DNA from: a virus
DNA: 64,000 nt
Direction: 5' to 3' (one strand)
Virus record (IMG/VR): IMGVR_UViG_3300003320_000592
Span: 1,054-65,053 of that record
The position numbers and the translations under genes are program-made. The notes under the pieces are model-generated. The model did not search any database, was not told the DNA's origin, and saw only the letters and a program-made list of their open reading frames with translations. Shown here in pieces: positions 1 through 64,000 of this stretch (positions within the stretch are counted from its first letter, which is position 1; every line of letters starts with the position of its first letter).

Positions 1-16
1 GCTCAACAGCTTCACC

Positions 17-961
17 ATGGGCACCGCGTACGCGTTCGCCGGCGGCGGCGTCGCACCCCCGCTCACGCCTCCGGTGGCCCTGGCCGCGGTGCAGACCGCG
101 GGGAACATGGTCCCCGCAGCCGACTCCGACTTCGAGCTGCCGTGGACCGGCCTGTGGACCCCGCAGGCACTGATCTCCTCGCTCGGCACGTCCACCGACT
201 GGGCCGCCACCGGCACGCACTCGATGAAGGCCACGGTGACCGCCGCGGGCACCGCGTCCGCCGCGTACACGGCGCTGTCCGTGGTCGCCGGAATCACGTA
301 CTCGGCCAGTGCGCGCGTGCGGGCCGGGTCCGGCAGCGGCACCGCGACACTGCTCGGGCAGTGGCTCAACAGCTCCCTGGGCAACATCGGGTCGCCGGTC
401 ACCTTCGCGACGGGCACCGCGACGACCGGCAGCACGGGGCTCCAGCTCAGCGGCCTGCAAGCCGCACCGGCCGGCGCCGCGTACCTCGCCCTGTCCGTCA
501 GCTACGTCGCGTCCGGGGCCACCACCTTCTACGTGGACACGGTCGTGGCCACGAAGGGTGTCTACTACAGCAGCGCGATCCTGAACTCCGGCACGACCGA
601 CACCTGGCCGGTCATCACGATCACCGGTCCGTGCACCAACCCGTCGATCGTGTACCCGAGCAGCTCCGTGTCCCTGATGCTGCAGACCTCGCTGACCGCC
701 AGCCAGACGGCCGTGATCTCCACCGTGCCGTGGAACCGGTATGTCGGCGTCACCTCGTCCCTGGGCGCCGACCCGTACGGGTCCACCGCGATCAGCGCGT
801 CGCTGAGCGGGTCGGTGCGCGGGAACTCGCTCGACGACCTCATGGCCCCGGCCGGGGCGCTGATCCCGGTCACCTACTCCTCGCAGGATCTGACCGGCAA
901 CTCTCGCTGCACCGTATCCTGGCGCAACGCTTTCAAGATGATCGGAGGGTCGGTGCCGTGA
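17..961 (+). CDS. Distal tail (Dit-like)/minor tail protein with carbohydrate-binding-like insert; may start before the window
   Basis: C-terminal NSGTTDTWPVITITGPCTNPSI...WRNAF pattern typical of siphophage Dit; lies upstream of tail-tip genes. Confidence 0.65.
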   Translation: MGTAYAFAGGGVAPPLTPPVALAAVQTAGNMVPAADSDFELPWTGLWTPQALISSLGTSTDWAATGTHSMKATVTAAGTASAAYTALSVVAGITYSASARVRAGSGSGTATLLGQWLNSSLGNIGSPVTFATGTATTGSTGLQLSGLQAAPAGAAYLALSVSYVASGATTFYVDTVVATKGVYYSSAILNSGTTDTWPVITITGPCTNPSIVYPSSSVSLMLQTSLTASQTAVISTVPWNRYVGVTSSLGADPYGSTAISASLSGSVRGNSLDDLMAPAGALIPVTYSSQDLTGNSRCTVSWRNAFKMIGGSVP

Positions 962-1932
962 GCTGGACACAGGGCCTGTGGGCGGTCGACGGGAACACGC
1001 TGGACGCGTCGCTGTGGCGCCAGCAGCTGTACGCGTCGAGCATGAAGAACTCCGGGATCATGGCGCCCACCGACCTCAAGGTGACGGCGTTCTCGACGCC
1101 CGGCGCCGGGGTCAATGTGGCGGGCGGCTCGTGCATCATCGCCGGGAAGGAGCTGTCCGGCGGCCAGCAGGGCAGCTACTACGGCTTCAACAACGGCACC
1201 GACACCGTGTCCGTGGCCGCCACCGGCGGATCCGCACGCTCCGACCTGATCATCGCAAGGGTCGAGGACCCCACGTTCAGCGGATCCCCCTGGACGTGGA
1301 ACCCGGCCACCCAGAACCTGATCTACTCCCGGAACGTCTCCGGGGTCTCCGGGAGCACCACGACCGTGCCGGCGGGCACGACCGGGATCCCCCTGGCGAG
1401 GATCGACATCCCGGCCAGCACGTCCGCCATCACCAACGCGATGATCACGGATCTGCGGGCGCTGGCCAACCCGATCCGCGAGACCGACCTGTACGTCCTG
1501 ACCCCCACGGCGACGGACGCCATGGTCGCAGGCACCGACAGCAAGACCGTCTATCGCAACTGGGGGCCGGCGTTCCCCGCCGTCGCCATCCCGAGCTGGG
1601 CCGTGACGATGCGCGTCATGTTCATGGTCACGGCCGCGGCGGTCGGCGGCACCACCTACGGCATCTCCGTCGCGATCCAGCTCAAGGTCGGGTCCTCCAT
1701 CACCTCGCAGCCCGGGGGCATCGGCGACCCCGGCAACGGCGCGGGCAACACCGGGTTCCTGGCCACCGGGATGCTCGGCGACAACATCAACGTGTCCTCG
1801 CTCCAGGGCCAGACCGTGACGGTGCAGCCGCAGGCGCGCATCGCCAACATCGCCAACGTGCAGGGCTCGATGACGGTCAACACATGGAGCACGCTGACCC
1901 TGACCTGCTACTTCTTGGAAGCCCCGCAATAG
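958..1932 (+). CDS. Minor tail protein
   Basis: GTG start overlaps upstream TGA (GTGA); GVNVAGGSCII...SARSDLIIARVED...IPLARIDIPA...ITDLR is typical of actinophage minor tail proteins. Confidence 0.7.
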   Translation: MSWTQGLWAVDGNTLDASLWRQQLYASSMKNSGIMAPTDLKVTAFSTPGAGVNVAGGSCIIAGKELSGGQQGSYYGFNNGTDTVSVAATGGSARSDLIIARVEDPTFSGSPWTWNPATQNLIYSRNVSGVSGSTTTVPAGTTGIPLARIDIPASTSAITNAMITDLRALANPIRETDLYVLTPTATDAMVAGTDSKTVYRNWGPAFPAVAIPSWAVTMRVMFMVTAAAVGGTTYGISVAIQLKVGSSITSQPGGIGDPGNGAGNTGFLATGMLGDNINVSSLQGQTVTVQPQARIANIANVQGSMTVNTWSTLTLTCYFLEAPQ

Positions 1933-3228
1933 ATGGCCGAACGGTGGCAGTACATCGCCCAGCGCATCCTCGACGGCACCTGGCTGGACCGGGTCGGTGC
2001 GCAGATGTCGTCCGTCACGATGACCTGGGACCTGGCCACCGACCAGTTCCAGGGCACGATCACCCCGCAGGACAAGCAGCGGATCGCGTCCGACGGGAGG
2101 CCGCTGTTCGACGAGTGGTCCACCGCGATCTACGCGGTCGAGTCCGGCGTCATCCGCTGGGGCGGCATCCTGGTCGACTCCGACTTCACCGGTCCCGGGT
2201 GGACGCTGAACTGCCTCGGATTCCGCGGATACCCGAACGGAAACATCTACAACGGCGCCGTGTACTCGCAGAACGCCGTCGACCCGCTGGACGTGACCCG
2301 GTACATCTGGTCGTACCTGCAGTCGCAGCCCAACGGCAACCTCGGGATCACCGTGGATGCCACGGCCAGCAACGCCCGCGTCGGCAAGGCCGCGTACATC
2401 ATCGCGACCGGAAGCATGACCCTCACGCAGATCGGCAACGTGGTCAACCTGACCGTGGCGCAGCTGCAGGCGCTCAACACCCTGGCCAACCGGCAGGCCA
2501 ACGGATTCACCTACCAGACGCTGTCCTCGACCGCGGTCATCCCCAAGGGCGTGTACGTGATCACGGGGCTGACCCCGTACGTACTGGCCTGGTACAACGC
2601 CACCGACTGCGGGCAGGAGCTGTCCAACCTGGCGCAGACCGCCCCGTTCGACATGTCCGAGTCGCACGCGTGGGCCGACTCGTCGCAGAACACCGTCTCG
2701 CACCGGCTCGTCCTCGGATACCCCAGGGTCGGCACGCGCCAGCTGAACCTGCGGTTCGTCGAGGGCGAGAACATCACAGCCCTGGTCGACGTGTCCCGCG
2801 ACGGGACGAAGTACGCCAACGAGGTGCTGGGGATCGGCGCGGGGACCGGGTCCACCTCGATCCGGGTGTCCGTGGGTGCGCCGGACACGAACCGGCTGCG
2901 CCGGTGCGGGTCGGTCGTGAACCAGACGATCAACGGGGCCGACCAGATGACGTCCCTGGCGCAGCGGGCGCTGACGACGCTGCAGGCGCCGCTGGCCGGG
3001 GAGATCTCCAGCTGCACCTGGCGCAACCACCCGAACGCGCCGCTCGGCAGCTTCGCCCAGGGCGACGACATCCTCATCTCGGTGCGCAACGGGTGGATGG
3101 CCGGGCAGGACATCTGGCACCGCGTCACGTCGTACACCTACAACCCGGACACGCGCACCGGCACGCTCACCCTGGCGCGCAGCGACTCGTTCACGTACGA
3201 CCCGTCCGGAACCACGGTGACGACATGA
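1933..3228 (+). CDS. Minor tail protein (baseplate hub/Tal, ReqiPepy6 gp37-like)
   Basis: 431 aa; VIRWGGILV, YANEVLGIGAG motifs; follows Dit. Confidence 0.65.
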   Translation: MAERWQYIAQRILDGTWLDRVGAQMSSVTMTWDLATDQFQGTITPQDKQRIASDGRPLFDEWSTAIYAVESGVIRWGGILVDSDFTGPGWTLNCLGFRGYPNGNIYNGAVYSQNAVDPLDVTRYIWSYLQSQPNGNLGITVDATASNARVGKAAYIIATGSMTLTQIGNVVNLTVAQLQALNTLANRQANGFTYQTLSSTAVIPKGVYVITGLTPYVLAWYNATDCGQELSNLAQTAPFDMSESHAWADSSQNTVSHRLVLGYPRVGTRQLNLRFVEGENITALVDVSRDGTKYANEVLGIGAGTGSTSIRVSVGAPDTNRLRRCGSVVNQTINGADQMTSLAQRALTTLQAPLAGEISSCTWRNHPNAPLGSFAQGDDILISVRNGWMAGQDIWHRVTSYTYNPDTRTGTLTLARSDSFTYDPSGTTVTT

Positions 3229-5000
3229 TCGAGAGCGACCTGGCCAAGACCGTCGCCTCCCTGTCCAGGCAGGTGGTGCAGCTACAGCAGAACGTGAAGC
3301 TGCTGCGGCAGGCCCAGACGCAGAGCCAGCTCGGCCGGTCCAGCATCGACGACGGATTTCTCACCGTGATCAGCGGCGGGACGGTCCGGCAGATCATCGG
3401 GCTGCAACCCGACGGAACCGTCACCTCCGTCGACCAGAACGGGCCGGCCCCGCCCGCGCCCTCGACCCCGACCGTGACCTCGACCCCCGCCGGACTGACC
3501 ATCGCATGGGACGGCACCTTCGCCGCGGGGGCGGCCCAGCCCCTCGACTTCTCCGACGTCGAAGTGCACCTGTCCACGTCCTCCGGCTTCACCCCGAGCA
3601 GCGCCACGCTCCGCGGAGTCCTGCTCAAGGCCGGACAGGTGACCCTGGCACCCCTGTCGTTCGGCACCACGTACTACACCGTGCTGGTCGCCGCCAACAC
3701 GTCCGGCGTCAAGAGCACGCCGAGCACGCAGACGTCCGGCGTCCCCTCGACCGTCCTGGTCTCCCCGGTCACCGCCAGCGCCATCGGATACATCGGCGTG
3801 CTGAACGCGAACCCGTACCTGACCGGAGGGGACGGGACCGGGTGGATCGCGGGCGGCAGCCCGGTCGGCACCGTCAGCGTCGTGAACACCCAGCCGTCCG
3901 GATCCCCCTACGCCTACGCGCTGAAGCTGGTCTCCAGCAGCACCGGCACAGGGACCGCGTCCGAGCAGGGACCTCCCGCGTTCCCGGCCCTGGCCGGACA
4001 GCAGTACATGGTGACCGGGCTGTTCTACACGCCGGGCACCGCGGTGGACCTCGGCCTGTCCTTCCTGCTGGCCGGGTCCTGGGTCGCCGACGTCACCCAG
4101 ACGCTCCCGATCACACCGAACACCTGGACGCAGCTGACGGCGGTCATCACCGCGCCGTCGTCCGGCATCGACAGCGCCGGGCCGGTGTTCTCCACGGACG
4201 CGCAGTCCAGCACGTACACCATGTACGGCCAGGCCATCACCGCACTCCCGCAAGTGCCCGGCGGCTTGATCCAGACCGGGACGATCACCGCCGTGCAAAT
4301 CGCGGCGGGCACAGTCGTCGCCGGGATCATCGACGGCACCACGATCGACACGGCCACGCTCGAAGTGGGCGCCTCGGGCACGGGCAACGGCGTTTTCGTC
4401 TACGACGGCGTGCCGAACTTCGGCAACCTGGTCGTCTCCATAGCCGCGCAGGCGGGCACCGACGCGTACGGCAACACCTACTCGGCCGGGCTCACCGTCA
4501 GCCCGAGCTGGGGCGCCGTGGACGGATCCAACATCCTCGACGGGACGCTCGCGGGCACCGCCCTGGCCGACCTGGCCGTCACGGCGCAGCAGATCGCCAA
4601 CGACACGATCACAGCCGCGCAGCTCGGCGCCGCCTCGGTCACCGCCACCGAGCTGGCTGCCGGGGCCGTGTACCCGGGCGCCATTCAGACAGGGGCCGTG
4701 ACGGCCAACGCCATCGCCGCCGACGCCATCGTGGCCGGTCTGATCGCGGCCGGGGCGATCGACGCCATGGACATCACCACCGGTACCCTGACCGTGGCGG
4801 GCTCTCAGGGACAGATCCTCGTCTACGACGGAGCGGCGGGCCCCGGCACGCTGTTCGTCTCGATCGCGGGCGAGCCGGGCATCGACGACTATGGAAACAG
4901 CTACCCGGCCGGCATCGCGGTGACCAACAACGGGACCATCCTGGGAGCGGACCTCATCATCCAGCCCTCCCAGGGCGCACTGATCGGATACAGCCAGTGA
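3225..5000 (+). CDS. Tail fibre/tip protein (coiled-coil start, FN3-like, carbohydrate-binding-like, then ITA..IAA pentapeptide repeats)
   Basis: ATG overlapping upstream stop (ATGA); PPAPSTPTVT...LTIAWDG FN3-like segment; AVTANAIAADAIVAGLIAAG repeats. Confidence 0.65.
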   Translation: MIESDLAKTVASLSRQVVQLQQNVKLLRQAQTQSQLGRSSIDDGFLTVISGGTVRQIIGLQPDGTVTSVDQNGPAPPAPSTPTVTSTPAGLTIAWDGTFAAGAAQPLDFSDVEVHLSTSSGFTPSSATLRGVLLKAGQVTLAPLSFGTTYYTVLVAANTSGVKSTPSTQTSGVPSTVLVSPVTASAIGYIGVLNANPYLTGGDGTGWIAGGSPVGTVSVVNTQPSGSPYAYALKLVSSSTGTGTASEQGPPAFPALAGQQYMVTGLFYTPGTAVDLGLSFLLAGSWVADVTQTLPITPNTWTQLTAVITAPSSGIDSAGPVFSTDAQSSTYTMYGQAITALPQVPGGLIQTGTITAVQIAAGTVVAGIIDGTTIDTATLEVGASGTGNGVFVYDGVPNFGNLVVSIAAQAGTDAYGNTYSAGLTVSPSWGAVDGSNILDGTLAGTALADLAVTAQQIANDTITAAQLGAASVTATELAAGAVYPGAIQTGAVTANAIAADAIVAGLIAAGAIDAMDITTGTLTVAGSQGQILVYDGAAGPGTLFVSIAGEPGIDDYGNSYPAGIAVTNNGTILGADLIIQPSQGALIGYSQ

Positions 5001-5054
5001 CAGAGATCATCGCTCCGCCCATCACCCTGACGCTCGCGGGAAAGGAAGGCCTCG

Positions 5055-5453
5055 ATGGCCGCACTGACGACGATACAGGCCGCGGCCCTGCTGAAGGCGT
5101 CGCTCGGGGTGGCGACCCTGACCGCGTTCTCCGGGTCGGCCAAGATCCGGCTGACGACCACGGCGCCGACGGCCACGACGGCAGGCACTGAGCTCTCCGG
5201 GTCCGGGTATACCGCGGGCGGCACGGCCGTCTCCTTCAACACGACGTCCTCGAACTCGACGACCGGGCCCACGTCCACCATCTCGTGGACCAACGCGTCT
5301 GGATCGACGTGGTCCATCGTCGGCATCGAGATCTGGGACTCGGCGGGCACACCGGTCCGCTGGTGGTTCGGCACCTGGACCGGTCAGCCGATCTCCGTGG
5401 CGAACGGGAACACCTTCACGGTGTCCACCGGGGCCGTCACCGTGCAGATCTAA
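5055..5453 (+). CDS. Small minor tail protein
   Basis: GGAAGG RBS; TELSGSGY...IVGIEIWDSAG...GNTFTV pattern seen in phage tail accessory proteins. Confidence 0.55.
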   Translation: MAALTTIQAAALLKASLGVATLTAFSGSAKIRLTTTAPTATTAGTELSGSGYTAGGTAVSFNTTSSNSTTGPTSTISWTNASGSTWSIVGIEIWDSAGTPVRWWFGTWTGQPISVANGNTFTVSTGAVTVQI

Positions 5454-5465
5454 GGGAGACCTGCC

Positions 5466-6791
5466 GTGAGCGTGTCCTTCGTCCGGTCCACGTACAACCG
5501 GGTCTCCACCGGCTCGGTGTCCTCGATGACGCTGTCCATCAGCGCGTCGGCGGGACAGCTGATCGTGGTCGAGGGGTTCCCGTCCGGCGGGTCGTCGAGC
5601 ACGCCGGTGAGCTCCATCACGGACAACGGCGGCAACACCTACGCCATCCCGAGCAACTACTCCAGCAACATGGCCGAGTACACCGGCGGCTCCGGGATGT
5701 TCATCGCGTACAGCAACGCCGGCCATTCCATGTCGTCGGTCACGGTCAACATCCCGACCGCGAGCGAGCTGACGGTCTGCGTGTCCGTGTACAGCGGCGC
5801 GCAGACCTCGTTCCCGGTTCGACAGAGCACGAACGGCACCAGCACGTCCCTGGCGTTGAGCGCGCTGGCAGGCGGCCTGGTCGTCGGCGGCGCCAATACC
5901 TCCAGCGGAACGTCGGTCAGTGGCCTGTCCACGCTGACCACCATCCGCGGCAATCTGGCGGGTTATGGGCTGCCGGGCTACGACCACACGGTGACGTTCT
6001 CCTGGTCCCCGACGCAGAACGCCCCGTCGGTGTTCACCGAGTTCTACCAGGGCCCCACGGCCATCACCGTCTACGGCGCCGCCGCTCTGTCCGACGCCGA
6101 GTCGCTGTCGGCCAAGGTGAACATCGGCCCGACGGCCGCACTCACCTCAACGGACATGCTCACAGCCAAATCGGGAGCCAACCCGCAGGTGGCCTTCAGC
6201 GCGGTCTACCCGGCGCAGAACGATCCGAACGGGATTCCGCTGCACTCCGGCCTGGCCACGTATCACTATCCGTCACCCACGGCGACCACCTACGACTACT
6301 GGGCTGCCCTGCAAAACGGGTTGCTGGCCTTCGGTGCCGGATCCGTCGTCGGCACTCTCGGATCACTCAACAGCACGCCCACCTGGACCGACTCCGGGAG
6401 CAATACGTTGGGGATGGTGCGCGCGTATAGCGCACGGTGCACCAGCACTCGCTCGAATCCGGGCAATACGCCTACGATCCTCAACGGAGCCACTGGCACC
6501 ATCGTAATCACCGGATCCAATGCCACCGTACACGTCGTGACCACCTTCGATATGCAGGCGGGTGCCGCCACCAGCATGACCGGCCACTTTTACTGGAATG
6601 GGGTGGACCAGTCGGCACAAGCTGTCTTCGTGGCCACCGCAGCAGGCCAGCGCGGCACCGTAGGGCAGACCTATACACTCACAGGCATCACAGCTGGTTC
6701 GTACGCAGTGGCGCTATACGCCACGTCCAGTGCAGCAGGCCAAATCAACGCCACTCACAGCGGATTTAACATACTGGTTATCGATCAATGA
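5466..6791 (+). CDS. Ser/Thr/Gly-rich tail-associated protein with lower-GC C-terminal part
   Basis: GGGAG RBS; ITDNGGNTY-type N-terminal domain; position in tail cluster. Confidence 0.55.
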   Translation: MSVSFVRSTYNRVSTGSVSSMTLSISASAGQLIVVEGFPSGGSSSTPVSSITDNGGNTYAIPSNYSSNMAEYTGGSGMFIAYSNAGHSMSSVTVNIPTASELTVCVSVYSGAQTSFPVRQSTNGTSTSLALSALAGGLVVGGANTSSGTSVSGLSTLTTIRGNLAGYGLPGYDHTVTFSWSPTQNAPSVFTEFYQGPTAITVYGAAALSDAESLSAKVNIGPTAALTSTDMLTAKSGANPQVAFSAVYPAQNDPNGIPLHSGLATYHYPSPTATTYDYWAALQNGLLAFGAGSVVGTLGSLNSTPTWTDSGSNTLGMVRAYSARCTSTRSNPGNTPTILNGATGTIVITGSNATVHVVTTFDMQAGAATSMTGHFYWNGVDQSAQAVFVATAAGQRGTVGQTYTLTGITAGSYAVALYATSSAAGQINATHSGFNILVIDQ

Positions 6792-6800
6792 GGAATCAAT

Positions 6801-7046
6801 ATGTCCAGTGAAGAAGTTGACACTACTTACCTGGTGTCCATCAACGGCCCGTACGGAATGGCATTCGGAACCTTCAGTTCGGGTGAATTCGGGGACCAAT
6901 GGACAGACGAGTTCGCTCTGTCCATCGCCGCCGCATTGAACAGCCTGACATGGCCCGAGGGAAGCAGCTATTACGTCCAGAAGGTTGTCAACAACAAGAC
7001 CACATCAGATCCGGACCTCACCGCCGATCCACCCGTCTTCGACTAG
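6801..7046 (+). CDS. Hypothetical protein
   Basis: GAGGAA RBS, 81 aa, tightly packed. Confidence 0.55.
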   Translation: MSSEEVDTTYLVSINGPYGMAFGTFSSGEFGDQWTDEFALSIAAALNSLTWPEGSSYYVQKVVNNKTTSDPDLTADPPVFD

Positions 7047-7106
7047 GCGGCGCTGTCGCAACAGGGACACCAAGAGCACAATGACCGTAGGAATCACGAG
7101 GAGGCA

Positions 7107-7793
7107 GTGATGGCGATTGACCGGGGCATGGCAGGCGACGGGATGGGCGTCGGCGCCGTGCTGACGGACGGCGGCCGGGAGACCGGCAGCATCCGCATCG
7201 AGAAGTTCGACGCCGACCAGAGCCACTGGGTGACCCGGAAGCTGTTCGGGCACCTGGGCGCGGACCGGCTGGAGGACGTGCCCGGCCTGGCACTGCCCCA
7301 GAGCAGCTTCCAGGAGTTCAACGTCGCGCCGTCCGACGTGTACACCCGGGACGACTGCAACCTGATCACCAAGGCGGGGTGGGACCACTGCCTGCTGGCC
7401 GCGAACTGGAACGGCGGCACGCACAACACGCAGTTCTCCGCCACCGTCGGCCGCATCGGCATCGGGACCGGGTCAACCACACCCGCGTACGGCGACACCG
7501 CGCTCACGTCGGTCACCGGCCTGACCGGCACCGGCAACTGGGTGCTGTGCGGCGCGGCCCCGACGATCTCCGATGCCAGCTCGCCTGCCACCGTCGCGTT
7601 CACGGCCAGCTTCACCTCCGCCTTCGGGACCGGGGCCGCCTGGCAGGAGTTCGCCGTGGACGCGGGCACGTCGAGCGCGGGCACGAACACCGTGACCGCG
7701 GTCGCCGACATGGTCAACCACGGCCTGGCCACGCCCGGCACCAAGGGCGCGAGCACCACGTGGACCGTCACGGTCACGCTGAGCTTCACCTAG
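7107..7793 (+). CDS. Minor tail/structural protein
   Basis: GAGGAGG RBS; RIGIGTGSTTPAYGDTAL...WQEFAV...GTKG..WTVTVTLSF pattern. Confidence 0.6.
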   Translation: MMAIDRGMAGDGMGVGAVLTDGGRETGSIRIEKFDADQSHWVTRKLFGHLGADRLEDVPGLALPQSSFQEFNVAPSDVYTRDDCNLITKAGWDHCLLAANWNGGTHNTQFSATVGRIGIGTGSTTPAYGDTALTSVTGLTGTGNWVLCGAAPTISDASSPATVAFTASFTSAFGTGAAWQEFAVDAGTSSAGTNTVTAVADMVNHGLATPGTKGASTTWTVTVTLSFT

Positions 7794-7805
7794 GAAGGCC
7801 CGCAC

Positions 7806-8387
7806 ATGTCCTTCCTGAGCGGATCCAACACAGAGCTGATCTACGCCAGCGACAACCCCGGAACGGCGAAGAACACTTTCACCTCCGAGGTCACGATCAA
7901 CGACCAGACCGGCATGGGCGGCCTGGCCGCGAACATCCCGGCCGGATTCATCAGCAAGTCGCGCATCGGCCTGCACTTCATCGTCCGCGGCATCCTGTCG
8001 AGCACTGGAACGCCGACCTACACGTTCACCCTGCGCTCAGGCTCGATCGGCAGCACGTCGGCCGCGATCCTGCTCGGATCGGCGGCGCTGACCACCGCGT
8101 CGTCGGTCACGAACAAGGGCTGGGAGTTCGAGGGGTCGGTCATCTTCAAGGACCCGGCGGGCACGGGCGCCGCGTCCTCCGGAACCGGCGCAGGAATGAT
8201 CGACAGCCCCGCCGGACTGGCATCTCCGTTCACCTATGAGCTGTGGGGCGCCGCAACGCAGCCGGGCACCTTTTCCACGTTCGACCCCACGATCCAGAAC
8301 TTCTTCAACTTCAACGTGGCGTGCTCGGCGTCGTCGTCGTCGAACTCGATCCAAGTGATCCAAATGCTCGTCTTCGGGCTCAACTGA
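7806..8387 (+). CDS. Structural protein, beta-rich
   Basis: AGGAAGG RBS, operon packing, high-GC codon usage. Confidence 0.55.
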   Translation: MSFLSGSNTELIYASDNPGTAKNTFTSEVTINDQTGMGGLAANIPAGFISKSRIGLHFIVRGILSSTGTPTYTFTLRSGSIGSTSAAILLGSAALTTASSVTNKGWEFEGSVIFKDPAGTGAASSGTGAGMIDSPAGLASPFTYELWGAATQPGTFSTFDPTIQNFFNFNVACSASSSSNSIQVIQMLVFGLN

Positions 8388-8414
8388 CCTGACAGGAGGA
8401 TCGGAGGCGACGGC

Positions 8415-11099
8415 ATGACCATCACGTCCGCCGCCGCGCTGACCTCCAACAGCGGGACCGGCCTCACATCCCTGACTGTGACGAGCTCGGGCACGGCGGC
8501 AGGCAATCTGTGGGTGCTGTGGATCGTCGTCAAGAGCTCCAGCATCACCGTGTCCACCGTGACGAGCTCCCACGCCTCATGGAACTTGGCGGCGGGGCCG
8601 TTCCTGGACGGCACCAGCTCCAACGAGTACATCTACTACGGCGTCATGTCCGCCTCCGGCGCCGACATCATCAACTTCACGTACTCCGGCAGCGTCACCA
8701 GCACGGGCATCGACATCGTCGCGCACCCGTTCCAGTCCTCCCTGGGTTCGCCGCAGTGGTCGCTGGACGCCATCGGTGCCCTGTCCAACGCGTCCTCGAC
8801 CACCGTCCAGTTCCCCTTCGTGACCCCCACCAAGAACTTGGTCACCGGCGAGCTGTACTGGGGCCACGCCCGGGTGCTGAGCGCGGCGAGCAGCCCGTCC
8901 TCCGGATTCACGGCCAACAACGACGTCGCCGGAAACCCGGAGATCTACAACACGGCGATCACCGCGACCGCGTCACCCACGATGACCCAGGCGGCCGGGA
9001 CGTCGAACACGATCGCCGCCGTGTTCAGCGACGGGCCGCCCCCCTCGGGCGTGTGGATTCTGCCGCGCCCCGTCCTGCGGATGACGGGCCCGATGGCCCA
9101 GCGCCGTCCGCCGCAGCGGTTCTCGACCTCGATACCGGTCGTGTCCGTGCCCTTGGCGGACTCGGGCACTGGGTCTGACACCCTCGCGGTCGCCGTGCCC
9201 TTGGCAGACGTCGCAGCCAGCTCGGACACCGTGTCCAGCGCCACGGCCCTGACGGATACGGGCACAGGCTCCGACAGCGTGCTCCCGGCCGTCTCCGCCC
9301 CGGACGCGGGCGCCGCGGCGGACACGCTGGCATTGACGGCGCTCCTCGCGGATGCAGGCGCTGCGACAGACACCCCCGCCGTCACGGTCCCGCTCGCGGA
9401 CCCCGCCGCCGCGAGCGACACCGCCTCGGTCACCGCGACGGTCCCGCTGCCGGACAGCGGGTCCGGGTCCGACGCGGCGGCTGTCGCCATTGCGCTGTCC
9501 GACCCCGGGACCGCCGCAGACGTCGCCGCAGTCGCCACGGCCCTGGCGGACTCCGGAACCGCGGCGGACACGATCTCGAACGCAGCCGCGTTGACCGATG
9601 CGGGCGCCGGATCTGACTCCGCCAAGGTCGCGGCCGCGCTGCCGGACACCGCATCGGGCACGGACACCCTAACCGCCTCGATCACGGTGACACTGCCGGA
9701 CGGCGGCACCGGAACGGACATCCTCGCGGTCGCCGTTCCGGCCAACGACGCGGCCGCGGGGGCGGACACTGCAACGGTCACAGCCGCTTTCACGCTGGTG
9801 GAGACGGGTTCTGGATCGGACACGGCGTCAGTCACCATCCCGGCCGCGGACACGGGCACGGCGTCCGACGGCATCGGCATGCTCACGGTGCTGATCAGCG
9901 ACTCTGGAACAGGGGCGGACGCCCCCGCCGTCACAGCCTTCCTGGCTGACGCGGGCTCGGGCGCCGACACCCCGGGCGTCGCGACAGCCCTGGCCGATGC
10001 CGGATCCGGCGCAGACGCTGAATCGATCGCGTCCACCACGATGATCGCACTGTCCGACTCGGGCGCCGGATCGGACATCGCGACAGTGGCCGTGCCACTG
10101 GCAGAGACTGCGACGGGATCGGACACAGCGGGCATGGCGGCCGCCCTGTCCGAGTCCGGGGCCGGGTCGGACGCACTGGCCGCCACCGCGTTGCTCAGTG
10201 ATGTGGGAGCGGCCGTAGACGCGGTGTACGCCGCCCTTCAGCTGTCCGACACTGGAGGGGCGTCCGACGCCGTATCATCCGCCGTGGCACTGGCCGACAC
10301 GGGGGCCGGGGCGGAACTCGCCTCCCTGGCGGTCGGGCTCGCAGACGCGGCCGCGGGGGCGGACGTCGTCGCGCTGTCGGTGTCCGTCGCGGACACGGGG
10401 TCGGGTGCGTCCGTGCTCGTGTCCGCGGTCGCGGTCTCCGACGCGGGCTCCGGGTCCGACGTGCTCGCGATGGGCGCCGCCGTAGTGCTGCTGGCCGACT
10501 CCGGCAGCGGGTCCGACACCGTCGTGGTCGCCTTCGGCGTGGCCGACGCCGCGTCCGGGGCGGATGCGCTGTTCGTGCCGCCACCGGGCAACACCGGCAC
10601 GGCCGCGTGGCGTGCCGGTGCGTTGCCCGGTAGATGGCGAGCGGAGTCGCAGCGCCAGCGGTGGTCGGCGGCGGCTGTTGCGGGTAGGTGGACAATAGAG
10701 CCAGTTCAGCGGTGGACGATCGAGCCCGTCGAGGCCAGGTGGAAGGCGATGCTGATGACCGGATTCACGCCGATCGCGGCGATCAGCCTGCAAGAGATCA
10801 ATGTCCTGTGGACGTCCCACCTGGCGGGCACGTTCATCGACCCGACGGCCGCTCCGCTCGTGGTGCAGATGGCGTTTCCGGTGTCCAGCGGGAACACGAG
10901 CGCCCCCGCGCAGCCCGTCACCTGGTACCCGGCCAGTTGGCTCTCCGGTACCACGATCAGAGGTTGGGTGGCACAGTGTCTGGTGGGGCCGGGAGGAACG
11001 GTTACTCTGACGGCGGGCCAGAGTTACGACGTGTGGTCACAGATCCAGGGGTCGCCGGAGATCCCGAAGGTCTTCGCGGGAGTTCAGCAGGTGTACTGA
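8415..11099 (+). CDS. Long repetitive tail-associated protein (about 29 L-x-D-x-G-x-G-x-D repeats); possible internal start at 10749
   Basis: GGAGG RBS; repeats counted in the translation; distinct C-terminal domain MLMTGFTPIAA... Confidence 0.6.
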   Translation: MTITSAAALTSNSGTGLTSLTVTSSGTAAGNLWVLWIVVKSSSITVSTVTSSHASWNLAAGPFLDGTSSNEYIYYGVMSASGADIINFTYSGSVTSTGIDIVAHPFQSSLGSPQWSLDAIGALSNASSTTVQFPFVTPTKNLVTGELYWGHARVLSAASSPSSGFTANNDVAGNPEIYNTAITATASPTMTQAAGTSNTIAAVFSDGPPPSGVWILPRPVLRMTGPMAQRRPPQRFSTSIPVVSVPLADSGTGSDTLAVAVPLADVAASSDTVSSATALTDTGTGSDSVLPAVSAPDAGAAADTLALTALLADAGAATDTPAVTVPLADPAAASDTASVTATVPLPDSGSGSDAAAVAIALSDPGTAADVAAVATALADSGTAADTISNAAALTDAGAGSDSAKVAAALPDTASGTDTLTASITVTLPDGGTGTDILAVAVPANDAAAGADTATVTAAFTLVETGSGSDTASVTIPAADTGTASDGIGMLTVLISDSGTGADAPAVTAFLADAGSGADTPGVATALADAGSGADAESIASTTMIALSDSGAGSDIATVAVPLAETATGSDTAGMAAALSESGAGSDALAATALLSDVGAAVDAVYAALQLSDTGGASDAVSSAVALADTGAGAELASLAVGLADAAAGADVVALSVSVADTGSGASVLVSAVAVSDAGSGSDVLAMGAAVVLLADSGSGSDTVVVAFGVADAASGADALFVPPPGNTGTAAWRAGALPGRWRAESQRQRWSAAAVAGRWTIEPVQRWTIEPVEARWKAMLMTGFTPIAAISLQEINVLWTSHLAGTFIDPTAAPLVVQMAFPVSSGNTSAPAQPVTWYPASWLSGTTIRGWVAQCLVGPGGTVTLTAGQSYDVWSQIQGSPEIPKVFAGVQQVY

Positions 11100-11132
11100 G
11101 AACGGTCAACTGCACCCAAGACAGAGGTTTCA

Positions 11133-11426
11133 GTGGAATGGATGGTCAGGCTGACTCGCGTATGGCGCGAACTGCTGCGGGACGTCCTGCTTACCGGGGC
11201 GGGCCTGGCAGTGATCGGCAGCCAGGTCGCGGCGGCGTCACCCAACGCGTACCTCATCGGAGCCGGGCTGAGCCTGACGTTCCCGTCCACCTTCGTCAAG
11301 ATCCGGGAAATCCTGGTGGAGTCGTCTGGCACCGAGGATGGGCCTGGTTCGCCATCCGCGCCTCTTGGGCCGGTGCCGCCGTCTGCGCCGTCCGCAGCGT
11401 CGTCGAAGGCTGGCACTGGTGATTAG
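11133..11426 (+). CDS. Putative holin
   Basis: Two hydrophobic helices (DVLLTGAGLAVIG, YLIGAGLSLTFP) in a small protein after the tail genes. Confidence 0.5.
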   Translation: MEWMVRLTRVWRELLRDVLLTGAGLAVIGSQVAAASPNAYLIGAGLSLTFPSTFVKIREILVESSGTEDGPGSPSAPLGPVPPSAPSAASSKAGTGD

Positions 11427-11772
11427 CCATCTCCGGGATCTCGTACGCCTGGGGCCGATAACCTCCGGGGCCAAACGGGCGCTGGTGTACCTCATCGTCG
11501 TCTTCCTGCTGATCGACGCGGGGGAGTTCTACCTGTTCGCCAGGTCCATCAACACCCTCACCACGCAGCAGCACGCCCAGTGTCAGTTCTACGACGACCT
11601 GGGCGCCGCGCCGGTCACGGCTCCGTCCAGCGCCAAAAAGGCGCCGCTCGGCGTGCAGGTCATCTCCGATGCCAGGGTGGCCTGGCATCGCCTCGGATGT
11701 CCCGGGACGCAGCATGCGCCCGATCCGACGTTCGTCACGCTGGCGCATCGGTACAACCTGCCCACGAGTTGA
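11419..11772 (+). CDS. Single-TM membrane protein (lysis accessory?)
   Basis: GTG overlapping the holin end; ALVYLIVVFLLIDAGEFYLF TM followed by a domain with two Cys. Confidence 0.5.
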   Translation: MISHLRDLVRLGPITSGAKRALVYLIVVFLLIDAGEFYLFARSINTLTTQQHAQCQFYDDLGAAPVTAPSSAKKAPLGVQVISDARVAWHRLGCPGTQHAPDPTFVTLAHRYNLPTS

Positions 11773-11790
11773 AACGGACAAGGCGGGCAC

Positions 11791-12054
11791 ATGAGCAGAC
11801 AGGACAGTCGGGCGGTCGAGCGAACCGCGGCGGCGATGGAGACCCTGGTCTCCGAGGGCGTGGAGCAGGTGAGCGTGGCGCGCGTCCTCCAGCTGCTCGG
11901 CCGGGAAGCTCCGGAGCCCCCACGGCCCGCAGAACGGCCCGAGCGCATTGACCCCCGGGCCGATCCGCTGACCGGCTGTATGCCCGTGACAGCTCCAGGA
12001 GGACAGCATGGTGACACCGAAGAAGGACGCGGCGGCCGCGGGTTCCGCGGCTGA
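11791..12054 (+). CDS. Hypothetical protein
   Basis: ORF track, operon position; overlaps next ORF. Confidence 0.4.
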   Translation: MSRQDSRAVERTAAAMETLVSEGVEQVSVARVLQLLGREAPEPPRPAERPERIDPRADPLTGCMPVTAPGGQHGDTEEGRGGRGFRG

Positions 12055-12319
12055 CAAGACCCCGCGGAAGAAGGCCGAGCCGACCAAGGCCGTACAGCCC
12101 CGCAAGCACGCGCAGGTCGAGACCGAGCGGCCCGCCGACTCCCCCGACATCCAGTCCGTGTCCAACCCCGGACACCGACCCGAGCCCGAGGACATGACGC
12201 ACGAGGTGCTGCGCACGGTCGTGATCGACAGCGCCGAGCGCAAGCCGGGGGACGCCGTGCACCTGGAAGGCCTGAGCGCTGCCGAGCTGGAGAGCCACGG
12301 ATACGTGCGCAGGCTGTAA
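12008..12319 (+). CDS. Hypothetical protein
   Basis: AGGAGG RBS; ends just before terminator. Confidence 0.55.
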   Translation: MVTPKKDAAAAGSAADKTPRKKAEPTKAVQPRKHAQVETERPADSPDIQSVSNPGHRPEPEDMTHEVLRTVVIDSAERKPGDAVHLEGLSAAELESHGYVRRL

Positions 12320-12326
12320 GCACAGT

Positions 12327-12354
12327 GCGGCTCCCGCTTGCCGACGGGAGCCGC
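12327..12354. terminator. Hairpin between convergent operons
   Basis: GCGGCTCCCG-8 nt-CGGGAGCCGC perfect 10-bp stem. Confidence 0.7.
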
Positions 12355-12385
12355 TATCCGGGGTGAGCACCCTTCCATGCGCTCG

Positions 12386-12805
12386 CTAAGGCGAGCATGC
12401 CACGTCCGTCCGCGGATCAGCCGCTGGCGTGGGACGTGGCGGGACACCCTTGGCCGTGGCGCGCTTCTTCCGAACATTGACCTTGTTCCGGTACAGCAGA
12501 TACCGCTTTTCGAACTCCGGACCGTAGGCCTCGATCAGCAGAGCCTTGACGATGGCGAACGGCGAGCTCTCGTCATCCGCTCTGCCCATGGACAGCACGC
12601 CTGAGTGATACTCCGTGCTCAGCCGGTGCAGGACCCGGCAGACCTCGTCCATCTCGTAGCGGTTGAGCGGCACCGGACGGCCGTGCAGCGCGTCGTCCAC
12701 GGCGACGAAGTCGACGCGGCCGTCCGCCGACTCCAGGTCGACGCCCAGGGCCGGGCGGATGTCGACGTGCTTCCGGTACCGGGTGCGCAGGCAGGGCGGT
12801 ATCAC
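12386..12805 (-). CDS. Hypothetical protein
   Basis: GTG overlapping upstream TGA at 12802-12804; basic C-terminus. Confidence 0.55.
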   Translation of the reverse strand: MIPPCLRTRYRKHVDIRPALGVDLESADGRVDFVAVDDALHGRPVPLNRYEMDEVCRVLHRLSTEYHSGVLSMGRADDESSPFAIVKALLIEAYGPEFEKRYLLYRNKVNVRKKRATAKGVPPRPTPAADPRTDVACSP

Positions 12806-13164
12806 GGTGTCCTGCGCCTGGTGAAGGTCAGGTACAGGTACGCCGATACGCCGTCGTCGTAGTCTGCGCGCTCCGCCGGGAGCCCGTACGTGCCGCGTTC
12901 GTAGGCGTTGGCCGCGTCTCTGATCTGGGCAGGATCGTACCCGTGCTGCGTGTGCAGCCGCTGCGCGTAGGTATATCCGTTCTGCCATGCGGGGGTGATG
13001 TCGTCGCTCCTGGTGCAGTCCCCGGCATGACCGGGATCATGAATCTGTGCCTGTCTGGGTGCGGACAGTCGTCTTCGGACGGCGGACTCCAGATCGTCGG
13101 ACGAGCTTCGCATCACTGTCACCTCGATCCCAGACTGGCGGCGGAGCATGCCCGGGTAGATCAT
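12802..13164 (-). CDS. Hypothetical protein
   Basis: ATGA coupling to upstream gene. Confidence 0.5.
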   Translation of the reverse strand: MIYPGMLRRQSGIEVTVMRSSSDDLESAVRRRLSAPRQAQIHDPGHAGDCTRSDDITPAWQNGYTYAQRLHTQHGYDPAQIRDAANAYERGTYGLPAERADYDDGVSAYLYLTFTRRRTP

Positions 13165-13628
13165 ACGATCCCGGCCAGGTCGACCAGGCGGACACGCGGG
13201 GCCCTGCGGCCCTTGACGGGCGAGTTCGGATCGGCCGTCTCGTAGCCGTCGATCACGTCGTCGATGACGGACAGGTCGCGCGGGCTGTACCCGAACACGG
13301 GAACGATCCTGGAGCGCCCGCAGTGCCCGGCCGAGGCCACGGCGGCCAGCTCGGGCTCGGATCCGGTCCGCGCACGCCACGCCTGCGCCACCTTGCGGCC
13401 CACCGGGCTGGCGTAGCGGCGCTCGAGCTCGAAATCCGCGCCGCGGGCGGCGAGCCTGTCCGCGACGGAGACGACGCCTGCTTCGACGTTGCGTCGGCCC
13501 ACGGTGCGCACCAGCACCTCGCGGCGCCTGGCGACCGAACGCGAGCCGGTGCGTCGCCCCCTGGCGGGAGCCTTGGCCATGCGGTCCCGCGGAGCGCACA
13601 CGCTGCGGGCGATGTCGCTGTACTTCAT
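13161..13628 (-). CDS. Hypothetical basic protein (possible DNA-binding)
   Basis: GATCAGGGAAGA RBS element upstream of ATG. Confidence 0.55.
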   Translation of the reverse strand: MKYSDIARSVCAPRDRMAKAPARGRRTGSRSVARRREVLVRTVGRRNVEAGVVSVADRLAARGADFELERRYASPVGRKVAQAWRARTGSEPELAAVASAGHCGRSRIVPVFGYSPRDLSVIDDVIDGYETADPNSPVKGRRAPRVRLVDLAGIV

Positions 13629-13688
13629 GGTCGGTGTCTCTTCCCTGATCTTCACGGATCGGCCCTTCGGCCGCCCAACTGCTGACAA

Positions 13689-14009
13689 CTACAGCTTAGC
13701 AGGTTCCCCGGCGGCCGGGTAGACCCAACCCTTCCGGCGCCACCCGGGCACGCCCGCGCGGATCCACGCGTCGACCTCCTCGATGTCGAACCACTGGTAC
13801 CTGCGCTTGGATCCCTTCGACTTGACCGTCGTGCCCACGGAGTTCGGAAAGGGGACGCCGGCCGCGTTCAGCGTGCCGCGGTGCCACCAGTCGTAGATCC
13901 GGCGCCGGTCGAGCGGCGGGTCGATGCCGTAGCGGTCGGACAGGATGCTCGCCACGCCCTGGAACCCGGCCGTGCCGTCGCGAACCTCCGACAGGCTGCC
14001 AGCCGGCAT
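13689..14009 (-). CDS. HTH DNA-binding protein (excisionase/AlpA-like winged HTH)
   Basis: FQGVASILSDRY...DRRRIYDWWHRG...FP...WFDIEEVDAWI pattern; GAGGAG RBS. Confidence 0.55.
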   Translation of the reverse strand: MPAGSLSEVRDGTAGFQGVASILSDRYGIDPPLDRRRIYDWWHRGTLNAAGVPFPNSVGTTVKSKGSKRRYQWFDIEEVDAWIRAGVPGWRRKGWVYPAAGEPAKL

Positions 14010-14094
14010 AACGGTCTCCTCTTCTACGTGAGAGCAGGGCCGCCGCACAGCGACGACCCTGCGGACAACTACAGACTACCGCCGGACGGACACG

Positions 14095-14280
14095 GCCTCC
14101 AGCGCTGGGACCGCCAGGAGCTGGAGGCGCCCGGCCGCATGACGTGTGGGGACGAGAGATTCAACCGGAGACAAAAGATCTCTCTGAATTCGTCATGCGG
14201 CCGGGTGATTGCGGACCCGGCCGCACGGCGTGCGGGCACCCTGGAGGTGGGGGTTGGCCAGGGTGCGCCGTGCGGCCGGG
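14095..14280. repeat. Three tandem intergenic hairpins (possible structured RNA/DNA)
   Basis: 9-bp stem 14095-14128; 15-bp + 7-bp stem 14130-14205; 14-bp + 9-bp stem 14216-14280. Confidence 0.7.
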
Positions 14281-14291
14281 AGACTGTTCGC

Positions 14292-15293
14292 CTACTGCGC
14301 CCAGGGCGGGGGAGGCGGACCCTGCTGGCCGGTCTGCTGCTCGACCTGCGGCTGGCTGGCCCACGGAGCTCCCGGCGTCTGCGCCGGGGCCTGCGGCGCC
14401 GTGAAAGGCGACGGGGCCGATCCGTTGACCGCGGCCGGGGCCTGCGGCTGGCTGGCCCACGGCGGCGCGCCCTGCACATCCGGAGCGGGCGCCTGCGGCT
14501 GCGCCCACGCCGGGGTCTGCCACGGGTCGCCGGGCTGCTGGGGCTGTCCGTACGGCGCCGTCGGCGACTCCGGCTGGAGCTGCGCGGGCTGCTGCGGCTG
14601 CGCTGCCCACGGCGCCTGTGCGCCGGCCTGCGGCTGCGCGTACGGCGGCACCCCGGGCTGCGGCGGGAACGGCTGCTGCGGTGCCTGCGGCTGGCCGTAC
14701 TGCGGCTGCTGGAACGTCGGCTGGCCGGGATGCACCGGCTGTTCGCCGTAGGCCGCCTGCGCGGAGATCTGCCCGTACGGGGCCGGGGCGCCCGGCATCG
14801 CGGGCTGGCCGTACGGCTGCTGCCCGTAGGCGGCCGCCTGCGGTGCCTGGTGCTGCGGCCACGTGGTCGGGGCTCCGGGGCGCGGCGGGCGCACGTCGCG
14901 CACCTTGTTGCGCTGCACGCCCTCGAACTCTTCGACCTTGATCTTCAGAAATACCGGCTTGCCGACCATGGCCTGGGCGATCTGCTCCTCCGGCGGGTTG
15001 GTCTTGACCCACTCGGCCGGGATGCCCATGTTCTCCAGGTGCCGGAACATGATCCCGAGCGACTGCGCGGCGTTCGGACCGTCGGTCGTGACCGTCATCG
15101 GGAACTTGATCTGCGCACGCCCGGCGTTCGGGCCGGTCGTCACGCGGAACCGGACGTCCCACTGGCCCTTGCTGCCGTCCTTGGTGCGGCCCCACGTGCT
15201 GGACTCGACCACGGCGTCGACCTCCGGCTCTTCGTAGACGAAGATCGAGGAGTCCGCCTTCCCGTACAGCGATGCGAAATCGTACTGACCCAT
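14292..15293 (-). CDS. ssDNA-binding protein (DUF669-like OB fold) with long Q/P/A-rich tail
   Basis: DAVVESSTWGRTKDGSKGQWDVRFRV...GKPVFLKIKVEEFEGVQRNKV; adjacent to Sak4-like ATPase. Confidence 0.65.
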   Translation of the reverse strand: MGQYDFASLYGKADSSIFVYEEPEVDAVVESSTWGRTKDGSKGQWDVRFRVTTGPNAGRAQIKFPMTVTTDGPNAAQSLGIMFRHLENMGIPAEWVKTNPPEEQIAQAMVGKPVFLKIKVEEFEGVQRNKVRDVRPPRPGAPTTWPQHQAPQAAAYGQQPYGQPAMPGAPAPYGQISAQAAYGEQPVHPGQPTFQQPQYGQPQAPQQPFPPQPGVPPYAQPQAGAQAPWAAQPQQPAQLQPESPTAPYGQPQQPGDPWQTPAWAQPQAPAPDVQGAPPWASQPQAPAAVNGSAPSPFTAPQAPAQTPGAPWASQPQVEQQTGQQGPPPPPWAQ

Positions 15294-15296
15294 GAG

Positions 15297-17039
15297 TTAG
15301 TTCCCTCTTCCCTGGAGGACTTGCGCGAGCATGCTCTCGATGGTGTAGCCGGGGTGGGAGGCGTCCCCGATCTGCATGACGTACGGCAGGCGGCCTCCCA
15401 GGCGCTCGCCGGTCTCGAACGACGGGTTGGGGCCGATCAGCATCTGGCGCAGGCCGTCGGTCCGCGCGTCCAGATATCCGAGCACGTCCACGTAGTACGG
15501 CAGGTAGTCCTGCGCCTGGCCCTGGAGCATCGGGCGCCAGCGGCCGTCCTTCTGGTGCGTGCCAGCCACGAAGGTCATGGACCACAGCGGCCGGACCGGA
15601 TGCGTGATCAGATCGCGGTAGGCGCGGACCATGGCGTTGACCTGGCGCAGCAGATCGCCCCACTTCTGGCGGTCCATCTGCTGGCCGCGGGCCAGGTCGT
15701 CGATGACGCGCTGCTGCACCTCGGTCACCGAGTCCATCGCCCCCGAGTTGAACGGGTGCTGGCCGGAGTTCAGGACCCGGTAGACCTCCATGACGGTGCG
15801 CGCCTCGCGCACCAGCACGATGGCCGTGTCCCAGGACCCGTCGGGCTGCGGCGCGGGCTGGCGCATCGGATCCCAGTAGATCTTCCGGGACGGCGTCCAG
15901 TACGACGAGCCCTCGACGTCGAGCACGACGCGCGGAACGGGACCGGAGTCGGCGAAGGTGGAGTTGTGTGTGGGGACCATTGATCGACCGGCCAGGAACA
16001 TGCCGTGGAGGTCGTCGACTTGGATACAGCGGACCGGAACCGACTTGGTCTCCGTAACGGCCTGCACGTAAATCCGGTCGAATCTCTTGACCCTCTTCTC
16101 CGGAATCTTCGACAGGCTGTCAGGGCGGTGCGTGATCCCGTGTCTGCGCTCAACGCCACGCAGATTGACATCGTAATGGTCAAGACCTTGAGTCCTGACG
16201 CCATCCGCACTGGCAAAGGATTTCTTCGGCCCGAAGATCTCAGCACGGATACCCAGAGTGTGCGCCAATTCGCAGACCGCCTCTACGACAGGCATGTTCG
16301 TGTTCGTGAACGTCACCATCTTGGGGACGACGTATCCGTCCGTGTCGAGCAGCCCGGCGAGTAGCTCACGACGCTGTTCGTCCCCTGCGCGCAGGTACTG
16401 CGAGGGCACGTGCTTGTGATCATCAAGCACGGCGCCCGCAGCACGCATGGCCGGGATGAGCTTCGGAAGGAACAGCACCGGATGACCGTTGCGTTCGCGG
16501 ATCTCGCCAGATCCCCACAGCTCCAGACAACGCAGTAGAACCGGCATCTTGAGATCACTGCCGTGGATCAGCGGTTGGTCGGTGCTTCCGTCCCCGAGCC
16601 ATGCGCCCAGGACGTACGGGTGCACTGGAAGGTCGATGTCGGCAAGACGCAGGCACGGTGTCCACGGCAGAGCCCGGCGTCCTGCGGATACAAGGTCGTC
16701 TGTCTCCCCCAGTCGCCACTGCCCGGGGGTGTTGTCGCTATTCGACATCTTCCATACATGGCCCACATCGGCGATGATCGACTCTCCGCGAAGACGAACC
16801 TCACGACACGGGCGACCAAACCACACCGGGGACACGGCCACCACCCGCGTCAGCTCGCCGTGATCGTTGAACAGGAGGTCGCCGGGCCGGACATCACCGA
16901 TGGTGGTCCATCCGTCCGGTGTCGGCAACGGTGTGTCGAGGGCCAGGGCCTTTCCCGCCTTCGCGTGCCCGTGCACCAGGAACGACAGGCCCTGTGCCCG
17001 GCGCTGCCGGGGTGGCGCCTGTTGCGGCTGCACGGTCAT
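15297..17039 (-). CDS. Sak4/AAA_24-like recombination ATPase interrupted by an intein
   Basis: LVHGHAKAGK/STFA Walker A restored after splicing; VVLDVEG, MDSVTE; next to SSB and exonuclease. Confidence 0.75.
   Translation of the reverse strand: MTVQPQQAPPRQRRAQGLSFLVHGHAKAGKALALDTPLPTPDGWTTIGDVRPGDLLFNDHGELTRVVAVSPVWFGRPCREVRLRGESIIADVGHVWKMSNSDNTPGQWRLGETDDLVSAGRRALPWTPCLRLADIDLPVHPYVLGAWLGDGSTDQPLIHGSDLKMPVLLRCLELWGSGEIRERNGHPVLFLPKLIPAMRAAGAVLDDHKHVPSQYLRAGDEQRRELLAGLLDTDGYVVPKMVTFTNTNMPVVEAVCELAHTLGIRAEIFGPKKSFASADGVRTQGLDHYDVNLRGVERRHGITHRPDSLSKIPEKRVKRFDRIYVQAVTETKSVPVRCIQVDDLHGMFLAGRSMVPTHNSTFADSGPVPRVVLDVEGSSYWTPSRKIYWDPMRQPAPQPDGSWDTAIVLVREARTVMEVYRVLNSGQHPFNSGAMDSVTEVQQRVIDDLARGQQMDRQKWGDLLRQVNAMVRAYRDLITHPVRPLWSMTFVAGTHQKDGRWRPMLQGQAQDYLPYYVDVLGYLDARTDGLRQMLIGPNPSFETGERLGGRLPYVMQIGDASHPGYTIESMLAQVLQGRGN
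15963..16949 (-). mobile_element. Class 3 intein (329 aa) with LAGLIDADG homing endonuclease
   Basis: Starts Ala (ALALDTPLPTPDGW); block B GHVW; block F VRCIQVD; block G VPTHN/S; blocks C/E YVLGAWLGDGS and LLAGLLDTDG. Confidence 0.9.
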
Positions 17040-17281
17040 CCGACGACCGCGTTCCACGCCGCCAGGCAACCCACGAACAGGCCGAACATGACGGCTGCGA
17101 CCACAGACGCCGAGAACACGGTCCCGATGCGCTTCTTGAACAGATCGTGGCGGGCCTCGACCCGGGCCTGGTGCATGCGGATCTCGGAAAGCAGCCGCTG
17201 CTCGGCGGCGCCGGCTTCCATCGTCTCGGTGATCCAGCCCTTGCGCGCCGCGGGTGCTCCCTGGTTTGCCGATTCGATCAT
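17036..17281 (-). CDS. Small membrane protein
   Basis: C-terminal TM helix; stop overlaps next start. Confidence 0.55.
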   Translation of the reverse strand: MIESANQGAPAARKGWITETMEAGAAEQRLLSEIRMHQARVEARHDLFKKRIGTVFSASVVAAVMFGLFVGCLAAWNAVVG

Positions 17282-18252
17282 CAGATCTTCGCCATCTCTT
17301 CCCTGATCGTGCGGAGGGCGTCGTCCCGGTAGTACTCGTACGGGTCCGCCTGTCGGAATCTCCCACTGCGGACAAGACTACCAGACCAGTCGCTGCCGTC
17401 GTCCATCATGGGGCAGATTTCCTTGAATTCGCACCACCACTTGCAGTTGTCCGGGATCTGCGTCGGGTACAGGTCCCGGCGCTGCACCAGGTTCACGGCG
17501 GCCAGGTCCCCGCCGCCGCGCCGGTACACGTCGTCCAGCATCGCCCGCATGCCGAGGATCTGCGCGGCCACGGACTGCACCTTGAGCAGCGTCGCCTCGA
17601 TCTCGTCGGGGGTGTAGAGGAACGCGTCGCGGCGGTAGAACGGCGGCACCGCCTTCGCGGTGCGCTTGACCCGGCGCAGCGTGTCGATCGTGCCGCCGGC
17701 CAGCTTCGGGCCGTCCGGCGGCGAGGCCAGGTGCTGCACGAGGGTGTAGAACTTCATCTGCGGGTTCATCCGCAGCTGCTCGGCCAGCTCGAAGTTCGTG
17801 CCCGTCTTGTAGTCGCGGAACAGCAGCGCGCCGTCCGAGATCCGCCGGGAGACCTGGTCCATGCGGGCGCGCAGCTGCACGCCGGGCACGCCCGGCAGGT
17901 CGACGCGGATGTCCGTCTCGGTGGCCACCGTCTCGAAGTCGGCGTCCGCCCCCTCCTCGGCCAGCCACTCGATGTACCCGGACACCATCGCCTCGGCCAT
18001 GTCCTGCTCGGCCGACAGCTCCGCGGCGAACTCGGGCGACTTGGACGCCTCGATCCGGTAGAGCAGCGCGAGCACCGTCACCGGGTCCAGCTGGTAGCCG
18101 TAGTACGCCTCCAGCGCGGTGTGCACCCGGGAGCCGAGCTGGCGCGTGCCCGTCGGGGACTCGTCCGCGGGCACCATGCCGAGATAGTACGTGAGGAGCC
18201 AATTCCTGCGGCACCGCGTAAACGAGTAGATCTCGGACTGGGAGACCAGCAT
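17281..18252 (-). CDS. Cas4/RecB-like PD-(D/E)XK exonuclease with Fe-S staple
   Basis: N-terminal CRR and GSRVHTALE; RARMD...FRDYKT; C-terminal CKWWCEFKEICP. Confidence 0.8.
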   Translation of the reverse strand: MLVSQSEIYSFTRCRRNWLLTYYLGMVPADESPTGTRQLGSRVHTALEAYYGYQLDPVTVLALLYRIEASKSPEFAAELSAEQDMAEAMVSGYIEWLAEEGADADFETVATETDIRVDLPGVPGVQLRARMDQVSRRISDGALLFRDYKTGTNFELAEQLRMNPQMKFYTLVQHLASPPDGPKLAGGTIDTLRRVKRTAKAVPPFYRRDAFLYTPDEIEATLLKVQSVAAQILGMRAMLDDVYRRGGGDLAAVNLVQRRDLYPTQIPDNCKWWCEFKEICPMMDDGSDWSGSLVRSGRFRQADPYEYYRDDALRTIREEMAKI

Positions 18253-18545
18253 CAGATACTTCCTCCGATATGGACTTCCTCGGTGATCGTGACCAGGCGC
18301 CATGAGTCCCGGGGCACGTCTGTTGTGATCTTGATCGGAATCTCGGGCACGACCGGGTCGGTGAATCCCAGGATTTCGTTTTTCCTGATGGCGTACGCCA
18401 CGGACGGGTGCACCTGCAGCAGGATGTTGTCCGGAACGTCACGGCGTCCGTCGATGCATTTCGGGTACCGTTCGTCCAGCCATTCGACGATGACGGCGGC
18501 CATATCGCGGACGATCTGGTTTTCGATCGAGTCTTCCCTGATCAT
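18252..18545 (-). CDS. Hypothetical protein
   Basis: Translationally coupled in operon. Confidence 0.5.
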   Translation of the reverse strand: MIREDSIENQIVRDMAAVIVEWLDERYPKCIDGRRDVPDNILLQVHPSVAYAIRKNEILGFTDPVVPEIPIKITTDVPRDSWRLVTITEEVHIGGSI

Positions 18546-18793
18546 TGTTCCAATTCCCTTCTCGCCGTTACTTCTCCGGATACGATGCGCGATTCGTCCA
18601 CCGTCTCCCCTTCGATGACGCGTATGCGCGGCCGGATGCGGATCTGCAATTCCTCCCGGGCGAACTGAGCCGACGTCTCGGTGATGAACGGAATAGATAT
18701 CACCAGCTCGTGCCCGTCCGGGCGCTCGACCTCGACGCCCTCGTACGGGCGCGGAAACGAGATCTCCAGCACCCACTCCTCACGGCTGCTCAT
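18542..18793 (-). CDS. Hypothetical protein
   Basis: Translationally coupled in operon. Confidence 0.5.
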   Translation of the reverse strand: MSSREEWVLEISFPRPYEGVEVERPDGHELVISIPFITETSAQFAREELQIRIRPRIRVIEGETVDESRIVSGEVTARRELEQ

Positions 18794-20642
18794 CGCCGCC
18801 TCCGATCAGCCAGCGCAGCATCTCGGCGTCCTGCGTCACCTGGGCGGCGCGCTCGCCCTTCTCCTCGCCGAGCTGGAACAGGCGCTCCTCGACCGTCTTC
18901 GGGGCGATGGAGTAGACCACGCGCACGCCGGACTGCTGGCCGATGCGGTCGATGCGCCCGATCTTCTGTTCGCGGGATCGCCAGCTCGGGTCCGGCTGCA
19001 TGAAGAAGATCGTGTGCGCCGCCGTGAGGGTGATGGACTCGGCTCCGGCCGCCGTGATGAACACGACCCGGCAGGCCCCGCTCTGGAAGTGCCCGACGGC
19101 GCTGTCCATGTCGTCCGAGTCCATGCCTCCCACGATCTTGCAGTGGGAGATCTTCTTGGCGGACAGCGCCTTCTCCGCCAGGGCGACCAGCTGCGGGGAG
19201 TTCGCGGCCACCACCAGCTGGCCGTCCTCGTCCTCCAGGAAGTCGACCAGGTCGGACACCTTCGACGAGGGCGCGACCATCCGCGGGTTCTCCGTGGTGA
19301 ACCCGTCCGCGTCCTCCCCCTCGACGATCTCCAGCATGGACGACGCCAGCTGGCACAGGCGGGAGAACGCCACCAGGTCGTTCTGCGCGACGACGAGGCG
19401 GCCCTCCAGCTCGGCCATCGCCTGCTTCTTGATCTTGTCGTAGACGCGCTTCTGCGCGGGCGACATCTCCGGGTACCGGAACACCGGCTCCAGGCGCTTG
19501 GGCAGGAACGGCAGCGCGACGGCCCGCGGGATGCGCCGGATCGCCGGCTGCACGAAGGAGTGGAACGTGTCCGCGGTGTCCGGCCGGATCCCGAGCACGC
19601 TGGACCCGCCGTGGAAGTTGAGCTCCTTGATCGCGAACAGGTCGAGGTACCGGCTGCGGGACGGCGCCATCGCGGGGTCGAGCCCGTGCAGCAGCGGCCA
19701 CAGCTGGCCGATGTTGTCCCCGATCGGCGTGCCCGTGGCCAGCCACCGGTACGTCGCCTGGTGCAGCAGCCACCACAGCGCCCTGGTCTGCTTGGAGCGG
19801 GCGTCCTGCATGCGGTGCGCCTCGTCCGCGATCACCGTGCGCCAGGGGCGGCCGGTCAGGTTGAGGTCCTTCTGGTGCACCTCGCAGCGCGCCGCGGCGA
19901 CGCCGTCGTCGATGCCGCCGCACTCCTTGCAGCGCACGAACCGCACACCGGGGTACGCCGCAAGGCGGGTGTGCGCGCGCACGTTGGGCCATCCGATGAT
20001 CCACACGTCGGCGTCGGTGCGCTCGATCGCCTGGCGCCGCCGCAGCGCGCTGCCGCCCACGACCGCGGTGCGCAGCTCCGGCGCCCACACGGAGATCTCG
20101 CGCTCCCAGTTGCGCACGGCCGCGACCGTGCACACCACGAGGGCCGGCAGCGGGTCGCCGGACACGCCGCCGAGGGCGCGGGCCAGCTGCAGGGCGCGGA
20201 TCAGCTGGACCGTCTTGCCTTGCCCCTGCTCGTCGCCGAGGATGCCGCGACGCCGCTCGGACAGGTACACGGCCCCGGCGCGCTGGAACGGGTACAGGCG
20301 CCTCGGACGGCCGTCCGGAAGCGGGGCGGACTTGTCGTCGAACTCGTCGAGCAGCGGCGAGATCTCCTCGGCCTCGGCGTCGTCGAGCGCGCCGCGCAGC
20401 GTCCATGCGTGCAGGACGTCCTCGTACGCGTCCTTCGACCACGCCGTGAGCTCGGGTCCGACGTCGAGCCGCTGGCCGCGCCACATCATGTGCATCGTGG
20501 CGACCGTGGCCCAGGACATCGGCGCGTGCCAGGTCCCGGCCTTCTTGTCGAAGTTGCACCCCGGGATCTGGGTGGCCAGGTGGTTCTCCACCACGGAGCA
20601 CCCGATCACGATCCGGCGGTCTGCGATCTCTGCCCACGCCAT
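18780..20642 (-). CDS. SNF2-family (SF2) helicase
   Basis: ILGDEQGQGKT, VIADEAHR, ATGTPI, GAESITLTAA, QKIGRIDRIGQ motifs. Confidence 0.88.
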   Translation of the reverse strand: MAWAEIADRRIVIGCSVVENHLATQIPGCNFDKKAGTWHAPMSWATVATMHMMWRGQRLDVGPELTAWSKDAYEDVLHAWTLRGALDDAEAEEISPLLDEFDDKSAPLPDGRPRRLYPFQRAGAVYLSERRRGILGDEQGQGKTVQLIRALQLARALGGVSGDPLPALVVCTVAAVRNWEREISVWAPELRTAVVGGSALRRRQAIERTDADVWIIGWPNVRAHTRLAAYPGVRFVRCKECGGIDDGVAAARCEVHQKDLNLTGRPWRTVIADEAHRMQDARSKQTRALWWLLHQATYRWLATGTPIGDNIGQLWPLLHGLDPAMAPSRSRYLDLFAIKELNFHGGSSVLGIRPDTADTFHSFVQPAIRRIPRAVALPFLPKRLEPVFRYPEMSPAQKRVYDKIKKQAMAELEGRLVVAQNDLVAFSRLCQLASSMLEIVEGEDADGFTTENPRMVAPSSKVSDLVDFLEDEDGQLVVAANSPQLVALAEKALSAKKISHCKIVGGMDSDDMDSAVGHFQSGACRVVFITAAGAESITLTAAHTIFFMQPDPSWRSREQKIGRIDRIGQQSGVRVVYSIAPKTVEERLFQLGEEKGERAAQVTQDAEMLRWLIGGGDEQP

Positions 20643-20682
20643 GGGCGTCTTCCTCTCTTCCCTGATCCAGGTGCCGACTGTA

Positions 20683-21147
20683 CTACAAGATGTCCGCAGT
20701 GGCCAGCTTGGCGCGCCAGTGCGCCGGGACGTCCCCGGTGCGCAGGCACCACGCCACCAGGTGCTGAGCGGCGGACTGCGCGTCGTCCTTGCCGGACGGC
20801 CAGACCCCGAGCATGCGCAGCATCTCCGGGCCGGCCGTCCTGCGGTCGTCCGGAGCGGCCGGCGTCAGGATGCGCACGTGGTGGCGCGTGGCCAGGTACC
20901 GTGCCACGCCGATCATCTCGATGGTCTGGTGCACCGGCTCCTGTGTGAGCTTGTGCGTCTGCGGGCCGATGTGGAACCTCTCCCAGCCGATCACCCCGCC
21001 GTAGCTGCAGCCCTCGCAGAACGACTGGATGATCGTCGCCGCCTTGTACGGCGGGTACTCGTCGGCCCAGAACTCGCGGCCGCCGGAGAGCACGGCCAGG
21101 CCGGTTTGGCCGCCGGGGTCGACCCACATCACGGACGGAGGCAGCAC
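20683..21147 (-). CDS. RuvC-like Holliday junction resolvase
   Basis: MWVDPGGQTGLA, IGWERF, MIG, KDDAQSAAQH acidic RNase H-fold motifs. Confidence 0.7.
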   Translation of the reverse strand: MLPPSVMWVDPGGQTGLAVLSGGREFWADEYPPYKAATIIQSFCEGCSYGGVIGWERFHIGPQTHKLTQEPVHQTIEMIGVARYLATRHHVRILTPAAPDDRRTAGPEMLRMLGVWPSGKDDAQSAAQHLVAWCLRTGDVPAHWRAKLATADIL

Positions 21148-21149
21148 GG

Positions 21150-21434
21150 TCAGTCCCGCGCGTCGATCAGCAGCGGGGTCAGCGAGCCGCCGTCGAATCC
21201 GTCGGACGCGGGGACCTTCGTCCACACGCGTCCCTTCTGGTCGATCCATCCGACGCGGCGCAGCGTGGCGAAGTGCTCGGCCGCCGCGTTCCAGGCCTGC
21301 TCCATCAGCTCAAGATCCTTCGCCGCCGTCGGGTACACGCCGGTGACCTTCTGCCTGGCCATCTCCCACTGGCTGAACGAGGTCTCGCGCGAGTCGACGA
21401 CGACCTTCCACTTCTCGCCCTCGTAGACCTTCAT
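21150..21434 (-). CDS. Hypothetical protein
   Basis: Packed between pol and resolvase. Confidence 0.45.
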   Translation of the reverse strand: MKVYEGEKWKVVVDSRETSFSQWEMARQKVTGVYPTAAKDLELMEQAWNAAAEHFATLRRVGWIDQKGRVWTKVPASDGFDGGSLTPLLIDARD

Positions 21435-21457
21435 GTCGGTCTGCACGCCCTGGCGGG

Positions 21458-23242
21458 CTAGCCCTTGACCCATCTCTCTGTCAGCACCTTTCCATCCCAG
21501 GTAATCGGGACCTTATACGTCGTGCGGTCGGTCAGGATCCGGGACATCGAGGCCAGCGCCTCCTGGGCGATGTCCTTCGGGAACTCGCCCACCACCTCGT
21601 CGTGGATGGTCAGGCGAAGGTACGGGGTGAGCCCGGCCGCGTCGAGGTCGATCACGCCCTTCTTGAGGATCTCGGCCGCGGTGCCCTGGACCCGGTAGTT
21701 GAGCCCGGCGTACTCCCGCTGCTTGTCCACGTACAGCACGCGCCCGGTCTGCGTGGTCACGTACCCGCGGCGTCCGGCCCGGCCCTCCGCCTTGCAGCGC
21801 CGGATGATCTGCTCCATGAGCCGGTCCGGCCCGGGGTAGAGCTGGCCGAAGGCGTGGTACGCCGGTGCGGCTTGGTCCACCGGGACGCCGGCCGTCAGCG
21901 CCATCCGGTCCAGGCCCGATCCGTAGATGCGTGCGTAGGTCGAGTTCTTGGTCAGTTGCCTGCGGATGTCGCTCTTCTGGATCTTCTCCGGGTCCTCCCG
22001 GTAGATCCGGCCCGCCAGCAGCCGGAAGAAGTCGATCCCGGACTCGTCCGCCTGGTGGAAGGCCTCGATCATGCCGCGGTCGTCGGAGAAGTCGGCGGTG
22101 ACCCGCGCCTCGATCTGGTCGGCGTCCACCGTGACGAACGCGTTGCCAGGGCGCGGACGGTACGCTCCGCGGATCATCGGGACATCGCGGTCGAATGTTT
22201 GCATAGGGGGATCTGTCACGCTTTGTCTGCTTGTGCGCGCCTGGCAGGTGTTGATCGAGGCGTGGATCACGTCGTTCGCGTCGCGCAGGGCGAGGAACTT
22301 GCGCAGGTGCGTGTTGACGATCTTGTTGGTCTTGCGGGCGTAGATGATCGTCTCGATGACCTGGCGGTGCTGCGGGTGCGTCGCGGCGTACACCCGCAGC
22401 GTGTCCTTGTCGGTGGCCATATGGCCTTCCTTGGTGCGCATGGTCACCGGGACGCCCAGACGCTTGAACACGGACTCGATCTGCGGGGCCGAGCCCACCG
22501 ACGTCATGCCGAACCGATCGCGCAGCCACGCCATGGCGCCGCGCTCCCACGCCTCCAGGTGCTCGATCTGCTTCTCGATGTAAGGGACGTCGAGCATCAT
22601 CCCGACGTCCATCATCGCCGCCGAGATCCGGCCGGTGGCCCGCTCCAGGTCGTACGCCTCGCGGAACGCGCCCATGGCCGCGGGCCCGGTCTTGACCCAC
22701 AGGTGCGCGCACAGCACGGGGTCCAGCGCGGCGTACGCGGTGTACCCCGGGTAGTCGAGCGGCACCGTGGCCCACGTCCAGTGGTTGGCGGCCATCGCCT
22801 TCTTGAGGATCTCCTCCCCGGCCATGGCCCGCGGGTCCACCATGCGCGACCCGGCCGCCTTCAGGCCGTGCGGCATGATCGAGTCGTGCAGGTGGCAGCT
22901 CATCAGCGTGTCGTGGATCCTCGACCAGTCGAGCTCCACGCCGAGCTGGTGCTTGATCACCCTCCAGTCGTAGCCGCTCTGGTGCGCGCCGAGCTCGCCG
23001 GTGTAGTCGCGCAGGATCTCCAGGATCCCGCCGCCCCACAGCTTGGCCGGGGCCGCCCAGCCGGTGCGCAGGTCCCCGACCTGGATCAGGCGGCACTCGT
23101 CCCGGTAAGGGGATAAGCCTGCTGATTCGGTGTCGAAGAACAGCGGGGTCTCCCGGCGCTCGGACGCCCACCGCTTGCACTCGGCCAGGTCGTCGATCGA
23201 GGTCACCGTGCGCAGCGTGACCCCGTCCAGCGCTCCGCTCAC
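21458..23242 (-). CDS. polA: DNA polymerase family A with 3'-5' exonuclease
   Basis: FDTES exo I; DADQIEARV motif A; RQLTKNSTYARIYG motif B; TIHDEV motif C. Confidence 0.92.
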   Translation of the reverse strand: MSGALDGVTLRTVTSIDDLAECKRWASERRETPLFFDTESAGLSPYRDECRLIQVGDLRTGWAAPAKLWGGGILEILRDYTGELGAHQSGYDWRVIKHQLGVELDWSRIHDTLMSCHLHDSIMPHGLKAAGSRMVDPRAMAGEEILKKAMAANHWTWATVPLDYPGYTAYAALDPVLCAHLWVKTGPAAMGAFREAYDLERATGRISAAMMDVGMMLDVPYIEKQIEHLEAWERGAMAWLRDRFGMTSVGSAPQIESVFKRLGVPVTMRTKEGHMATDKDTLRVYAATHPQHRQVIETIIYARKTNKIVNTHLRKFLALRDANDVIHASINTCQARTSRQSVTDPPMQTFDRDVPMIRGAYRPRPGNAFVTVDADQIEARVTADFSDDRGMIEAFHQADESGIDFFRLLAGRIYREDPEKIQKSDIRRQLTKNSTYARIYGSGLDRMALTAGVPVDQAAPAYHAFGQLYPGPDRLMEQIIRRCKAEGRAGRRGYVTTQTGRVLYVDKQREYAGLNYRVQGTAAEILKKGVIDLDAAGLTPYLRLTIHDEVVGEFPKDIAQEALASMSRILTDRTTYKVPITWDGKVLTERWVKG

Positions 23243-23424
23243 CGGCGCGCCTCCCACTGGCAGACGGGACAGGTGTCGAGCGGCTCGGACGGGTCCTCGT
23301 CGCGCCAGCGCAGGAACGTGGCGTACCCGCACAGCGGCATCTGCGAGACGCCGTCGTCCGGCAGCAGGTGCACCACCGTGCCCGGCACCGCGTAGACGCG
23401 CCGGTACACCCTGATCCTGATCAT
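23239..23424 (-). CDS. Small Cys/His protein
   Basis: HLL...LCG...CPVC; coupled stop/start. Confidence 0.45.
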   Translation of the reverse strand: MIRIRVYRRVYAVPGTVVHLLPDDGVSQMPLCGYATFLRWRDEDPSEPLDTCPVCQWEARR

Positions 23425-23579
23425 TTCTTGGCGGCCTTCCCGTCCGGGCCGGGGAACCCCGGCAGGTCCACGTATCGGCTCCCGCGCGCAGGGCGCTCGA
23501 GCGCGGACGCGGCGCGGCGGTGCATTACTTCCATCGCCAGCAGGATCAGGACGGTGACGCCCACGATCACGGCCGTCAT
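23421..23579 (-). CDS. Small membrane protein
   Basis: N-terminal hydrophobic helix; ATGA coupling. Confidence 0.45.
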   Translation of the reverse strand: MTAVIVGVTVLILLAMEVMHRRAASALERPARGSRYVDLPGFPGPDGKAAKK

Positions 23580-24082
23580 CGCTGCACTCCGGACTGCGGG
23601 ATGAGCGCGAGGAACTCGCGGTGCTTGACGCCGGCTGCGGTCAGCAGCTCGACGACCGGCTGGGACCAGTACGGTGTGCCGATGCGCCGGTCGATGGTCA
23701 GGTCGTCGACCACCTGGCGTTCGGTGTCCAGGAAGTGGACGTTGTGGCGCGGCACCTCGATGCGCACGGAAGCGTTCGGCTCCATCGCCTCCGGCCCCGG
23801 CGGGCGGCACGCGGCGCACGGCAGCGCGTCCTCGGGCAGCTCGGACGCGGTGGACCGAACCCCCGGGCGCGCCTGCTTCGGAGTGCGGCACGAGGTGTCG
23901 ATGCGGTGGTACAGGATCGATCGCGACGCGCGGTGCACGGCCCAGCCGGACTCGGTCCGGTACAGGTTGAGCTCGATCCACCGGGCCCGCTCGCCGTCGT
24001 CACTGGTGGACTCGGCGATCAGCTCGCCGGCGAAGTCCGCCACGGTGTGCCCGAAGTGGTTCCGGATGCAGTAGTGCTCCAT
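23576..24082 (-). CDS. Hypothetical protein
   Basis: GTTCAGGGAAGA RBS element; first gene of leftward arm. Confidence 0.6.
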   Translation of the reverse strand: MEHYCIRNHFGHTVADFAGELIAESTSDDGERARWIELNLYRTESGWAVHRASRSILYHRIDTSCRTPKQARPGVRSTASELPEDALPCAACRPPGPEAMEPNASVRIEVPRHNVHFLDTERQVVDDLTIDRRIGTPYWSQPVVELLTAAGVKHREFLALIPQSGVQR

Positions 24083-24156
24083 GATCCCCTCTTCCCTGAA
24101 CTAGTCATCAGTAGGATAGTACCCTAGGATCAGGACAAAGTTCAGGGAGGAAGCAC

Positions 24157-25080
24157 ATGGTTTGTCAGCATCAGGATTTCGACTCGTCCGATCCCGTCAC
24201 GGTGCAGCTCGGCATCGGAGCCGCGGCGCTGCGCTACCAGGGTCAGGGATACGCGGTGCTGCCGCTGGCGCGCGGCCGCAAGAGGCCGCACCGGATCTTG
24301 GGGGACTCCGGCGGCGTGCACTGGGCCACCACCGACCGCAAGGGCGCCCGCTGGTGCTGGAAGCGGGACCCTGCGGCCAACCTCGGCGTGGCGTGCGGAT
24401 CGCCCTCGCGCCTGGTCGTCTTGGACTTGGACGTCAAGAACGGCGCGAACGGCCCGGGCAACCTGTGGGCCTACATGCGCGAGCACGACCTCGGCCTGCC
24501 GGGCCCGTCGGTGGCGGCCACCCCCTCCGGAGGCGTGCACCTGTGGCTGCGCACCCCGCGCGGGGAGCGGATCCCGGCGCGTCCGGGCATCCTGCCGGGG
24601 GTGGACGTGCTCGGCGACGGCAACCTCGTGGTGGCCCCGCCGTCCATGGCGGTGCTTACCTCCCGCGGCGGGGAGCAGGTGCCGGTCCCCTACCGCTGGA
24701 CCTCCGGCTGCTTCTGCGACGCGCCGGACGCGCCCCCGTGGGTGCTGGAGTGGATCGCCTCGGCCGGCCCGGGCCCCGGCGGAGGGTCCGGGCATCCGAT
24801 GTCGGACGAGGACGTGGACCTGGGCGCGCTGCGTGAGCGCGGGGCGCCGGTCGGATCGCGCAACCGGGAGATGTACCGGGCCGCGTGCGCGCTGCACCGC
24901 AAAACGGACCCCGGCACGGTGCTGGAGGAGCTGATGAGGATCTGGCACGCCGGGGACATGTCCGGGATGCCCTGGCGCGAGGTCCAGGTGATCAACGAGT
25001 CGGCCCGCAAGTTCATCGAGGGCGAGAAGCAGCGCGAGCGCAGGCTCCGCGAGGACTGGTTGAGGGGGCACGGGCGGTGA
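24157..25080 (+). CDS. Bifunctional DNA primase/polymerase (Prim-Pol)
   Basis: GYAVLPL...KRP, ANLGVACG, LVVLDLD, TPSGGVHLW, VVAPPS; C-terminal GSRN PriCT-like. Confidence 0.88.
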   Translation: MVCQHQDFDSSDPVTVQLGIGAAALRYQGQGYAVLPLARGRKRPHRILGDSGGVHWATTDRKGARWCWKRDPAANLGVACGSPSRLVVLDLDVKNGANGPGNLWAYMREHDLGLPGPSVAATPSGGVHLWLRTPRGERIPARPGILPGVDVLGDGNLVVAPPSMAVLTSRGGEQVPVPYRWTSGCFCDAPDAPPWVLEWIASAGPGPGGGSGHPMSDEDVDLGALRERGAPVGSRNREMYRAACALHRKTDPGTVLEELMRIWHAGDMSGMPWREVQVINESARKFIEGEKQRERRLREDWLRGHGR

Positions 25081-25325
25081 GCACGCAGGACGTGATCGAC
25101 AGGCTGCTGCGATCGTTCACCGGCATATCCGAGGGTGAGTACGCCGCCGCGGACAGCGAGATCTGGGTCAATCCGGCCGACCGGGACGAGGTCGACCCCC
25201 AGCACGAGGCCACCACGCTGTTTGGACACCGGATGTTCGCCTCGATCGGCGTGCCGCCCGGCAGCGTCGTGCTGTTCGACCGCTCGCGTAACCGGTACGT
25301 GGGGCTGGAGAGGCGGGGGTTGTGA
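25077..25325 (+). CDS. Hypothetical protein
   Basis: GTGA coupling. Confidence 0.5.
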   Translation: MSTQDVIDRLLRSFTGISEGEYAAADSEIWVNPADRDEVDPQHEATTLFGHRMFASIGVPPGSVVLFDRSRNRYVGLERRGL

Positions 25326-25657
25326 CGGAGCTGGGGCACGCCTGGCTGGGCGACTATGGTGAGCGGTGCCTGAGCCGGGCCCGGTGGGAGGGAAGGGTCA
25401 CCAGCGTGCGCACTCCAACGCCCGCTGTGGGCTGGTGGTTCACCGCCACCATGATCGCGTGTGACGGCTCCGGCTCCGTGTACTCGGACGAGTTCTCCGT
25501 GTCCGACATCCGGGAGGCGGACCGCGGCAGCGTCCGCGTCGGGGCCGTGGTCAAGACGCTGACAGAGGAGATGGCCGGACGCACCACGGACACACGCCGG
25601 TTCGCGGTGCGGGTGCTCGCGGACCCGGACGAACGCGGCCTGTGGGAGAAGACGTGA
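25322..25657 (+). CDS. Hypothetical protein
   Basis: GTGA coupling. Confidence 0.5.
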   Translation: MTELGHAWLGDYGERCLSRARWEGRVTSVRTPTPAVGWWFTATMIACDGSGSVYSDEFSVSDIREADRGSVRVGAVVKTLTEEMAGRTTDTRRFAVRVLADPDERGLWEKT

Positions 25658-25666
25658 CCCGAAGCA

Positions 25667-25697
25667 GGCGCGCCCGGGGGTTGACACCGGGCGCGCC
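25667..25697. terminator. Intergenic hairpin
   Basis: GGCGCGCCCGG-9 nt-CCGGGCGCGCC. Confidence 0.5.
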
Positions 25698-25853
25698 GCC
25701 GGGGGCGTGCCGCGCTACTTTGACCAGACCCCCGTCGGTGACCGGGGCGCTGGCCGTGCACGGACTGCGTGGGCGCGTGGTGGCGCGCCGTGGCGGTCCT
25801 CCGATCGGAGAAGAGGAACACCGGATGCACACACTACCTCGCCGAGGCGCCGC

Positions 25854-27269
25854 ATGACCGCCGTCGAGACGAAGGCGCCGCCCGCGGTCGACGTGCTGAT
25901 GGGCATCCTGCAGCGCGACTACTACCTGTCGTGCACCACGGACGGGCGGCCGTTCGCGGTGCGCCGCGACGCGCCGTCGCGGATGATCCCGCTGCGCGGC
26001 AACGGCTCCAGCCTGCGGCACCGGCTGACCACGGACATGTACGCGGCCAGCGGGCGGATGGCGAACAACGACGCGCTGTCCACGGTGCTCAACCTCGCCG
26101 AGGGCGCGGCGTTCCGCCAGCCCAAGGTCACCCCGCACCTGCGCATCGCCGCGAAGAACGGGTCGGTGTTCCTGGACCTCGGGCGCGAGGACGGCAAGGC
26201 GGTGGAGTTGGCCCCGGGGCACTGGCGCGTGGTGGACCGCGCTCCCGTGCTGTTCGCCCGCACCTCGCTTACGGCCGAGCTGCCGCTGCCCGCGGAGGAG
26301 GGCCGGATGGAGGAGGCGCGCGACTTGATCAACTTGAAGAGCGCCGACGACTGGGCCCTGTACGTGTGCTGCCGGATCGCGTCCCTGTTCCCCGGGATCA
26401 CGCATCCGATCGAGATCTTGTCCGGGCCGCCGGGCAGTGCCAAGACCGCGGCCACGCGCATGACCACCAACTGGATCGATCCCGCCCCGGCCATGCAGCC
26501 GGTCCCGCGCGACGGGCGCACCTGGGCGGCACTGGCCGGCGGGCGGTACGTGCTGGCCCTGGACAACGTCTCCGGCGTGCCGCGCTGGTGGTCGGACGCG
26601 CTGTGCAAGGCGGCGTCCGGGGACGGCTGGGTGGACCGTGCGCTGTACACGGACGGGGAGCTGTACGTCAGCGCCTTCCAGTCCGTGATCGTGATGAACG
26701 GGATCACGCTCGGCGGCCTGGAGGGCGACCTCGCCGACCGCCTGGCCTCACACCGCCTGGACCGGCTGACCGGGTTCCGCTCGGACGACGAGATCGCCGC
26801 CACCTGGGCGCTGGCGCATCCGGCGGCCCTGGCGTGGCTGCTGGACCGCACGGTGGAGGTGATGGCCGACATGTGGTCGATGCCGCCCGCGGTTAGCCGG
26901 GACCGGCTCACGCGCTTCTCGCAGATCGTGGAGCTGGTGGACCGGCGCTGGAGGACGCATGCGGGCCTCGCCTGGCGCGCCGGGCGGCAGGCGGCGCTGG
27001 AGGACATCGTGGACGGGGACGAGGTCGCGGTGGCCCTGCGCACGGCACTGGCCGGGGGGTGGACGGGCACGTCCACGGACCTGCTCCAGGTGCTTCAGGT
27101 GCACGGCGGCCTGCAGGACATGCGTGGCGGGCGCAAGTGGACCCCGCGGGGCCTGAGCGAGCGCTTGGACCGCACCGCACAGCCGCTGGCGGCCATCGGC
27201 TGGCGCATCGAGAGGTTCCGGGAGGGGCACGGCGGCAAGCGCATGATCCGGATCGAGCCGCCCGCCTAG
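25854..27269 (+). CDS. Primase-associated P-loop ATPase/helicase
   Basis: LSGPPGSAKT Walker A, LALDNVS Walker B, DLADR; type found with prim-pol genes in actinobacterial elements. Confidence 0.72.
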   Translation: MTAVETKAPPAVDVLMGILQRDYYLSCTTDGRPFAVRRDAPSRMIPLRGNGSSLRHRLTTDMYAASGRMANNDALSTVLNLAEGAAFRQPKVTPHLRIAAKNGSVFLDLGREDGKAVELAPGHWRVVDRAPVLFARTSLTAELPLPAEEGRMEEARDLINLKSADDWALYVCCRIASLFPGITHPIEILSGPPGSAKTAATRMTTNWIDPAPAMQPVPRDGRTWAALAGGRYVLALDNVSGVPRWWSDALCKAASGDGWVDRALYTDGELYVSAFQSVIVMNGITLGGLEGDLADRLASHRLDRLTGFRSDDEIAATWALAHPAALAWLLDRTVEVMADMWSMPPAVSRDRLTRFSQIVELVDRRWRTHAGLAWRAGRQAALEDIVDGDEVAVALRTALAGGWTGTSTDLLQVLQVHGGLQDMRGGRKWTPRGLSERLDRTAQPLAAIGWRIERFREGHGGKRMIRIEPPA

Positions 27270-27289
27270 CCGGATCTGCGGACAACAAG

Positions 27290-27318
27290 GCCCCGCCGGC
27301 GTCGTGGTCCGGCGGGGC
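27290..27318. terminator. Hairpin between convergent genes
   Basis: GCCCCGCCGG-9 nt-CCGGCGGGGC. Confidence 0.65.
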
Positions 27319-27381
27319 ATTGTCGCGCGCCCGTAGGCGGTGCACGGTCGTCCGGCAGGCGGGCCGCGCATCGGCGCACGA

Positions 27382-27735
27382 TCAGCCTACCCCCGGCGCG
27401 GGCGGGACGGGTATGCCGTTGACGGTCCAGCAGCGCTGTGCGTCGTCCCACGCCCATCCGGGCGGCAGGATCGCTAACATGCGCGACCTGCCATTGTGCC
27501 ATCGGTGCACCTGGAAGTCCCAGTGGCCGCCATCGGTCAGCGCTTGGATCACCACGGACAGGCTGCGCGGGGTGAACGCCGGGAGATACGGGGCGGGCTT
27601 CGGCAGGTCGAGGAGCTCGACCAGCTCGGTGTGCGTGCCCCACCATGGGGCGGTGATCTTTTTGGTCACCGCCTCGTACACGGTGTCCTGTTTGATCTTC
27701 CTGTTTTCGATCTCGTAATCGGGTGCTTTGGACAT
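27382..27735 (-). CDS. Hypothetical protein (leaderless)
   Basis: TAGTCT -10 box (27742-27747) 6 nt before ATG. Confidence 0.6.
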   Translation of the reverse strand: MSKAPDYEIENRKIKQDTVYEAVTKKITAPWWGTHTELVELLDLPKPAPYLPAFTPRSLSVVIQALTDGGHWDFQVHRWHNGRSRMLAILPPGWAWDDAQRCWTVNGIPVPPAPGVG

Positions 27736-27739
27736 GGGC

Positions 27740-28130
27740 GTAGACTAACACAACGAACGACCCACCGCATAGACTACGTAGAAACGCGAACTCTCTGGTA
27801 CCTATATTTTTTTGCGTATGAAACAGTTTAGGCAGGGGCAGAGGACTTTGGTTTGCGTGATGTGTCAGCACATTTGTGGTGGGTCGTTAGCAGCTTCGTC
27901 CGTATATGTCTGAGTTTTGCGTATGGATGGATAGAATCGTGCGTCAGCAAGCCAGAGACATGCTACGAATCGTGCGTCAGTGCGTCAGCGTTCGTCAGCG
28001 TGCGTCAGCACTGTGTCAGCACTGTGTCAGCTGCTGACGCACGTCTCGTGATCCATCTCTGCTGTTTCGGAGATCATGAACGACGTATGCGTCAGCGTGC
28101 GTCACCACAGGTGGGAGTCATGATCACGGA
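27740..28130. repeat. AT-rich non-coding region with about 10 GTCAG-core iterated repeats (candidate origin or pac region)
   Basis: CGTGCGTCAG/CACTGTGTCAG units, six consecutive at 27971-28030, one inverted copy; TATATTTTTTT tract near 27805. Confidence 0.7.
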
Positions 28131-28136
28131 ATCCGG

Positions 28137-28170
28137 TGGACAGTAGATCATCGGGACGTATACTGCTGAC
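28137..28170 (+). promoter_or_regulatory. SigA-type leaderless promoter of terS-like gene
   Basis: TGGACA-16 nt-TATACT then ATG 6 nt later. Confidence 0.65.
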
Positions 28171-28803
28171 ATGGGTGTAGAGAATCAGGCCATGGATGAA
28201 GTGATGGCGCGGCTGCTCGGGCCGCCGCCGACGCACCAGTGCAGCCGCCGGATGGACGACGAGGGCCGGCTGTGCGGCCGCGCGCCGGCGCCGGGTGCGA
28301 CCGTGTGCGACAAGCATGGCGGCAAGGCGCCCAGGACCATGGTCGCGGCGCAGAGGCGGACCGCCGAGCGCCAGGCCGTGCTCGACGCGAAGAAGGCCGT
28401 GCTGGAGCTCACGGACGAGGAGCTGATCGCCAAGTACGGCGACCCCGGGCAGACGCTCCAGTGGATCATCGCGCTGTCCCGGGCCATGGCGGCCAGGCTC
28501 CAGGCCGTGCTGGCCGACCAGGAGTCGCTGACCTACCACGACGCCTTCGGCAACATCCACGTGCGTGGAGAGGTCGGCGCGATGCTGAAAGCGGCCGACC
28601 TGGCCGGATCGCACGCCGAGCGCGCGCTGCGCCTGGGCCTGGACCGGCGCGGGCTGGAGCTCAAGGAGCAGGAGATCGCGCTGCTCGACCGCGCGCTCGA
28701 CAACGCCCTGGCGCAGGCCGGCATCGAGGGCGACGTGCAGCGGGTGTTCCGCCAGGCGCTGCGCAACGAGATCCTCGCCGCGGACAAGGAGATGGCCGGA
28801 TGA
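28171..28803 (+). CDS. terS: Terminase small subunit-like protein (HGGxxP/HGGxSTG type)
   Basis: C...CGRAPAPGATVCDKHGGKAP N-terminal motif followed by helical region. Confidence 0.55.
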   Translation: MGVENQAMDEVMARLLGPPPTHQCSRRMDDEGRLCGRAPAPGATVCDKHGGKAPRTMVAAQRRTAERQAVLDAKKAVLELTDEELIAKYGDPGQTLQWIIALSRAMAARLQAVLADQESLTYHDAFGNIHVRGEVGAMLKAADLAGSHAERALRLGLDRRGLELKEQEIALLDRALDNALAQAGIEGDVQRVFRQALRNEILAADKEMAG

Positions 28804-28868
28804 CGTTGCTCGAGAGCGTCCGGATGCTGTAATCTGCTGACAAGTAGGCACGGATCAGGGAGGAACAG

Positions 28869-29159
28869 ATGCACACCAGGCACATCGTGCACACGGCAGC
28901 ACACAACGAGTACTCAGGCAACAGGCCCGAGGCGTTCACGATGCACCACAACGGCGACTTCTCCGGCGACGTCAAGATCGAGGTCATGAGCACGCGGACC
29001 AAGGACGTCCACGACGTGAGGATCTACGGCAGTTACGTCACCGAGGTCTCCATCCCGTTCGAGGTGATCAAGCAGATCGTGGCCGAATACGTCCGGCAGG
29101 AGAAGATCAATTCTCTGATGGACGCGACCGACCATGACATCCTGACGGGCGGGGTCTGA
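28869..29159 (+). CDS. Hypothetical protein
   Basis: GATCAGGGAGG RBS element and upstream TAATCT -10. Confidence 0.6.
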   Translation: MHTRHIVHTAAHNEYSGNRPEAFTMHHNGDFSGDVKIEVMSTRTKDVHDVRIYGSYVTEVSIPFEVIKQIVAEYVRQEKINSLMDATDHDILTGGV

Positions 29160-29161
29160 CC

Positions 29162-29632
29162 GTGCTGAAGATCAACGTCCGGGGCGGGGAGCACACCGTC
29201 CGGGTGGACGGGCAGGGGATGTTCACGGCCGATGTGGACGGCCGCACGTACACGGCGGACACCCTCGCCGGCCTGCGGGACCAGGTGCGGCTGGCCGAGG
29301 GCGGGATCCAGGTGGCGGTGCCGTTCGCGGTCGCCGAATCCGGCGTCCTGCGCAACGGCGTGGCCAGGTCCGTGCGCAGGACGGACGGCGCCGTGCACGT
29401 GACGTGGGAGGACACCGGGCGCGACGGCGTGTTGACCTGGGAGCAGACGCCGCTGCGGCGCATGAGCGATGAGGAGGCCCACGAGTATCAGCGCCTGCTC
29501 GACGCGCGACTCGCGGCGCAACGGGAGCTCAACCGGTTCGAGGACAGCCGCCGGATCTTCCTGACCGCCGCGATCGACGAAGCGCGCCGACAGGCCCTGG
29601 AGTCGGTCGATACGGAGAAGGACAAGGGCTGA
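29162..29632 (+). CDS. Hypothetical protein
   Basis: Operon packing. Confidence 0.55.
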   Translation: MLKINVRGGEHTVRVDGQGMFTADVDGRTYTADTLAGLRDQVRLAEGGIQVAVPFAVAESGVLRNGVARSVRRTDGAVHVTWEDTGRDGVLTWEQTPLRRMSDEEAHEYQRLLDARLAAQRELNRFEDSRRIFLTAAIDEARRQALESVDTEKDKG

Positions 29633-29633
29633 G

Positions 29634-29834
29634 ATGGTCGAGAAGATCAGGGTGTCCGTCGAGTACCCCGGAGGTGGTGGAACGACGTACTACGACCTGC
29701 CCGAGGGCTGGGCCACGATGGACACGACCGAGCGCGATGCCCTACTGGCTGAGATGGCGTCCGAAGAGCTGTCGAACTATGACGTCGGATCCGGCGCATC
29801 CGTGGTCGATGTGCCGGAAGATGGAGAATCCTGA
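29634..29834 (+). CDS. Hypothetical acidic protein
   Basis: Operon packing. Confidence 0.5.
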   Translation: MVEKIRVSVEYPGGGGTTYYDLPEGWATMDTTERDALLAEMASEELSNYDVGSGASVVDVPEDGES

Positions 29835-29835
29835 G

Positions 29836-30171
29836 ATGCCCGAGCCCATGAAGCAACGCCCCGGGGATCAGCCGCTCCCGAAGCCGGGCCGTGACGACGT
29901 CCAGAAGGCGCTGATCACCGCAATCGAACTGCGCCGCGAGGTCGGCATTTCCCGGTACGGCTCGCCGCTGATGACGCACAATGGCCGCGACGCGCTGCAG
30001 GACGCCTGGGAGGAGGCGGTCGACCTGCTCACGTACATCACCCAGGTGCGCATGGAGCGCGCCGACACGCGGCAGGCGATCGGATACCTCGACCGCTGGC
30101 TCGCGCAGCACGCCGACGAGCACGGCAGCGCGCTGATCGCGATGGCGCGCGAACTGCTGGCAGGATCGTGA
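29836..30171 (+). CDS. Possible all-alpha NTP pyrophosphatase-like protein
   Basis: GISRYG...NGRDALQDAWEEAVDLLTY EExxD motif. Confidence 0.4.
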   Translation: MPEPMKQRPGDQPLPKPGRDDVQKALITAIELRREVGISRYGSPLMTHNGRDALQDAWEEAVDLLTYITQVRMERADTRQAIGYLDRWLAQHADEHGSALIAMARELLAGS

Positions 30172-30202
30172 CGGCGACGGTGATCAGTGAGGTGCGGATC
30201 CG

Positions 30203-32005
30203 GTGACGCGCGTCGGATCGTTGTGCTCCGGCGTGGGTGGGCTCGACCTGGCCGTCGAGGACGTGTTCCCGGGCGCCGAGCTCGCCTGGTATGCCCAGTA
30301 CGAGCCGCCGAACCGGAAGACGGGCAAGCCGGACCGGAACCAGTACGCCGCGAAGATCATGGCGCACCACTGGCCCGGCGTGCCCAACCTCGGAGACATC
30401 GCCACGATCGACTACAGCGGCATCGAGCCCGTGGACCTGCTCATGGCCGGGTTCCCGTGCACGGACGTCTCCCTCGCGGGCAAGCGCGAAGGCCTTATGC
30501 CGGGCACGCGATCCGGGGTGTGGGCGCACGTGGCGCGCGCCATCGCCTTCCTGCGGCCGAAGCTGGTGTTCATCGAGAACGTGAGGAGCCTGACCAGTGC
30601 CAGAGCCCATTGCGATCTGGAACACTGCCCGGGGTGTATGGGAGAGCCCGACGACAGGTACCGGCCCCTGCGGGCACTCGGAGCCGTACTCGGAGACCTG
30701 GCCGACCTCGGGCTCGATGCGGAATGGCTGTGCCTACCCGCCCGCGACGTCGGAGCCCCGCACCTGCGCTGGCGCATCTTCATCCTCGCCTGGCCGATTG
30801 CTGAAGACCCCGACCGCGCAATTGGCGGTCAACGGCGGATCTCAGCACCCGGACAAGAGGACTGCGGGCGGCCATGGGGCGACACTCGCGGACCAGGTGG
30901 AGAAGGGCCTGATGTTTCCGACGCCGCAGGCGTCGGACGAGGAGAAGGGCGGCCCGAACCAGCGCGGCTCCTCCGGGGACCTGACTCTGCCTTCGGTGGC
31001 GGCCCGGCTTCTGCCGACGCCGACGAGGATGGACGGGAACGGCGCGCGCAACAGGACCGCGAATCGCTTGAACCCATACTCGAAGCATCACGACGGAATG
31101 ACGCTGTCCGACGCGATGGCGCTCCTGCTCGCTTCCCCTGGGAGCTCACCGACTACGGACCCGCCGTCGAGCGGTGGGAGCGGATCACAGGGCGGCACGC
31201 GCCCCGGCCCCGCAACGAGCGCGAGCGGCTGAGCCCGCGGTTCGTCGAGTGGATGATGGGTCTGCCGGACGGATGGGTGACCGGTGTGCCGGGGATTCCG
31301 AACAGCGCGCAGCTGCACGCGCTGGGCAACGGGGTCGTGCCGAGGCAGGCCGCGGCGGCGCTGCGAACGCTCATGGCAGCATACGAACAACGAGGAGATG
31401 ACGGCATGGCGGACAAGACGTTCGGCGCGTGGCTGCTGGGGCAGACCGAGCGCCAGGACACCACCGGCACGCTCGCGCGCGCGTGGAAGGCGCTGCGCGA
31501 GGCCAACGGGCACACGCGGGTGCGCACCGCCAAGGGAATCAGAGAGCTGATGATGGGAGCGCTCGGCGACGACTGGGCCGCGCTGCGCGGGGACGAGACC
31601 TTCGCCGAGGCCGAGCGCGAGTGGAAGGGTGGTGAAACCGGTTCGTACCGGCTGACCGAGCAGGGCGCACAGGCTGCCGCGGCCCTGGCGCCGTATGCGG
31701 GACGGCAAATCAGCGAGTCGGAGCACGGCAGTCAGCCGCCCGCGCCCGGCTCGGAGATCACGCAGCACGCCGTCCTCGTGATCGAGGGCGTGGAGCTGCT
31801 GCTGGAGGCGGGCAAGCGGTATCTGCTCAAGCCCGGACTGCCGGTGATCCGCGAGGACGACGGGCCCGTGCACGCGCCGGATACCGCGGAGGCGGTGCTC
31901 GACGCCGCGGTACGGCCGGACGGCGGGATCGACTGGGCTGCGCTCTACGAGATGGCGGACCATACTGTGCCCGAAGGCGTGTACGCGGGCCAGGGAGAGG
32001 AGTGA
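30203..32005 (+). CDS. DNA cytosine-5 methyltransferase, continuing in frame into a YozE-like domain (likely second start at 31406)
   Basis: SLCSGVGG (I), AGFPCTDVS (IV), FIENV (VI), RWRIFI (VIII), RLSPRFVEWMMGLP (IX), LGNGVVP (X). Confidence 0.88.
   Translation: MTRVGSLCSGVGGLDLAVEDVFPGAELAWYAQYEPPNRKTGKPDRNQYAAKIMAHHWPGVPNLGDIATIDYSGIEPVDLLMAGFPCTDVSLAGKREGLMPGTRSGVWAHVARAIAFLRPKLVFIENVRSLTSARAHCDLEHCPGCMGEPDDRYRPLRALGAVLGDLADLGLDAEWLCLPARDVGAPHLRWRIFILAWPIAEDPDRAIGGQRRISAPGQEDCGRPWGDTRGPGGEGPDVSDAAGVGRGEGRPEPARLLRGPDSAFGGGPASADADEDGRERRAQQDRESLEPILEASRRNDAVRRDGAPARFPWELTDYGPAVERWERITGRHAPRPRNERERLSPRFVEWMMGLPDGWVTGVPGIPNSAQLHALGNGVVPRQAAAALRTLMAAYEQRGDDGMADKTFGAWLLGQTERQDTTGTLARAWKALREANGHTRVRTAKGIRELMMGALGDDWAALRGDETFAEAEREWKGGETGSYRLTEQGAQAAAALAPYAGRQISESEHGSQPPAPGSEITQHAVLVIEGVELLLEAGKRYLLKPGLPVIREDDGPVHAPDTAEAVLDAAVRPDGGIDWAALYEMADHTVPEGVYAGQGEE
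30597..31232 (+). CDS. Nested alternative-frame ORF within the MTase (TRD/beta-subunit-like)
   Basis: GAGGAG RBS 8 nt before GTG; SETWPTSGSMRNG and three L.PTP...TL repeats. Confidence 0.65.
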   Translation: MPEPIAIWNTARGVWESPTTGTGPCGHSEPYSETWPTSGSMRNGCAYPPATSEPRTCAGASSSSPGRLLKTPTAQLAVNGGSQHPDKRTAGGHGATLADQVEKGLMFPTPQASDEEKGGPNQRGSSGDLTLPSVAARLLPTPTRMDGNGARNRTANRLNPYSKHHDGMTLSDAMALLLASPGSSPTTDPPSSGGSGSQGGTRPGPATSASG

Positions 32006-32493
32006 TCATGATGAGGACGAGGAAGCGCGTCATCGACCAGGACGGCGTCGAGCTGCACGAGCGTCCGTCCGGGCTGCGCGCGGCATGGGCCATGATGCGG
32101 TCCCGGGCGCAGGACGACGAGCCCGCGCTGCTGCGCCGGACGCCGAACACCGGCCCCGACGACCTGGCCGGCGTCTCCCGTATGCCGTTCACCATCACCC
32201 GGGCGCGGGACCTGGTACGGCTCGGCTTCGAGGCGCTCGAACGCGAGATGGACCGCAGGGCGGCGGCACTGGCAGTGCGCGGGCAGACGCTGGCCGGGCA
32301 GAACCACATGCACATGAAGATGCTCGACGAGCGGCTGGAGCGGCTCGCGGCCCGGCAGCGGGCGTGGATCGCGCGCGAGGACGGACACGCCATGGCCGCG
32401 GCCTACGAGCACGGCGGCACCGAGCTGGTGGCGAAGATGACCCCCGACCTGCTGGCCCGGATGGACGAGATGGCGAAGGCGGCCGCGGCGTGA
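32002..32493 (+). CDS. Hypothetical protein
   Basis: Coupled; GGAGAGG RBS. Confidence 0.5.
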   Translation: MIMMRTRKRVIDQDGVELHERPSGLRAAWAMMRSRAQDDEPALLRRTPNTGPDDLAGVSRMPFTITRARDLVRLGFEALEREMDRRAAALAVRGQTLAGQNHMHMKMLDERLERLAARQRAWIAREDGHAMAAAYEHGGTELVAKMTPDLLARMDEMAKAAAA

Positions 32494-32693
32494 GCGGCCC
32501 GGCGCGCACGGCGGACGTCATCGTCAAGATGCGGATACGGGTCACCGACACCGCCACCGAAGGCGAGATGGTGGACCACGTGCTCGACGCGCTGCGGCGC
32601 GTCCAGGTCGAGTCGGTCCACGAGAACGCCACGCTCGACATCACCGAAGTCGGCGCGGCCGTCATCACCAAGCACACAGGAGGCTCGTTGTGA
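32490..32693 (+). CDS. Hypothetical protein
   Basis: GTGA coupling. Confidence 0.45.
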   Translation: MSGPARTADVIVKMRIRVTDTATEGEMVDHVLDALRRVQVESVHENATLDITEVGAAVITKHTGGSL

Positions 32694-32887
32694 GCATGTC
32701 AGAGATCTTCCGCCCCATCGGCGAGCTGGACGAGTCGGACGGCGTCGTGATCGACCGGCGCGGATCGCACTGGGTGCAGACCGTGGCGGACGCGGTCGAG
32801 CGCGCCGTGGACAGCGGGGAGACCACGTACCTGGTCGAGGACGGCCGGCGCGTGGCCGTCATCTCACCCGCGGCCGCGGCGGAGTAG
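32690..32887 (+). CDS. Phd/YefM antitoxin-like small protein
   Basis: AVERAVDSGETTYLVEDGRRVAVISP resembles the Phd DNA-binding core; no cognate toxin recognised. Confidence 0.35.
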   Translation: MSMSEIFRPIGELDESDGVVIDRRGSHWVQTVADAVERAVDSGETTYLVEDGRRVAVISPAAAAE

Positions 32888-32891
32888 CGCC

Positions 32892-33140
32892 GTGGCGGGG
32901 GGTTTCTTCGAGACCGGGCACGCGTACGTGCGCACCGACATCCCCGAGGCGTGCTACGAGTTCCGCTGCGTGGCCGTCTGCGAGGCGCCGACGCCCGGGG
33001 CGGTCGGCCGGTTCGCGTTCGGGTTCCAGATCGACCGCGGCACCGGCTGCCTGAACCGCTGGCTGCCCGCCATGGTGGCCGAGCGCGGCGGCGCGGCGAC
33101 GGACGGGACGTGGGCTGACGCCGGCGTGTTCGCGCAGTGA
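32892..33140 (+). CDS. Hypothetical protein
   Basis: ORF track, packing. Confidence 0.45.
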   Translation: MAGGFFETGHAYVRTDIPEACYEFRCVAVCEAPTPGAVGRFAFGFQIDRGTGCLNRWLPAMVAERGGAATDGTWADAGVFAQ

Positions 33141-33308
33141 CCGCGTTCCTGACCGGGCTGGCCACCGGCATGTGCCTGATCGCCGTCGGGGAGTACGCGT
33201 ACGTCGCCTACGCGGTCCGAAACCGGACACGCGGCGCGCAGACTGATGACACGAAGCTCGGTTCCGGGTAGAGTGCCACTGAGGACAAGTTCAGGGAAGA
33301 GAGGGACC

Positions 33309-33587
33309 ATGGATCAGGACACTGCTGCGAAACGGTGGGAGCGGTTCGACTCCGACCCCGAGGCGATCGCCTGGGCCCGTGCCAAGGTCGTCTGGGCGAT
33401 CCGGCAGGCCGAGCACTTCGAGAAGCAGGCCAACAACGCCCGCAACCTCAAGGCCGGCCAGCGCTGGCACATCGTCGCCGGATACATGCGTCGGGCGCTG
33501 CTCGGCGGCACCGGATGCGCGATCGCGGCCTTCGACACGCGCCTGCCCGAATGGGTCGAGCGCGTGAACGCCGGTGAACCGCAGTGA
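33309..33587 (+). CDS. Hypothetical protein
   Basis: TAGAGT -10 and GTTCAGGGAAGA RBS element. Confidence 0.6.
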   Translation: MDQDTAAKRWERFDSDPEAIAWARAKVVWAIRQAEHFEKQANNARNLKAGQRWHIVAGYMRRALLGGTGCAIAAFDTRLPEWVERVNAGEPQ

Positions 33588-33994
33588 CCGCGCGTGTCCT
33601 GGTGACCGGATCGCGCCTGTTCACCGCGGCGCACATCGTGCAGGAGGCGTTGGAGCGCGCCGTGGACGAGCTCGGCACCGGCCTGGTGGTCGTGCACGGG
33701 GCGGCCCGCGGCGCCGACGAGTTGGCCGACGTGCTGGCCCCCGCGCTGGGCCTGACCGTGGAGCGCCGGCCCGCCGCATGGGACAAGACGGGACTGACGG
33801 CCGGGCTCGTCCGCAACCACGAAATGATCAATGCCGGGGCCGATCTGTGCCTGGCGTTCCGTGTGGACGGGCTGCCGTGCAACGGCACGTCGCACTGCGC
33901 CTGGTACGCGGGCATGGCCGGGATCCCGGTGCGCTGGTACGTGCAGAGCGCGCCGGACGACCGTCCGGCGCCGCGCAGGTGGACGGGCCTGTGA
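33584..33994 (+). CDS. SLOG-family protein (DUF2493/YspA-like)
   Basis: VLVTGSR, VVHGAARGAD, AGLVRN..M, GTSHC motifs. Confidence 0.8.
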   Translation: MTARVLVTGSRLFTAAHIVQEALERAVDELGTGLVVVHGAARGADELADVLAPALGLTVERRPAAWDKTGLTAGLVRNHEMINAGADLCLAFRVDGLPCNGTSHCAWYAGMAGIPVRWYVQSAPDDRPAPRRWTGL

Positions 33995-34638
33995 CCGCCG
34001 CGTCGTTCATCGGGGCCGCGGCCTTCTGGCTCGGGACGGTCGCCTGCCTGCCGCCGACGTGGCGGGTGTGGCGGCGGCGCTCGGCCGGGGACTACTCGTG
34101 GCTGGGCTTGGCGATGTCGCTGGCGTGCATGACGCTGATGGAGACGTATCTGGTTCTGCTCGGGAACTGGCTGGCACTGGGTGCGCAGGCGGTCGGCTAT
34201 GCGGCCTGCCTCGTGATCACGGTGGTGAAGTGGGCGACGGAGCGACACCGGGTCCCAAGCATGAGCAACGGGCCGGTCCGTGGTCCGGCTCCCGTCAAGA
34301 AGATCAGGGAAGAGGCAGCGATGAACAACGGAATGACGCCGACGGAGCAGGCCGAGGAGTTCCTGGAGGCGACCTCCGGCCAGCCGGACGACATGTGGCT
34401 GAGCCAGACGACGGGGCCCGACCTGCGCCCGGTCCGGCTCACACTGGGCACCGTGCGCGCGCTGGTCGGCCAGGTCCGGTACGACGCCGTGCGGATCCGG
34501 ACGGCGCAGGGCGTGGAGGAGCACCTGCTCGCCCGGGTCAGGGCGATGACGGCCGAGCGTGACGAGCTGCGCGCGGGCATCGGATTCATCGCAGATCAAG
34601 CGGCGACGGCGCGCGAGCGGATGGCGGAGGGGCTGTGA
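33991..34638 (+). CDS. PQ-loop/SemiSWEET-like 3-TM protein, in frame with a soluble ORF (probable start 34321)
   Basis: CLPPTWRVWRRRSAGDYS loop and three TM helices; GATCAGGGAAGA RBS element before 34321. Confidence 0.5.
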   Translation: MTAASFIGAAAFWLGTVACLPPTWRVWRRRSAGDYSWLGLAMSLACMTLMETYLVLLGNWLALGAQAVGYAACLVITVVKWATERHRVPSMSNGPVRGPAPVKKIREEAAMNNGMTPTEQAEEFLEATSGQPDDMWLSQTTGPDLRPVRLTLGTVRALVGQVRYDAVRIRTAQGVEEHLLARVRAMTAERDELRAGIGFIADQAATARERMAEGL

Positions 34639-34898
34639 TGGTCATCGGAGAGTGGGACGGCAGCATCGAGGACGCACCGACGTGCCACTGCCTGTGCGAG
34701 GTCATCCACCCGCGTATCGCCCTGTGCGACGTCGAGGAGGCGCGCGCCCTGGTGTCGATGGACACCGAGGGCACGCGGCGCGGGCCCGGCCGGTACGAGA
34801 TGCTGATGTGCCGGCCGTGCGCCGAGGCGACGATGGACCGCCATCCGCGGGCCCGGGACATCGTGGTGCTGGTGGCCCGGGAGAAGGCGACGCAGTGA
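34635..34898 (+). CDS. Small Cys-rich hypothetical protein
   Basis: CHCLC, C, CRPC. Confidence 0.5.
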   Translation: MMVIGEWDGSIEDAPTCHCLCEVIHPRIALCDVEEARALVSMDTEGTRRGPGRYEMLMCRPCAEATMDRHPRARDIVVLVAREKATQ

Positions 34899-35092
34899 CG
34901 GCACCGCACACCCTGGAGGTCCGGGCCGTGCGTCCGACCATCGCGGAGCGGCGGTCCGTGTGCTCGCCCGACCTGGTCATCGGGCCCAGCACGCTCGGCT
35001 ACTACCTGGCGTGCACCGGATGCGAGGCCGCCGACCCGACAACGCACGAGACCAGTCGGCTGGCCGAACAGACCGGCTGGCGACACTCGTAG
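34895..35092 (+). CDS. Hypothetical protein
   Basis: GTGA coupling. Confidence 0.4.
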   Translation: MTAPHTLEVRAVRPTIAERRSVCSPDLVIGPSTLGYYLACTGCEAADPTTHETSRLAEQTGWRHS

Positions 35093-35106
35093 AGAAGAGG
35101 ATTCGA

Positions 35107-35478
35107 ATGCCCGCTGAGATCGTCGTCACCGGACCCGTACCGCCCGCCGGGAGCAAGTGGTGCTTCGTGTGCGCGTACACCTGGAAGGCCGCCGTCAACG
35201 ACCACTTCGTCAAGGAGGTCGAGCAGGCCATGGCGGCGCCGGACGGCAGTGACCCGGTGGTGCTCGACGCCGGCGCCGTCGAAGGGCTGCCCGCGCTGTT
35301 CTGCGCGGTCGCGGTCGGGCTGTACATGCCGCTGCAGCAGATGGGCCCGCTGGAGCTGTGCTGGACGCACCTGAACGCGATCAAGCTGCAGACCGCGAGC
35401 GGCCTGGCGCTGCCCGTGCCGGGGATGGGCGGCATGCCCGGTCAGGGCCTGCCCGGGATGAACGGGTTCCGGCCATGA
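35107..35478 (+). CDS. Hypothetical protein with CxxC
   Basis: GAAGAGG RBS. Confidence 0.5.
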   Translation: MPAEIVVTGPVPPAGSKWCFVCAYTWKAAVNDHFVKEVEQAMAAPDGSDPVVLDAGAVEGLPALFCAVAVGLYMPLQQMGPLELCWTHLNAIKLQTASGLALPVPGMGGMPGQGLPGMNGFRP

Positions 35479-35675
35479 CGTACGGCTACGAGACCGACGC
35501 CGAGCCGCAGCCCAAGCACGGCGACCACGGCACCTGCGCCGCATGCGGCCAGGAGATCGAGTACCGCGTCGGGTTGATCCGCAACGGGCTCGACACCGAC
35601 ATGCAGGACGCCCGATGGATCCACGTGGTCAAGCCTGTCGACGGACACATCGCCGTCCTGGGAGGCCCGGCATGA
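35475..35675 (+). CDS. Hypothetical Zn-ribbon-like protein
   Basis: CAACG; ATGA coupling. Confidence 0.45.
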   Translation: MTYGYETDAEPQPKHGDHGTCAACGQEIEYRVGLIRNGLDTDMQDARWIHVVKPVDGHIAVLGGPA

Positions 35676-36106
35676 CGCCCGAACGCCTCGCCGCGATCCG
35701 CACGATGGTGACGCGAGTGCCCGACAGCCGCACAATTCGCTGGGGCGACGCCACCGTCCGCGAACTGCTGGCCGAAGTCGAGCGGCTCACCCGCGAACGC
35801 GACGACGCGCGCGACGCTGGCCGCCGGATCTACGCTGAGCGCATCAGCTTCTGGAAGACGCCCGGTCCGGAGTACCTGAGCCGCCTCGGCCTCCCCGCAC
35901 TGCCCGACTGGCTCGACGACGACCGGTGTGGCGCCATGGGACCGCCGTCCCTGTGCGGCGACGAAGGCAGGCAGTGCGGATCCTGCGAACTGCCTCGGGG
36001 ACACCGCAACGCCTACCACCGCGACGGCAACGGCTGGTGGCTCGATGAGCCTGCCACAGACGCGGCAGTAAGCGCGGCCGCGCCCGAGGAAGACACCACC
36101 ACATGA
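35672..36106 (+). CDS. Hypothetical protein
   Basis: ATGA coupling; MTPERLAAIR start shared with 38741 ORF. Confidence 0.5.
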   Translation: MTPERLAAIRTMVTRVPDSRTIRWGDATVRELLAEVERLTRERDDARDAGRRIYAERISFWKTPGPEYLSRLGLPALPDWLDDDRCGAMGPPSLCGDEGRQCGSCELPRGHRNAYHRDGNGWWLDEPATDAAVSAAAPEEDTTT

Positions 36107-36228
36107 CTCCTCAACACCTGGTGGTCGCACGAGAAGCATCCGGAGGACGGACACGACGCCGAGCCTCCGACCCGGCCATGATCGATGAGGGAAGAGAACG
36201 GGATCCTGGGAGTCTGGAGGTCGTAAAC

Positions 36229-36924
36229 ATGGAGAGATACGGCGCGGCCGAGATGGTGCGCGAGTTCCACGAGTCGTTCCGTCTGCCGATGTCGGACACG
36301 CCGCGGACGCCGGGGCTGTTACTGGCCGGGGTGCGCAGTCGGATGCTCCTGCAGGAGGTCCGCGAGCTCGGCGAGGCGGTGATCGACGGAGAGTTGCCGG
36401 AGATCGCCCAGGAACTGGCCGACTGCGTGTATGTGCTTTACGGCACCGCGCTCACGTACGGCATCGACCTGGACGAAGTGCTCGCCGAGGTGCACCGGGC
36501 GAACATGACCAAGTCGCACGGAGACACCGTGGACGGCAAGGTGCAGAAGGGTGAGGCGTACCGCAAGCCGGATGTAGCCGCCGTGCTGGAGCGGCAGGCC
36601 GAGAAGCCGACCGACGAGGGCGTGCACTACTGCGCCGAGCACCGGCTGACCATCTCGCATTACCTCAGTGACCGCAGCCAGACCATGCTGCACTACGAGC
36701 TGAAGCATCCGGCCGAGTGCGACCGGCTGCCGTACAACATGCTGTGCCAGCTCGACCTGTACGGCAACGACCGGACGGGCTGGCCCGACGAGATCGGCGA
36801 GTACGTCATCTCGGCCTGGACCTCGAAGACCTGGACCGACACGGGCTGGGAGTACGACAGCGGCGTCGACTGGGATCACTTCGTGACCGTGTCCGCGACC
36901 GTGCCGGACGCCGAGGTCGCGTAG
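36229..36924 (+). CDS. MazG-like nucleoside triphosphate pyrophosphohydrolase (DR2231 type) plus C-terminal extension
   Basis: VREFH, LLQEVREL, ELADCVYVLYG, EVHRANMTK, GKVQKG; GGAGG RBS before 36229. Confidence 0.8.
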   Translation: MERYGAAEMVREFHESFRLPMSDTPRTPGLLLAGVRSRMLLQEVRELGEAVIDGELPEIAQELADCVYVLYGTALTYGIDLDEVLAEVHRANMTKSHGDTVDGKVQKGEAYRKPDVAAVLERQAEKPTDEGVHYCAEHRLTISHYLSDRSQTMLHYELKHPAECDRLPYNMLCQLDLYGNDRTGWPDEIGEYVISAWTSKTWTDTGWEYDSGVDWDHFVTVSATVPDAEVA

Positions 36925-37148
36925 TGTTCGGGCGCAAGATCGCCAAGTTCCCGGTGACCCTGTCCGGCTGGCTCATCGACGCGGACGGACATGTGTTCTC
37001 GCTGCTCGACGGGCCGTGGGCCGGATGCAGGGCGCGCACCGTGTTCTGGCCGGACGACGAGGCGTGCAACGCGGAGTGCTGCCTGCCGGCCGGACATGAC
37101 GACCCGGACCGCCACTACGACCAGGTGCTCGGCTACTGGCTCGAATGA
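36924..37148 (+). CDS. Hypothetical protein with C/H motif
   Basis: C...C...CCLPAGHDDPDRH. Confidence 0.4.
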   Translation: MFGRKIAKFPVTLSGWLIDADGHVFSLLDGPWAGCRARTVFWPDDEACNAECCLPAGHDDPDRHYDQVLGYWLE

Positions 37149-37149
37149 C

Positions 37150-37182
37150 CCGAACGCCCCGGCTCTCCTCCGGGGCGTTCGG
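37150..37182 (+). terminator. Perfect 13-bp hairpin
   Basis: CCGAACGCCCCGG-7 nt-CCGGGGCGTTCGG. Confidence 0.7.
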
Positions 37183-37183
37183 C

Positions 37184-37221
37184 TTGACAGGGCACGCTGA
37201 TGCTGTAGGGTTGTCATCAGT
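37184..37221 (+). promoter_or_regulatory. SigA-type promoter with downstream 12-bp motif
   Basis: TTGACA-16 nt-TAGGGT, then GTTGTCATCAGT. Confidence 0.7.
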
Positions 37222-37259
37222 TAATCGGGAAGCAGGCCAGATCAGGGAGGAAGAAGACT

Positions 37260-37457
37260 GTGACCAAGTCGACCGATTGGATGGAGCAGGCGGCCTGCCG
37301 GTACCTGCCGCTGGCCGTCGTCGACAAGCTGTTCTTCACCACCGGCCCGAAGGGCCCGGAGCAGCGCGTCTGCGGCGGCTGTCCGGTGAATCGCCAGTGC
37401 ACCTGGAAGAACCGCCGCAAGCGCGCCGACACGAAGAAGGCGGGGACCACGGCATGA
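37260..37457 (+). CDS. whiB: WhiB-like Fe-S transcription factor (truncated)
   Basis: WMEQAAC...LFF...VCGGCPVNRQC; lacks G[VI]WGG. Confidence 0.65.
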   Translation: MTKSTDWMEQAACRYLPLAVVDKLFFTTGPKGPEQRVCGGCPVNRQCTWKNRRKRADTKKAGTTA

Positions 37458-37858
37458 CAGAAGCCGTAGCCGACATGGGCCCTGTGGCACGGGCCGTGTC
37501 GCGCGCCCGTGACGTGCGCCGCCCGGACGCGGACTCGATCGGCGCCGGGCAGGTCGTCGTGGTGTACGGGCCGCGGGTGCGCAAGATCTCGCACGTGGTC
37601 CGCGTCGGGCGCACGCTGATCGAGGTGGCCGGGATGTCGTTCCCGTTCGACCGAGACATGCTGCGGGCGCGGACCGGCTCCGGGACCCAGTGGCGGATCA
37701 AGACGGCCGAGCAGGACGCGTACGACCTGCGCATGGACGCGGCGCGCGCCCGGCTGCGGCGGGCCGGCGTGGCACTGTCCGCCGTCCAGCCGCCGCCCGA
37801 CGGGCACATCCTGGCATACGCAGCCCTGGCCCGCCTGCTCGCCGAAGGCGGTGGGTGA
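37454..37858 (+). CDS. Hypothetical protein
   Basis: ATGA coupling. Confidence 0.5.
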   Translation: MTEAVADMGPVARAVSRARDVRRPDADSIGAGQVVVVYGPRVRKISHVVRVGRTLIEVAGMSFPFDRDMLRARTGSGTQWRIKTAEQDAYDLRMDAARARLRRAGVALSAVQPPPDGHILAYAALARLLAEGGG

Positions 37859-37970
37859 CATGGCCAGAAGGATCCTCGCGTCCGTCGCCGTCGGACTGCT
37901 CGGAGCGGCGGTCGCGGTGCTGGTCGGGTCACTGCTGGCCGCCTGCGGACCCAACGTCTAGGAGAACACT

Positions 37971-38381
37971 GTGATCCACCGAATGACGCCTGCACGCCTG
38001 GACACGCTGAGCAGGCACCACGGGCCAGCCGCCACGGAGCTGGCCAACGAGGTCAGACGCATGTGGGACCTGTTCGAGCGGCTGTCCGCCTGCGTCGGCC
38101 GGCTCGACTTCGACAGCGCCGAGTCCGCGCTTCCGCCGGACGAGGAGTCGTGGGTCGAGTTCGTCCGCACTGTGCACGAGCGCGCCGAGAAGATCATGGA
38201 CGAGTACGACGGAGCCGACTACGCCGAGTACCAGGCCAGGCGCGCCGAGGTCATGGAACGGTACACGCCGCGGCTGAAGGAGCTGGACGTGCGCAATCCC
38301 GCATACGCGGTGCTGTGGAACGAGCGGCGTGAGGCGCTGGACGCGCTGGACGTCTCCTACCGCCGCAAGAGAGGGCACTGA
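37971..38381 (+). CDS. Hypothetical protein
   Basis: AGGAG RBS. Confidence 0.55.
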   Translation: MIHRMTPARLDTLSRHHGPAATELANEVRRMWDLFERLSACVGRLDFDSAESALPPDEESWVEFVRTVHERAEKIMDEYDGADYAEYQARRAEVMERYTPRLKELDVRNPAYAVLWNERREALDALDVSYRRKRGH

Positions 38382-38382
38382 C

Positions 38383-38658
38383 ATGCCGGTCTACAGGTTC
38401 GAGGCCGTCAGACGGCGGGTCACCAAGGTCGTCAAATGCCGGGGCTGCGACCGCAAGCTCACCAGGTCGACCACGCTGGAGCAGACGGTCAACCCGTACA
38501 ACCGCAACGCCGACGGCACCGTCAAGACGCGCAGCCAGATCGTCGAAGAGCTCGAAGACGAGGCGGCGATCTGGCACCCGAGCAACGACATCTGCTCACG
38601 GTGCAGGGATCTCCCGGTGTGGCCGATCGTCGAGGACGCAGATCCGCTGACGGCCTGA
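38383..38658 (+). CDS. Zn-finger-like hypothetical protein
   Basis: CRGC...CSRC; QTVNPYN...GTVKT. Confidence 0.55.
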   Translation: MPVYRFEAVRRRVTKVVKCRGCDRKLTRSTTLEQTVNPYNRNADGTVKTRSQIVEELEDEAAIWHPSNDICSRCRDLPVWPIVEDADPLTA

Positions 38659-38677
38659 CGGCCGCAGCCCGCGAACG

Positions 38678-38717
38678 CGCGGCGCCCGGGTTGCGTCAGG
38701 GGAGCCCGGGCGCCGCG
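38678..38717. terminator. Intergenic 13-bp hairpin
   Basis: CGCGGCGCCCGGG-14 nt-CCCGGGCGCCGCG. Confidence 0.55.
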
Positions 38718-38740
38718 TATCCACAGGAAGGAACCGCCGG

Positions 38741-39088
38741 ATGACACCGGAGCGACTGGCCGAGATCCGCGTACGCTATCCGAGCCTGACCGTCGTTGGC
38801 GAACTGCTCGACCACATCGAAGAGCTCGAACACCGTCTAGACGTGTGCCAAAAGGCGCAGAGGGCCGCCATGGGACCGGCCGCGCAGGACCTCATGCTGC
38901 TTCCGTCCGCGCACACCAGCGAGCAAGAGGCGCACGCCGCCGCACGCGTGGTCTGCGACCGGACCGGGCGCGCCGAGCTCGAAGACCGATACCTCGAACC
39001 TGCGCGACTGTCGGACACCAGCCGGCGCTTCCTGGCACAGGAGGCCCGGCCCGTGCTCGAAATGCTCGGCCTGGTCGAGCCCCGCTGA
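38741..39088 (+). CDS. Hypothetical protein
   Basis: GGAAGGA RBS. Confidence 0.55.
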   Translation: MTPERLAEIRVRYPSLTVVGELLDHIEELEHRLDVCQKAQRAAMGPAAQDLMLLPSAHTSEQEAHAAARVVCDRTGRAELEDRYLEPARLSDTSRRFLAQEARPVLEMLGLVEPR

Positions 39089-39327
39089 ACGAACCCCGGA
39101 GGAACCGCGCCATGGGCGTGCTCATCATCATGGCCCTGCTGCCCGCCCTGGTGCCCACGAAGCGCCGACCCCGCTACCACGGCCTACGGGGTCGCCCGCG
39201 CTACCGCGGCGCGCACCGGGGCCGGTCGCGTCCACTGCGCATGCCTTCGCTGATCCGAGCGGCCGGCCTTTAACAGACTTCCCGGACATCCGTCCGGGTT
39301 ATGAAGATCCCTATAGGAGGGGAACAA

Positions 39328-40221
39328 GTGAAGAAGATCCACAGGATTCTGGCCCTCGGCGCCGCATTGGCGCTGCTGGCCGGTGTGGGCGCGGCCTCGG
39401 CCGCCGCACCGAGCTCGGCACCGTCCAGCTACGTCACGCAGACCAGCACCCGCGTGCTGGACACCCGCACCGCGAACACGCCGCTGGCCTCCGGGCGCAC
39501 CACGGTCATCGACACGAAGGTCCCGGCCGGGGCCACGGCCGTCACGGTCAACCTGACCATCACCGGCGTGACCGGCGGCGGATTCGTCCTGGCGTACGCC
39601 GACGGCGCGACAAGGCCGGACCCGGCCAGCTCGGTCAACTTCGGCGTCGGCCAGACCGTGGCCAACGAGACCACCGTGGCGCTGACCAACGGAAAGATCG
39701 ACGTCTACAACGGCGCCGCCAGCGGCAGCGTGCAGGTCATCGTGGACGTGCTCGGGTACTACACGGCGGCCGCGGCGGCCTACGTGCCCCCGACGACGGC
39801 CAGCGCGCACGACACCGGCGGCGAGACCGTCACCACCGGCGGGTCCTTCAGCGCCAACGCACAGGAGGTCGCCACCCTGGCCCTGGCCGCCGGATCCTAC
39901 GAGGTGTCCCTGAGCGCCAAGGCGACCCCCACGGCCGCCACCGGATCCGTCGAGGTGTTCCCGCAGTTCTTCGTCTACAACCAGGCCAAGAACCCGGCGT
40001 TCACCGGCGACGAGTTCAACGCGGGCAGCGGCGCGCTGGAGTCAGGATCCAACAGCAACATCGACTCGTACTTCAGCGGATCCGGCCTGGTCACGGTTCC
40101 GTCCGGTGGAGAGACGCTGCACGTCTACGCGTTCGGATACGACAGCGACCGCGGCTCGGGCAGCTACACGCTGGACAACCTGTCGATCACGGCCGTGCCG
40201 GTGGCGGTACCGGTCAGCTGA
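39328..40221 (+). CDS. Secreted protein with an actinobacterial surface-protein domain (RVLDTR...VNLT...SSVNF...DVLGYY)
   Basis: AGGAGG RBS; signal peptide [25 protein letters not shown]. Confidence 0.75.
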
Positions 40222-40232
40222 CCTTGAACAGA

Positions 40233-40265
40233 CGAAAGCGGCCCCTGCGGTTGGGGCCGCTTTCG
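40233..40265. terminator. Intrinsic terminator
   Basis: CGAAAGCGGCCCC-7 nt-GGGGCCGCTTTCG. Confidence 0.75.
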
Positions 40266-40332
40266 CATGGCGGGACCTGGTCGTCCGCCGTCAGCATACC
40301 CGGACCGCCCCCACGGGCGGTACATTGCGGTC

Positions 40333-40563
40333 ATGACCACCCGACTGCGCGCGCTGACCGTGATACGGGCCGGGACCGAGCGGGCCCGCTGGCCGGACAT
40401 CCAGCCCGGAGACGTGTGGGACGACACGGACGATGTGAACGCCTCCCGGCTGATCGCGAACGGGTCGGCCGCGGCGGACCCCGGTGGCACCGTGACCTAC
40501 CCGCACCATGACCTGGCGCTGCTCGACGGCGTCCCCGGACTGCGCCGGGCGGTGAGCAACTGA
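40333..40563 (+). CDS. Hypothetical protein
   Basis: ORF track, packing. Confidence 0.4.
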   Translation: MTTRLRALTVIRAGTERARWPDIQPGDVWDDTDDVNASRLIANGSAAADPGGTVTYPHHDLALLDGVPGLRRAVSN

Positions 40564-40820
40564 TGCCGTACCGTCCCCGCTCCCGGGTGATCAGTCCCGG
40601 CGACCTGCAGCGCCGGCGGTTCGCTCTGAGGGTCCGCATCCGGCCGGAGGCGCTGTCCGGCTTCTACGCCGCGCGTAGCCGCGACGTCTCCCAGGGCGCG
40701 CCGCAGGCTCCCCGGATCGAGTCGCGCCCGGCCAACGACACCGACTTCGGGCCGGACGGGGTGCAGAAGCCGGACGCCGAGGTCCGGATGCCCCAGTGGC
40801 ACCGGGGCGTGACGAACTAG
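40563..40820 (+). CDS. Hypothetical protein
   Basis: TGATG coupling. Confidence 0.4.
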   Translation: MPYRPRSRVISPGDLQRRRFALRVRIRPEALSGFYAARSRDVSQGAPQAPRIESRPANDTDFGPDGVQKPDAEVRMPQWHRGVTN

Positions 40821-40857
40821 ACAGGGCTCCGGGATCTGATACTGTGTTGTCATCAGT
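40818..40857 (+). promoter_or_regulatory. SigA-type promoter with downstream 12-bp motif
   Basis: TAGACA-16 nt-TACTGT, then GTTGTCATCAGT. Confidence 0.6.
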
Positions 40858-40878
40858 GAGAGCGTTCAGGGAGGAACC

Positions 40879-41322
40879 ATGAAGAGCACGTACAAGGCGG
40901 CCGTGGCCGCCGCCGCCTGCACCGCGTCCCTCGCGTGGGGGATGTTCACCGCCGTGGCGAACACCGGCGCGTTGAACAGCCCGTCGTCCGCGGCCGACGC
41001 TGCGGTTCCGGCGCCGACGTCCACCGCACCGGACCCGGCCGCGATACTGCGCCGGATGCACGTGCCCGGCATCACCGCCGGCGCCGACTACGCCGACGGC
41101 CAGTACGCCAGCGGCGAGCAGATCGTGGTGTACACCTTCGCCGACCGGGCGGACGAGGACGCGTACATCGGGCTCAACCCGTCGAACGACGTGAACAAGC
41201 TGCTGGTGGGCGAGCTGTTCGCGATCACGGTGACCGGCGTGGACGAGGCCTCCGGCATCGTCTTCCCCGAATCCGTGGCCGCGCTGGCTGCGCAGTCCGG
41301 CGCCACCGCCGGGCAGGACTGA
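40879..41322 (+). CDS. Secreted/membrane-anchored protein
   Basis: GTTCAGGGAGG RBS element; N-terminal signal-like helix. Confidence 0.6.
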   Translation: MKSTYKAAVAAAACTASLAWGMFTAVANTGALNSPSSAADAAVPAPTSTAPDPAAILRRMHVPGITAGADYADGQYASGEQIVVYTFADRADEDAYIGLNPSNDVNKLLVGELFAITVTGVDEASGIVFPESVAALAAQSGATAGQD

Positions 41323-41490
41323 GGCGTTCGACGTGGCCCGATCCAGGGTCGAGAAGTCCGCCGTCCTGTACGAGGTGTGGCAGGCGGCCCGCGAGCAGTG
41401 GGAGATCACGCGCTCGCACAAGGACTACAGGCGAGTCATCCAGGCGCAGTTCCGGTACCGGGACGTGAAGTCGGAGGAGAGCACGACCGT

Positions 41491-41742
41491 ATGAGCAAGA
41501 ACACTGCGAAGGCACCCGCCCCGCTCGTCGAGGTCACCAACTGTTGCTGCGGCGTGGTCCACCGGATGAAGCGGCGCGCCTGGGAGCAGGTCCAGGCCGT
41601 GACCAAGGACAAGGCGGACACGGTTCCCGTCGGCACGGGGATCGACTGCTGGCGGGTGCCGAGAATCTACATCGCCTGCCACGGGATCGCGGCCTCCGAG
41701 CTGCCCAAGCTGGCCGACCTATACGACTGGGAGAGGGTGTGA
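41491..41742 (+). CDS. Hypothetical protein
   Basis: GGAGGAG RBS. Confidence 0.5.
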   Translation: MSKNTAKAPAPLVEVTNCCCGVVHRMKRRAWEQVQAVTKDKADTVPVGTGIDCWRVPRIYIACHGIAASELPKLADLYDWERV

Positions 41743-41858
41743 CCCGTGGCCGAAGACCCGCTGCCGAAGCCCACGGACAAGGACGAGAAGGACGCCGAGG
41801 ACTCCGTGAAGGACTGGCTGAAGAAGCAGGGATACCCGACACCGGACCCGAGGGACCA

Positions 41859-42119
41859 GTGACCGTGGCGATGCAGTGCCCATGGAGGATCCACTGGGGC
41901 GTGGGCCAGGAGTCCACAACGCAGTGCGGCCGCGACCGGCACATCGGGGACCCCGAGCACCGCGGCATGCACGACAACCCGGCGTCGCCGAACGGAAAGA
42001 TGATGATCTCGTGGCGGGCCGGAGACCGGCGCGAGTACGTCGGCCCGTGGCCGGGACCGTGCTCGAAGACCCCGGGATGCGTGCTGCACACGGGCCACCG
42101 CGGACGGTGCGCGACGTGA
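41859..42119 (+). CDS. Cys/His-rich hypothetical protein
   Basis: QC...QCGRDRHIGDPEH...CVLHTGHRGRC. Confidence 0.45.
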   Translation: MTVAMQCPWRIHWGVGQESTTQCGRDRHIGDPEHRGMHDNPASPNGKMMISWRAGDRREYVGPWPGPCSKTPGCVLHTGHRGRCAT

Positions 42120-42424
42120 GCCGGGTCAGGGAGTTCCGCGACGAGCTGGCCGGCCTCCGGGGCCGGATCGCCTACAGCCCCGAGGCGGCGGCCGTGTGCA
42201 CGCTGGCCACGGCCGCACTCGCCGAGGCGGACGCGGAGATCGCCCGGCTCCGGGCCGAGCTGGACGCGCGGTCGGACCGCGCGGTGCTGCACGCTGTCGG
42301 CGCGCAGTGCGAGCGGATCGTCGCCACCGGCGAGGCGGCGTCCGAAGACGTCGGCACGCTGCTGCGCTCGACCGACGACGGCCGAACCTGGGAGATGACG
42401 ACGGCCGGCTGGCTGTTACGGTAG
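42116..42424 (+). CDS. Hypothetical protein
   Basis: GTGA coupling; ends before hairpin. Confidence 0.45.
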   Translation: MSRVREFRDELAGLRGRIAYSPEAAAVCTLATAALAEADAEIARLRAELDARSDRAVLHAVGAQCERIVATGEAASEDVGTLLRSTDDGRTWEMTTAGWLLR

Positions 42425-42436
42425 TATCGCGCTCTA

Positions 42437-42464
42437 GAGGCCCCGGACTCCGGTTCGGGGCCTC
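42437..42464 (+). terminator. Hairpin ending accessory region
   Basis: GAGGCCCCG-10 nt-CGGGGCCTC. Confidence 0.55.
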
Positions 42465-42538
42465 GCGCCGTCTGGCCGTCTGTCCGCAGTGCGCTATGCT
42501 CGGACTGACCTTGTCGTCAGATGGCGGGAGATCCGATC

Positions 42539-42820
42539 ATGAGCGGTATCAGCAGCATCATCACCGACGTCAAGCGCGTCGTCAGCGAGATCAGCGGCGA
42601 GGCGGCCCGTGCGGCCGAGTCCGCCCTGGCGGACCTGGAGACCGAGGCGGCCCGCGTCCACGACTCCGTCAGCGCGCTGCTGGCCCAGGCCAAGGCCGAC
42701 GCGGAGCAGGCCGTCACGGCCGCAGAGCCGGCCGTCAAGGACGCGGTCACCGCGCTCGTGGCCAAGCTGGAGGCCGACGTGCAGGCGGTGCTGGCCTCCC
42801 TGGCCGTCCACTCGCTCTAG
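42539..42820 (+). CDS. Ala-rich amphipathic helical protein
   Basis: GGGAGA RBS; upstream TATGCT -10-like box. Confidence 0.55.
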   Translation: MSGISSIITDVKRVVSEISGEAARAAESALADLETEAARVHDSVSALLAQAKADAEQAVTAAEPAVKDAVTALVAKLEADVQAVLASLAVHSL

Positions 42821-42838
42821 TCCGGACGGAGCGCGGCC

Positions 42839-43825
42839 GTGACGATCTGGTACCCCGATGTCTCGAACTACGAGAAGAACATGCCCCTTGAAGCGGGCAC
42901 GGTGGCGTGCTTCGCCAAGGCGTCCGAGGGCCTGACGTACAAAGATCCGTACTACGCCCACTTCAAGGCGGAGGCCGCGCGCGTCGGCGCTGTGTTCGGG
43001 GCGTACCACTTCCTCAAGCAGGGCAACGCCGCGGCGCAGGCGCGGAACTGCTTCGCCGCGGTCGGCCCCGGCGTTCCGGTGATGGCGGACGTCGAGCCGG
43101 AGTACGACTCGGCGGGCAACATCGTCTCGGCGCCCACGATCTCGGACCTCGTCACATTCCGCGACGAGTACCGGGCGCTCGGCGGCCTGATCCGTCTCAA
43201 CTACCTGCCGCACTGGTACTGGTCAGGCAAGATGGGCTCGCCCTCACTGGCGCCGGTGGCCGATCTGGCACTGGTCGCCAGCAGCTACGGCCCGTACAGT
43301 GACACCGCCCCCGGCTGGGCCGCGTACGGCGGTCTGTCACCGCAGATCCTGCAGTACACAGACGCGCAGCCGTACAGCGGACTGTCCGTCGACTTCAACG
43401 CGTTCCGCGGCACCGTCGAGGAGTTCAAGGCGCTGCTCGGACTGGCCGCGCCCCCGGCTCCTGCCCCACCACCCCCTCCGATCCAGGAGACTGACATGAC
43501 ACACCTCATCGGCGTCAAGCCGGACCCGACCGGAGGAACCGGCAGCGGGATGTTCCTCGTGGACGGCAACCGCGTGTCGCACATCGCCAGCGGCGAATAC
43601 CTCGGCGAGCTGCGGGCCAGGTACGGCGCGGAGCTGACCGCCACCACGGCCGACTACCAGGCCCATCTGGCCGCCATGGCCACGGCTCAGGTCACCGTGG
43701 ACGCCACGGCCCTAGCGGACGCGGTCAAGGCGGCGCTGACGGACCCGGCGATGATCGCGGCCCTGGCCAAGGCCGTCGCGCACGCGCAGGCCGTCGAGCT
43801 GCACAACGACACCCCGTCGAACTGA
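42839..43825 (+). CDS. Endolysin, GH25 muramidase
   Basis: PDVSNYE, FAKASEG, GAYHF, ADVE, ILQYT, VDFNAF motifs. Confidence 0.88.
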   Translation: MTIWYPDVSNYEKNMPLEAGTVACFAKASEGLTYKDPYYAHFKAEAARVGAVFGAYHFLKQGNAAAQARNCFAAVGPGVPVMADVEPEYDSAGNIVSAPTISDLVTFRDEYRALGGLIRLNYLPHWYWSGKMGSPSLAPVADLALVASSYGPYSDTAPGWAAYGGLSPQILQYTDAQPYSGLSVDFNAFRGTVEEFKALLGLAAPPAPAPPPPPIQETDMTHLIGVKPDPTGGTGSGMFLVDGNRVSHIASGEYLGELRARYGAELTATTADYQAHLAAMATAQVTVDATALADAVKAALTDPAMIAALAKAVAHAQAVELHNDTPSN

Positions 43826-43836
43826 CCGGAGAGACC

Positions 43837-44778
43837 GTGACGAGCAACGAGCTGCGCATGCCCGGCAAGTACGGGCGCAAGCCGAACGATCCCGCGCGAC
43901 CCCGGCTGCGGCTGGCCCGCGCGCTGACCGGCGTCGTGCCCGCCTACCCGCCCGCCGACGACTACCTGGCCGCCCTGAGTGGCTGGCAGATGCTCGGCAA
44001 CGACCAGTACGGCGACTGCGTCGCGGTCACCTGGGCGAACCTGCGCAGGCTGACCACGGCCAAGCTGTCCACCGAGTCGTATCCGTCGATGTCCGAGGTC
44101 GAGGCCGTATACAAGACGCAGAACCCCGACTTCCCGTCGCAGGACGACGGCATGGACATCCAGACACTGCTCGAACACCTGGTCAAGACCGGTGGCCCGG
44201 ACGGGGTCAAGGCGGTCGGGTTCGCGGCCGTGGACCACACCAACCCGGACGAGGTCAAGGCTGCCATCGCGATCTTCGGCGCCGTGTGGGTGGGGATCGA
44301 CGTGCTCGCGGCCAACGAGGCGCAGTTCGGCGACGGCCAGCCGTGGGACTACGTCTCCGGATCGGAGGACGTCGGCGGCCACAGCGTGCTGGTCGGCGGG
44401 TACGGCGCTTCCCCGTCCGGCGCTTCCGCGCAGCTCGGCGGCGACGAGAAGTTCATCACCTGGGCACAGGAGACCTCGTTCACCGACCGGTTCTGGTCCA
44501 AGCAGGTCAGCGAGTGCTGGGTCGTCGTGTGGCCGGAACACCTCGGCTCGCGCGAGTTCCTGGACAGCGTCGACCTGGCCCAGATGGCGGCCGACTACAC
44601 GGACATCACCGGAAAGCCGTTCCCGGCGCCGCTGCCCGAACCGCCCTCTCCGACACCCGCCCCGACGCCCGTCCCTGTTCCGACCCCTCCGACCCCGGAG
44701 CCGGTGCCGGAAGGGTTCATCCAATGGCTGGTCGACCGGCTGGAGCACCTGGTCACCGACATCAAGAAGTGGCTGTGA
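43837..44778 (+). CDS. Papain-like cysteine peptidase
   Basis: MLGNDQYGDC (catalytic Cys), GGHSVLVGGY (His), FITW. Confidence 0.65.
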   Translation: MTSNELRMPGKYGRKPNDPARPRLRLARALTGVVPAYPPADDYLAALSGWQMLGNDQYGDCVAVTWANLRRLTTAKLSTESYPSMSEVEAVYKTQNPDFPSQDDGMDIQTLLEHLVKTGGPDGVKAVGFAAVDHTNPDEVKAAIAIFGAVWVGIDVLAANEAQFGDGQPWDYVSGSEDVGGHSVLVGGYGASPSGASAQLGGDEKFITWAQETSFTDRFWSKQVSECWVVVWPEHLGSREFLDSVDLAQMAADYTDITGKPFPAPLPEPPSPTPAPTPVPVPTPPTPEPVPEGFIQWLVDRLEHLVTDIKKWL

Positions 44779-45317
44779 GACCCGGAGACGTCTGGGCGGT
44801 CGATGCGCCGGGCCTCGGCCGCATCCCGATCATGATCGGGTCGTGGCTGCTCGGGCACCCGGCGCCCGTCGACCACGTCGTCGTGTCGCACCACCAGGAT
44901 AAGAACAACATCTGGTGGGGCATCGAGGGGCGCCCGAGCCGTGTCGGGTGGGTGGACATGTCCGTCTACATGAAGACCCCCGGCCAGCTGAGGCACGCGC
45001 TCGGCAACACGATGCAGCCGCGCACGGACGCGCAGCGCCAGGCCGTGTGCAAGCTGATGGAGGGCCTGCTCGGCACCGGGTACGACTGGATCGGCGGCAT
45101 CGTGGCCGACTTCGACGCCGTGCTGCGCGCCGAGGATCTGGCCAAGCTGGTCGACCACTGGTGGGGCTGGCCGGACGACGTCGCCCGGCCGCCGCACGTC
45201 GTGTGCTCCAGCGCGGCGGCGTGGGCGTACGGGCGCCTCGGTCTCGACCGCCCGGGCGGCCCGGAGGAACTCGTCAGCCCCGCCGACTGGTGGGACTTCA
45301 ACAAGCAGTGGCAGTGA
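44775..45317 (+). CDS. Permuted NlpC/P60 (YiiX/YaeF-like) amidase
   Basis: His first (DHVVVV), LLGTGYDW, then VCSSAAAWAY. Confidence 0.7.
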   Translation: MRPGDVWAVDAPGLGRIPIMIGSWLLGHPAPVDHVVVSHHQDKNNIWWGIEGRPSRVGWVDMSVYMKTPGQLRHALGNTMQPRTDAQRQAVCKLMEGLLGTGYDWIGGIVADFDAVLRAEDLAKLVDHWWGWPDDVARPPHVVCSSAAAWAYGRLGLDRPGGPEELVSPADWWDFNKQWQ

Positions 45318-45331
45318 AAGGGAGACCCGAA

Positions 45332-45667
45332 ATGGGCCAATACACTGACGAACAGCTTCAGGCGGATCACGAGGCGAGCGGCCACACCGCGCCGCGGGTC
45401 ACGCCCGACCGCATCGACAGCCTGATCCGGGCCGAGCAGTACTGGCAGCCGGAGGACACCACCCTCACGGTCTGCGTGCTCACGTTGGCCAACGGCTTCC
45501 ACGTCGTCGGCTACTCCGCCTCGGCCAGCGCGGAGAACTTCGACGAGCAGATCGGCCGCAAGCTGGCCAAGGACAAGGCCCGTAGCGAGGTCTGGGCGCT
45601 GGAGGGATATCTGCTCAGGCAGAACCTGTATGAGCAGGAGACACACACGGGGGAATCGGCCGAATGA
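45332..45667 (+). CDS. N4 gp49/Sf6 gp66 family protein
   Basis: RVT..RID, LTVCVLTLANGF.VVG.SA.AS.ENFD.QIG...A...VWALEGYLL. Confidence 0.85.
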   Translation: MGQYTDEQLQADHEASGHTAPRVTPDRIDSLIRAEQYWQPEDTTLTVCVLTLANGFHVVGYSASASAENFDEQIGRKLAKDKARSEVWALEGYLLRQNLYEQETHTGESAE

Positions 45668-45963
45668 CCACCGCCCGCGGCGAAATCACCCGTGGCACAC
45701 CCGATCAGTTGCACGACCAGCTGGTCGGGAAGGTGTGGCTGGCTCAGGTGCGCGGCCAGTGGCCGATCTCCGTGCTCGTCTCGGAGAGCCAAGTCGTCAC
45801 CTGGCTGAAGCAGAATCCGACCGGCGTGGCATGGGAGTACCAGGTCACGCCGGTACGGCGTGTCGAGGTCGTCACCCCCGAGCCGTTCCTGGCCGAGCAC
45901 CAGCCGAAGGACCCGACGCCCTGCCTGGACGATACGCAGCGATTGGAGCGGGTTCAACGATGA
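45664..45963 (+). CDS. Hypothetical protein
   Basis: ATGA coupling. Confidence 0.5.
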   Translation: MTTARGEITRGTPDQLHDQLVGKVWLAQVRGQWPISVLVSESQVVTWLKQNPTGVAWEYQVTPVRRVEVVTPEPFLAEHQPKDPTPCLDDTQRLERVQR

Positions 45964-46073
45964 CTGGGAGTCCGCCCCCGTCCGCGTCCGAAGCATCCAC
46001 CCGCTAAGAGACCGGCGCTCCGGCGCGCGCAGATCCGCTCCGATCCTGCGGTGGGCCCGACGTCGTCCATGAG

Positions 46074-48716
46074 GTGCGGTTCGCTGAGCCGGACAAGAGG
46101 AATCCTGATCGCATGAGCCTGCTGACGGAATGGGCCAGGCGGCTCGACCCCGCCACGGTGGTCGAGTCCGCCACATCCCGCTGGCACCGTGCCGCCCGCC
46201 CCGAGCAGCGTCTGCCCGAGGGCGACTGGCGAGTGATCTACTTCCAGGGCGGCCGGGGTTGTATCGCGCCATGGACGCGGATTTGGCTTCCGCTGGAGGG
46301 CAGATACGAACGAGTGGATGAACTGGCCGCCGCTGGTCAATCGATTACAGTGCTCACGTTGGGTGGTCCATCCCGCACTGATGGTGCGCCATTCGCCAAG
46401 GGCGTCGCCGATTTGTACGAAGTGATTATGGAGGATGAGCGCCGGGTCACGGTGACTGGTCAGCACCGTTTTCTGACGCCGCGAGGATGGCGGCGACTCG
46501 CCGACGTGCGCGTCGGACAGCTTCTTGCCGTCGCTGCTCCCGTTCTGCCGCAGGCAGGTTCTTGTTGCCAGTCATGTTGTTCATCAGGTGTTCGGCGTTC
46601 GACGAGTACAGAACCAAGTTGCTCGGATCGTTGTCCGACGTGTCACGGTTCCTGTGGTCGACCACTTCGTTCGGTAGCAGATACCGACCGATCTGCTGCT
46701 CCATCACAAGGCGGTGTTGCCGCACGTACCCGTTCACAGCGCGTGGATGGTCGGGGTGGTGCACAAGGATGTATCCCTCTTCATCAACTGTGTATCCGCC
46801 TCGCCAGAAGTGGTTGCGGCTCGATCGCGCCTTCGCAGGGAGTCGTGGCAAGTCGAGGTTCTTCATCCGACGCCGCACCGTCTCCTCAGAAACACCGAGT
46901 AACGGCGCCATCTCTCGCGTACTCATCTGCTGACCAGCTAGTTCGCGAAGCAGATCTTCATCCACCGGAATCCGTCTGGTCTCCGTTCGACGAGCGATGG
47001 ATTCAGGACTCTTCTTCCGTCCCAGATGTGCAGCCGAGATCTTCGCTCGGTGCTCATCCGACATCCGTTGACCTTTGCGCGGCATATGCTGATTCTACAG
47101 CGTGGTCGCGGATTGTGGTGGTGCGACCAGTCGGAAGAGGGGTTTTCTACGACCTGACGGTACCTGGCGCAGAGCACTACCTGGCCGAGGGAATCTGGCA
47201 CCACAACAGCGGCAAGACCCGGGCCGGATCGTCCGGCCTCGCGGAGATCATCGAGGCGGACCACGACTTCGATCCGCCGGGGGAGTATGGAATCATCGCT
47301 CCGACCTACCGGGACGCGTGGACGGTGTGCGTCGAGGGCGAGTCCGGGATCCTCAAGGCGCTCGGCACCACGGCCGGCGAGGTCAAGAACGGGCAGTCGC
47401 GCACGGTCGAGTACGCCTACCGCAGCTACGGCGAGATCGGCCTGCGCAGCGGCCATGTGATCTACGTGGACTCGGCCGACGACGGCGCCCTGCGGGTGCA
47501 GGGCAAGAACCTGCGCGCGGTCTGGGGCGACGAGATCGGCCTGTGGAAGCGCTGGAAGCTGGCCTGGGAGGAGTCGATCCGGTACGCGGTCCGCAAGGGA
47601 CGCGCCCAGATCATCCTCACCGGGACGCCGAAGGCGTCGCGGCCCGCGCGTGCGCTGGTGCGCCGCCTGATCAAGGCGGCACGCGGGGACGACGAGTTCG
47701 CGGACGGCCCCGTGATCCTGCGCCGGCTGCGCACCATCGACAACATCGCCAACCTGGCCGAGTCCTTCGTGCGCACGGTCGTCGGCGCGGCCAAGGGAAC
47801 CCGGCTGGAGCGCCAGGAGCTCGAAGGCGACCTGCTGGACGACGTCGCCAACTCGCTGTGGTCCCGGGAGACGATCGACAACTGCCAGTGCCCGGCCGTC
47901 GGCGCAGAAGGCGGCCCGGACTACCTGACGTCGGTGCGCATGGGCGTGGACCCGTCCGACGGCACCGAGGAGTCCGACGAGCAGGCGTACACCGTCGCCG
48001 GGCTCGGGCCGTTCCGCGACCAGATCTACGTCATCGAGTCGTGGGGCGGCCAGGAGGCTCCGGCGCCGTTCGCCCGGCGGTTCCTCAAGCGTGCTGCGGA
48101 GCTGGACGCCACGGTCACCGTGGAGAAGAACCACGGCGGCCAGTGGATGATGGACCTGATCGAGCAGATCCAGCGGGACATGCTGGCCAAGGGCGAGATC
48201 ACCAAGCGCGTTAAGGTGGAGAAGATCCACGCGGGCGAGTCCAAGCGTACCCGCGCCGAACCGGTGTCCGGTCTGTACGAGCGGGGCGTGGTGCAGCACG
48301 CGGGCGGTCCTTTTGTGGATCTTGAGGACCAGATGGCGACCTTCACCGGCGCCAAGGACGAGCGGTCTCCCGACCGGCTCGACTCGCTCGTGTGGGCCTG
48401 CCATCCGTTCCTCCAGATGACCTTCGGACCCGTGCAGCGCGCACTCGTGGCGAAGTGGAGCCGGGACGGCGGAGAGCTGGCGTCTGCGGTACCGCTGGAG
48501 CGCGGCCGCGGCGGCGACCCGATCGAGGCGCCGGATCCCGACGGCGGCCGCGTCTCGGTGCCCCGCGGGCTCCGGCAGCGGATGGCGCACGAGGCCGCCA
48601 TGGCGCAGCCGTTCGGAGATCTTGACGGATGGGGTCCGCAGGATGCGGAAGACGTACCTGAGCACGGGGCGCACGGCAACGTGCACTCGTGGTCGTCCGC
48701 CTCGTCGCCGTTCTAG
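46074..48716 (+). CDS. terL: Terminase large subunit interrupted by an intein
   Basis: QGGRG/SGKT Walker A after splicing; WGDEIG Walker B; LTGTP; GVDPS, VEKNHGG, SPDRLDSLVWA nuclease motifs. Confidence 0.92.
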   Translation: MRFAEPDKRNPDRMSLLTEWARRLDPATVVESATSRWHRAARPEQRLPEGDWRVIYFQGGRGCIAPWTRIWLPLEGRYERVDELAAAGQSITVLTLGGPSRTDGAPFAKGVADLYEVIMEDERRVTVTGQHRFLTPRGWRRLADVRVGQLLAVAAPVLPQAGSCCQSCCSSGVRRSTSTEPSCSDRCPTCHGSCGRPLRSVADTDRSAAPSQGGVAARTRSQRVDGRGGAQGCIPLHQLCIRLARSGCGSIAPSQGVVASRGSSSDAAPSPQKHRVTAPSLAYSSADQLVREADLHPPESVWSPFDERWIQDSSSVPDVQPRSSLGAHPTSVDLCAAYADSTAWSRIVVVRPVGRGVFYDLTVPGAEHYLAEGIWHHNSGKTRAGSSGLAEIIEADHDFDPPGEYGIIAPTYRDAWTVCVEGESGILKALGTTAGEVKNGQSRTVEYAYRSYGEIGLRSGHVIYVDSADDGALRVQGKNLRAVWGDEIGLWKRWKLAWEESIRYAVRKGRAQIILTGTPKASRPARALVRRLIKAARGDDEFADGPVILRRLRTIDNIANLAESFVRTVVGAAKGTRLERQELEGDLLDDVANSLWSRETIDNCQCPAVGAEGGPDYLTSVRMGVDPSDGTEESDEQAYTVAGLGPFRDQIYVIESWGGQEAPAPFARRFLKRAAELDATVTVEKNHGGQWMMDLIEQIQRDMLAKGEITKRVKVEKIHAGESKRTRAEPVSGLYERGVVQHAGGPFVDLEDQMATFTGAKDERSPDRLDSLVWACHPFLQMTFGPVQRALVAKWSRDGGELASAVPLERGRGGDPIEAPDPDGGRVSVPRGLRQRMAHEAAMAQPFGDLDGWGPQDAEDVPEHGAHGNVHSWSSASSPF
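46447..47085 (-). CDS. HNH homing endonuclease (NUMOD3 + HTH + HNH) encoded antisense inside the TerL intein
   Basis: MSDEHRAKISAAHLGRKKS (NUMOD3); MSTREMAPLLGVSEETVRRRM (HTH); FWRGG...GYI...HPDHP...GYVRQHRLVME..IGRYLLPNEVVDHRNRDTSDNDPSNL (HNH). Confidence 0.88.
   Translation of the reverse strand: MPRKGQRMSDEHRAKISAAHLGRKKSPESIARRTETRRIPVDEDLLRELAGQQMSTREMAPLLGVSEETVRRRMKNLDLPRLPAKARSSRNHFWRGGYTVDEEGYILVHHPDHPRAVNGYVRQHRLVMEQQIGRYLLPNEVVDHRNRDTSDNDPSNLVLYSSNAEHLMNNMTGNKNLPAAEREQRRQEAVRRARRRVAAILAASENGADQSP
47086..47097 (-). promoter_or_regulatory. Leaderless -10 promoter for the antisense HNH gene
   Basis: TAGAAT exactly 6 nt before ATG on the minus strand; no clear -35. Confidence 0.55.
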
Positions 48717-48761
48717 CCACTCGGCGGTACCCTTCAACCAACGATCACCAGCGGAGGAGCC

Positions 48762-50363
48762 GTGGCCAAGGGACAGAACAGCGGGTTCAACGCGGTTCCG
48801 CCGCCGCAGTCGGACGGCACGTCGGCGAAGATATACACGTTCCCGGACGTCAAGCCATCGAGCAAGCGCGAACTGCTCGGCAAGGAGATGGGAACGCAGT
48901 TCGACCTCGGCCAGCGCCTGTTCGCCTGGTACGGTGAGGGCGATGTGTTCGACTATGGTGAATATACTGCCCGTGATATGAAGGCGATGTTCCGCCGGGA
49001 CGGCATCTGCTCGGCCGTCGAGTCGGTGCTCACGCTGCCGATCCGCGAGGCCGAGTTCTCGATCGAGCCCGCCAAGGGCGACTCCGGGGAGACGGACTTC
49101 GCACGCAGCGTCCTGATGACCCCGGACACCGAGGGTGGCATGTGCACGCCGCTGCACGAGCTCGTCGGCCAGGTCACTTCCGCCCAGGTGTACCGGCGCG
49201 CGTTCTTCGAGAAGGTGTGGAAGGTGCGCCAGACGGACGGAGCGGTCATCTACGACAAGATCGCTTTCCGGCCTCCGGCGACCTGCCAGGCCCGGTACGA
49301 CTCGCGCACCGCGGTGCCGAACGGCTTCCGGCAGCAGGTGTGGCTGTTCGGCGGGAACCTGATGCTCACCAAGGAGCAGAAGGTCCCCGGATACGTCGAC
49401 ATCCCCAAGGTCCGGTCGTACATCCACACCAACGGCAAGCACCGCGAGCCGCTGACCGGCGTGTCCGAGATGGACGTGTCGTACTGGGTGTATCAGACCA
49501 AGATGAAGCTGCTGTTCCTCTGGTACTACTTCCTGGAGAACCAGGCGATGCAGCGCATCATCGTCTACGGGGTCGACCAGCCCGAGGCCAACGCGCGGGC
49601 CACCGACATCTCCCAGCTCAAGGGCGCGGGCGTGGTGGGCCTGACGCAGCCGCCGGACGGCAAGAAGGCCTTCGACACGATCCCGCAGTCCTCCGACGTC
49701 GGCCAGTTCTTCTCCGAGGCCATGATGTTCCTGGAGGGCTGGCAGACCCAGTCCGTGCTGGCCGGGTTCATGGGCCTGGTCGGCGGGGCCACGGCGGGCA
49801 GGGGCGCATACTCGCTGTCTCAGGACCAGAGCGCGTTCTACCTCAAGTCACGGCAGGCCGTGGCTAAGGAGATCGCCGAATCGCTGACCTACGACGTCAT
49901 CCGCCCGCTGGTGCTGCTCAACTACGGCCCCGGCGCGTCGTTCCCCACCTGGCGGTTCGGCCCGCTCCAGGACGAGCAGCTCCAGGCCCTGATCACCCTG
50001 TTCGGCCAGCTGGCTTCGGCGCCCGCGCTGCACATCCCTATCTCGGTACTCGACCTGATCACCGAGCGGATGGCCTCGATCCTCCAGCTCGACGTCGACC
50101 AGGTGCACCAGGCGCTGGTGTCCACCGTGCAGCAGCGCTCCGAGCAGCTGGCCGCGCAGCCCCCGCCCGGGATGCCCCCGTCGGCCGCAGCCGGCCTCGG
50201 CGCGGCGCAGGGTCTGGTCGGCGCGGCGCAGCGCCTGACGCAGCACGCCGCCCAGAGGCAGGGCGGCGTTCCCGAGGGACTGCGCGCAGCAGCACCCGTC
50301 CCGCCGCCCGAGCCGTCCCGCCTCGGCGCAGGCGGCCAGGCACCCCCTAGGCCGCCGGCATGA
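48762..50363 (+). CDS. Portal protein (DUF935/Mu gp29-like)
   Basis: Follows terL; 533 aa; GAYSLSQDQ, VIRPLVLLNYGP motifs. Confidence 0.8.
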   Translation: MAKGQNSGFNAVPPPQSDGTSAKIYTFPDVKPSSKRELLGKEMGTQFDLGQRLFAWYGEGDVFDYGEYTARDMKAMFRRDGICSAVESVLTLPIREAEFSIEPAKGDSGETDFARSVLMTPDTEGGMCTPLHELVGQVTSAQVYRRAFFEKVWKVRQTDGAVIYDKIAFRPPATCQARYDSRTAVPNGFRQQVWLFGGNLMLTKEQKVPGYVDIPKVRSYIHTNGKHREPLTGVSEMDVSYWVYQTKMKLLFLWYYFLENQAMQRIIVYGVDQPEANARATDISQLKGAGVVGLTQPPDGKKAFDTIPQSSDVGQFFSEAMMFLEGWQTQSVLAGFMGLVGGATAGRGAYSLSQDQSAFYLKSRQAVAKEIAESLTYDVIRPLVLLNYGPGASFPTWRFGPLQDEQLQALITLFGQLASAPALHIPISVLDLITERMASILQLDVDQVHQALVSTVQQRSEQLAAQPPPGMPPSAAAGLGAAQGLVGAAQRLTQHAAQRQGGVPEGLRAAAPVPPPEPSRLGAGGQAPPRPPA

Positions 50364-51139
50364 CCACCGACACGCAGCAGCAGAGCGGTCTGAACGAGGC
50401 TGCGGAGATCCTCGTCGCGCTCGGCATCGCGGCCAGCATCCCCGCGGCCGTCCAGATGCTGAACGGCAACCCGGCGCTGCAGCAGCAGATTCTGCAACAG
50501 GAGCAGCCGCAACCGCAGCCCGCCGCGCAGTCGGGCGGCCCGAGCGACACCGACTTGGCAGCGGCGGCGGCCGTGGCGCTCGGAGCGGCGGTCACCGTGC
50601 CCGCGGTCGTGGCGCTGTTGGCCAGGCTGTACATACAGGCCGGCATCAGTCGGTTGGCCCTGCACGCCGCGGTCGAGGTGGCCATGTCCATGCCACCGGA
50701 GGTGACCGGGATCGCAGGCCCGGCCACGGCGCAGGTCGACCGGCTCAACCGGATTCGACGCGGGCAGATGTTCCTGTCGATCGCACGACGCCTGACCTCA
50801 GACGTCAAGCAGGCACTCTCACAGAACCGCAGCATCGCCCGGGCGCTGCTCGACGGCGTGGCGCGCGAGCGTCGCTACTACGGCCTGCACCGGGATGCGA
50901 TGTGGTCTAGGTCCAGGGCCGCGATGGCGGTGGACATGGCTGCGATGCAGTACGGGCTGCTGCTCGGCTGGCACGCGCACGACGACGACCGCACCACCCC
51001 AGACTGCCGGGCCGCGGACGGCAAGAACTTCCGCGTCGACGCCATGCCGAGGATCGGGTTCCCCGGCACCGTCCACGCCCGGTGCCGCTGCACACCGGTG
51101 AGTCCATACCCCGGTGCAGCGCTACTGCCGTTCGCATGA
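50360..51139 (+). CDS. MuF-like head morphogenesis protein
   Basis: DDRTTPDCRAADG...PG.VHARCRC. Confidence 0.75.
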   Translation: MTTDTQQQSGLNEAAEILVALGIAASIPAAVQMLNGNPALQQQILQQEQPQPQPAAQSGGPSDTDLAAAAAVALGAAVTVPAVVALLARLYIQAGISRLALHAAVEVAMSMPPEVTGIAGPATAQVDRLNRIRRGQMFLSIARRLTSDVKQALSQNRSIARALLDGVARERRYYGLHRDAMWSRSRAAMAVDMAAMQYGLLLGWHAHDDDRTTPDCRAADGKNFRVDAMPRIGFPGTVHARCRCTPVSPYPGAALLPFA

Positions 51140-51750
51140 TGAAGGAGCTCACCGTGGGAATCCCGCTGGTCATCGCCGAACTCACCGGCGAATACGAGAG
51201 AAATCTGCGCCGGTTCACCTGGGGCAGCGGCCGAGACGGTAAGATATGCGCCGCGCGCTCGACGACGGACTGGGCGGCCGGGCACGACGCCTTCAAGGTG
51301 ATCGGCAAGTTCCCGGAGTCCGAATCCGAGCTCGTCCACGGAGACAACTGGCCGCGCGAAGACTCGCACTGGCCGACGCATTGCGCGCACTGCGGATACG
51401 AGTTCGAGGATGCCGACCAGTGGCAGCGCAACGACAACGCCCTGTACCGGAGGCCGGACGGCGTCGAGTTCGTACTGTGGGGAGACCTAAGCAACATCCC
51501 TCCCGGCACGATGTGCCGACTTCCGTGGGCCGACCAGTACATGTCCACCCGGCACCCGCAGCACGTCGAGTCCTGGCGCGTCCAGCTGCCGGACGGCGGC
51601 GAATGGATCACCAGCCAGGCAGCCAGCGGCGGCGGGTTCTGGACAGTGACCGGAACACCGCCGATGATCGACGTGACACCGTCCATCTGGCACAGCACGC
51701 CGACCGGCTGGCACGGCTTCATCCGCAACGGCATGCTCGAACCGGCCTAG
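51136..51750 (+). CDS. Hypothetical protein (C-terminal VTPSI...WHGFIRNG, DUF6527-like)
   Basis: CAHCG and C-terminal motif. Confidence 0.5.
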   Translation: MMKELTVGIPLVIAELTGEYERNLRRFTWGSGRDGKICAARSTTDWAAGHDAFKVIGKFPESESELVHGDNWPREDSHWPTHCAHCGYEFEDADQWQRNDNALYRRPDGVEFVLWGDLSNIPPGTMCRLPWADQYMSTRHPQHVESWRVQLPDGGEWITSQAASGGGFWTVTGTPPMIDVTPSIWHSTPTGWHGFIRNGMLEPA

Positions 51751-51760
51751 GGAGTGGATC

Positions 51761-53164
51761 ATGACGCTTGCGCGCAAGACACCGGTACCGCTCTCACAGC
51801 TCAAGGCGCGCACGGCCAGCGGCATGCGGGCCCTGGCCGGGAAGATCGACGACGAGATGCCCGGCATGGCCGCGCCGCACCACCTGCGCGACGCCGCGCG
51901 CGCGCTGGAGTCCGGCAACCACGCGGGCGCGAAGCGCCACCTCCAGGCCGCGATGCACACGATGACCCCCATGTCGCTGATGCGGCACGGCGTGCTCGAC
52001 GACGACGGACACTCCAAGGCCAAGGCCAACATGGACCTGATCAACCGACACCACCTGCTCGTCGGAGACATCGAGGACGGCGAGCGACACAACGAGTCGG
52101 TCCGCGCCACACCGGCCACCTTCACGCAGCCAGGCAACCTGCCGATGGGAAGGTCCATGAACCCGCTGGACCTGCCGGGGCCGGCGGGCAACGGCCCCGG
52201 AGCACCCAAGACGGCCAAGGCCGCCATGGTTCCGGCCCCGCCGCAGAACACCGGCATCGACCGCGCGATGGCCGGCGGTCCGAAGGCGCCGAGCCGCCCG
52301 GAGAAGCAACTTCCGGGACACCCGGAGCCGGCGGCCGTGCTGTCCTGGTCCGACATCGACCGGCTTATCGAGCTGTCCGCCGAGACCGGGAAGCTGGCCA
52401 TCACGCCCGCCCCGTACGGACGCCCAGGCGGCCCCGGACTGTACGGCGTGAAGGGCCAGAAGCACTCGGACTACTTCGAACAGATCGTTAAGGCGCTGAT
52501 GGAGAAGCGCGGCATGGACAAGGGCAAGGCGTCCGCCGTCGCCTGGGGTGCTCTGCGCCGCTGGCGGGCCAAGTCCAAGCACCCCGAAGTCCGGTCCGCG
52601 GCCACCGGAGCCCTGGCCGAGGAGGCCGCCAAGCACGGGCACGAGCACTCGACCACGTGGTCCGACATCGACCGGCTGATCGAACTGACGGGCACCGCGG
52701 CGGGCGCCGCCCAGGACCCGCGCATCCCGCTGGGACAGACCGGAGCTGGCCAGTTCGGATCCGGCGGGTCGTCGTCCTCGAAGTCCGCCAACAGCGCCGC
52801 GACGGCCAAACAGAAGGCCGCGCAAAAGGCGCGGCTCCTGGCCCAGGCCGCACAGGACCGCGCGATGGCCGCCGAGTACGCGAAGCTGCTCGTCGCCCTC
52901 CAGAAGGCCAAGACGTCCACGGCCAAGAAGACGGCCGCCGCGACGGCCGCGGCGACCAAGGCGGGCACGACGGGCAAGACGGCGTCCTCCACCCCGGCGA
53001 AGAAGACGGTGGCGAAGAAGACGCCGGCGAGCATCGCGAGCGCAAACTTCAAGGCCAAGACATCGGGGATGTCCACGAGCCAACAGGCCGGATGGCTCAA
53101 GCAGGAGATCAAGAGCACGCTGGCGCAGGCAGCCGCCCTGACCAAGCAGGCGGGAGCGCTGTGA
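51761..53164 (+). CDS. Head-associated multidomain protein
   Basis: Repeated WSDIDRLIEL; PRIPLGQTGAGQFG motif; Lys/Ala-rich basic tail. Confidence 0.55.
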   Translation: MTLARKTPVPLSQLKARTASGMRALAGKIDDEMPGMAAPHHLRDAARALESGNHAGAKRHLQAAMHTMTPMSLMRHGVLDDDGHSKAKANMDLINRHHLLVGDIEDGERHNESVRATPATFTQPGNLPMGRSMNPLDLPGPAGNGPGAPKTAKAAMVPAPPQNTGIDRAMAGGPKAPSRPEKQLPGHPEPAAVLSWSDIDRLIELSAETGKLAITPAPYGRPGGPGLYGVKGQKHSDYFEQIVKALMEKRGMDKGKASAVAWGALRRWRAKSKHPEVRSAATGALAEEAAKHGHEHSTTWSDIDRLIELTGTAAGAAQDPRIPLGQTGAGQFGSGGSSSSKSANSAATAKQKAAQKARLLAQAAQDRAMAAEYAKLLVALQKAKTSTAKKTAAATAAATKAGTTGKTASSTPAKKTVAKKTPASIASANFKAKTSGMSTSQQAGWLKQEIKSTLAQAAALTKQAGAL

Positions 53165-54297
53165 GCATCAGCAGCCAGGCGACCACAAGTTCGAAGAACA
53201 CCGGGAGCGAACTACCACCGGTCCCGTCCGACCGTGCTGCGGCGCCGATGTTCACCGCGCAGCAGGTGAGCGGCATCGACAGCGAACTAGCGTACGCCGA
53301 GGACCACATGCGCGCCATGCGCGCGGCCGGGAAGGACACAGGCCTCCGACGGCGCCACAACCTGCACTTCGACAGCCACCTGCAGCACGCCATGCACCAC
53401 GCCGAGCTGCTCAAGGACAACATGCTCGCGCACTACCCGGCCGAGGCAGCCGAGTGGAAGTCGCTGAACCGGGTCATGGACCTGGCCGGGTACAGCCTGA
53501 ACAAGCGGTCCGGCATGATCTCCCTGGATATACCGCCGGGAACGATTCCGCCCGTTCCGGACGGCGTGGACGACCACCACATCACGGTGGTCTACCTCGG
53601 ACCGGACGTGGACGACGAGGCGTACGCCGAGGCGTGTCGCCGAGCGAAGGAAGCGGCGTCGGCGATGCCGGGGCCCTTGTCCGGCACGGTCGGCGGCGTG
53701 GGCTCGTTCCCTCCGGGCGACAAGGGCATGACGCCCGCGTGGGCCGGGGTCGTGCTGCCGGGAGTGGAGCGCATCCGCGGCGCGCTGGAGGACCTCTCCG
53801 CGAGCCAGCACAAGGACTGGAAGCCCCACGTCACCCTGGCGATGCTGGATCCGGGCGAGCCGCTCCCGAACCCCGTGCCGCCGACCCCGGTGACATTCAC
53901 GCATCTGTCGGTCCACCGCGGCAGCGACGTGACGCGGTACCCGCTCGGCGGCGGTTCCGTGGAGATGGCGCAGTCGGTCAATCCGGAGGCCAAGGCGGCG
54001 TCCTTCGCTCACCTACTCCAGACGATCAAGTACGACGGGGCCCACGCCCGGCGCCACTCCATCGCGATGCTCACCGGAACCGACGAGGCGGCGTGGAAGT
54101 TCGATGCCGACCACGCTGAGAAGCACATGCGCGGCGCCCGTGAGCACGCGAGCAAGCTCGCCGAGCACCTCTCGGACAACTACCCACGAGAGGCCGAGCT
54201 GCTCAAAGGACTAGAGAAAAAGTCTGATCTGTCCGTTAAGACCATATCCAGCCAGGCGATCGAATTGTCGTCTGGAACGTCCCCGCTCTACGGATAG
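53161..54297 (+). CDS. 2H phosphoesterase (2'-5' RNA ligase fold) flanked by two His-rich repeats
   Basis: HITVVYLG and KPHVTLAM HxT motifs. Confidence 0.8.
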   Translation: MSISSQATTSSKNTGSELPPVPSDRAAAPMFTAQQVSGIDSELAYAEDHMRAMRAAGKDTGLRRRHNLHFDSHLQHAMHHAELLKDNMLAHYPAEAAEWKSLNRVMDLAGYSLNKRSGMISLDIPPGTIPPVPDGVDDHHITVVYLGPDVDDEAYAEACRRAKEAASAMPGPLSGTVGGVGSFPPGDKGMTPAWAGVVLPGVERIRGALEDLSASQHKDWKPHVTLAMLDPGEPLPNPVPPTPVTFTHLSVHRGSDVTRYPLGGGSVEMAQSVNPEAKAASFAHLLQTIKYDGAHARRHSIAMLTGTDEAAWKFDADHAEKHMRGAREHASKLAEHLSDNYPREAELLKGLEKKSDLSVKTISSQAIELSSGTSPLYG

Positions 54298-54424
54298 ACG
54301 GTCGATTAGGCTCCGAAGTACCTTCCGTTCATTCGATTCGAAAGCCGCGGATGCTGTTGTGTCGTTTGGGCGGTATCATGCCCACAAAAGATCTCTGCGC
54401 GTATGCGCACAGGAGGTAGGCCGC

Positions 54425-55189
54425 ATGGCGACGTTCGCCAAGGCCCCGCCCGGATCGGGAGCGAACTTCGAGAAGTTGAAGGGAGCCCTCGCCGCGCGAG
54501 GAGCGAGTAACCCCGGCGCACTGGCCGCGTACATCGGCCGGAAAAAGTACGGGGGCAAGGGCATGAAGAAGCTCTCCGCGATGGGCCGGCACAGCGAGCA
54601 CAGCAACCAGGCCGCATCCGCGAACGGCGGAGAGGGCACCCGTGCCGTGGCATCCGGAGTCGCCGTATCCCTGGCGCACAAACTCCCGGTGGCGAGCCCC
54701 TGGGACATCGTGATCGGGCGCGGCGCCGACGGCAGCGCGCAGGTCCGCCACCGCCGCGGCGGCGTGGACATCGGAACGATCAAGCGCGGCGAGGACGGGT
54801 CCTGGTCCGCCACCCCCTCCGGCGGCCAGCCGCTTCCCGGGCACACGCACCAGCGGGCCGCGCTCATGGAGCTGCTCGGCACCTGGAACAAGGGCTCGAC
54901 CACGCAGGAGCGCGCCGGGGTCCCGTACGCCCAGGAGCCGACGCAGACCCCGCTCATGGAGAAGTACGGCGTTCCCGCGATCCGGGCCCTGGCCACCCCG
55001 ATGACGTCGGCTTCCGACGGGCCGCGGACCACCGAGGCCGGATCGGACGACACGGACGGCCTCACTCCGAAGGGGAAGGCGATCTACGCCAAGCTCCGGG
55101 TCCGCGGGTTCCCGGCCGAGCGCGCGCTCGCCTTCGCCAAGCGCGCGCAGAGCATGAGCGCGGGCAGCTTCAAGAAGGCCGGCTCGTGA
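54425..55189 (+). CDS. Head-associated hypothetical protein
   Basis: GGAGG RBS; ALAAYIGRKKYG motif. Confidence 0.55.
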   Translation: MATFAKAPPGSGANFEKLKGALAARGASNPGALAAYIGRKKYGGKGMKKLSAMGRHSEHSNQAASANGGEGTRAVASGVAVSLAHKLPVASPWDIVIGRGADGSAQVRHRRGGVDIGTIKRGEDGSWSATPSGGQPLPGHTHQRAALMELLGTWNKGSTTQERAGVPYAQEPTQTPLMEKYGVPAIRALATPMTSASDGPRTTEAGSDDTDGLTPKGKAIYAKLRVRGFPAERALAFAKRAQSMSAGSFKKAGS

Positions 55190-56373
55190 CCACGGCCGTC
55201 CTGACCCCGTTCACGGCGGCCCGCGCGGTCGAGCTGTCCGGCGGCGTGTGGCGCAAGCGCGTGCTGCCCGTCGGCGACGTCGAGTACAAGGGCCGGATGC
55301 TGCACTTCACGAAGGACTACCTGGCAGGGTTGGCCCAGGCGTTCAAGGACCGCGCCTATGACCAGGTCCCGTTCCAGCTCGCCGGCGGGGACAACTCCCA
55401 CACCAACGACGTCGAGCGGTTCGGCGGCGAGATCACCGATTTCGACCTGGAGCCCGACGGGCTGTACATCAAGCTCTCCGCCACCGAGCGCGGCGGCAAG
55501 GTCTTGAAGGAGAACCCCAACCTCGGGGTGTCCGCGCGGATCGTCGAGGACTACGCGCGCAGCGACGGGAAGTTCTTCCCCGCCGCCGTGCAGCACGTGC
55601 TTGGTACTCTCGACCCGCGCATCCCGGGGCTGGGCGGCTGGCAGGCCGTCGAGGCGTCCAACGACGCCACCTCGGTGCTGGATCTTTCGACATCTGTTTT
55701 CGCAGGCGAGGAGGCGGCAGTGGCCGACCAGTTCACCACGGAGGAGCGCGGGCGGCTCGCGAAGCTGCTCCAGATCCCCGAGGACAAGATCGAGGCGCTC
55801 ACGGCGCTCGCGGACACCGACCTGAAGGCGCTGACCGGCGAGGGCGCGGGCGCGGGCGAGGGCGGTGAGCTGACCGACGAGCAGCTGGCGCAGCTCGTCG
55901 GGGAGATGTCCGACGCCGAGCTGGCCGCGCTGGAGGCCGAGTTCCAGGCGGAGGCGGCCGCGGCGGCGCCGGGGCTGTCCAACGAGGCGGCGATGGCGAT
56001 CGAGATGGCCAACGTCCGCGCCGAGGAGAACGAGCGCCAGCTCTCGGTGATCACCGCCGAGCTGGACCAGCAGCGGTACGAGGCCGAGCGGGCGCGCCTG
56101 GTGCGCGACGCGGGCGTCCCGCCGTTCCTGGTCGAGCTGGCCCGGCCGCTGCTGGAGGGCACCGGCCACACCGTCGACCTGTCCAACGGCAAGTCGGTGG
56201 ACGCCGGGCAGATCATGCGCAAAGTGCTCACCGAGTTCGCCAAGGCCGCCAAGATGGTGGACATGTCCGTCGAGCTCGGATCGGCCCTGGACGAGCCCGA
56301 CACGCAGGGCGCCGCGGCCCAGGCGCGCGACGACGTCGTCGGCCGTGCCCGCGCCCAGATGTTCGGGCGGTAG
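55186..56373 (+). CDS. Prohead protease/scaffold (Mu gpI-like); possible internal scaffold start at about 55721
   Basis: VPFQLA...HTND, GVSARI, HVLGTLDPRIPGL; acidic helical C-terminal half; internal GAGGAGG-GTG. Confidence 0.75.
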   Translation: MTTAVLTPFTAARAVELSGGVWRKRVLPVGDVEYKGRMLHFTKDYLAGLAQAFKDRAYDQVPFQLAGGDNSHTNDVERFGGEITDFDLEPDGLYIKLSATERGGKVLKENPNLGVSARIVEDYARSDGKFFPAAVQHVLGTLDPRIPGLGGWQAVEASNDATSVLDLSTSVFAGEEAAVADQFTTEERGRLAKLLQIPEDKIEALTALADTDLKALTGEGAGAGEGGELTDEQLAQLVGEMSDAELAALEAEFQAEAAAAAPGLSNEAAMAIEMANVRAEENERQLSVITAELDQQRYEAERARLVRDAGVPPFLVELARPLLEGTGHTVDLSNGKSVDAGQIMRKVLTEFAKAAKMVDMSVELGSALDEPDTQGAAAQARDDVVGRARAQMFGR

Positions 56374-56376
56374 ACC

Positions 56377-56580
56377 GTGGCGCGCTACGTCGTCACCAAG
56401 GCGACGACGGTGTCCGGGTCCGGATACAACCAGCCTCCGCGCACCGTGCACGCGGGCGAGGTGCTGGACCTGACCGCAGCCGAAGTCACCGCGCTCGGCG
56501 CAGGCAACCTGCGAGCCGTGTCGGCGGCAACCACGCACGAGACGTCCGGCGAGGCTTTCGCCGTCAGCAACGGAAACTGA
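56377..56580 (+). CDS. Small structural protein
   Basis: Packed in head operon. Confidence 0.55.
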   Translation: MARYVVTKATTVSGSGYNQPPRTVHAGEVLDLTAAEVTALGAGNLRAVSAATTHETSGEAFAVSNGN

Positions 56581-56596
56581 GGAGGAGGCGGAGCCG

Positions 56597-57097
56597 ATGA
56601 GCGCGGTTCTTCCGCACTACAAGCAAGGACCGGTCAACAAGCAGGTCTCCACCCTGGTGATCGGCGGAATGTTCGTCGCCCCGACGACTCCTGGATCGGC
56701 CAGTGACCTGACCGTGTCGCCGGTCTCGGCCGCCAACGCCAAGTATTGCCTGGGCGTGGCGGGTAAGGACGCGAACGTCATCTCGGTGCAGACCGGCGCG
56801 GCCAACACGTACGGCCAGCCCGCGATCGACATCAGCGTCCTGGACGACTACACCAGCATCTACTACGGCGGGGTCGACATCTGGGTCTGGTACCAGAGCA
56901 TCGCTTCCGAGGGCCAGTTGCTCACGATCAGCGGCACGACCGCCGGTACAGCCATCGCGTACACGGCGGGCACTACCACGTACGACGTCATCGTCGGCCG
57001 GTGCACGCACCCCGGCGGTGTGGTGTCCGGCAACCTCGTCGCGAACACGCTGATCGGCGGTTCGACCTACTTCCTGGGCCGGGCCCGGATCTTCTAA
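56597..57097 (+). CDS. Head decoration/cement protein
   Basis: Between scaffold and capsid; LGVAGKDA motif. Confidence 0.6.
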   Translation: MSAVLPHYKQGPVNKQVSTLVIGGMFVAPTTPGSASDLTVSPVSAANAKYCLGVAGKDANVISVQTGAANTYGQPAIDISVLDDYTSIYYGGVDIWVWYQSIASEGQLLTISGTTAGTAIAYTAGTTTYDVIVGRCTHPGGVVSGNLVANTLIGGSTYFLGRARIF

Positions 57098-57114
57098 GAG
57101 GGGAGTGACACAAC

Positions 57115-58026
57115 ATGCCTGCTGGCGCTCGCGGATATTCCGACGCTCCGCGGATCACAGTCAACGAGCTGCTCAAGGATCCGCTGGTCATCCCCGCGCT
57201 GATCCTGGACATCACGCAGAACGAGTTCATCGTGGACTCGGTGCTGCGCAACGGAGGCGCCGCGCCGTCCGGCGCCGTCCGCTACTCGGAGTCCACCCCG
57301 CTGTACGCGGACGACTACCCCGAGGTCCGGGCCGAGTTCGGCGAGGTGCCGGTCGTGCCGACGTCCATCGGCATCCCGCGCGTCGTGTTCACTCACGAGC
57401 GCGCCATGGCGATCATGGTGTCGGACGAGATGCGCCGTCGCCAGACCATCGACCCGGTCACCCGCCAGCTGCTCCAGGTCAAGAACACCATGGTGTACTC
57501 CTGGAACACCGCGTTCTACTCCGCCGTGGTGGCCAACGCCTCGATCCAGACCCTGGCCGTCTCCAACGCCTGGTCGTCCGCCGCGGCGACCATCCGCGCG
57601 GACATCGCCCAGGCCTGCTACCTGGTCGAGAACGCGAACGTCGTCTCGCCGTCGGGGATCACGCAGTGGCTCGGCTTCGAGGCCGACACGCTGATCATCA
57701 ACCACGCGACGAAGAACACGCTGCTGCAGTCCTCGACCTTCGCCGCCCCCTACATCGGCGACATCGCGTCCGAGAACCTGCTCTACACCGGCGTGCTCCC
57801 GCAGAAGATCTTCAACCTGGACGTGCTGGTCTCCCGGCAGGTCCCGGCGGGCAACGCGATCGTCATGCAGCGCCACCGCGCCGGGTTCTACGCCGACGAG
57901 CTGCCGTTCCTGGCCGGCCCGCTCTACCGCGACGAGCCGCGCAAGACCTGGCGCTCAGACACCCAGCGGGCCAGCGCCATCGGCCTCGACCAGCCGTACG
58001 CGGTCTGTCTTCTCTCTGGCGTGTAG
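57115..58026 (+). CDS. Major capsid protein (HK97 fold)
   Basis: 303 aa; VRAEFGEVP, MAIMVSDE.RR, IFNLDVLVS; position. Confidence 0.85.
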   Translation: MPAGARGYSDAPRITVNELLKDPLVIPALILDITQNEFIVDSVLRNGGAAPSGAVRYSESTPLYADDYPEVRAEFGEVPVVPTSIGIPRVVFTHERAMAIMVSDEMRRRQTIDPVTRQLLQVKNTMVYSWNTAFYSAVVANASIQTLAVSNAWSSAAATIRADIAQACYLVENANVVSPSGITQWLGFEADTLIINHATKNTLLQSSTFAAPYIGDIASENLLYTGVLPQKIFNLDVLVSRQVPAGNAIVMQRHRAGFYADELPFLAGPLYRDEPRKTWRSDTQRASAIGLDQPYAVCLLSGV

Positions 58027-58035
58027 GGACTGAGG

Positions 58036-58407
58036 ATGACGAATCTTCTGTACACCTGGGACTTCCCACCGAACTACCAGTTCTGCACGTTGCTGGAAGC
58101 GGTCGAGACCAGAGGTGTCGGGAGCAGTCTCGACCTTGGAGCGACGTACACCAGTTTCTCCATCGTCGGAACCCTCGGTGGTGGCCCGCGTCCCTCGGAG
58201 CTTCAGTTCCGGCTGGAAGGATCTACGGACGGGTCCACTTGGTACGAGATCTGGGACTCGGGAGCCATCGAACCGGTGGACTCCTCTCAGTACGGCCCGT
58301 ACAGCGCCACGGGGTCGTACAGGTACATCCGTGGCAATCTGGAGGCGTTCGCATACGAGACGTCACCTGACCCTACTTTCACATTTTGGGTGGAGGCGAA
58401 TCAGTAA
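58036..58407 (+). CDS. Hypothetical protein, lower GC (moron-like)
   Basis: More A/T at third codon positions than neighbours; FRLEGSTDGSTW. Confidence 0.5.
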   Translation: MTNLLYTWDFPPNYQFCTLLEAVETRGVGSSLDLGATYTSFSIVGTLGGGPRPSELQFRLEGSTDGSTWYEIWDSGAIEPVDSSQYGPYSATGSYRYIRGNLEAFAYETSPDPTFTFWVEANQ

Positions 58408-58799
58408 TGCCCCGCTGGCAGGCCCTGATGAACATCTCGCTGCCCCGCAAGGGCGACGTCGAGAAGCAGACCGACCTCATCCCCCGGGGCGAGACGTTCG
58501 AGGCGGAGGAGGCGCGGGTGGTGAACCTGCTGAACCCGAAGTTCGGGCCGCCGCGCATCCGCAAGATCGAGGAGCGCGGCGAGCCGATGCCGCAGCTGCT
58601 GCCCAGGACCGTCTCGAACCGCCAGTTCGGGCCGCCTGCGGACGCCCGCCCCGACCCGGCCGGGTCGAGCGACGTCCAGGTCCGCATCCCGGAGCTGGCC
58701 GAGCCGCAGCCGGACAGCGAGCAGGCCCCGACCGGGCAGGACGCGGTGGACCTCCCGCCCCGGCGTGCGCGCACGGCGGCCAAGGCCGGGGTGAGCTAG
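58407..58799 (+). CDS. Hypothetical protein
   Basis: TAATG coupling, GGAGG RBS. Confidence 0.55.
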   Translation: MPRWQALMNISLPRKGDVEKQTDLIPRGETFEAEEARVVNLLNPKFGPPRIRKIEERGEPMPQLLPRTVSNRQFGPPADARPDPAGSSDVQVRIPELAEPQPDSEQAPTGQDAVDLPPRRARTAAKAGVS

Positions 58800-58802
58800 G
58801 CC

Positions 58803-59456
58803 GTGGCGTCGTCCGGGATCCCGAGCGAGCCCCTGGCGTCCGCGGTCACCTGCCCGCGGTGCAAGGCGCGGCGCGGCCTGCTCAACATCGACGGCACGCA
58901 CTACCGGTGCGGCGGCTGCGAGTGGCAGTACACGGCCGGCCTCGTGACGGTCGGCTCGGCTCCCGGCGTCCCGGCCAGCGGCACGGCCACCACGAACCTG
59001 GTGGCCAACACCAAGGGCTCGATCGTCATCGTCACCCTGTCCGGGTTCACGGCCACGTTCGTCTACGTCAACGGCGTGCAGGTCGGCACGACGAACGCGG
59101 CCTACGCCGTGCCCGCCGGCGCCGCCATCTCCGTCACCTACTCCGTCGCCGGCACCTGGACGTGGGTGCTTCCGGTCAGCAACGGCACGGTGGCCGCGGG
59201 TGCCACGGCGCTGCCGATCGCGGCCGGAGGCGCGGCGTTCACGTCCGGCGAGCAGCTGTATTTCTCAGACGGATCCTTGTCCGAGACCGTGACCGTCGGC
59301 TCCGGCTCGACCGCCACATCCATCGTGATCGCCGGCAGCGGCTTCGCGAACGCCCACGCCACGGCCAAGAGCTTCGGCGACGTCGTGCTCACCTCCGCCT
59401 ACTCCGGCGCGGGCGTGGGCGAGGCGGTCCCCGCCGCGCCGGGCTGGGGGTTCTGA
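58803..59456 (+). CDS. Structural protein with N-terminal Zn ribbon
   Basis: CPRC...CGGC then beta-rich Gly/Ala/Thr domains. Confidence 0.55.
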   Translation: MASSGIPSEPLASAVTCPRCKARRGLLNIDGTHYRCGGCEWQYTAGLVTVGSAPGVPASGTATTNLVANTKGSIVIVTLSGFTATFVYVNGVQVGTTNAAYAVPAGAAISVTYSVAGTWTWVLPVSNGTVAAGATALPIAAGGAAFTSGEQLYFSDGSLSETVTVGSGSTATSIVIAGSGFANAHATAKSFGDVVLTSAYSGAGVGEAVPAAPGWGF

Positions 59457-59764
59457 TGGCGATCAACCGGTACCGATTGACGGCGAACGTGACACTGCCA
59501 GCTGGCACGTTCACCGGCGACGACACCACCGCGGGCACGAGGGCCACCACGCCAGGTGTGGGTGCCCCGGCGAACTTCGGCACTGGAAGCAATGCACAGG
59601 GCGCCGGAATGTACGGCAGCAACGGCGGCGGCGCGTGGTTGAAGGGCATGGAACTGCTGCTCGACCCGACGGGCGCGGTCTACACGGCGATCGGCGCGGG
59701 CAACCTCGTGCAGATTGCTTCGACAACGGTCGACGACGTCGGCCACTCCGGACTGAGCAACTGA
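59456..59764 (+). CDS. Small structural protein (paralogue of 56377 ORF)
   Basis: TGATG coupling; TAIGAGNL motif. Confidence 0.5.
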   Translation: MAINRYRLTANVTLPAGTFTGDDTTAGTRATTPGVGAPANFGTGSNAQGAGMYGSNGGGAWLKGMELLLDPTGAVYTAIGAGNLVQIASTTVDDVGHSGLSN

Positions 59765-59775
59765 GGGGAGCGGAC

Positions 59776-60075
59776 ATGGCGACAGCAAAGACCCAAGAGC
59801 CGGACGACGGATCCGGACAGAAGGACGTGGCTCCGGACCCCCGCGACGAACGGATCGCCGAGCTGGAGAAGCAGCTGGCCGAGGCAAAGCGCCCTGCGGC
59901 GCCGTTCTCCGGGCCCACGGTACGGCTGAAGGTTGAGCCCCCGCACGCGGCACTGCACTTCGCCGGACACGTCGTCGGGACCGAGTTCACCGAGGTGCCC
60001 GCGAACATCGCCGCCTCGCTCATGGTGGGCGCGGCCGACGCGGGCGTGACCATCACCCAGGACCAGGAGGGCTAA
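59776..60075 (+). CDS. Hypothetical protein
   Basis: GAGGGGAG RBS. Confidence 0.55.
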   Translation: MATAKTQEPDDGSGQKDVAPDPRDERIAELEKQLAEAKRPAAPFSGPTVRLKVEPPHAALHFAGHVVGTEFTEVPANIAASLMVGAADAGVTITQDQEG

Positions 60076-60076
60076 C

Positions 60077-60559
60077 GTGTTGAAGTGGCGAACGACACTG
60101 ATAGCGATGGTCCTTGCGGTCGGTGCTATCGGAGCCGGGATGTTCGGTGCGTACGCAGTAGCATCTGTGCCTGATTCTTCAGGAGTGATTCATGCCTGCT
60201 ACAAGACGACGGACCCGGGCCAGGGCGAATTGTTCATCGTGGATACAGGGAGTGGTGGAGCATGCTCCACCGATGAGACATCGCTCACCTGGTCACAGAG
60301 CACCACTGCTGGTCCGAATGGCCTGGACGTAACAATCGTCCAGGGTGACTCTGGGGGCACCTTCGCTCAGGCCACCTGCCCGTCTGACCACCCCTTCGTA
60401 TTAGGTGGAGGTGGATACATCGCCTCAGGAACGCAGACTGTGGAGTCGTATCCGCAGCAGCTCACGGGGGAGGAATCCGCGAGCAATCCGGGATCATGGG
60501 ACGCTAACGCGCCGAATGGTCTCGGTCACGTGGTAGCCGAAGCAATCTGTGCGAAGTAA
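60077..60559 (+). CDS. Secreted protein, lower GC (moron-like)
   Basis: Signal peptide; GVIHACY...G.L.IVD...C...E..LTWSQ and CPSDHP..LGGG motifs. Confidence 0.6.
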   Translation: MLKWRTTLIAMVLAVGAIGAGMFGAYAVASVPDSSGVIHACYKTTDPGQGELFIVDTGSGGACSTDETSLTWSQSTTAGPNGLDVTIVQGDSGGTFAQATCPSDHPFVLGGGGYIASGTQTVESYPQQLTGEESASNPGSWDANAPNGLGHVVAEAICAK

Positions 60560-60573
60560 GGAGGGAGACCTAA

Positions 60574-61176
60574 ATGCCTTCGTTGACATACTCGCCGCCG
60601 AACTACACCACGACCAACGTGGTGTACGGCACCGGCATCCTGTTCACCGCGGCGACAGGCACCGCGGTGCCCTCCGATGCAAACCTCGGCGTGGGTACCG
60701 CGTGGACCGGCCTGGGCTGGGCGTACGTCGGATCCACCGAGGCCGGTGTCACGGTGACGTTCAACCCGACCACGCAGGACATCTCGATCGAGGAGCAGCC
60801 GACGCCGGTCGGCGTGGCCGTCACCACGGCCAAGATGGAGATCACCACCTCGATGTCCGAGGAGACGCTGGCCAACGTCTCCCTGGCGTACGGCAACGGC
60901 GGCACCATCGCGGTCACCCCGCCCGGCGCGGGCCAGCCCGGCAAGTCGGTGCTCACGCTGTCCACCAACCTGAGCGCCGTGGCCGTGGCCGTCGTCGGCA
61001 AGAACCTGTACGGCTACGCCCGCGTCGTCTACATCCCCACCGTCATCTCGGCGGGCCAGGTGCAGACCGCGTACCGGCGCGCCGCGCAGCAGCGGCTGTA
61101 CCCGCTGACCCTCGACGCGATCTGCCCGTTCAACCAGATCACGTACACCGATCTCACGGCCGTAGCTACGAGCTAG
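60574..61176 (+). CDS. Major tail (tube) protein
   Basis: VGSTEAGVTVTFNP..QDI.IEEQ.TPV...SEETLANV pattern. Confidence 0.75.
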   Translation: MPSLTYSPPNYTTTNVVYGTGILFTAATGTAVPSDANLGVGTAWTGLGWAYVGSTEAGVTVTFNPTTQDISIEEQPTPVGVAVTTAKMEITTSMSEETLANVSLAYGNGGTIAVTPPGAGQPGKSVLTLSTNLSAVAVAVVGKNLYGYARVVYIPTVISAGQVQTAYRRAAQQRLYPLTLDAICPFNQITYTDLTAVATS

Positions 61177-61193
61177 CACATAAGGAGCTGAAC

Positions 61194-61607
61194 ATGTCCG
61201 TTCCGGCCCCGGCAGTACCGGCGAGCACCGTCAAGGCCGCCAACACCACCGGACAGTACGTGTACGTCACCCTGTCCGGGTTCACGGCCACGTTCGTGTA
61301 CAGCTACGACCAGTCGGGCAACCAGGCCCAGATCGGCACGACCAACGGCACGTTTCTGCTGCCCCCGGGGTACTCGATCTCCGTCACCTACTCCGTCGCC
61401 GGCACCTGGACGTGGGCCACCGCGTACGAACCGTACGCGTACCCGCCGGTGTACATGGCCGGGAATCAGATCACCGCGCAGGGCTCGCCGAACAACATCC
61501 TCCAGCAGCTTCCGGTCGGCAGCGCCTCGCGCTCCTTGGCGGGGGGCACCGGGTGCTGGTCCGGCACCAGCTCGGCGGCTGGCCTGGCGGTGGCGGTGAG
61601 CAACTGA
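61194..61607 (+). CDS. Structural protein sharing a duplicated domain with 58803 ORF
   Basis: VTLSGFTATFVY and ISVTYSVAGTWTW identical to 58803 ORF. Confidence 0.6.
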   Translation: MSVPAPAVPASTVKAANTTGQYVYVTLSGFTATFVYSYDQSGNQAQIGTTNGTFLLPPGYSISVTYSVAGTWTWATAYEPYAYPPVYMAGNQITAQGSPNNILQQLPVGSASRSLAGGTGCWSGTSSAAGLAVAVSN

Positions 61608-61780
61608 TGGCGCCGCGCACGCTGGAAAGCGTCGCGGTTCCCGCCGTCGTGTGGTGGTGCATCTGGGTTCTGGTCGGGATCATCATCCTGATCATTCTCG
61701 GGATCATCGTCCACGCGCTCGGCGGCGGCCAGCTCGCCCTGAACGCCGGGCACTTCCACTTCGACATCGGTGTGACCTGA
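61607..61780 (+). CDS. Small membrane protein
   Basis: Very hydrophobic WCIWVLVGIIILIILGIIV. Confidence 0.5.
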   Translation: MAPRTLESVAVPAVVWWCIWVLVGIIILIILGIIVHALGGGQLALNAGHFHFDIGVT

Positions 61781-61781
61781 C

Positions 61782-62318
61782 ATGGCGACCCTGTACGCGA
61801 CGATCGACGACCTGCGGCTGACGATGGACGGGACCGACTCCGGGACCGGCACCGCGTCGCAGCTCACCGACGCCCAGCTCACGCTGGCGCTCACGGCCGC
61901 GTCCAACAGGGTCAGCGTGTATGCGGGCAACGTCTACGACGGCTCCTCCCCGCAGGCCACGCCGCCGGACATCTTCCACGACCTCACCCTGGATCTGGCC
62001 GCCTTCTGGGCCACGGTCACCTACCGCAAGTCCAAGGCCCTGGCCCCGGACGACCCGGTACGCCTGCGGTACAACGACGCGCAGCAGATCCTCAACAACG
62101 TGCGCGACGGCAAGCTGCGCCTCGACGTGCAGATCCCCGGAGACGTCGGCCAGGAGGTCGGCGTCATCATCAACAACATCCCCAACATCTTCACGCCGGA
62201 CGACTCGAACACCACGATCAACCCGATGACGGGCGCGCTCCAGGCCGACGTGCCCTCGGACATGTGGCGCCCCGGGTACGCCGACCTGTCCGGCGAGGGG
62301 AGCTCCTGGTACCAGTGA
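61782..62318 (+). CDS. Head-to-tail adaptor (Mu gp36/DUF1320-like)
   Basis: LYATIDDL, DLAAFW, VRLRYNDA..ILNNVRDGKLRL. Confidence 0.75.
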   Translation: MATLYATIDDLRLTMDGTDSGTGTASQLTDAQLTLALTAASNRVSVYAGNVYDGSSPQATPPDIFHDLTLDLAAFWATVTYRKSKALAPDDPVRLRYNDAQQILNNVRDGKLRLDVQIPGDVGQEVGVIINNIPNIFTPDDSNTTINPMTGALQADVPSDMWRPGYADLSGEGSSWYQ

Positions 62319-62845
62319 CCGGAGACTTTAAGGCCCGGCTCGACCAGCTGCGGGAGATGACCGGCAGCCGCGAGGGCACCGTCCGCGCCAGTGTCACGGT
62401 GGACCAGGTGTACGCGCACTTCCAGCACGAGCACCTCGAACTCCACCACCCCCGCGGCGGGCACGCGAAGTTCCTCGAACGCCCGTTCATGGAGCACTAC
62501 CGCGAGTACCTGGCCGCGTACGCGCGCACCGTGCTGCGCAACGGCGGCCACGAGGCGCTGAAGCAGTCCATGGAGGACCTGTCCGACCAGGTCGAGCTGG
62601 CCGCGCCGCGCGAGTGGGGCGACCTGATGAAGTCCGGGCACCCCAAGGTCGAGCTCGGCGAGCGCACGGTCTACGACCGGGAGCCGAAGGTGCATCGGCT
62701 CACCGACGAGGAGCTCAAGGCCAAGAGCCGGGCCGTGCTGCGCGAGCGGCTGGCAGCCGGGCTCACGGTCTACTTCATGCGGCACGGCAAGGTCATGCGC
62801 ATCCCCGGCCGCAACGAGCCGCACACGAAGCGGGGACGGCTGTGA
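62315..62845 (+). CDS. Neck/tail completion (HK97 gp10-like)
   Basis: VYAHFQHE, GHAKFLERP, APREWGDL motifs. Confidence 0.55.
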   Translation: MTGDFKARLDQLREMTGSREGTVRASVTVDQVYAHFQHEHLELHHPRGGHAKFLERPFMEHYREYLAAYARTVLRNGGHEALKQSMEDLSDQVELAAPREWGDLMKSGHPKVELGERTVYDREPKVHRLTDEELKAKSRAVLRERLAAGLTVYFMRHGKVMRIPGRNEPHTKRGRL

Positions 62846-63252
62846 CCGCGCAGACGCAGGTCGTCATGGACTGGATCACGTCCCTCGGGTGGGACGTGAC
62901 GCAGGAGAGCGGGTATCCGCTGCGCCCCGGCCCGGAGATCACCCAGGAGCCGGACCAGATCGTGCACATCACCGGCACCGGCGGCCCGGGGTACACCACC
63001 GAGGAGCCCGCCACCGACGCCTGGAGCTTCCAGGCGCGGGTCCGCGGCCCCGCCAACGACCCGCTGAAGGCCGAAGAGGCCGCCGACCTGCTCGACTCGA
63101 TGATCCGGACGGCTTCATTCCCCGTGGTCGTCGACGGCGTTAAGATCCAGAACGTGCACCGGATGGCGGGCCGCCCGGCTCCGCTCCCCCTCGACCCGGC
63201 GGACCGCCGCTTCGAGTACACCTGCAACTACGTGATGATCGCGGGAGTGTGA
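62842..63252 (+). CDS. Tail terminator/minor capsid-like protein
   Basis: TGGPG, FQARVRG, RFEYTCNY motifs. Confidence 0.65.
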   Translation: MTAQTQVVMDWITSLGWDVTQESGYPLRPGPEITQEPDQIVHITGTGGPGYTTEEPATDAWSFQARVRGPANDPLKAEEAADLLDSMIRTASFPVVVDGVKIQNVHRMAGRPAPLPLDPADRRFEYTCNYVMIAGV

Positions 63253-63255
63253 GAT

Positions 63256-63753
63256 ATGGCCACTGGACCCCGGTCCCTGCTGCAGCCCATCCCCATGAAC
63301 TCGTACCCGGCCGGGACGGGGTTCTCCGTGTTCCCCGCGTCCGGGAACGGATTCGACACCGGGTCACCCGGCGGCACCTTCACCGCCTGGTCGGCCGCGA
63401 GCACGCTCGGCGTGATGATCCCGAACAACGGCCAGGTGGTCCTCTGGTACGTGAACGGGGCCACGGCGGCGGTGCCCTGGCAGGTGCTCGTCGGCGACTT
63501 GGTCGGCAACACCGGGCAGGTGCTCCCGGCCACCACGGTCGCTGGCACGATCGCGGTCAACTCCTCCGGCTGGCTCGGCCCGTGGTCCCCGGCCACGTAC
63601 AACCAGCAGGCCCCGACGAACGTGACGTACTCGGGCGCCACCAACACGACCGCGCTGACATCCGCCGCGCAGGGTACTGTGGTGATCGACTTCACCGCCC
63701 CTACCGCGACCTTCGCCGTCCGGGCGTACCAGCTGATCCCCGTCCAGCCGTAA
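63256..63753 (+). CDS. Structural hypothetical protein
   Basis: NNGQVVLWYVNG...LGPWSPATYNQ. Confidence 0.55.
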   Translation: MATGPRSLLQPIPMNSYPAGTGFSVFPASGNGFDTGSPGGTFTAWSAASTLGVMIPNNGQVVLWYVNGATAAVPWQVLVGDLVGNTGQVLPATTVAGTIAVNSSGWLGPWSPATYNQQAPTNVTYSGATNTTALTSAAQGTVVIDFTAPTATFAVRAYQLIPVQP

Positions 63754-63762
63754 GGGACGCAC

Positions 63763-64000
63763 ATGCCGAAATTCGACGCAGGGTCCGTAGTCGAGCCACT
63801 CGCCTACGACTTCACCACGATCAAGGGATATCCGCACAAGCGGGCAAAGGGCGAGATCCAGGAGCCCACCGACGAGCAGATCGCCACGTTGCTCGGCGCG
63901 CTGCGCGAGTCGATGAGCGACGCCGGGAAGATGGTGGGCTCCGGCAACGAGGTGCAGGACTTCACCGACCCGGCCGCGTTCCTGCACCAGCTCGACAACT
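63763..64000 (+). CDS. Probable tail assembly chaperone (truncated by window end)
   Basis: MPKFDAGSVVEPLAYDFT...IQEPTDEQI; position after tail genes. Confidence 0.55.
   Translation, partial: MPKFDAGSVVEPLAYDFTTIKGYPHKRAKGEIQEPTDEQIATLLGALRESMSDAGKMVGSGNEVQDFTDPAAFLHQLDN

Follow-up and report, generated by a model that had tools for sequence, protein, structure and literature searches.

Inteins that carry an endonuclease gene on the opposite strand have been described before. Gorbalenya 1998 and Gogarten 2002 described antisense LAGLIDADG genes in the inteins of Synechocystis DnaX and of a SpoVR-like protein from Chloroflexus, and actinophage inteins, TerL included, were reported to carry antisense genes of the LAGLIDADG and VSR-like types in a study that gives HNH only as an in-frame domain (Gosselin, Arsenault, Gogarten; bioRxiv 10.1101/2025.01.02.630785). 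The locus described here is a terL gene in a window of 64,000 nucleotides (positions 1,054 to 65,053 of the IMG/VR virus record IMGVR_UViG_3300003320_000592; a search for RNA runs that contain the window sequence yielded DNA runs only, all from one root-metagenome study). Its initial annotation suggested that the architecture was undescribed. The architecture is already described and only the HNH version appears to be unreported; a literature search found no report of the HNH type among antisense-endonuclease inteins.

Like the antisense LAGLIDADG and VSR-like inteins, the locus has a contiguous intein with intact blocks, an opposite-strand endonuclease ORF between the blocks, a host-frame insert with no recognizable structure, a sporadic occurrence over exteins, and a proposed origin in which a free-standing endonuclease gene invaded an intein. 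It differs from them in the nuclease, which is an HNH_3 enzyme with NUMOD3 and HTH modules, and in the size of the family, which has 410 relatives in IMG/VR alone and from which 88 distinct double-open loci with a GC content of 0.35–0.67 were analysed. The HNH family also targets the Walker A motif of several NTPase families, and in the clade of the window the 3' end of the nuclease gene overlaps block B.

Four other systems are comparable in part. Canonical HNH inteins likewise combine a HINT splicing domain with an HNH nuclease for mobility, but their nuclease is within the intein polypeptide, whereas that of the window is a separate protein, encoded on the opposite strand with start signals of its own. 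The 'hidden' out-of-frame HNH of ShiLan, found in mycobacteriophage DNA methylase genes (PMC11855218), is also nested in a stop-free host ORF, and tblastn of the window HNH against those methylase loci gave 32–44% identity; the ShiLan HNH is on the same strand in another frame, with no detectable splicing domain, whereas the window HNH is antisense in a bona fide intein. Split inteins of the type described by Dassa et al. 2009 (PMC2677866) have a free-standing-type endonuclease gene between the intein halves. In contrast, the host ORF in the window is continuous and its continuity is selected, so splicing is expected in cis. HNH enzymes of the I-HmuI family, found in phage group I introns (PDB 1u3e), share the HNH_3-type core, helix-turn-helix, and NUMOD modules, but in the window the DNA-binding modules are N-terminal and an intein replaces the intron as carrier. 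The features of the locus are listed below by position in the window.

46074–48716, plus strand: terL precursor ORF, 880 aa counted from the GTG at 46074, open end to end
46248–46259, plus strand: N-terminal half of Walker A (GGRG), directly 5' of the intein; uninterrupted GGRGSGKT in empty alleles
46260–47207, plus strand: class-1 intein, 316 aa from Cys1 to the terminal His-Asn, inside the terL Walker A motif (GGRG/C...HN/SGKT)
46260–46544, plus strand: N-terminal splicing domain with blocks A and B (pLDDT 88–96; 52–72% identity to relatives)
46447–47085, minus strand: HNH homing-endonuclease gene, 212 aa, a complete ORF within the intein
46545–47090, plus strand: host-frame read-through insert, ~182 aa, rich in S, R, C, G, and A, predicted to be disordered
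46600–46719, minus strand: HNH_3 (E = 1e-9; 38.3 bits against a cut-off of 24.8)
46852–46962, minus strand: HTH (HNH residues 42–78)
47017–47073, minus strand: NUMOD3 (HNH residues 5–23; 19.1 bits, slightly below the cut-off of 20.4)
47091–47207, plus strand: C-terminal splicing region with blocks F and G, ending in HN (pLDDT 87–97 in the core blocks and 72 in the first block of ten residues)
47092–47097, minus strand: TAGAAT, a -10-like hexamer 6 nt before the HNH ATG; candidate promoter of a leaderless transcript
47208–47219, plus strand: C-terminal half of Walker A (SGKT), beginning with the +1 Ser at 47208

The N-termini of homologues (P0124–P0127) start MSLL..W, and by these the true start of terL is probably the ATG at 46113, in which case the precursor would have 867 aa and TerL, after splicing, 551 aa. 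One of these homologues, the empty allele P0125, is 551 aa long. Matches to Terminase_6N and then Terminase_6C (Pfam) follow downstream of the intein matches in the terL product. A megablast search of terL against deposited phages returned no match.

Profile and structure searches confirmed that a terL intein with intact C1, TxxH, and HN/S elements occupies 46260–47207. The Cys1 codon (46260–46262, Cys63) comes right after GGRG, block B reads T128-G-Q-H131 (TxxH, 46455–46466), and the terminal HN (47202–47207) lies in a junction that reads HHN/SGKT. Intein_splicing from Pfam matches residues 112–378 (score 36.3, cut-off 35.8), TIGR01445 (intein N-terminal region) matches residues 63–135, and TIGR01443 (intein C-terminal region) matches residues 358–379 (score 19.5, cut-off 15.6). 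An alignment with related inteins (A2) shows no variation at C1, the block B T and H (counted over 18 sequences), the block F Asp, or the terminal HN, and all 17 inteins examined have junctions of the form G-x-G/C...HN/[STC]GK[ST]. The model of the intein aligns with the NpuDnaB intein at Z 21.1 (rmsd 1.8, 136 residues) and matches 31 intein/HINT entries with Z >= 8. Intact catalytic residues and the essentiality of TerL suggest that the intein is able to splice. The insert between the splicing regions had been called nonsense in its sense frame, a description supported by a pLDDT of 30–38 with no secondary structure and no domain match. Its identity to relatives in the host frame is 19–34%, where the HNH frame has 54–68%. 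GC content is 0.58–0.60 over the element and 0.69–0.72 in the flanks, a dip of ~0.10.

The opposite strand of the intein holds the complete NUMOD3-HTH-HNH gene that had been proposed at 47085–46447; in addition to the ORF and the HNH_3 match, its protein matches phrog_10730 ('HNH endonuclease') with an E value of 4e-23. A total of 174 HNH homologues were identified (best E = 1e-80), and residues D143, H144, N156, N163, and H166, the set with the expected catalytic His and Asn, are invariant across 31 of them. The model has a pLDDT of 81 overall and 92–97 in the core. In a comparison with the beta-beta-alpha-metal fold of solved homing HNH enzymes, I-HmuI (1u3e) is the sole nuclease among the top structural matches, and the core aligns with it at a modest Z of 6.0, which is in the range of chance matches (rmsd 3.2, 80 residues). 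Foldseek with the whole chain against the PDB gave nothing at E <= 0.001, with I-HmuI at only E = 0.18, and a profile of the HNH alignment searched against PDB sequences matched no nuclease, only the tandem HTH protein 2lvs and a designed repeat. The C-terminal end of the HNH (residues 207–211) is opposite intein block B, confirming an overlap that had been noted previously. The offset between the HNH stop and block B was considered as a family-wide marker and rejected, as it varies across the family and is constant, at +3 codons, just within the close clade and in one further member (L050).

We consider it likely, with a probability of about 0.8, that the locus as a whole is a two-strand selfish element in which a cis-splicing intein is combined with an antisense HNH that drives homing. 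In the mechanism we infer, TerL would be translated through the entire element on the plus strand, the central ~182 residues forming an unstructured loop with no function of its own, and the HINT domain would excise the whole insert and join GGRG to SGKT, restoring the ATPase. The minus strand would produce a NUMOD3-HTH-HNH endonuclease of the free-standing type by way of a separate antisense transcript, probably a leaderless one that begins at the ATG 6 nt 3' of TAGAAT. During co-infection, intein-free terL would be the expected substrate of the nuclease, with cleavage at or near GGCCGGGGT/AGCGGCAAG, and repair off the occupied allele would carry the intein over along with its HNH gene (homing), with the element presumably still mobile at present.

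We searched for other antisense-HNH inteins and for empty alleles, as the initial annotation had suggested, and both were found: the former at the 88 distinct loci, the latter in the nine closest TerLs (74–88% identical), which read GGRGSGKT; 100 of the best 120 TerL homologues are empty. In a quick IQ-TREE run on the exteins, with SH-aLRT as the only support measure, the window is nested among empty alleles (SH-aLRT 97–98), and the occupied state requires six changes, of which at least four are forced. The intein and HNH are 60–66% identical between TerLs that are just 27–32% identical, and the composite of intein and antisense HNH is present also in genes for Sno-like helicases, SNF2 helicases, and an AAA_2 ATPase, which shows extein switching via shared P-loop sequences. 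Since the closest TerL alleles are empty, the element came ready-made, probably by homing, and was not assembled in the window phage. These sequence comparisons indicate that the window phage acquired an old composite unit. The earlier proposal that a free-standing HNH gene invaded a mini-intein thus holds for the composite nature of the element, which stop avoidance, substitution patterns, the TANNNT motif, and the empty alleles support, but not for an invasion in this phage, since this composite recurs with an unchanged register at 88 distinct loci that differ widely in GC content, and in a number of different host proteins. Among relatives of the intein and HNH, even the closest are just ~66–68% identical to those of the window, with no sign of very recent transfer into its lineage.

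An HNH that is made and selected need not be a homing enzyme, or need no longer be one; it could be a packaging-associated HNH that helps the terminase to cleave DNA or serve another phage function, with the composite inherited mainly vertically. PMC3592412 describes HNH proteins encoded beside terminase genes as a known part of some packaging machines, and the lack of support for recent transfer at this level of identity would fit. We nevertheless regard this as improbable, as the same HNH accompanies the intein into helicase and AAA ATPase genes and is thus tied to the intein and not to packaging, occurrence is sporadic among near-identical TerL clades, and the NUMOD3/HTH/HNH_3 make-up is typical of homing endonucleases.

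Evidence for the two-strand selfish element also comes from the register of the overlap. Position 1 of HNH codons is opposite host position 1, position 2 is opposite host position 3, and position 3 is opposite host position 2. This confirms an earlier reading of the locus in which the register differs from the codon-aligned antisense frame, NTC in the HNH with a following A creates TGA in terL, and the Val-before-A sites V117 and V127 both use GTG. None of the 16 at-risk sites in the window HNH has the dangerous codon ending, and none of 1721 do across the family (42% elsewhere). Phe-[IMTNK] dipeptides are absent among 262 Phe of embedded HNHs and number 10 among 63 Phe of free-standing relatives. 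The stop-avoidance simulation that the initial annotation had called for gave a mean of 3.7 terL stops in synonymous-codon shuffles of the window HNH, with 1% of shuffles stop-free (P = 0.01; family median 0.001). Observed and simulated stop counts agree in free-standing outgroup HNH genes, which validates the shuffle null. Stops in homologues would have counted against a maintained overlap; the 88 distinct related loci (GC 0.35–0.67) have none in the shared register, and the other two antisense frames have 2–27.

This stop avoidance bears on whether terL is fractured and carries a split intein of the Dassa et al. 2009 type, its halves translated separately and joined by trans-splicing, so that an open frame through the element would be irrelevant. 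Downstream of the HNH, gene callers do report the C-terminal part of terL as a separate fragment, and endonuclease genes between split-intein halves are known (PMC2677866). Separate halves, however, give no reason for stop avoidance, and 88 loci are open with P ~0.001 each, even at a GC content of 0.35–0.45. terL is also a single continuous ORF, and the data are explained with no need for an RBS-bearing start codon for the C-terminal half, making a fractured gene very unlikely.

Substitution patterns show which frame is under selection. In the central insert, substitution classes are 0.31 at HNH position 1, 0.27 at position 2 (the host wobble position), and 0.57 at position 3, and opposite block B they flip to 0.11, 0.33, and 0.23 for the same positions. 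Substitutions therefore track the HNH frame in the insert, where purifying selection on the sense frame had been named as a counterindication, and the intein frame opposite block B. The host frame is selected to stay stop-free, and protein-level selection acts on the HNH frame. That the double open frame is a high-GC by-product, the minus-strand ORF or the host continuity being coincidental or decaying, is refuted by the 88-locus register, the shuffle test (P = 0.01 for the window alone), and the substitution pattern with its purifying selection, as well as by 174 HNH homologues (to 1e-80), openness in low-GC relatives, and a register that differs from the one that stays open in high-GC DNA, although the flanks reach a GC content of 0.69–0.72 and long spurious antisense ORFs are common in such DNA, with many in the window.

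As a two-strand element, the family provides a large natural data set on opposite-strand coding in which selection acts on the protein in one frame and just on openness in the other. Frame dominance switches where the nuclease gene enters the splicing block, and the amino-acid footprint is the forbidden Phe-[IMTNK]. The composite also supports the model of intein evolution in which splicing comes first and the endonuclease invades later. One fixed, non-obvious register occurs in every member, though a codon-aligned overlap would stay open more easily. This leads us to suggest tentatively, with our judgement slightly against it, that all antisense-HNH inteins may derive from one ancient fusion that later spread as a unit via the Walker A motifs of unrelated P-loop NTPases (several TerL families, Sno-like/SNF2 helicases, and AAA ATPases) in phages of low- to high-GC hosts. 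If so, they would form one of the largest families of selfish elements with obligate dual-strand coding. In this tentative picture, an early expression of the nuclease that does not depend on late terL transcription may be a further effect of the antisense layout.

The putative start signals of the HNH gene are also conserved. Actinobacterial leaderless promoters have a TANNNT -10 hexamer ~6–7 nt 5' of the start codon, which is also where transcription begins. The TAGAAT that had been noted 6 nt before the HNH ATG was confirmed, and of the 19 closest distinct loci, 17 have TANNNT at exactly this distance from the HNH start (background 0.0086 per position). Its invariant bases include one host-frame wobble site. 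The same DNA also encodes the intein just before block F, and coding constraint could explain part of the conservation. Distant members with lower GC content have Shine-Dalgarno motifs in place of TANNNT. With an antisense promoter inside a late operon, collision with terL transcription would be expected.

At antisense-HNH intein loci, terL is systematically cut short or given a wrong label, both by gene callers and in deposited annotations, which affects terminase-based phage classification and packaging predictions. The window's own database protein begins within the intein. Cultured carriers include Pectobacterium phages of the genus Ymer, with P. brasiliense laboratory strains as hosts (e.g., Ymer, Koroua, and Sabo, the last with a TerL annotated as 'hypothetical protein'), in which the mechanism is directly testable.

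The antisense HNH endonuclease gene (HNH) in the intein of the phage large-terminase gene (terL) is confirmed. ORFs, domains and junctions were re-checked, and all coordinates in the initial annotation proved correct, with the splicing landmarks located at Cys63, the TIGR01445 and TIGR01443 regions, and the terminal HHN. The locus is arranged as follows.

46074–48716, + strand: terL ORF, open for 880 codons
Before 46260, + strand: N-extein (host protein before the intein), ending YFQGGRG
From Cys63 (46260), residues 63–135, + strand: intein N-terminal splicing region, TIGR01445
Between the splicing regions, + strand: central stretch of ~180 aa, no domain match
Residues 358–379, ending HHN (47207), + strand: intein C-terminal region, TIGR01443
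Downstream of HHN (47207), + strand: SGKT, then Terminase_6N and Terminase_6C domain matches
47085–46447, − strand: HNH ORF, 212 aa, HNH_3 (E 1e-9, above the Pfam cut-off)

Homologue N-termini suggest that ATG 46113 is the real terL start. GC content is 0.58–0.60 over the element vs 0.69–0.72 in the flanks (~0.10 below the adjoining phage genes across 46300–47200), a difference consistent with a foreign origin. The source IMG/VR virus record is 68.8 kb and ~94% complete, and the sequencing runs found to contain this stretch are all DNA runs of a single root-metagenome study. The corresponding database protein (P0123, 47120–48716, 532 aa) starts inside the intein C-terminal region. Gene callers shorten terL at such loci, to 527 aa and 501 aa at two loci with HNH relatives (L003 and L008).

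The minus-strand protein is complete, as claimed: it also carries a NUMOD3 motif and an HTH, and PHROG HNH-endonuclease families match it with E-values down to 4e-23. Database homologues number 174 (E-values down to 1e-80, identities 49–76%). On the contigs of the closest, the HNH is in all cases antisense and directly 5' of what is called as a shortened terminase gene, a terL-strand ORF of 860–1129 aa reads through it in each, and the intein junction is the same (QGGRG/C[IV]APW). We gathered 115 loci from IMG/VR (best 80 of 410 relatives) and GTDB genomes, and the same layout was found in 88 distinct loci. The HNH ORF is a genuine gene, with relatives occupying the same place.

Across these 88 loci (HNH GC 0.35 to 0.67), no stop interrupts the frame of the intein-bearing (host) gene, whose codon position 1 lies opposite HNH position 1; the remaining two antisense frames hold 2–27 stops. 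This register is not the codon-aligned antisense frame, the one easy to keep open, as the initial annotation had noted. Synonymous codons were shuffled within each HNH, keeping protein and codon composition. The stop avoidance proposed earlier was borne out: only 1% of shuffles of the window HNH had zero stops (mean 3.7), and the family median probability was 0.001, with 5.4 stops expected on average. Sixteen more distant HNH genes, in which the register is not open, appear free-standing; the null model is sound because observed and simulated stops agree in such genes (14 vs 14.5, 12 vs 14.2, and 18 vs 20.6). Stop-creating codon endings are used at 0 of 1721 at-risk sites and in 42% of codons elsewhere, and both Val-before-A sites in the window are indeed GTG. 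Where Phe precedes I, M, T, N, or K, no synonymous change can rescue the host frame; such pairs number 0 among 262 Phe in embedded HNHs vs 10 among 63 in free-standing relatives.

Divergence by codon position was compared across 16 relatives. In the central insert (HNH residues 25–180) it was 0.31, 0.27, and 0.57 at HNH positions 1, 2, and 3, where position 2 is the host wobble and position 3 is host position 2. Amino-acid identity over the same DNA is 54%–68% in the HNH frame vs 19%–34% in the host frame. The position-wise divergence indicates that purifying selection acts on the HNH protein, the host-frame peptide being constrained only to stay open. The pattern is reversed over the final 27 HNH codons (0.11, 0.33, and 0.23); these codons lie opposite intein block B, an overlap already recognized, and the intein frame dominates there, which accounts for the near-invariant HNH tail RRARQRVAAILAAS.

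A host-frame intein model was built with an 18-sequence alignment. Most of both splicing segments had pLDDT of 88–97, and the 182 central residues had pLDDT of 30–38 without secondary structure. The structured part of the model matches solved inteins (top NpuDnaB, Z 21.1, rmsd 1.8 over 136 residues). For the HNH model the mean pLDDT is 81 (nuclease core 92–97), and its core modestly matches the homing endonuclease I-HmuI (Z 6.0 over 80 residues). Nothing further came from Foldseek or from a profile search of PDB sequences with HNH.

The TAGAAT reported 6 nt upstream of the HNH ATG is present, and of the 19 closest distinct loci, 17 have TANNNT at precisely this distance from the first start codon (TAGAAT, TACAAT, TATAAT, TAGTAT, and similar; background frequency 0.0086 per position). 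A host-frame wobble position, where coding should constrain the sequence least, is among its invariant bases. Leaderless promoters are known from Actinobacteria, and this spacing fits their layout. In many members of lower GC, this place is taken by Shine-Dalgarno motifs of the GGAGG or AGGAG type. From sequence, we infer that the HNH gene is transcribed.

Empty alleles, TerLs without an intein at the P-loop site, were found in 100 of the best 120 TerL homologues, including the nine closest (74%–88% identical), which have an uninterrupted GGRGSGKT. Five of the 120 are truncated gene calls starting in the intein C-terminal region, the window's own entry among them. In an extein tree from a quick maximum-likelihood run, the window groups within the nine empty alleles (SH-aLRT 97–98); explaining the occupied state takes 6 changes along the tree, of which at least 4 are forced by starred branches. 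Intein and HNH remain 60%–66% identical where the TerLs are only 27%–32% identical to the window's. Other P-loop NTPases also host the intein with antisense HNH: a Sno-like helicase (part of a polyvalent protein of >2800 aa), an SNF2 helicase, an AAA_2 ATPase, and perhaps a protein whose TraG-D_C match is weak and falls below the cut-off. Four loci (L050, L097, L099, and L068) carry it in a helicase P-loop, within giant ORFs open over the entire 8.4-kb locus. That of L050 (3–8450, − strand) encodes a large polyvalent protein that contains LPD1 and a Sno-like helicase; it has block B (ITVTDEHRFLTPQ) and the position of the HNH stop in common with the TerL clade, and its helicase copy is a clear case of extein switching.

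The initial annotation proposed that a free-standing HNH gene invaded a mini-intein. Given the empty closest TerLs, the sporadic tree pattern, and the other NTPase hosts, the window acquired a ready-made element whose HNH gene and intein were joined long ago; the composite mobile element stands, and the invasion did not take place in this phage. Sequence evolution supports the proposed mechanism well, with the expression and activity of the element as its putative parts.

The same layout occurs in a cultured phage. In Pectobacterium phage Sabo (PQ008974.1), a 754-aa "hypothetical protein" (record 37606–39870) adjoining the portal gene is TerL with a P-loop intein (AGFG/CVHP...HIHHN/TGKS), inside which lies an intact, unannotated antisense HNH ORF of 232 aa (L116, the Sabo locus, 2453–3151, + strand). 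Locus inspection covered Sabo; tblastn gives equivalent HNH hits in seven related deposited phages (Koroua, Amona, Taid, Pappous, Ymer, Abuela, and Dickeya phage Setonix), which likewise fall under CDSs labelled just "hypothetical protein" or in a record that lacks annotation. No intein is mentioned in the paper on the Ymer genus.

Other inteins were also seen. The closest TerL homologue (P0124, on a 16.7-kb Logan contig) has an empty P-loop and a different intein at LEDQM/C...VHN/CTFTGAK; its middle is low-complexity and rich in S, T, R, and A, and may conceal a further endonuclease gene, either out-of-frame or antisense. A second intein lies downstream of the P-loop intein in three TerL ORFs (PT-HINT, Hint_2, and Vint hits across the set).

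L004/L089, 1587–4973, − strand: TerL ORF, 1129 aa, two inteins
L016, 1491–5084, − strand: TerL ORF, 1198 aa, two inteins
L020, 1671–4961, − strand: TerL ORF, 1097 aa, two inteins

The architecture had been thought undescribed, and its novelty is less than that. Antisense LAGLIDADG ORFs occur in contiguous inteins of Synechocystis DnaX and a Chloroflexus protein (Gorbalenya 1998; Gogarten 2002). Actinophage inteins, including TerL, contain antisense LAGLIDADG and VSR-like genes and an out-of-frame EndoVII-like case, and invasion of inteins by free-standing endonuclease genes has been proposed (bioRxiv 10.1101/2025.01.02.630785). HNH appears in that set solely as an in-frame domain, whereas it is an antisense gene here; no description of an antisense HNH intein was found in a full-text literature search or in Kelley et al. 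2016. The window intein is thus a new nuclease-type variant of a known but rare antisense-endonuclease architecture, not a new architecture, and antisense-HNH inteins are apparently a much larger family of it. The "ShiLan" HNH of phage methylase genes (PMC11855218) differs in being out-of-frame on the same strand and without a splicing domain. The window HNH matches mycobacteriophage DNA-methylase loci holding "ShiLan" HNH (phages Thibault, Schatzie, Constella, Bipolar, and others) at 32%–44% identity, so the two nested-HNH systems may use related nucleases.
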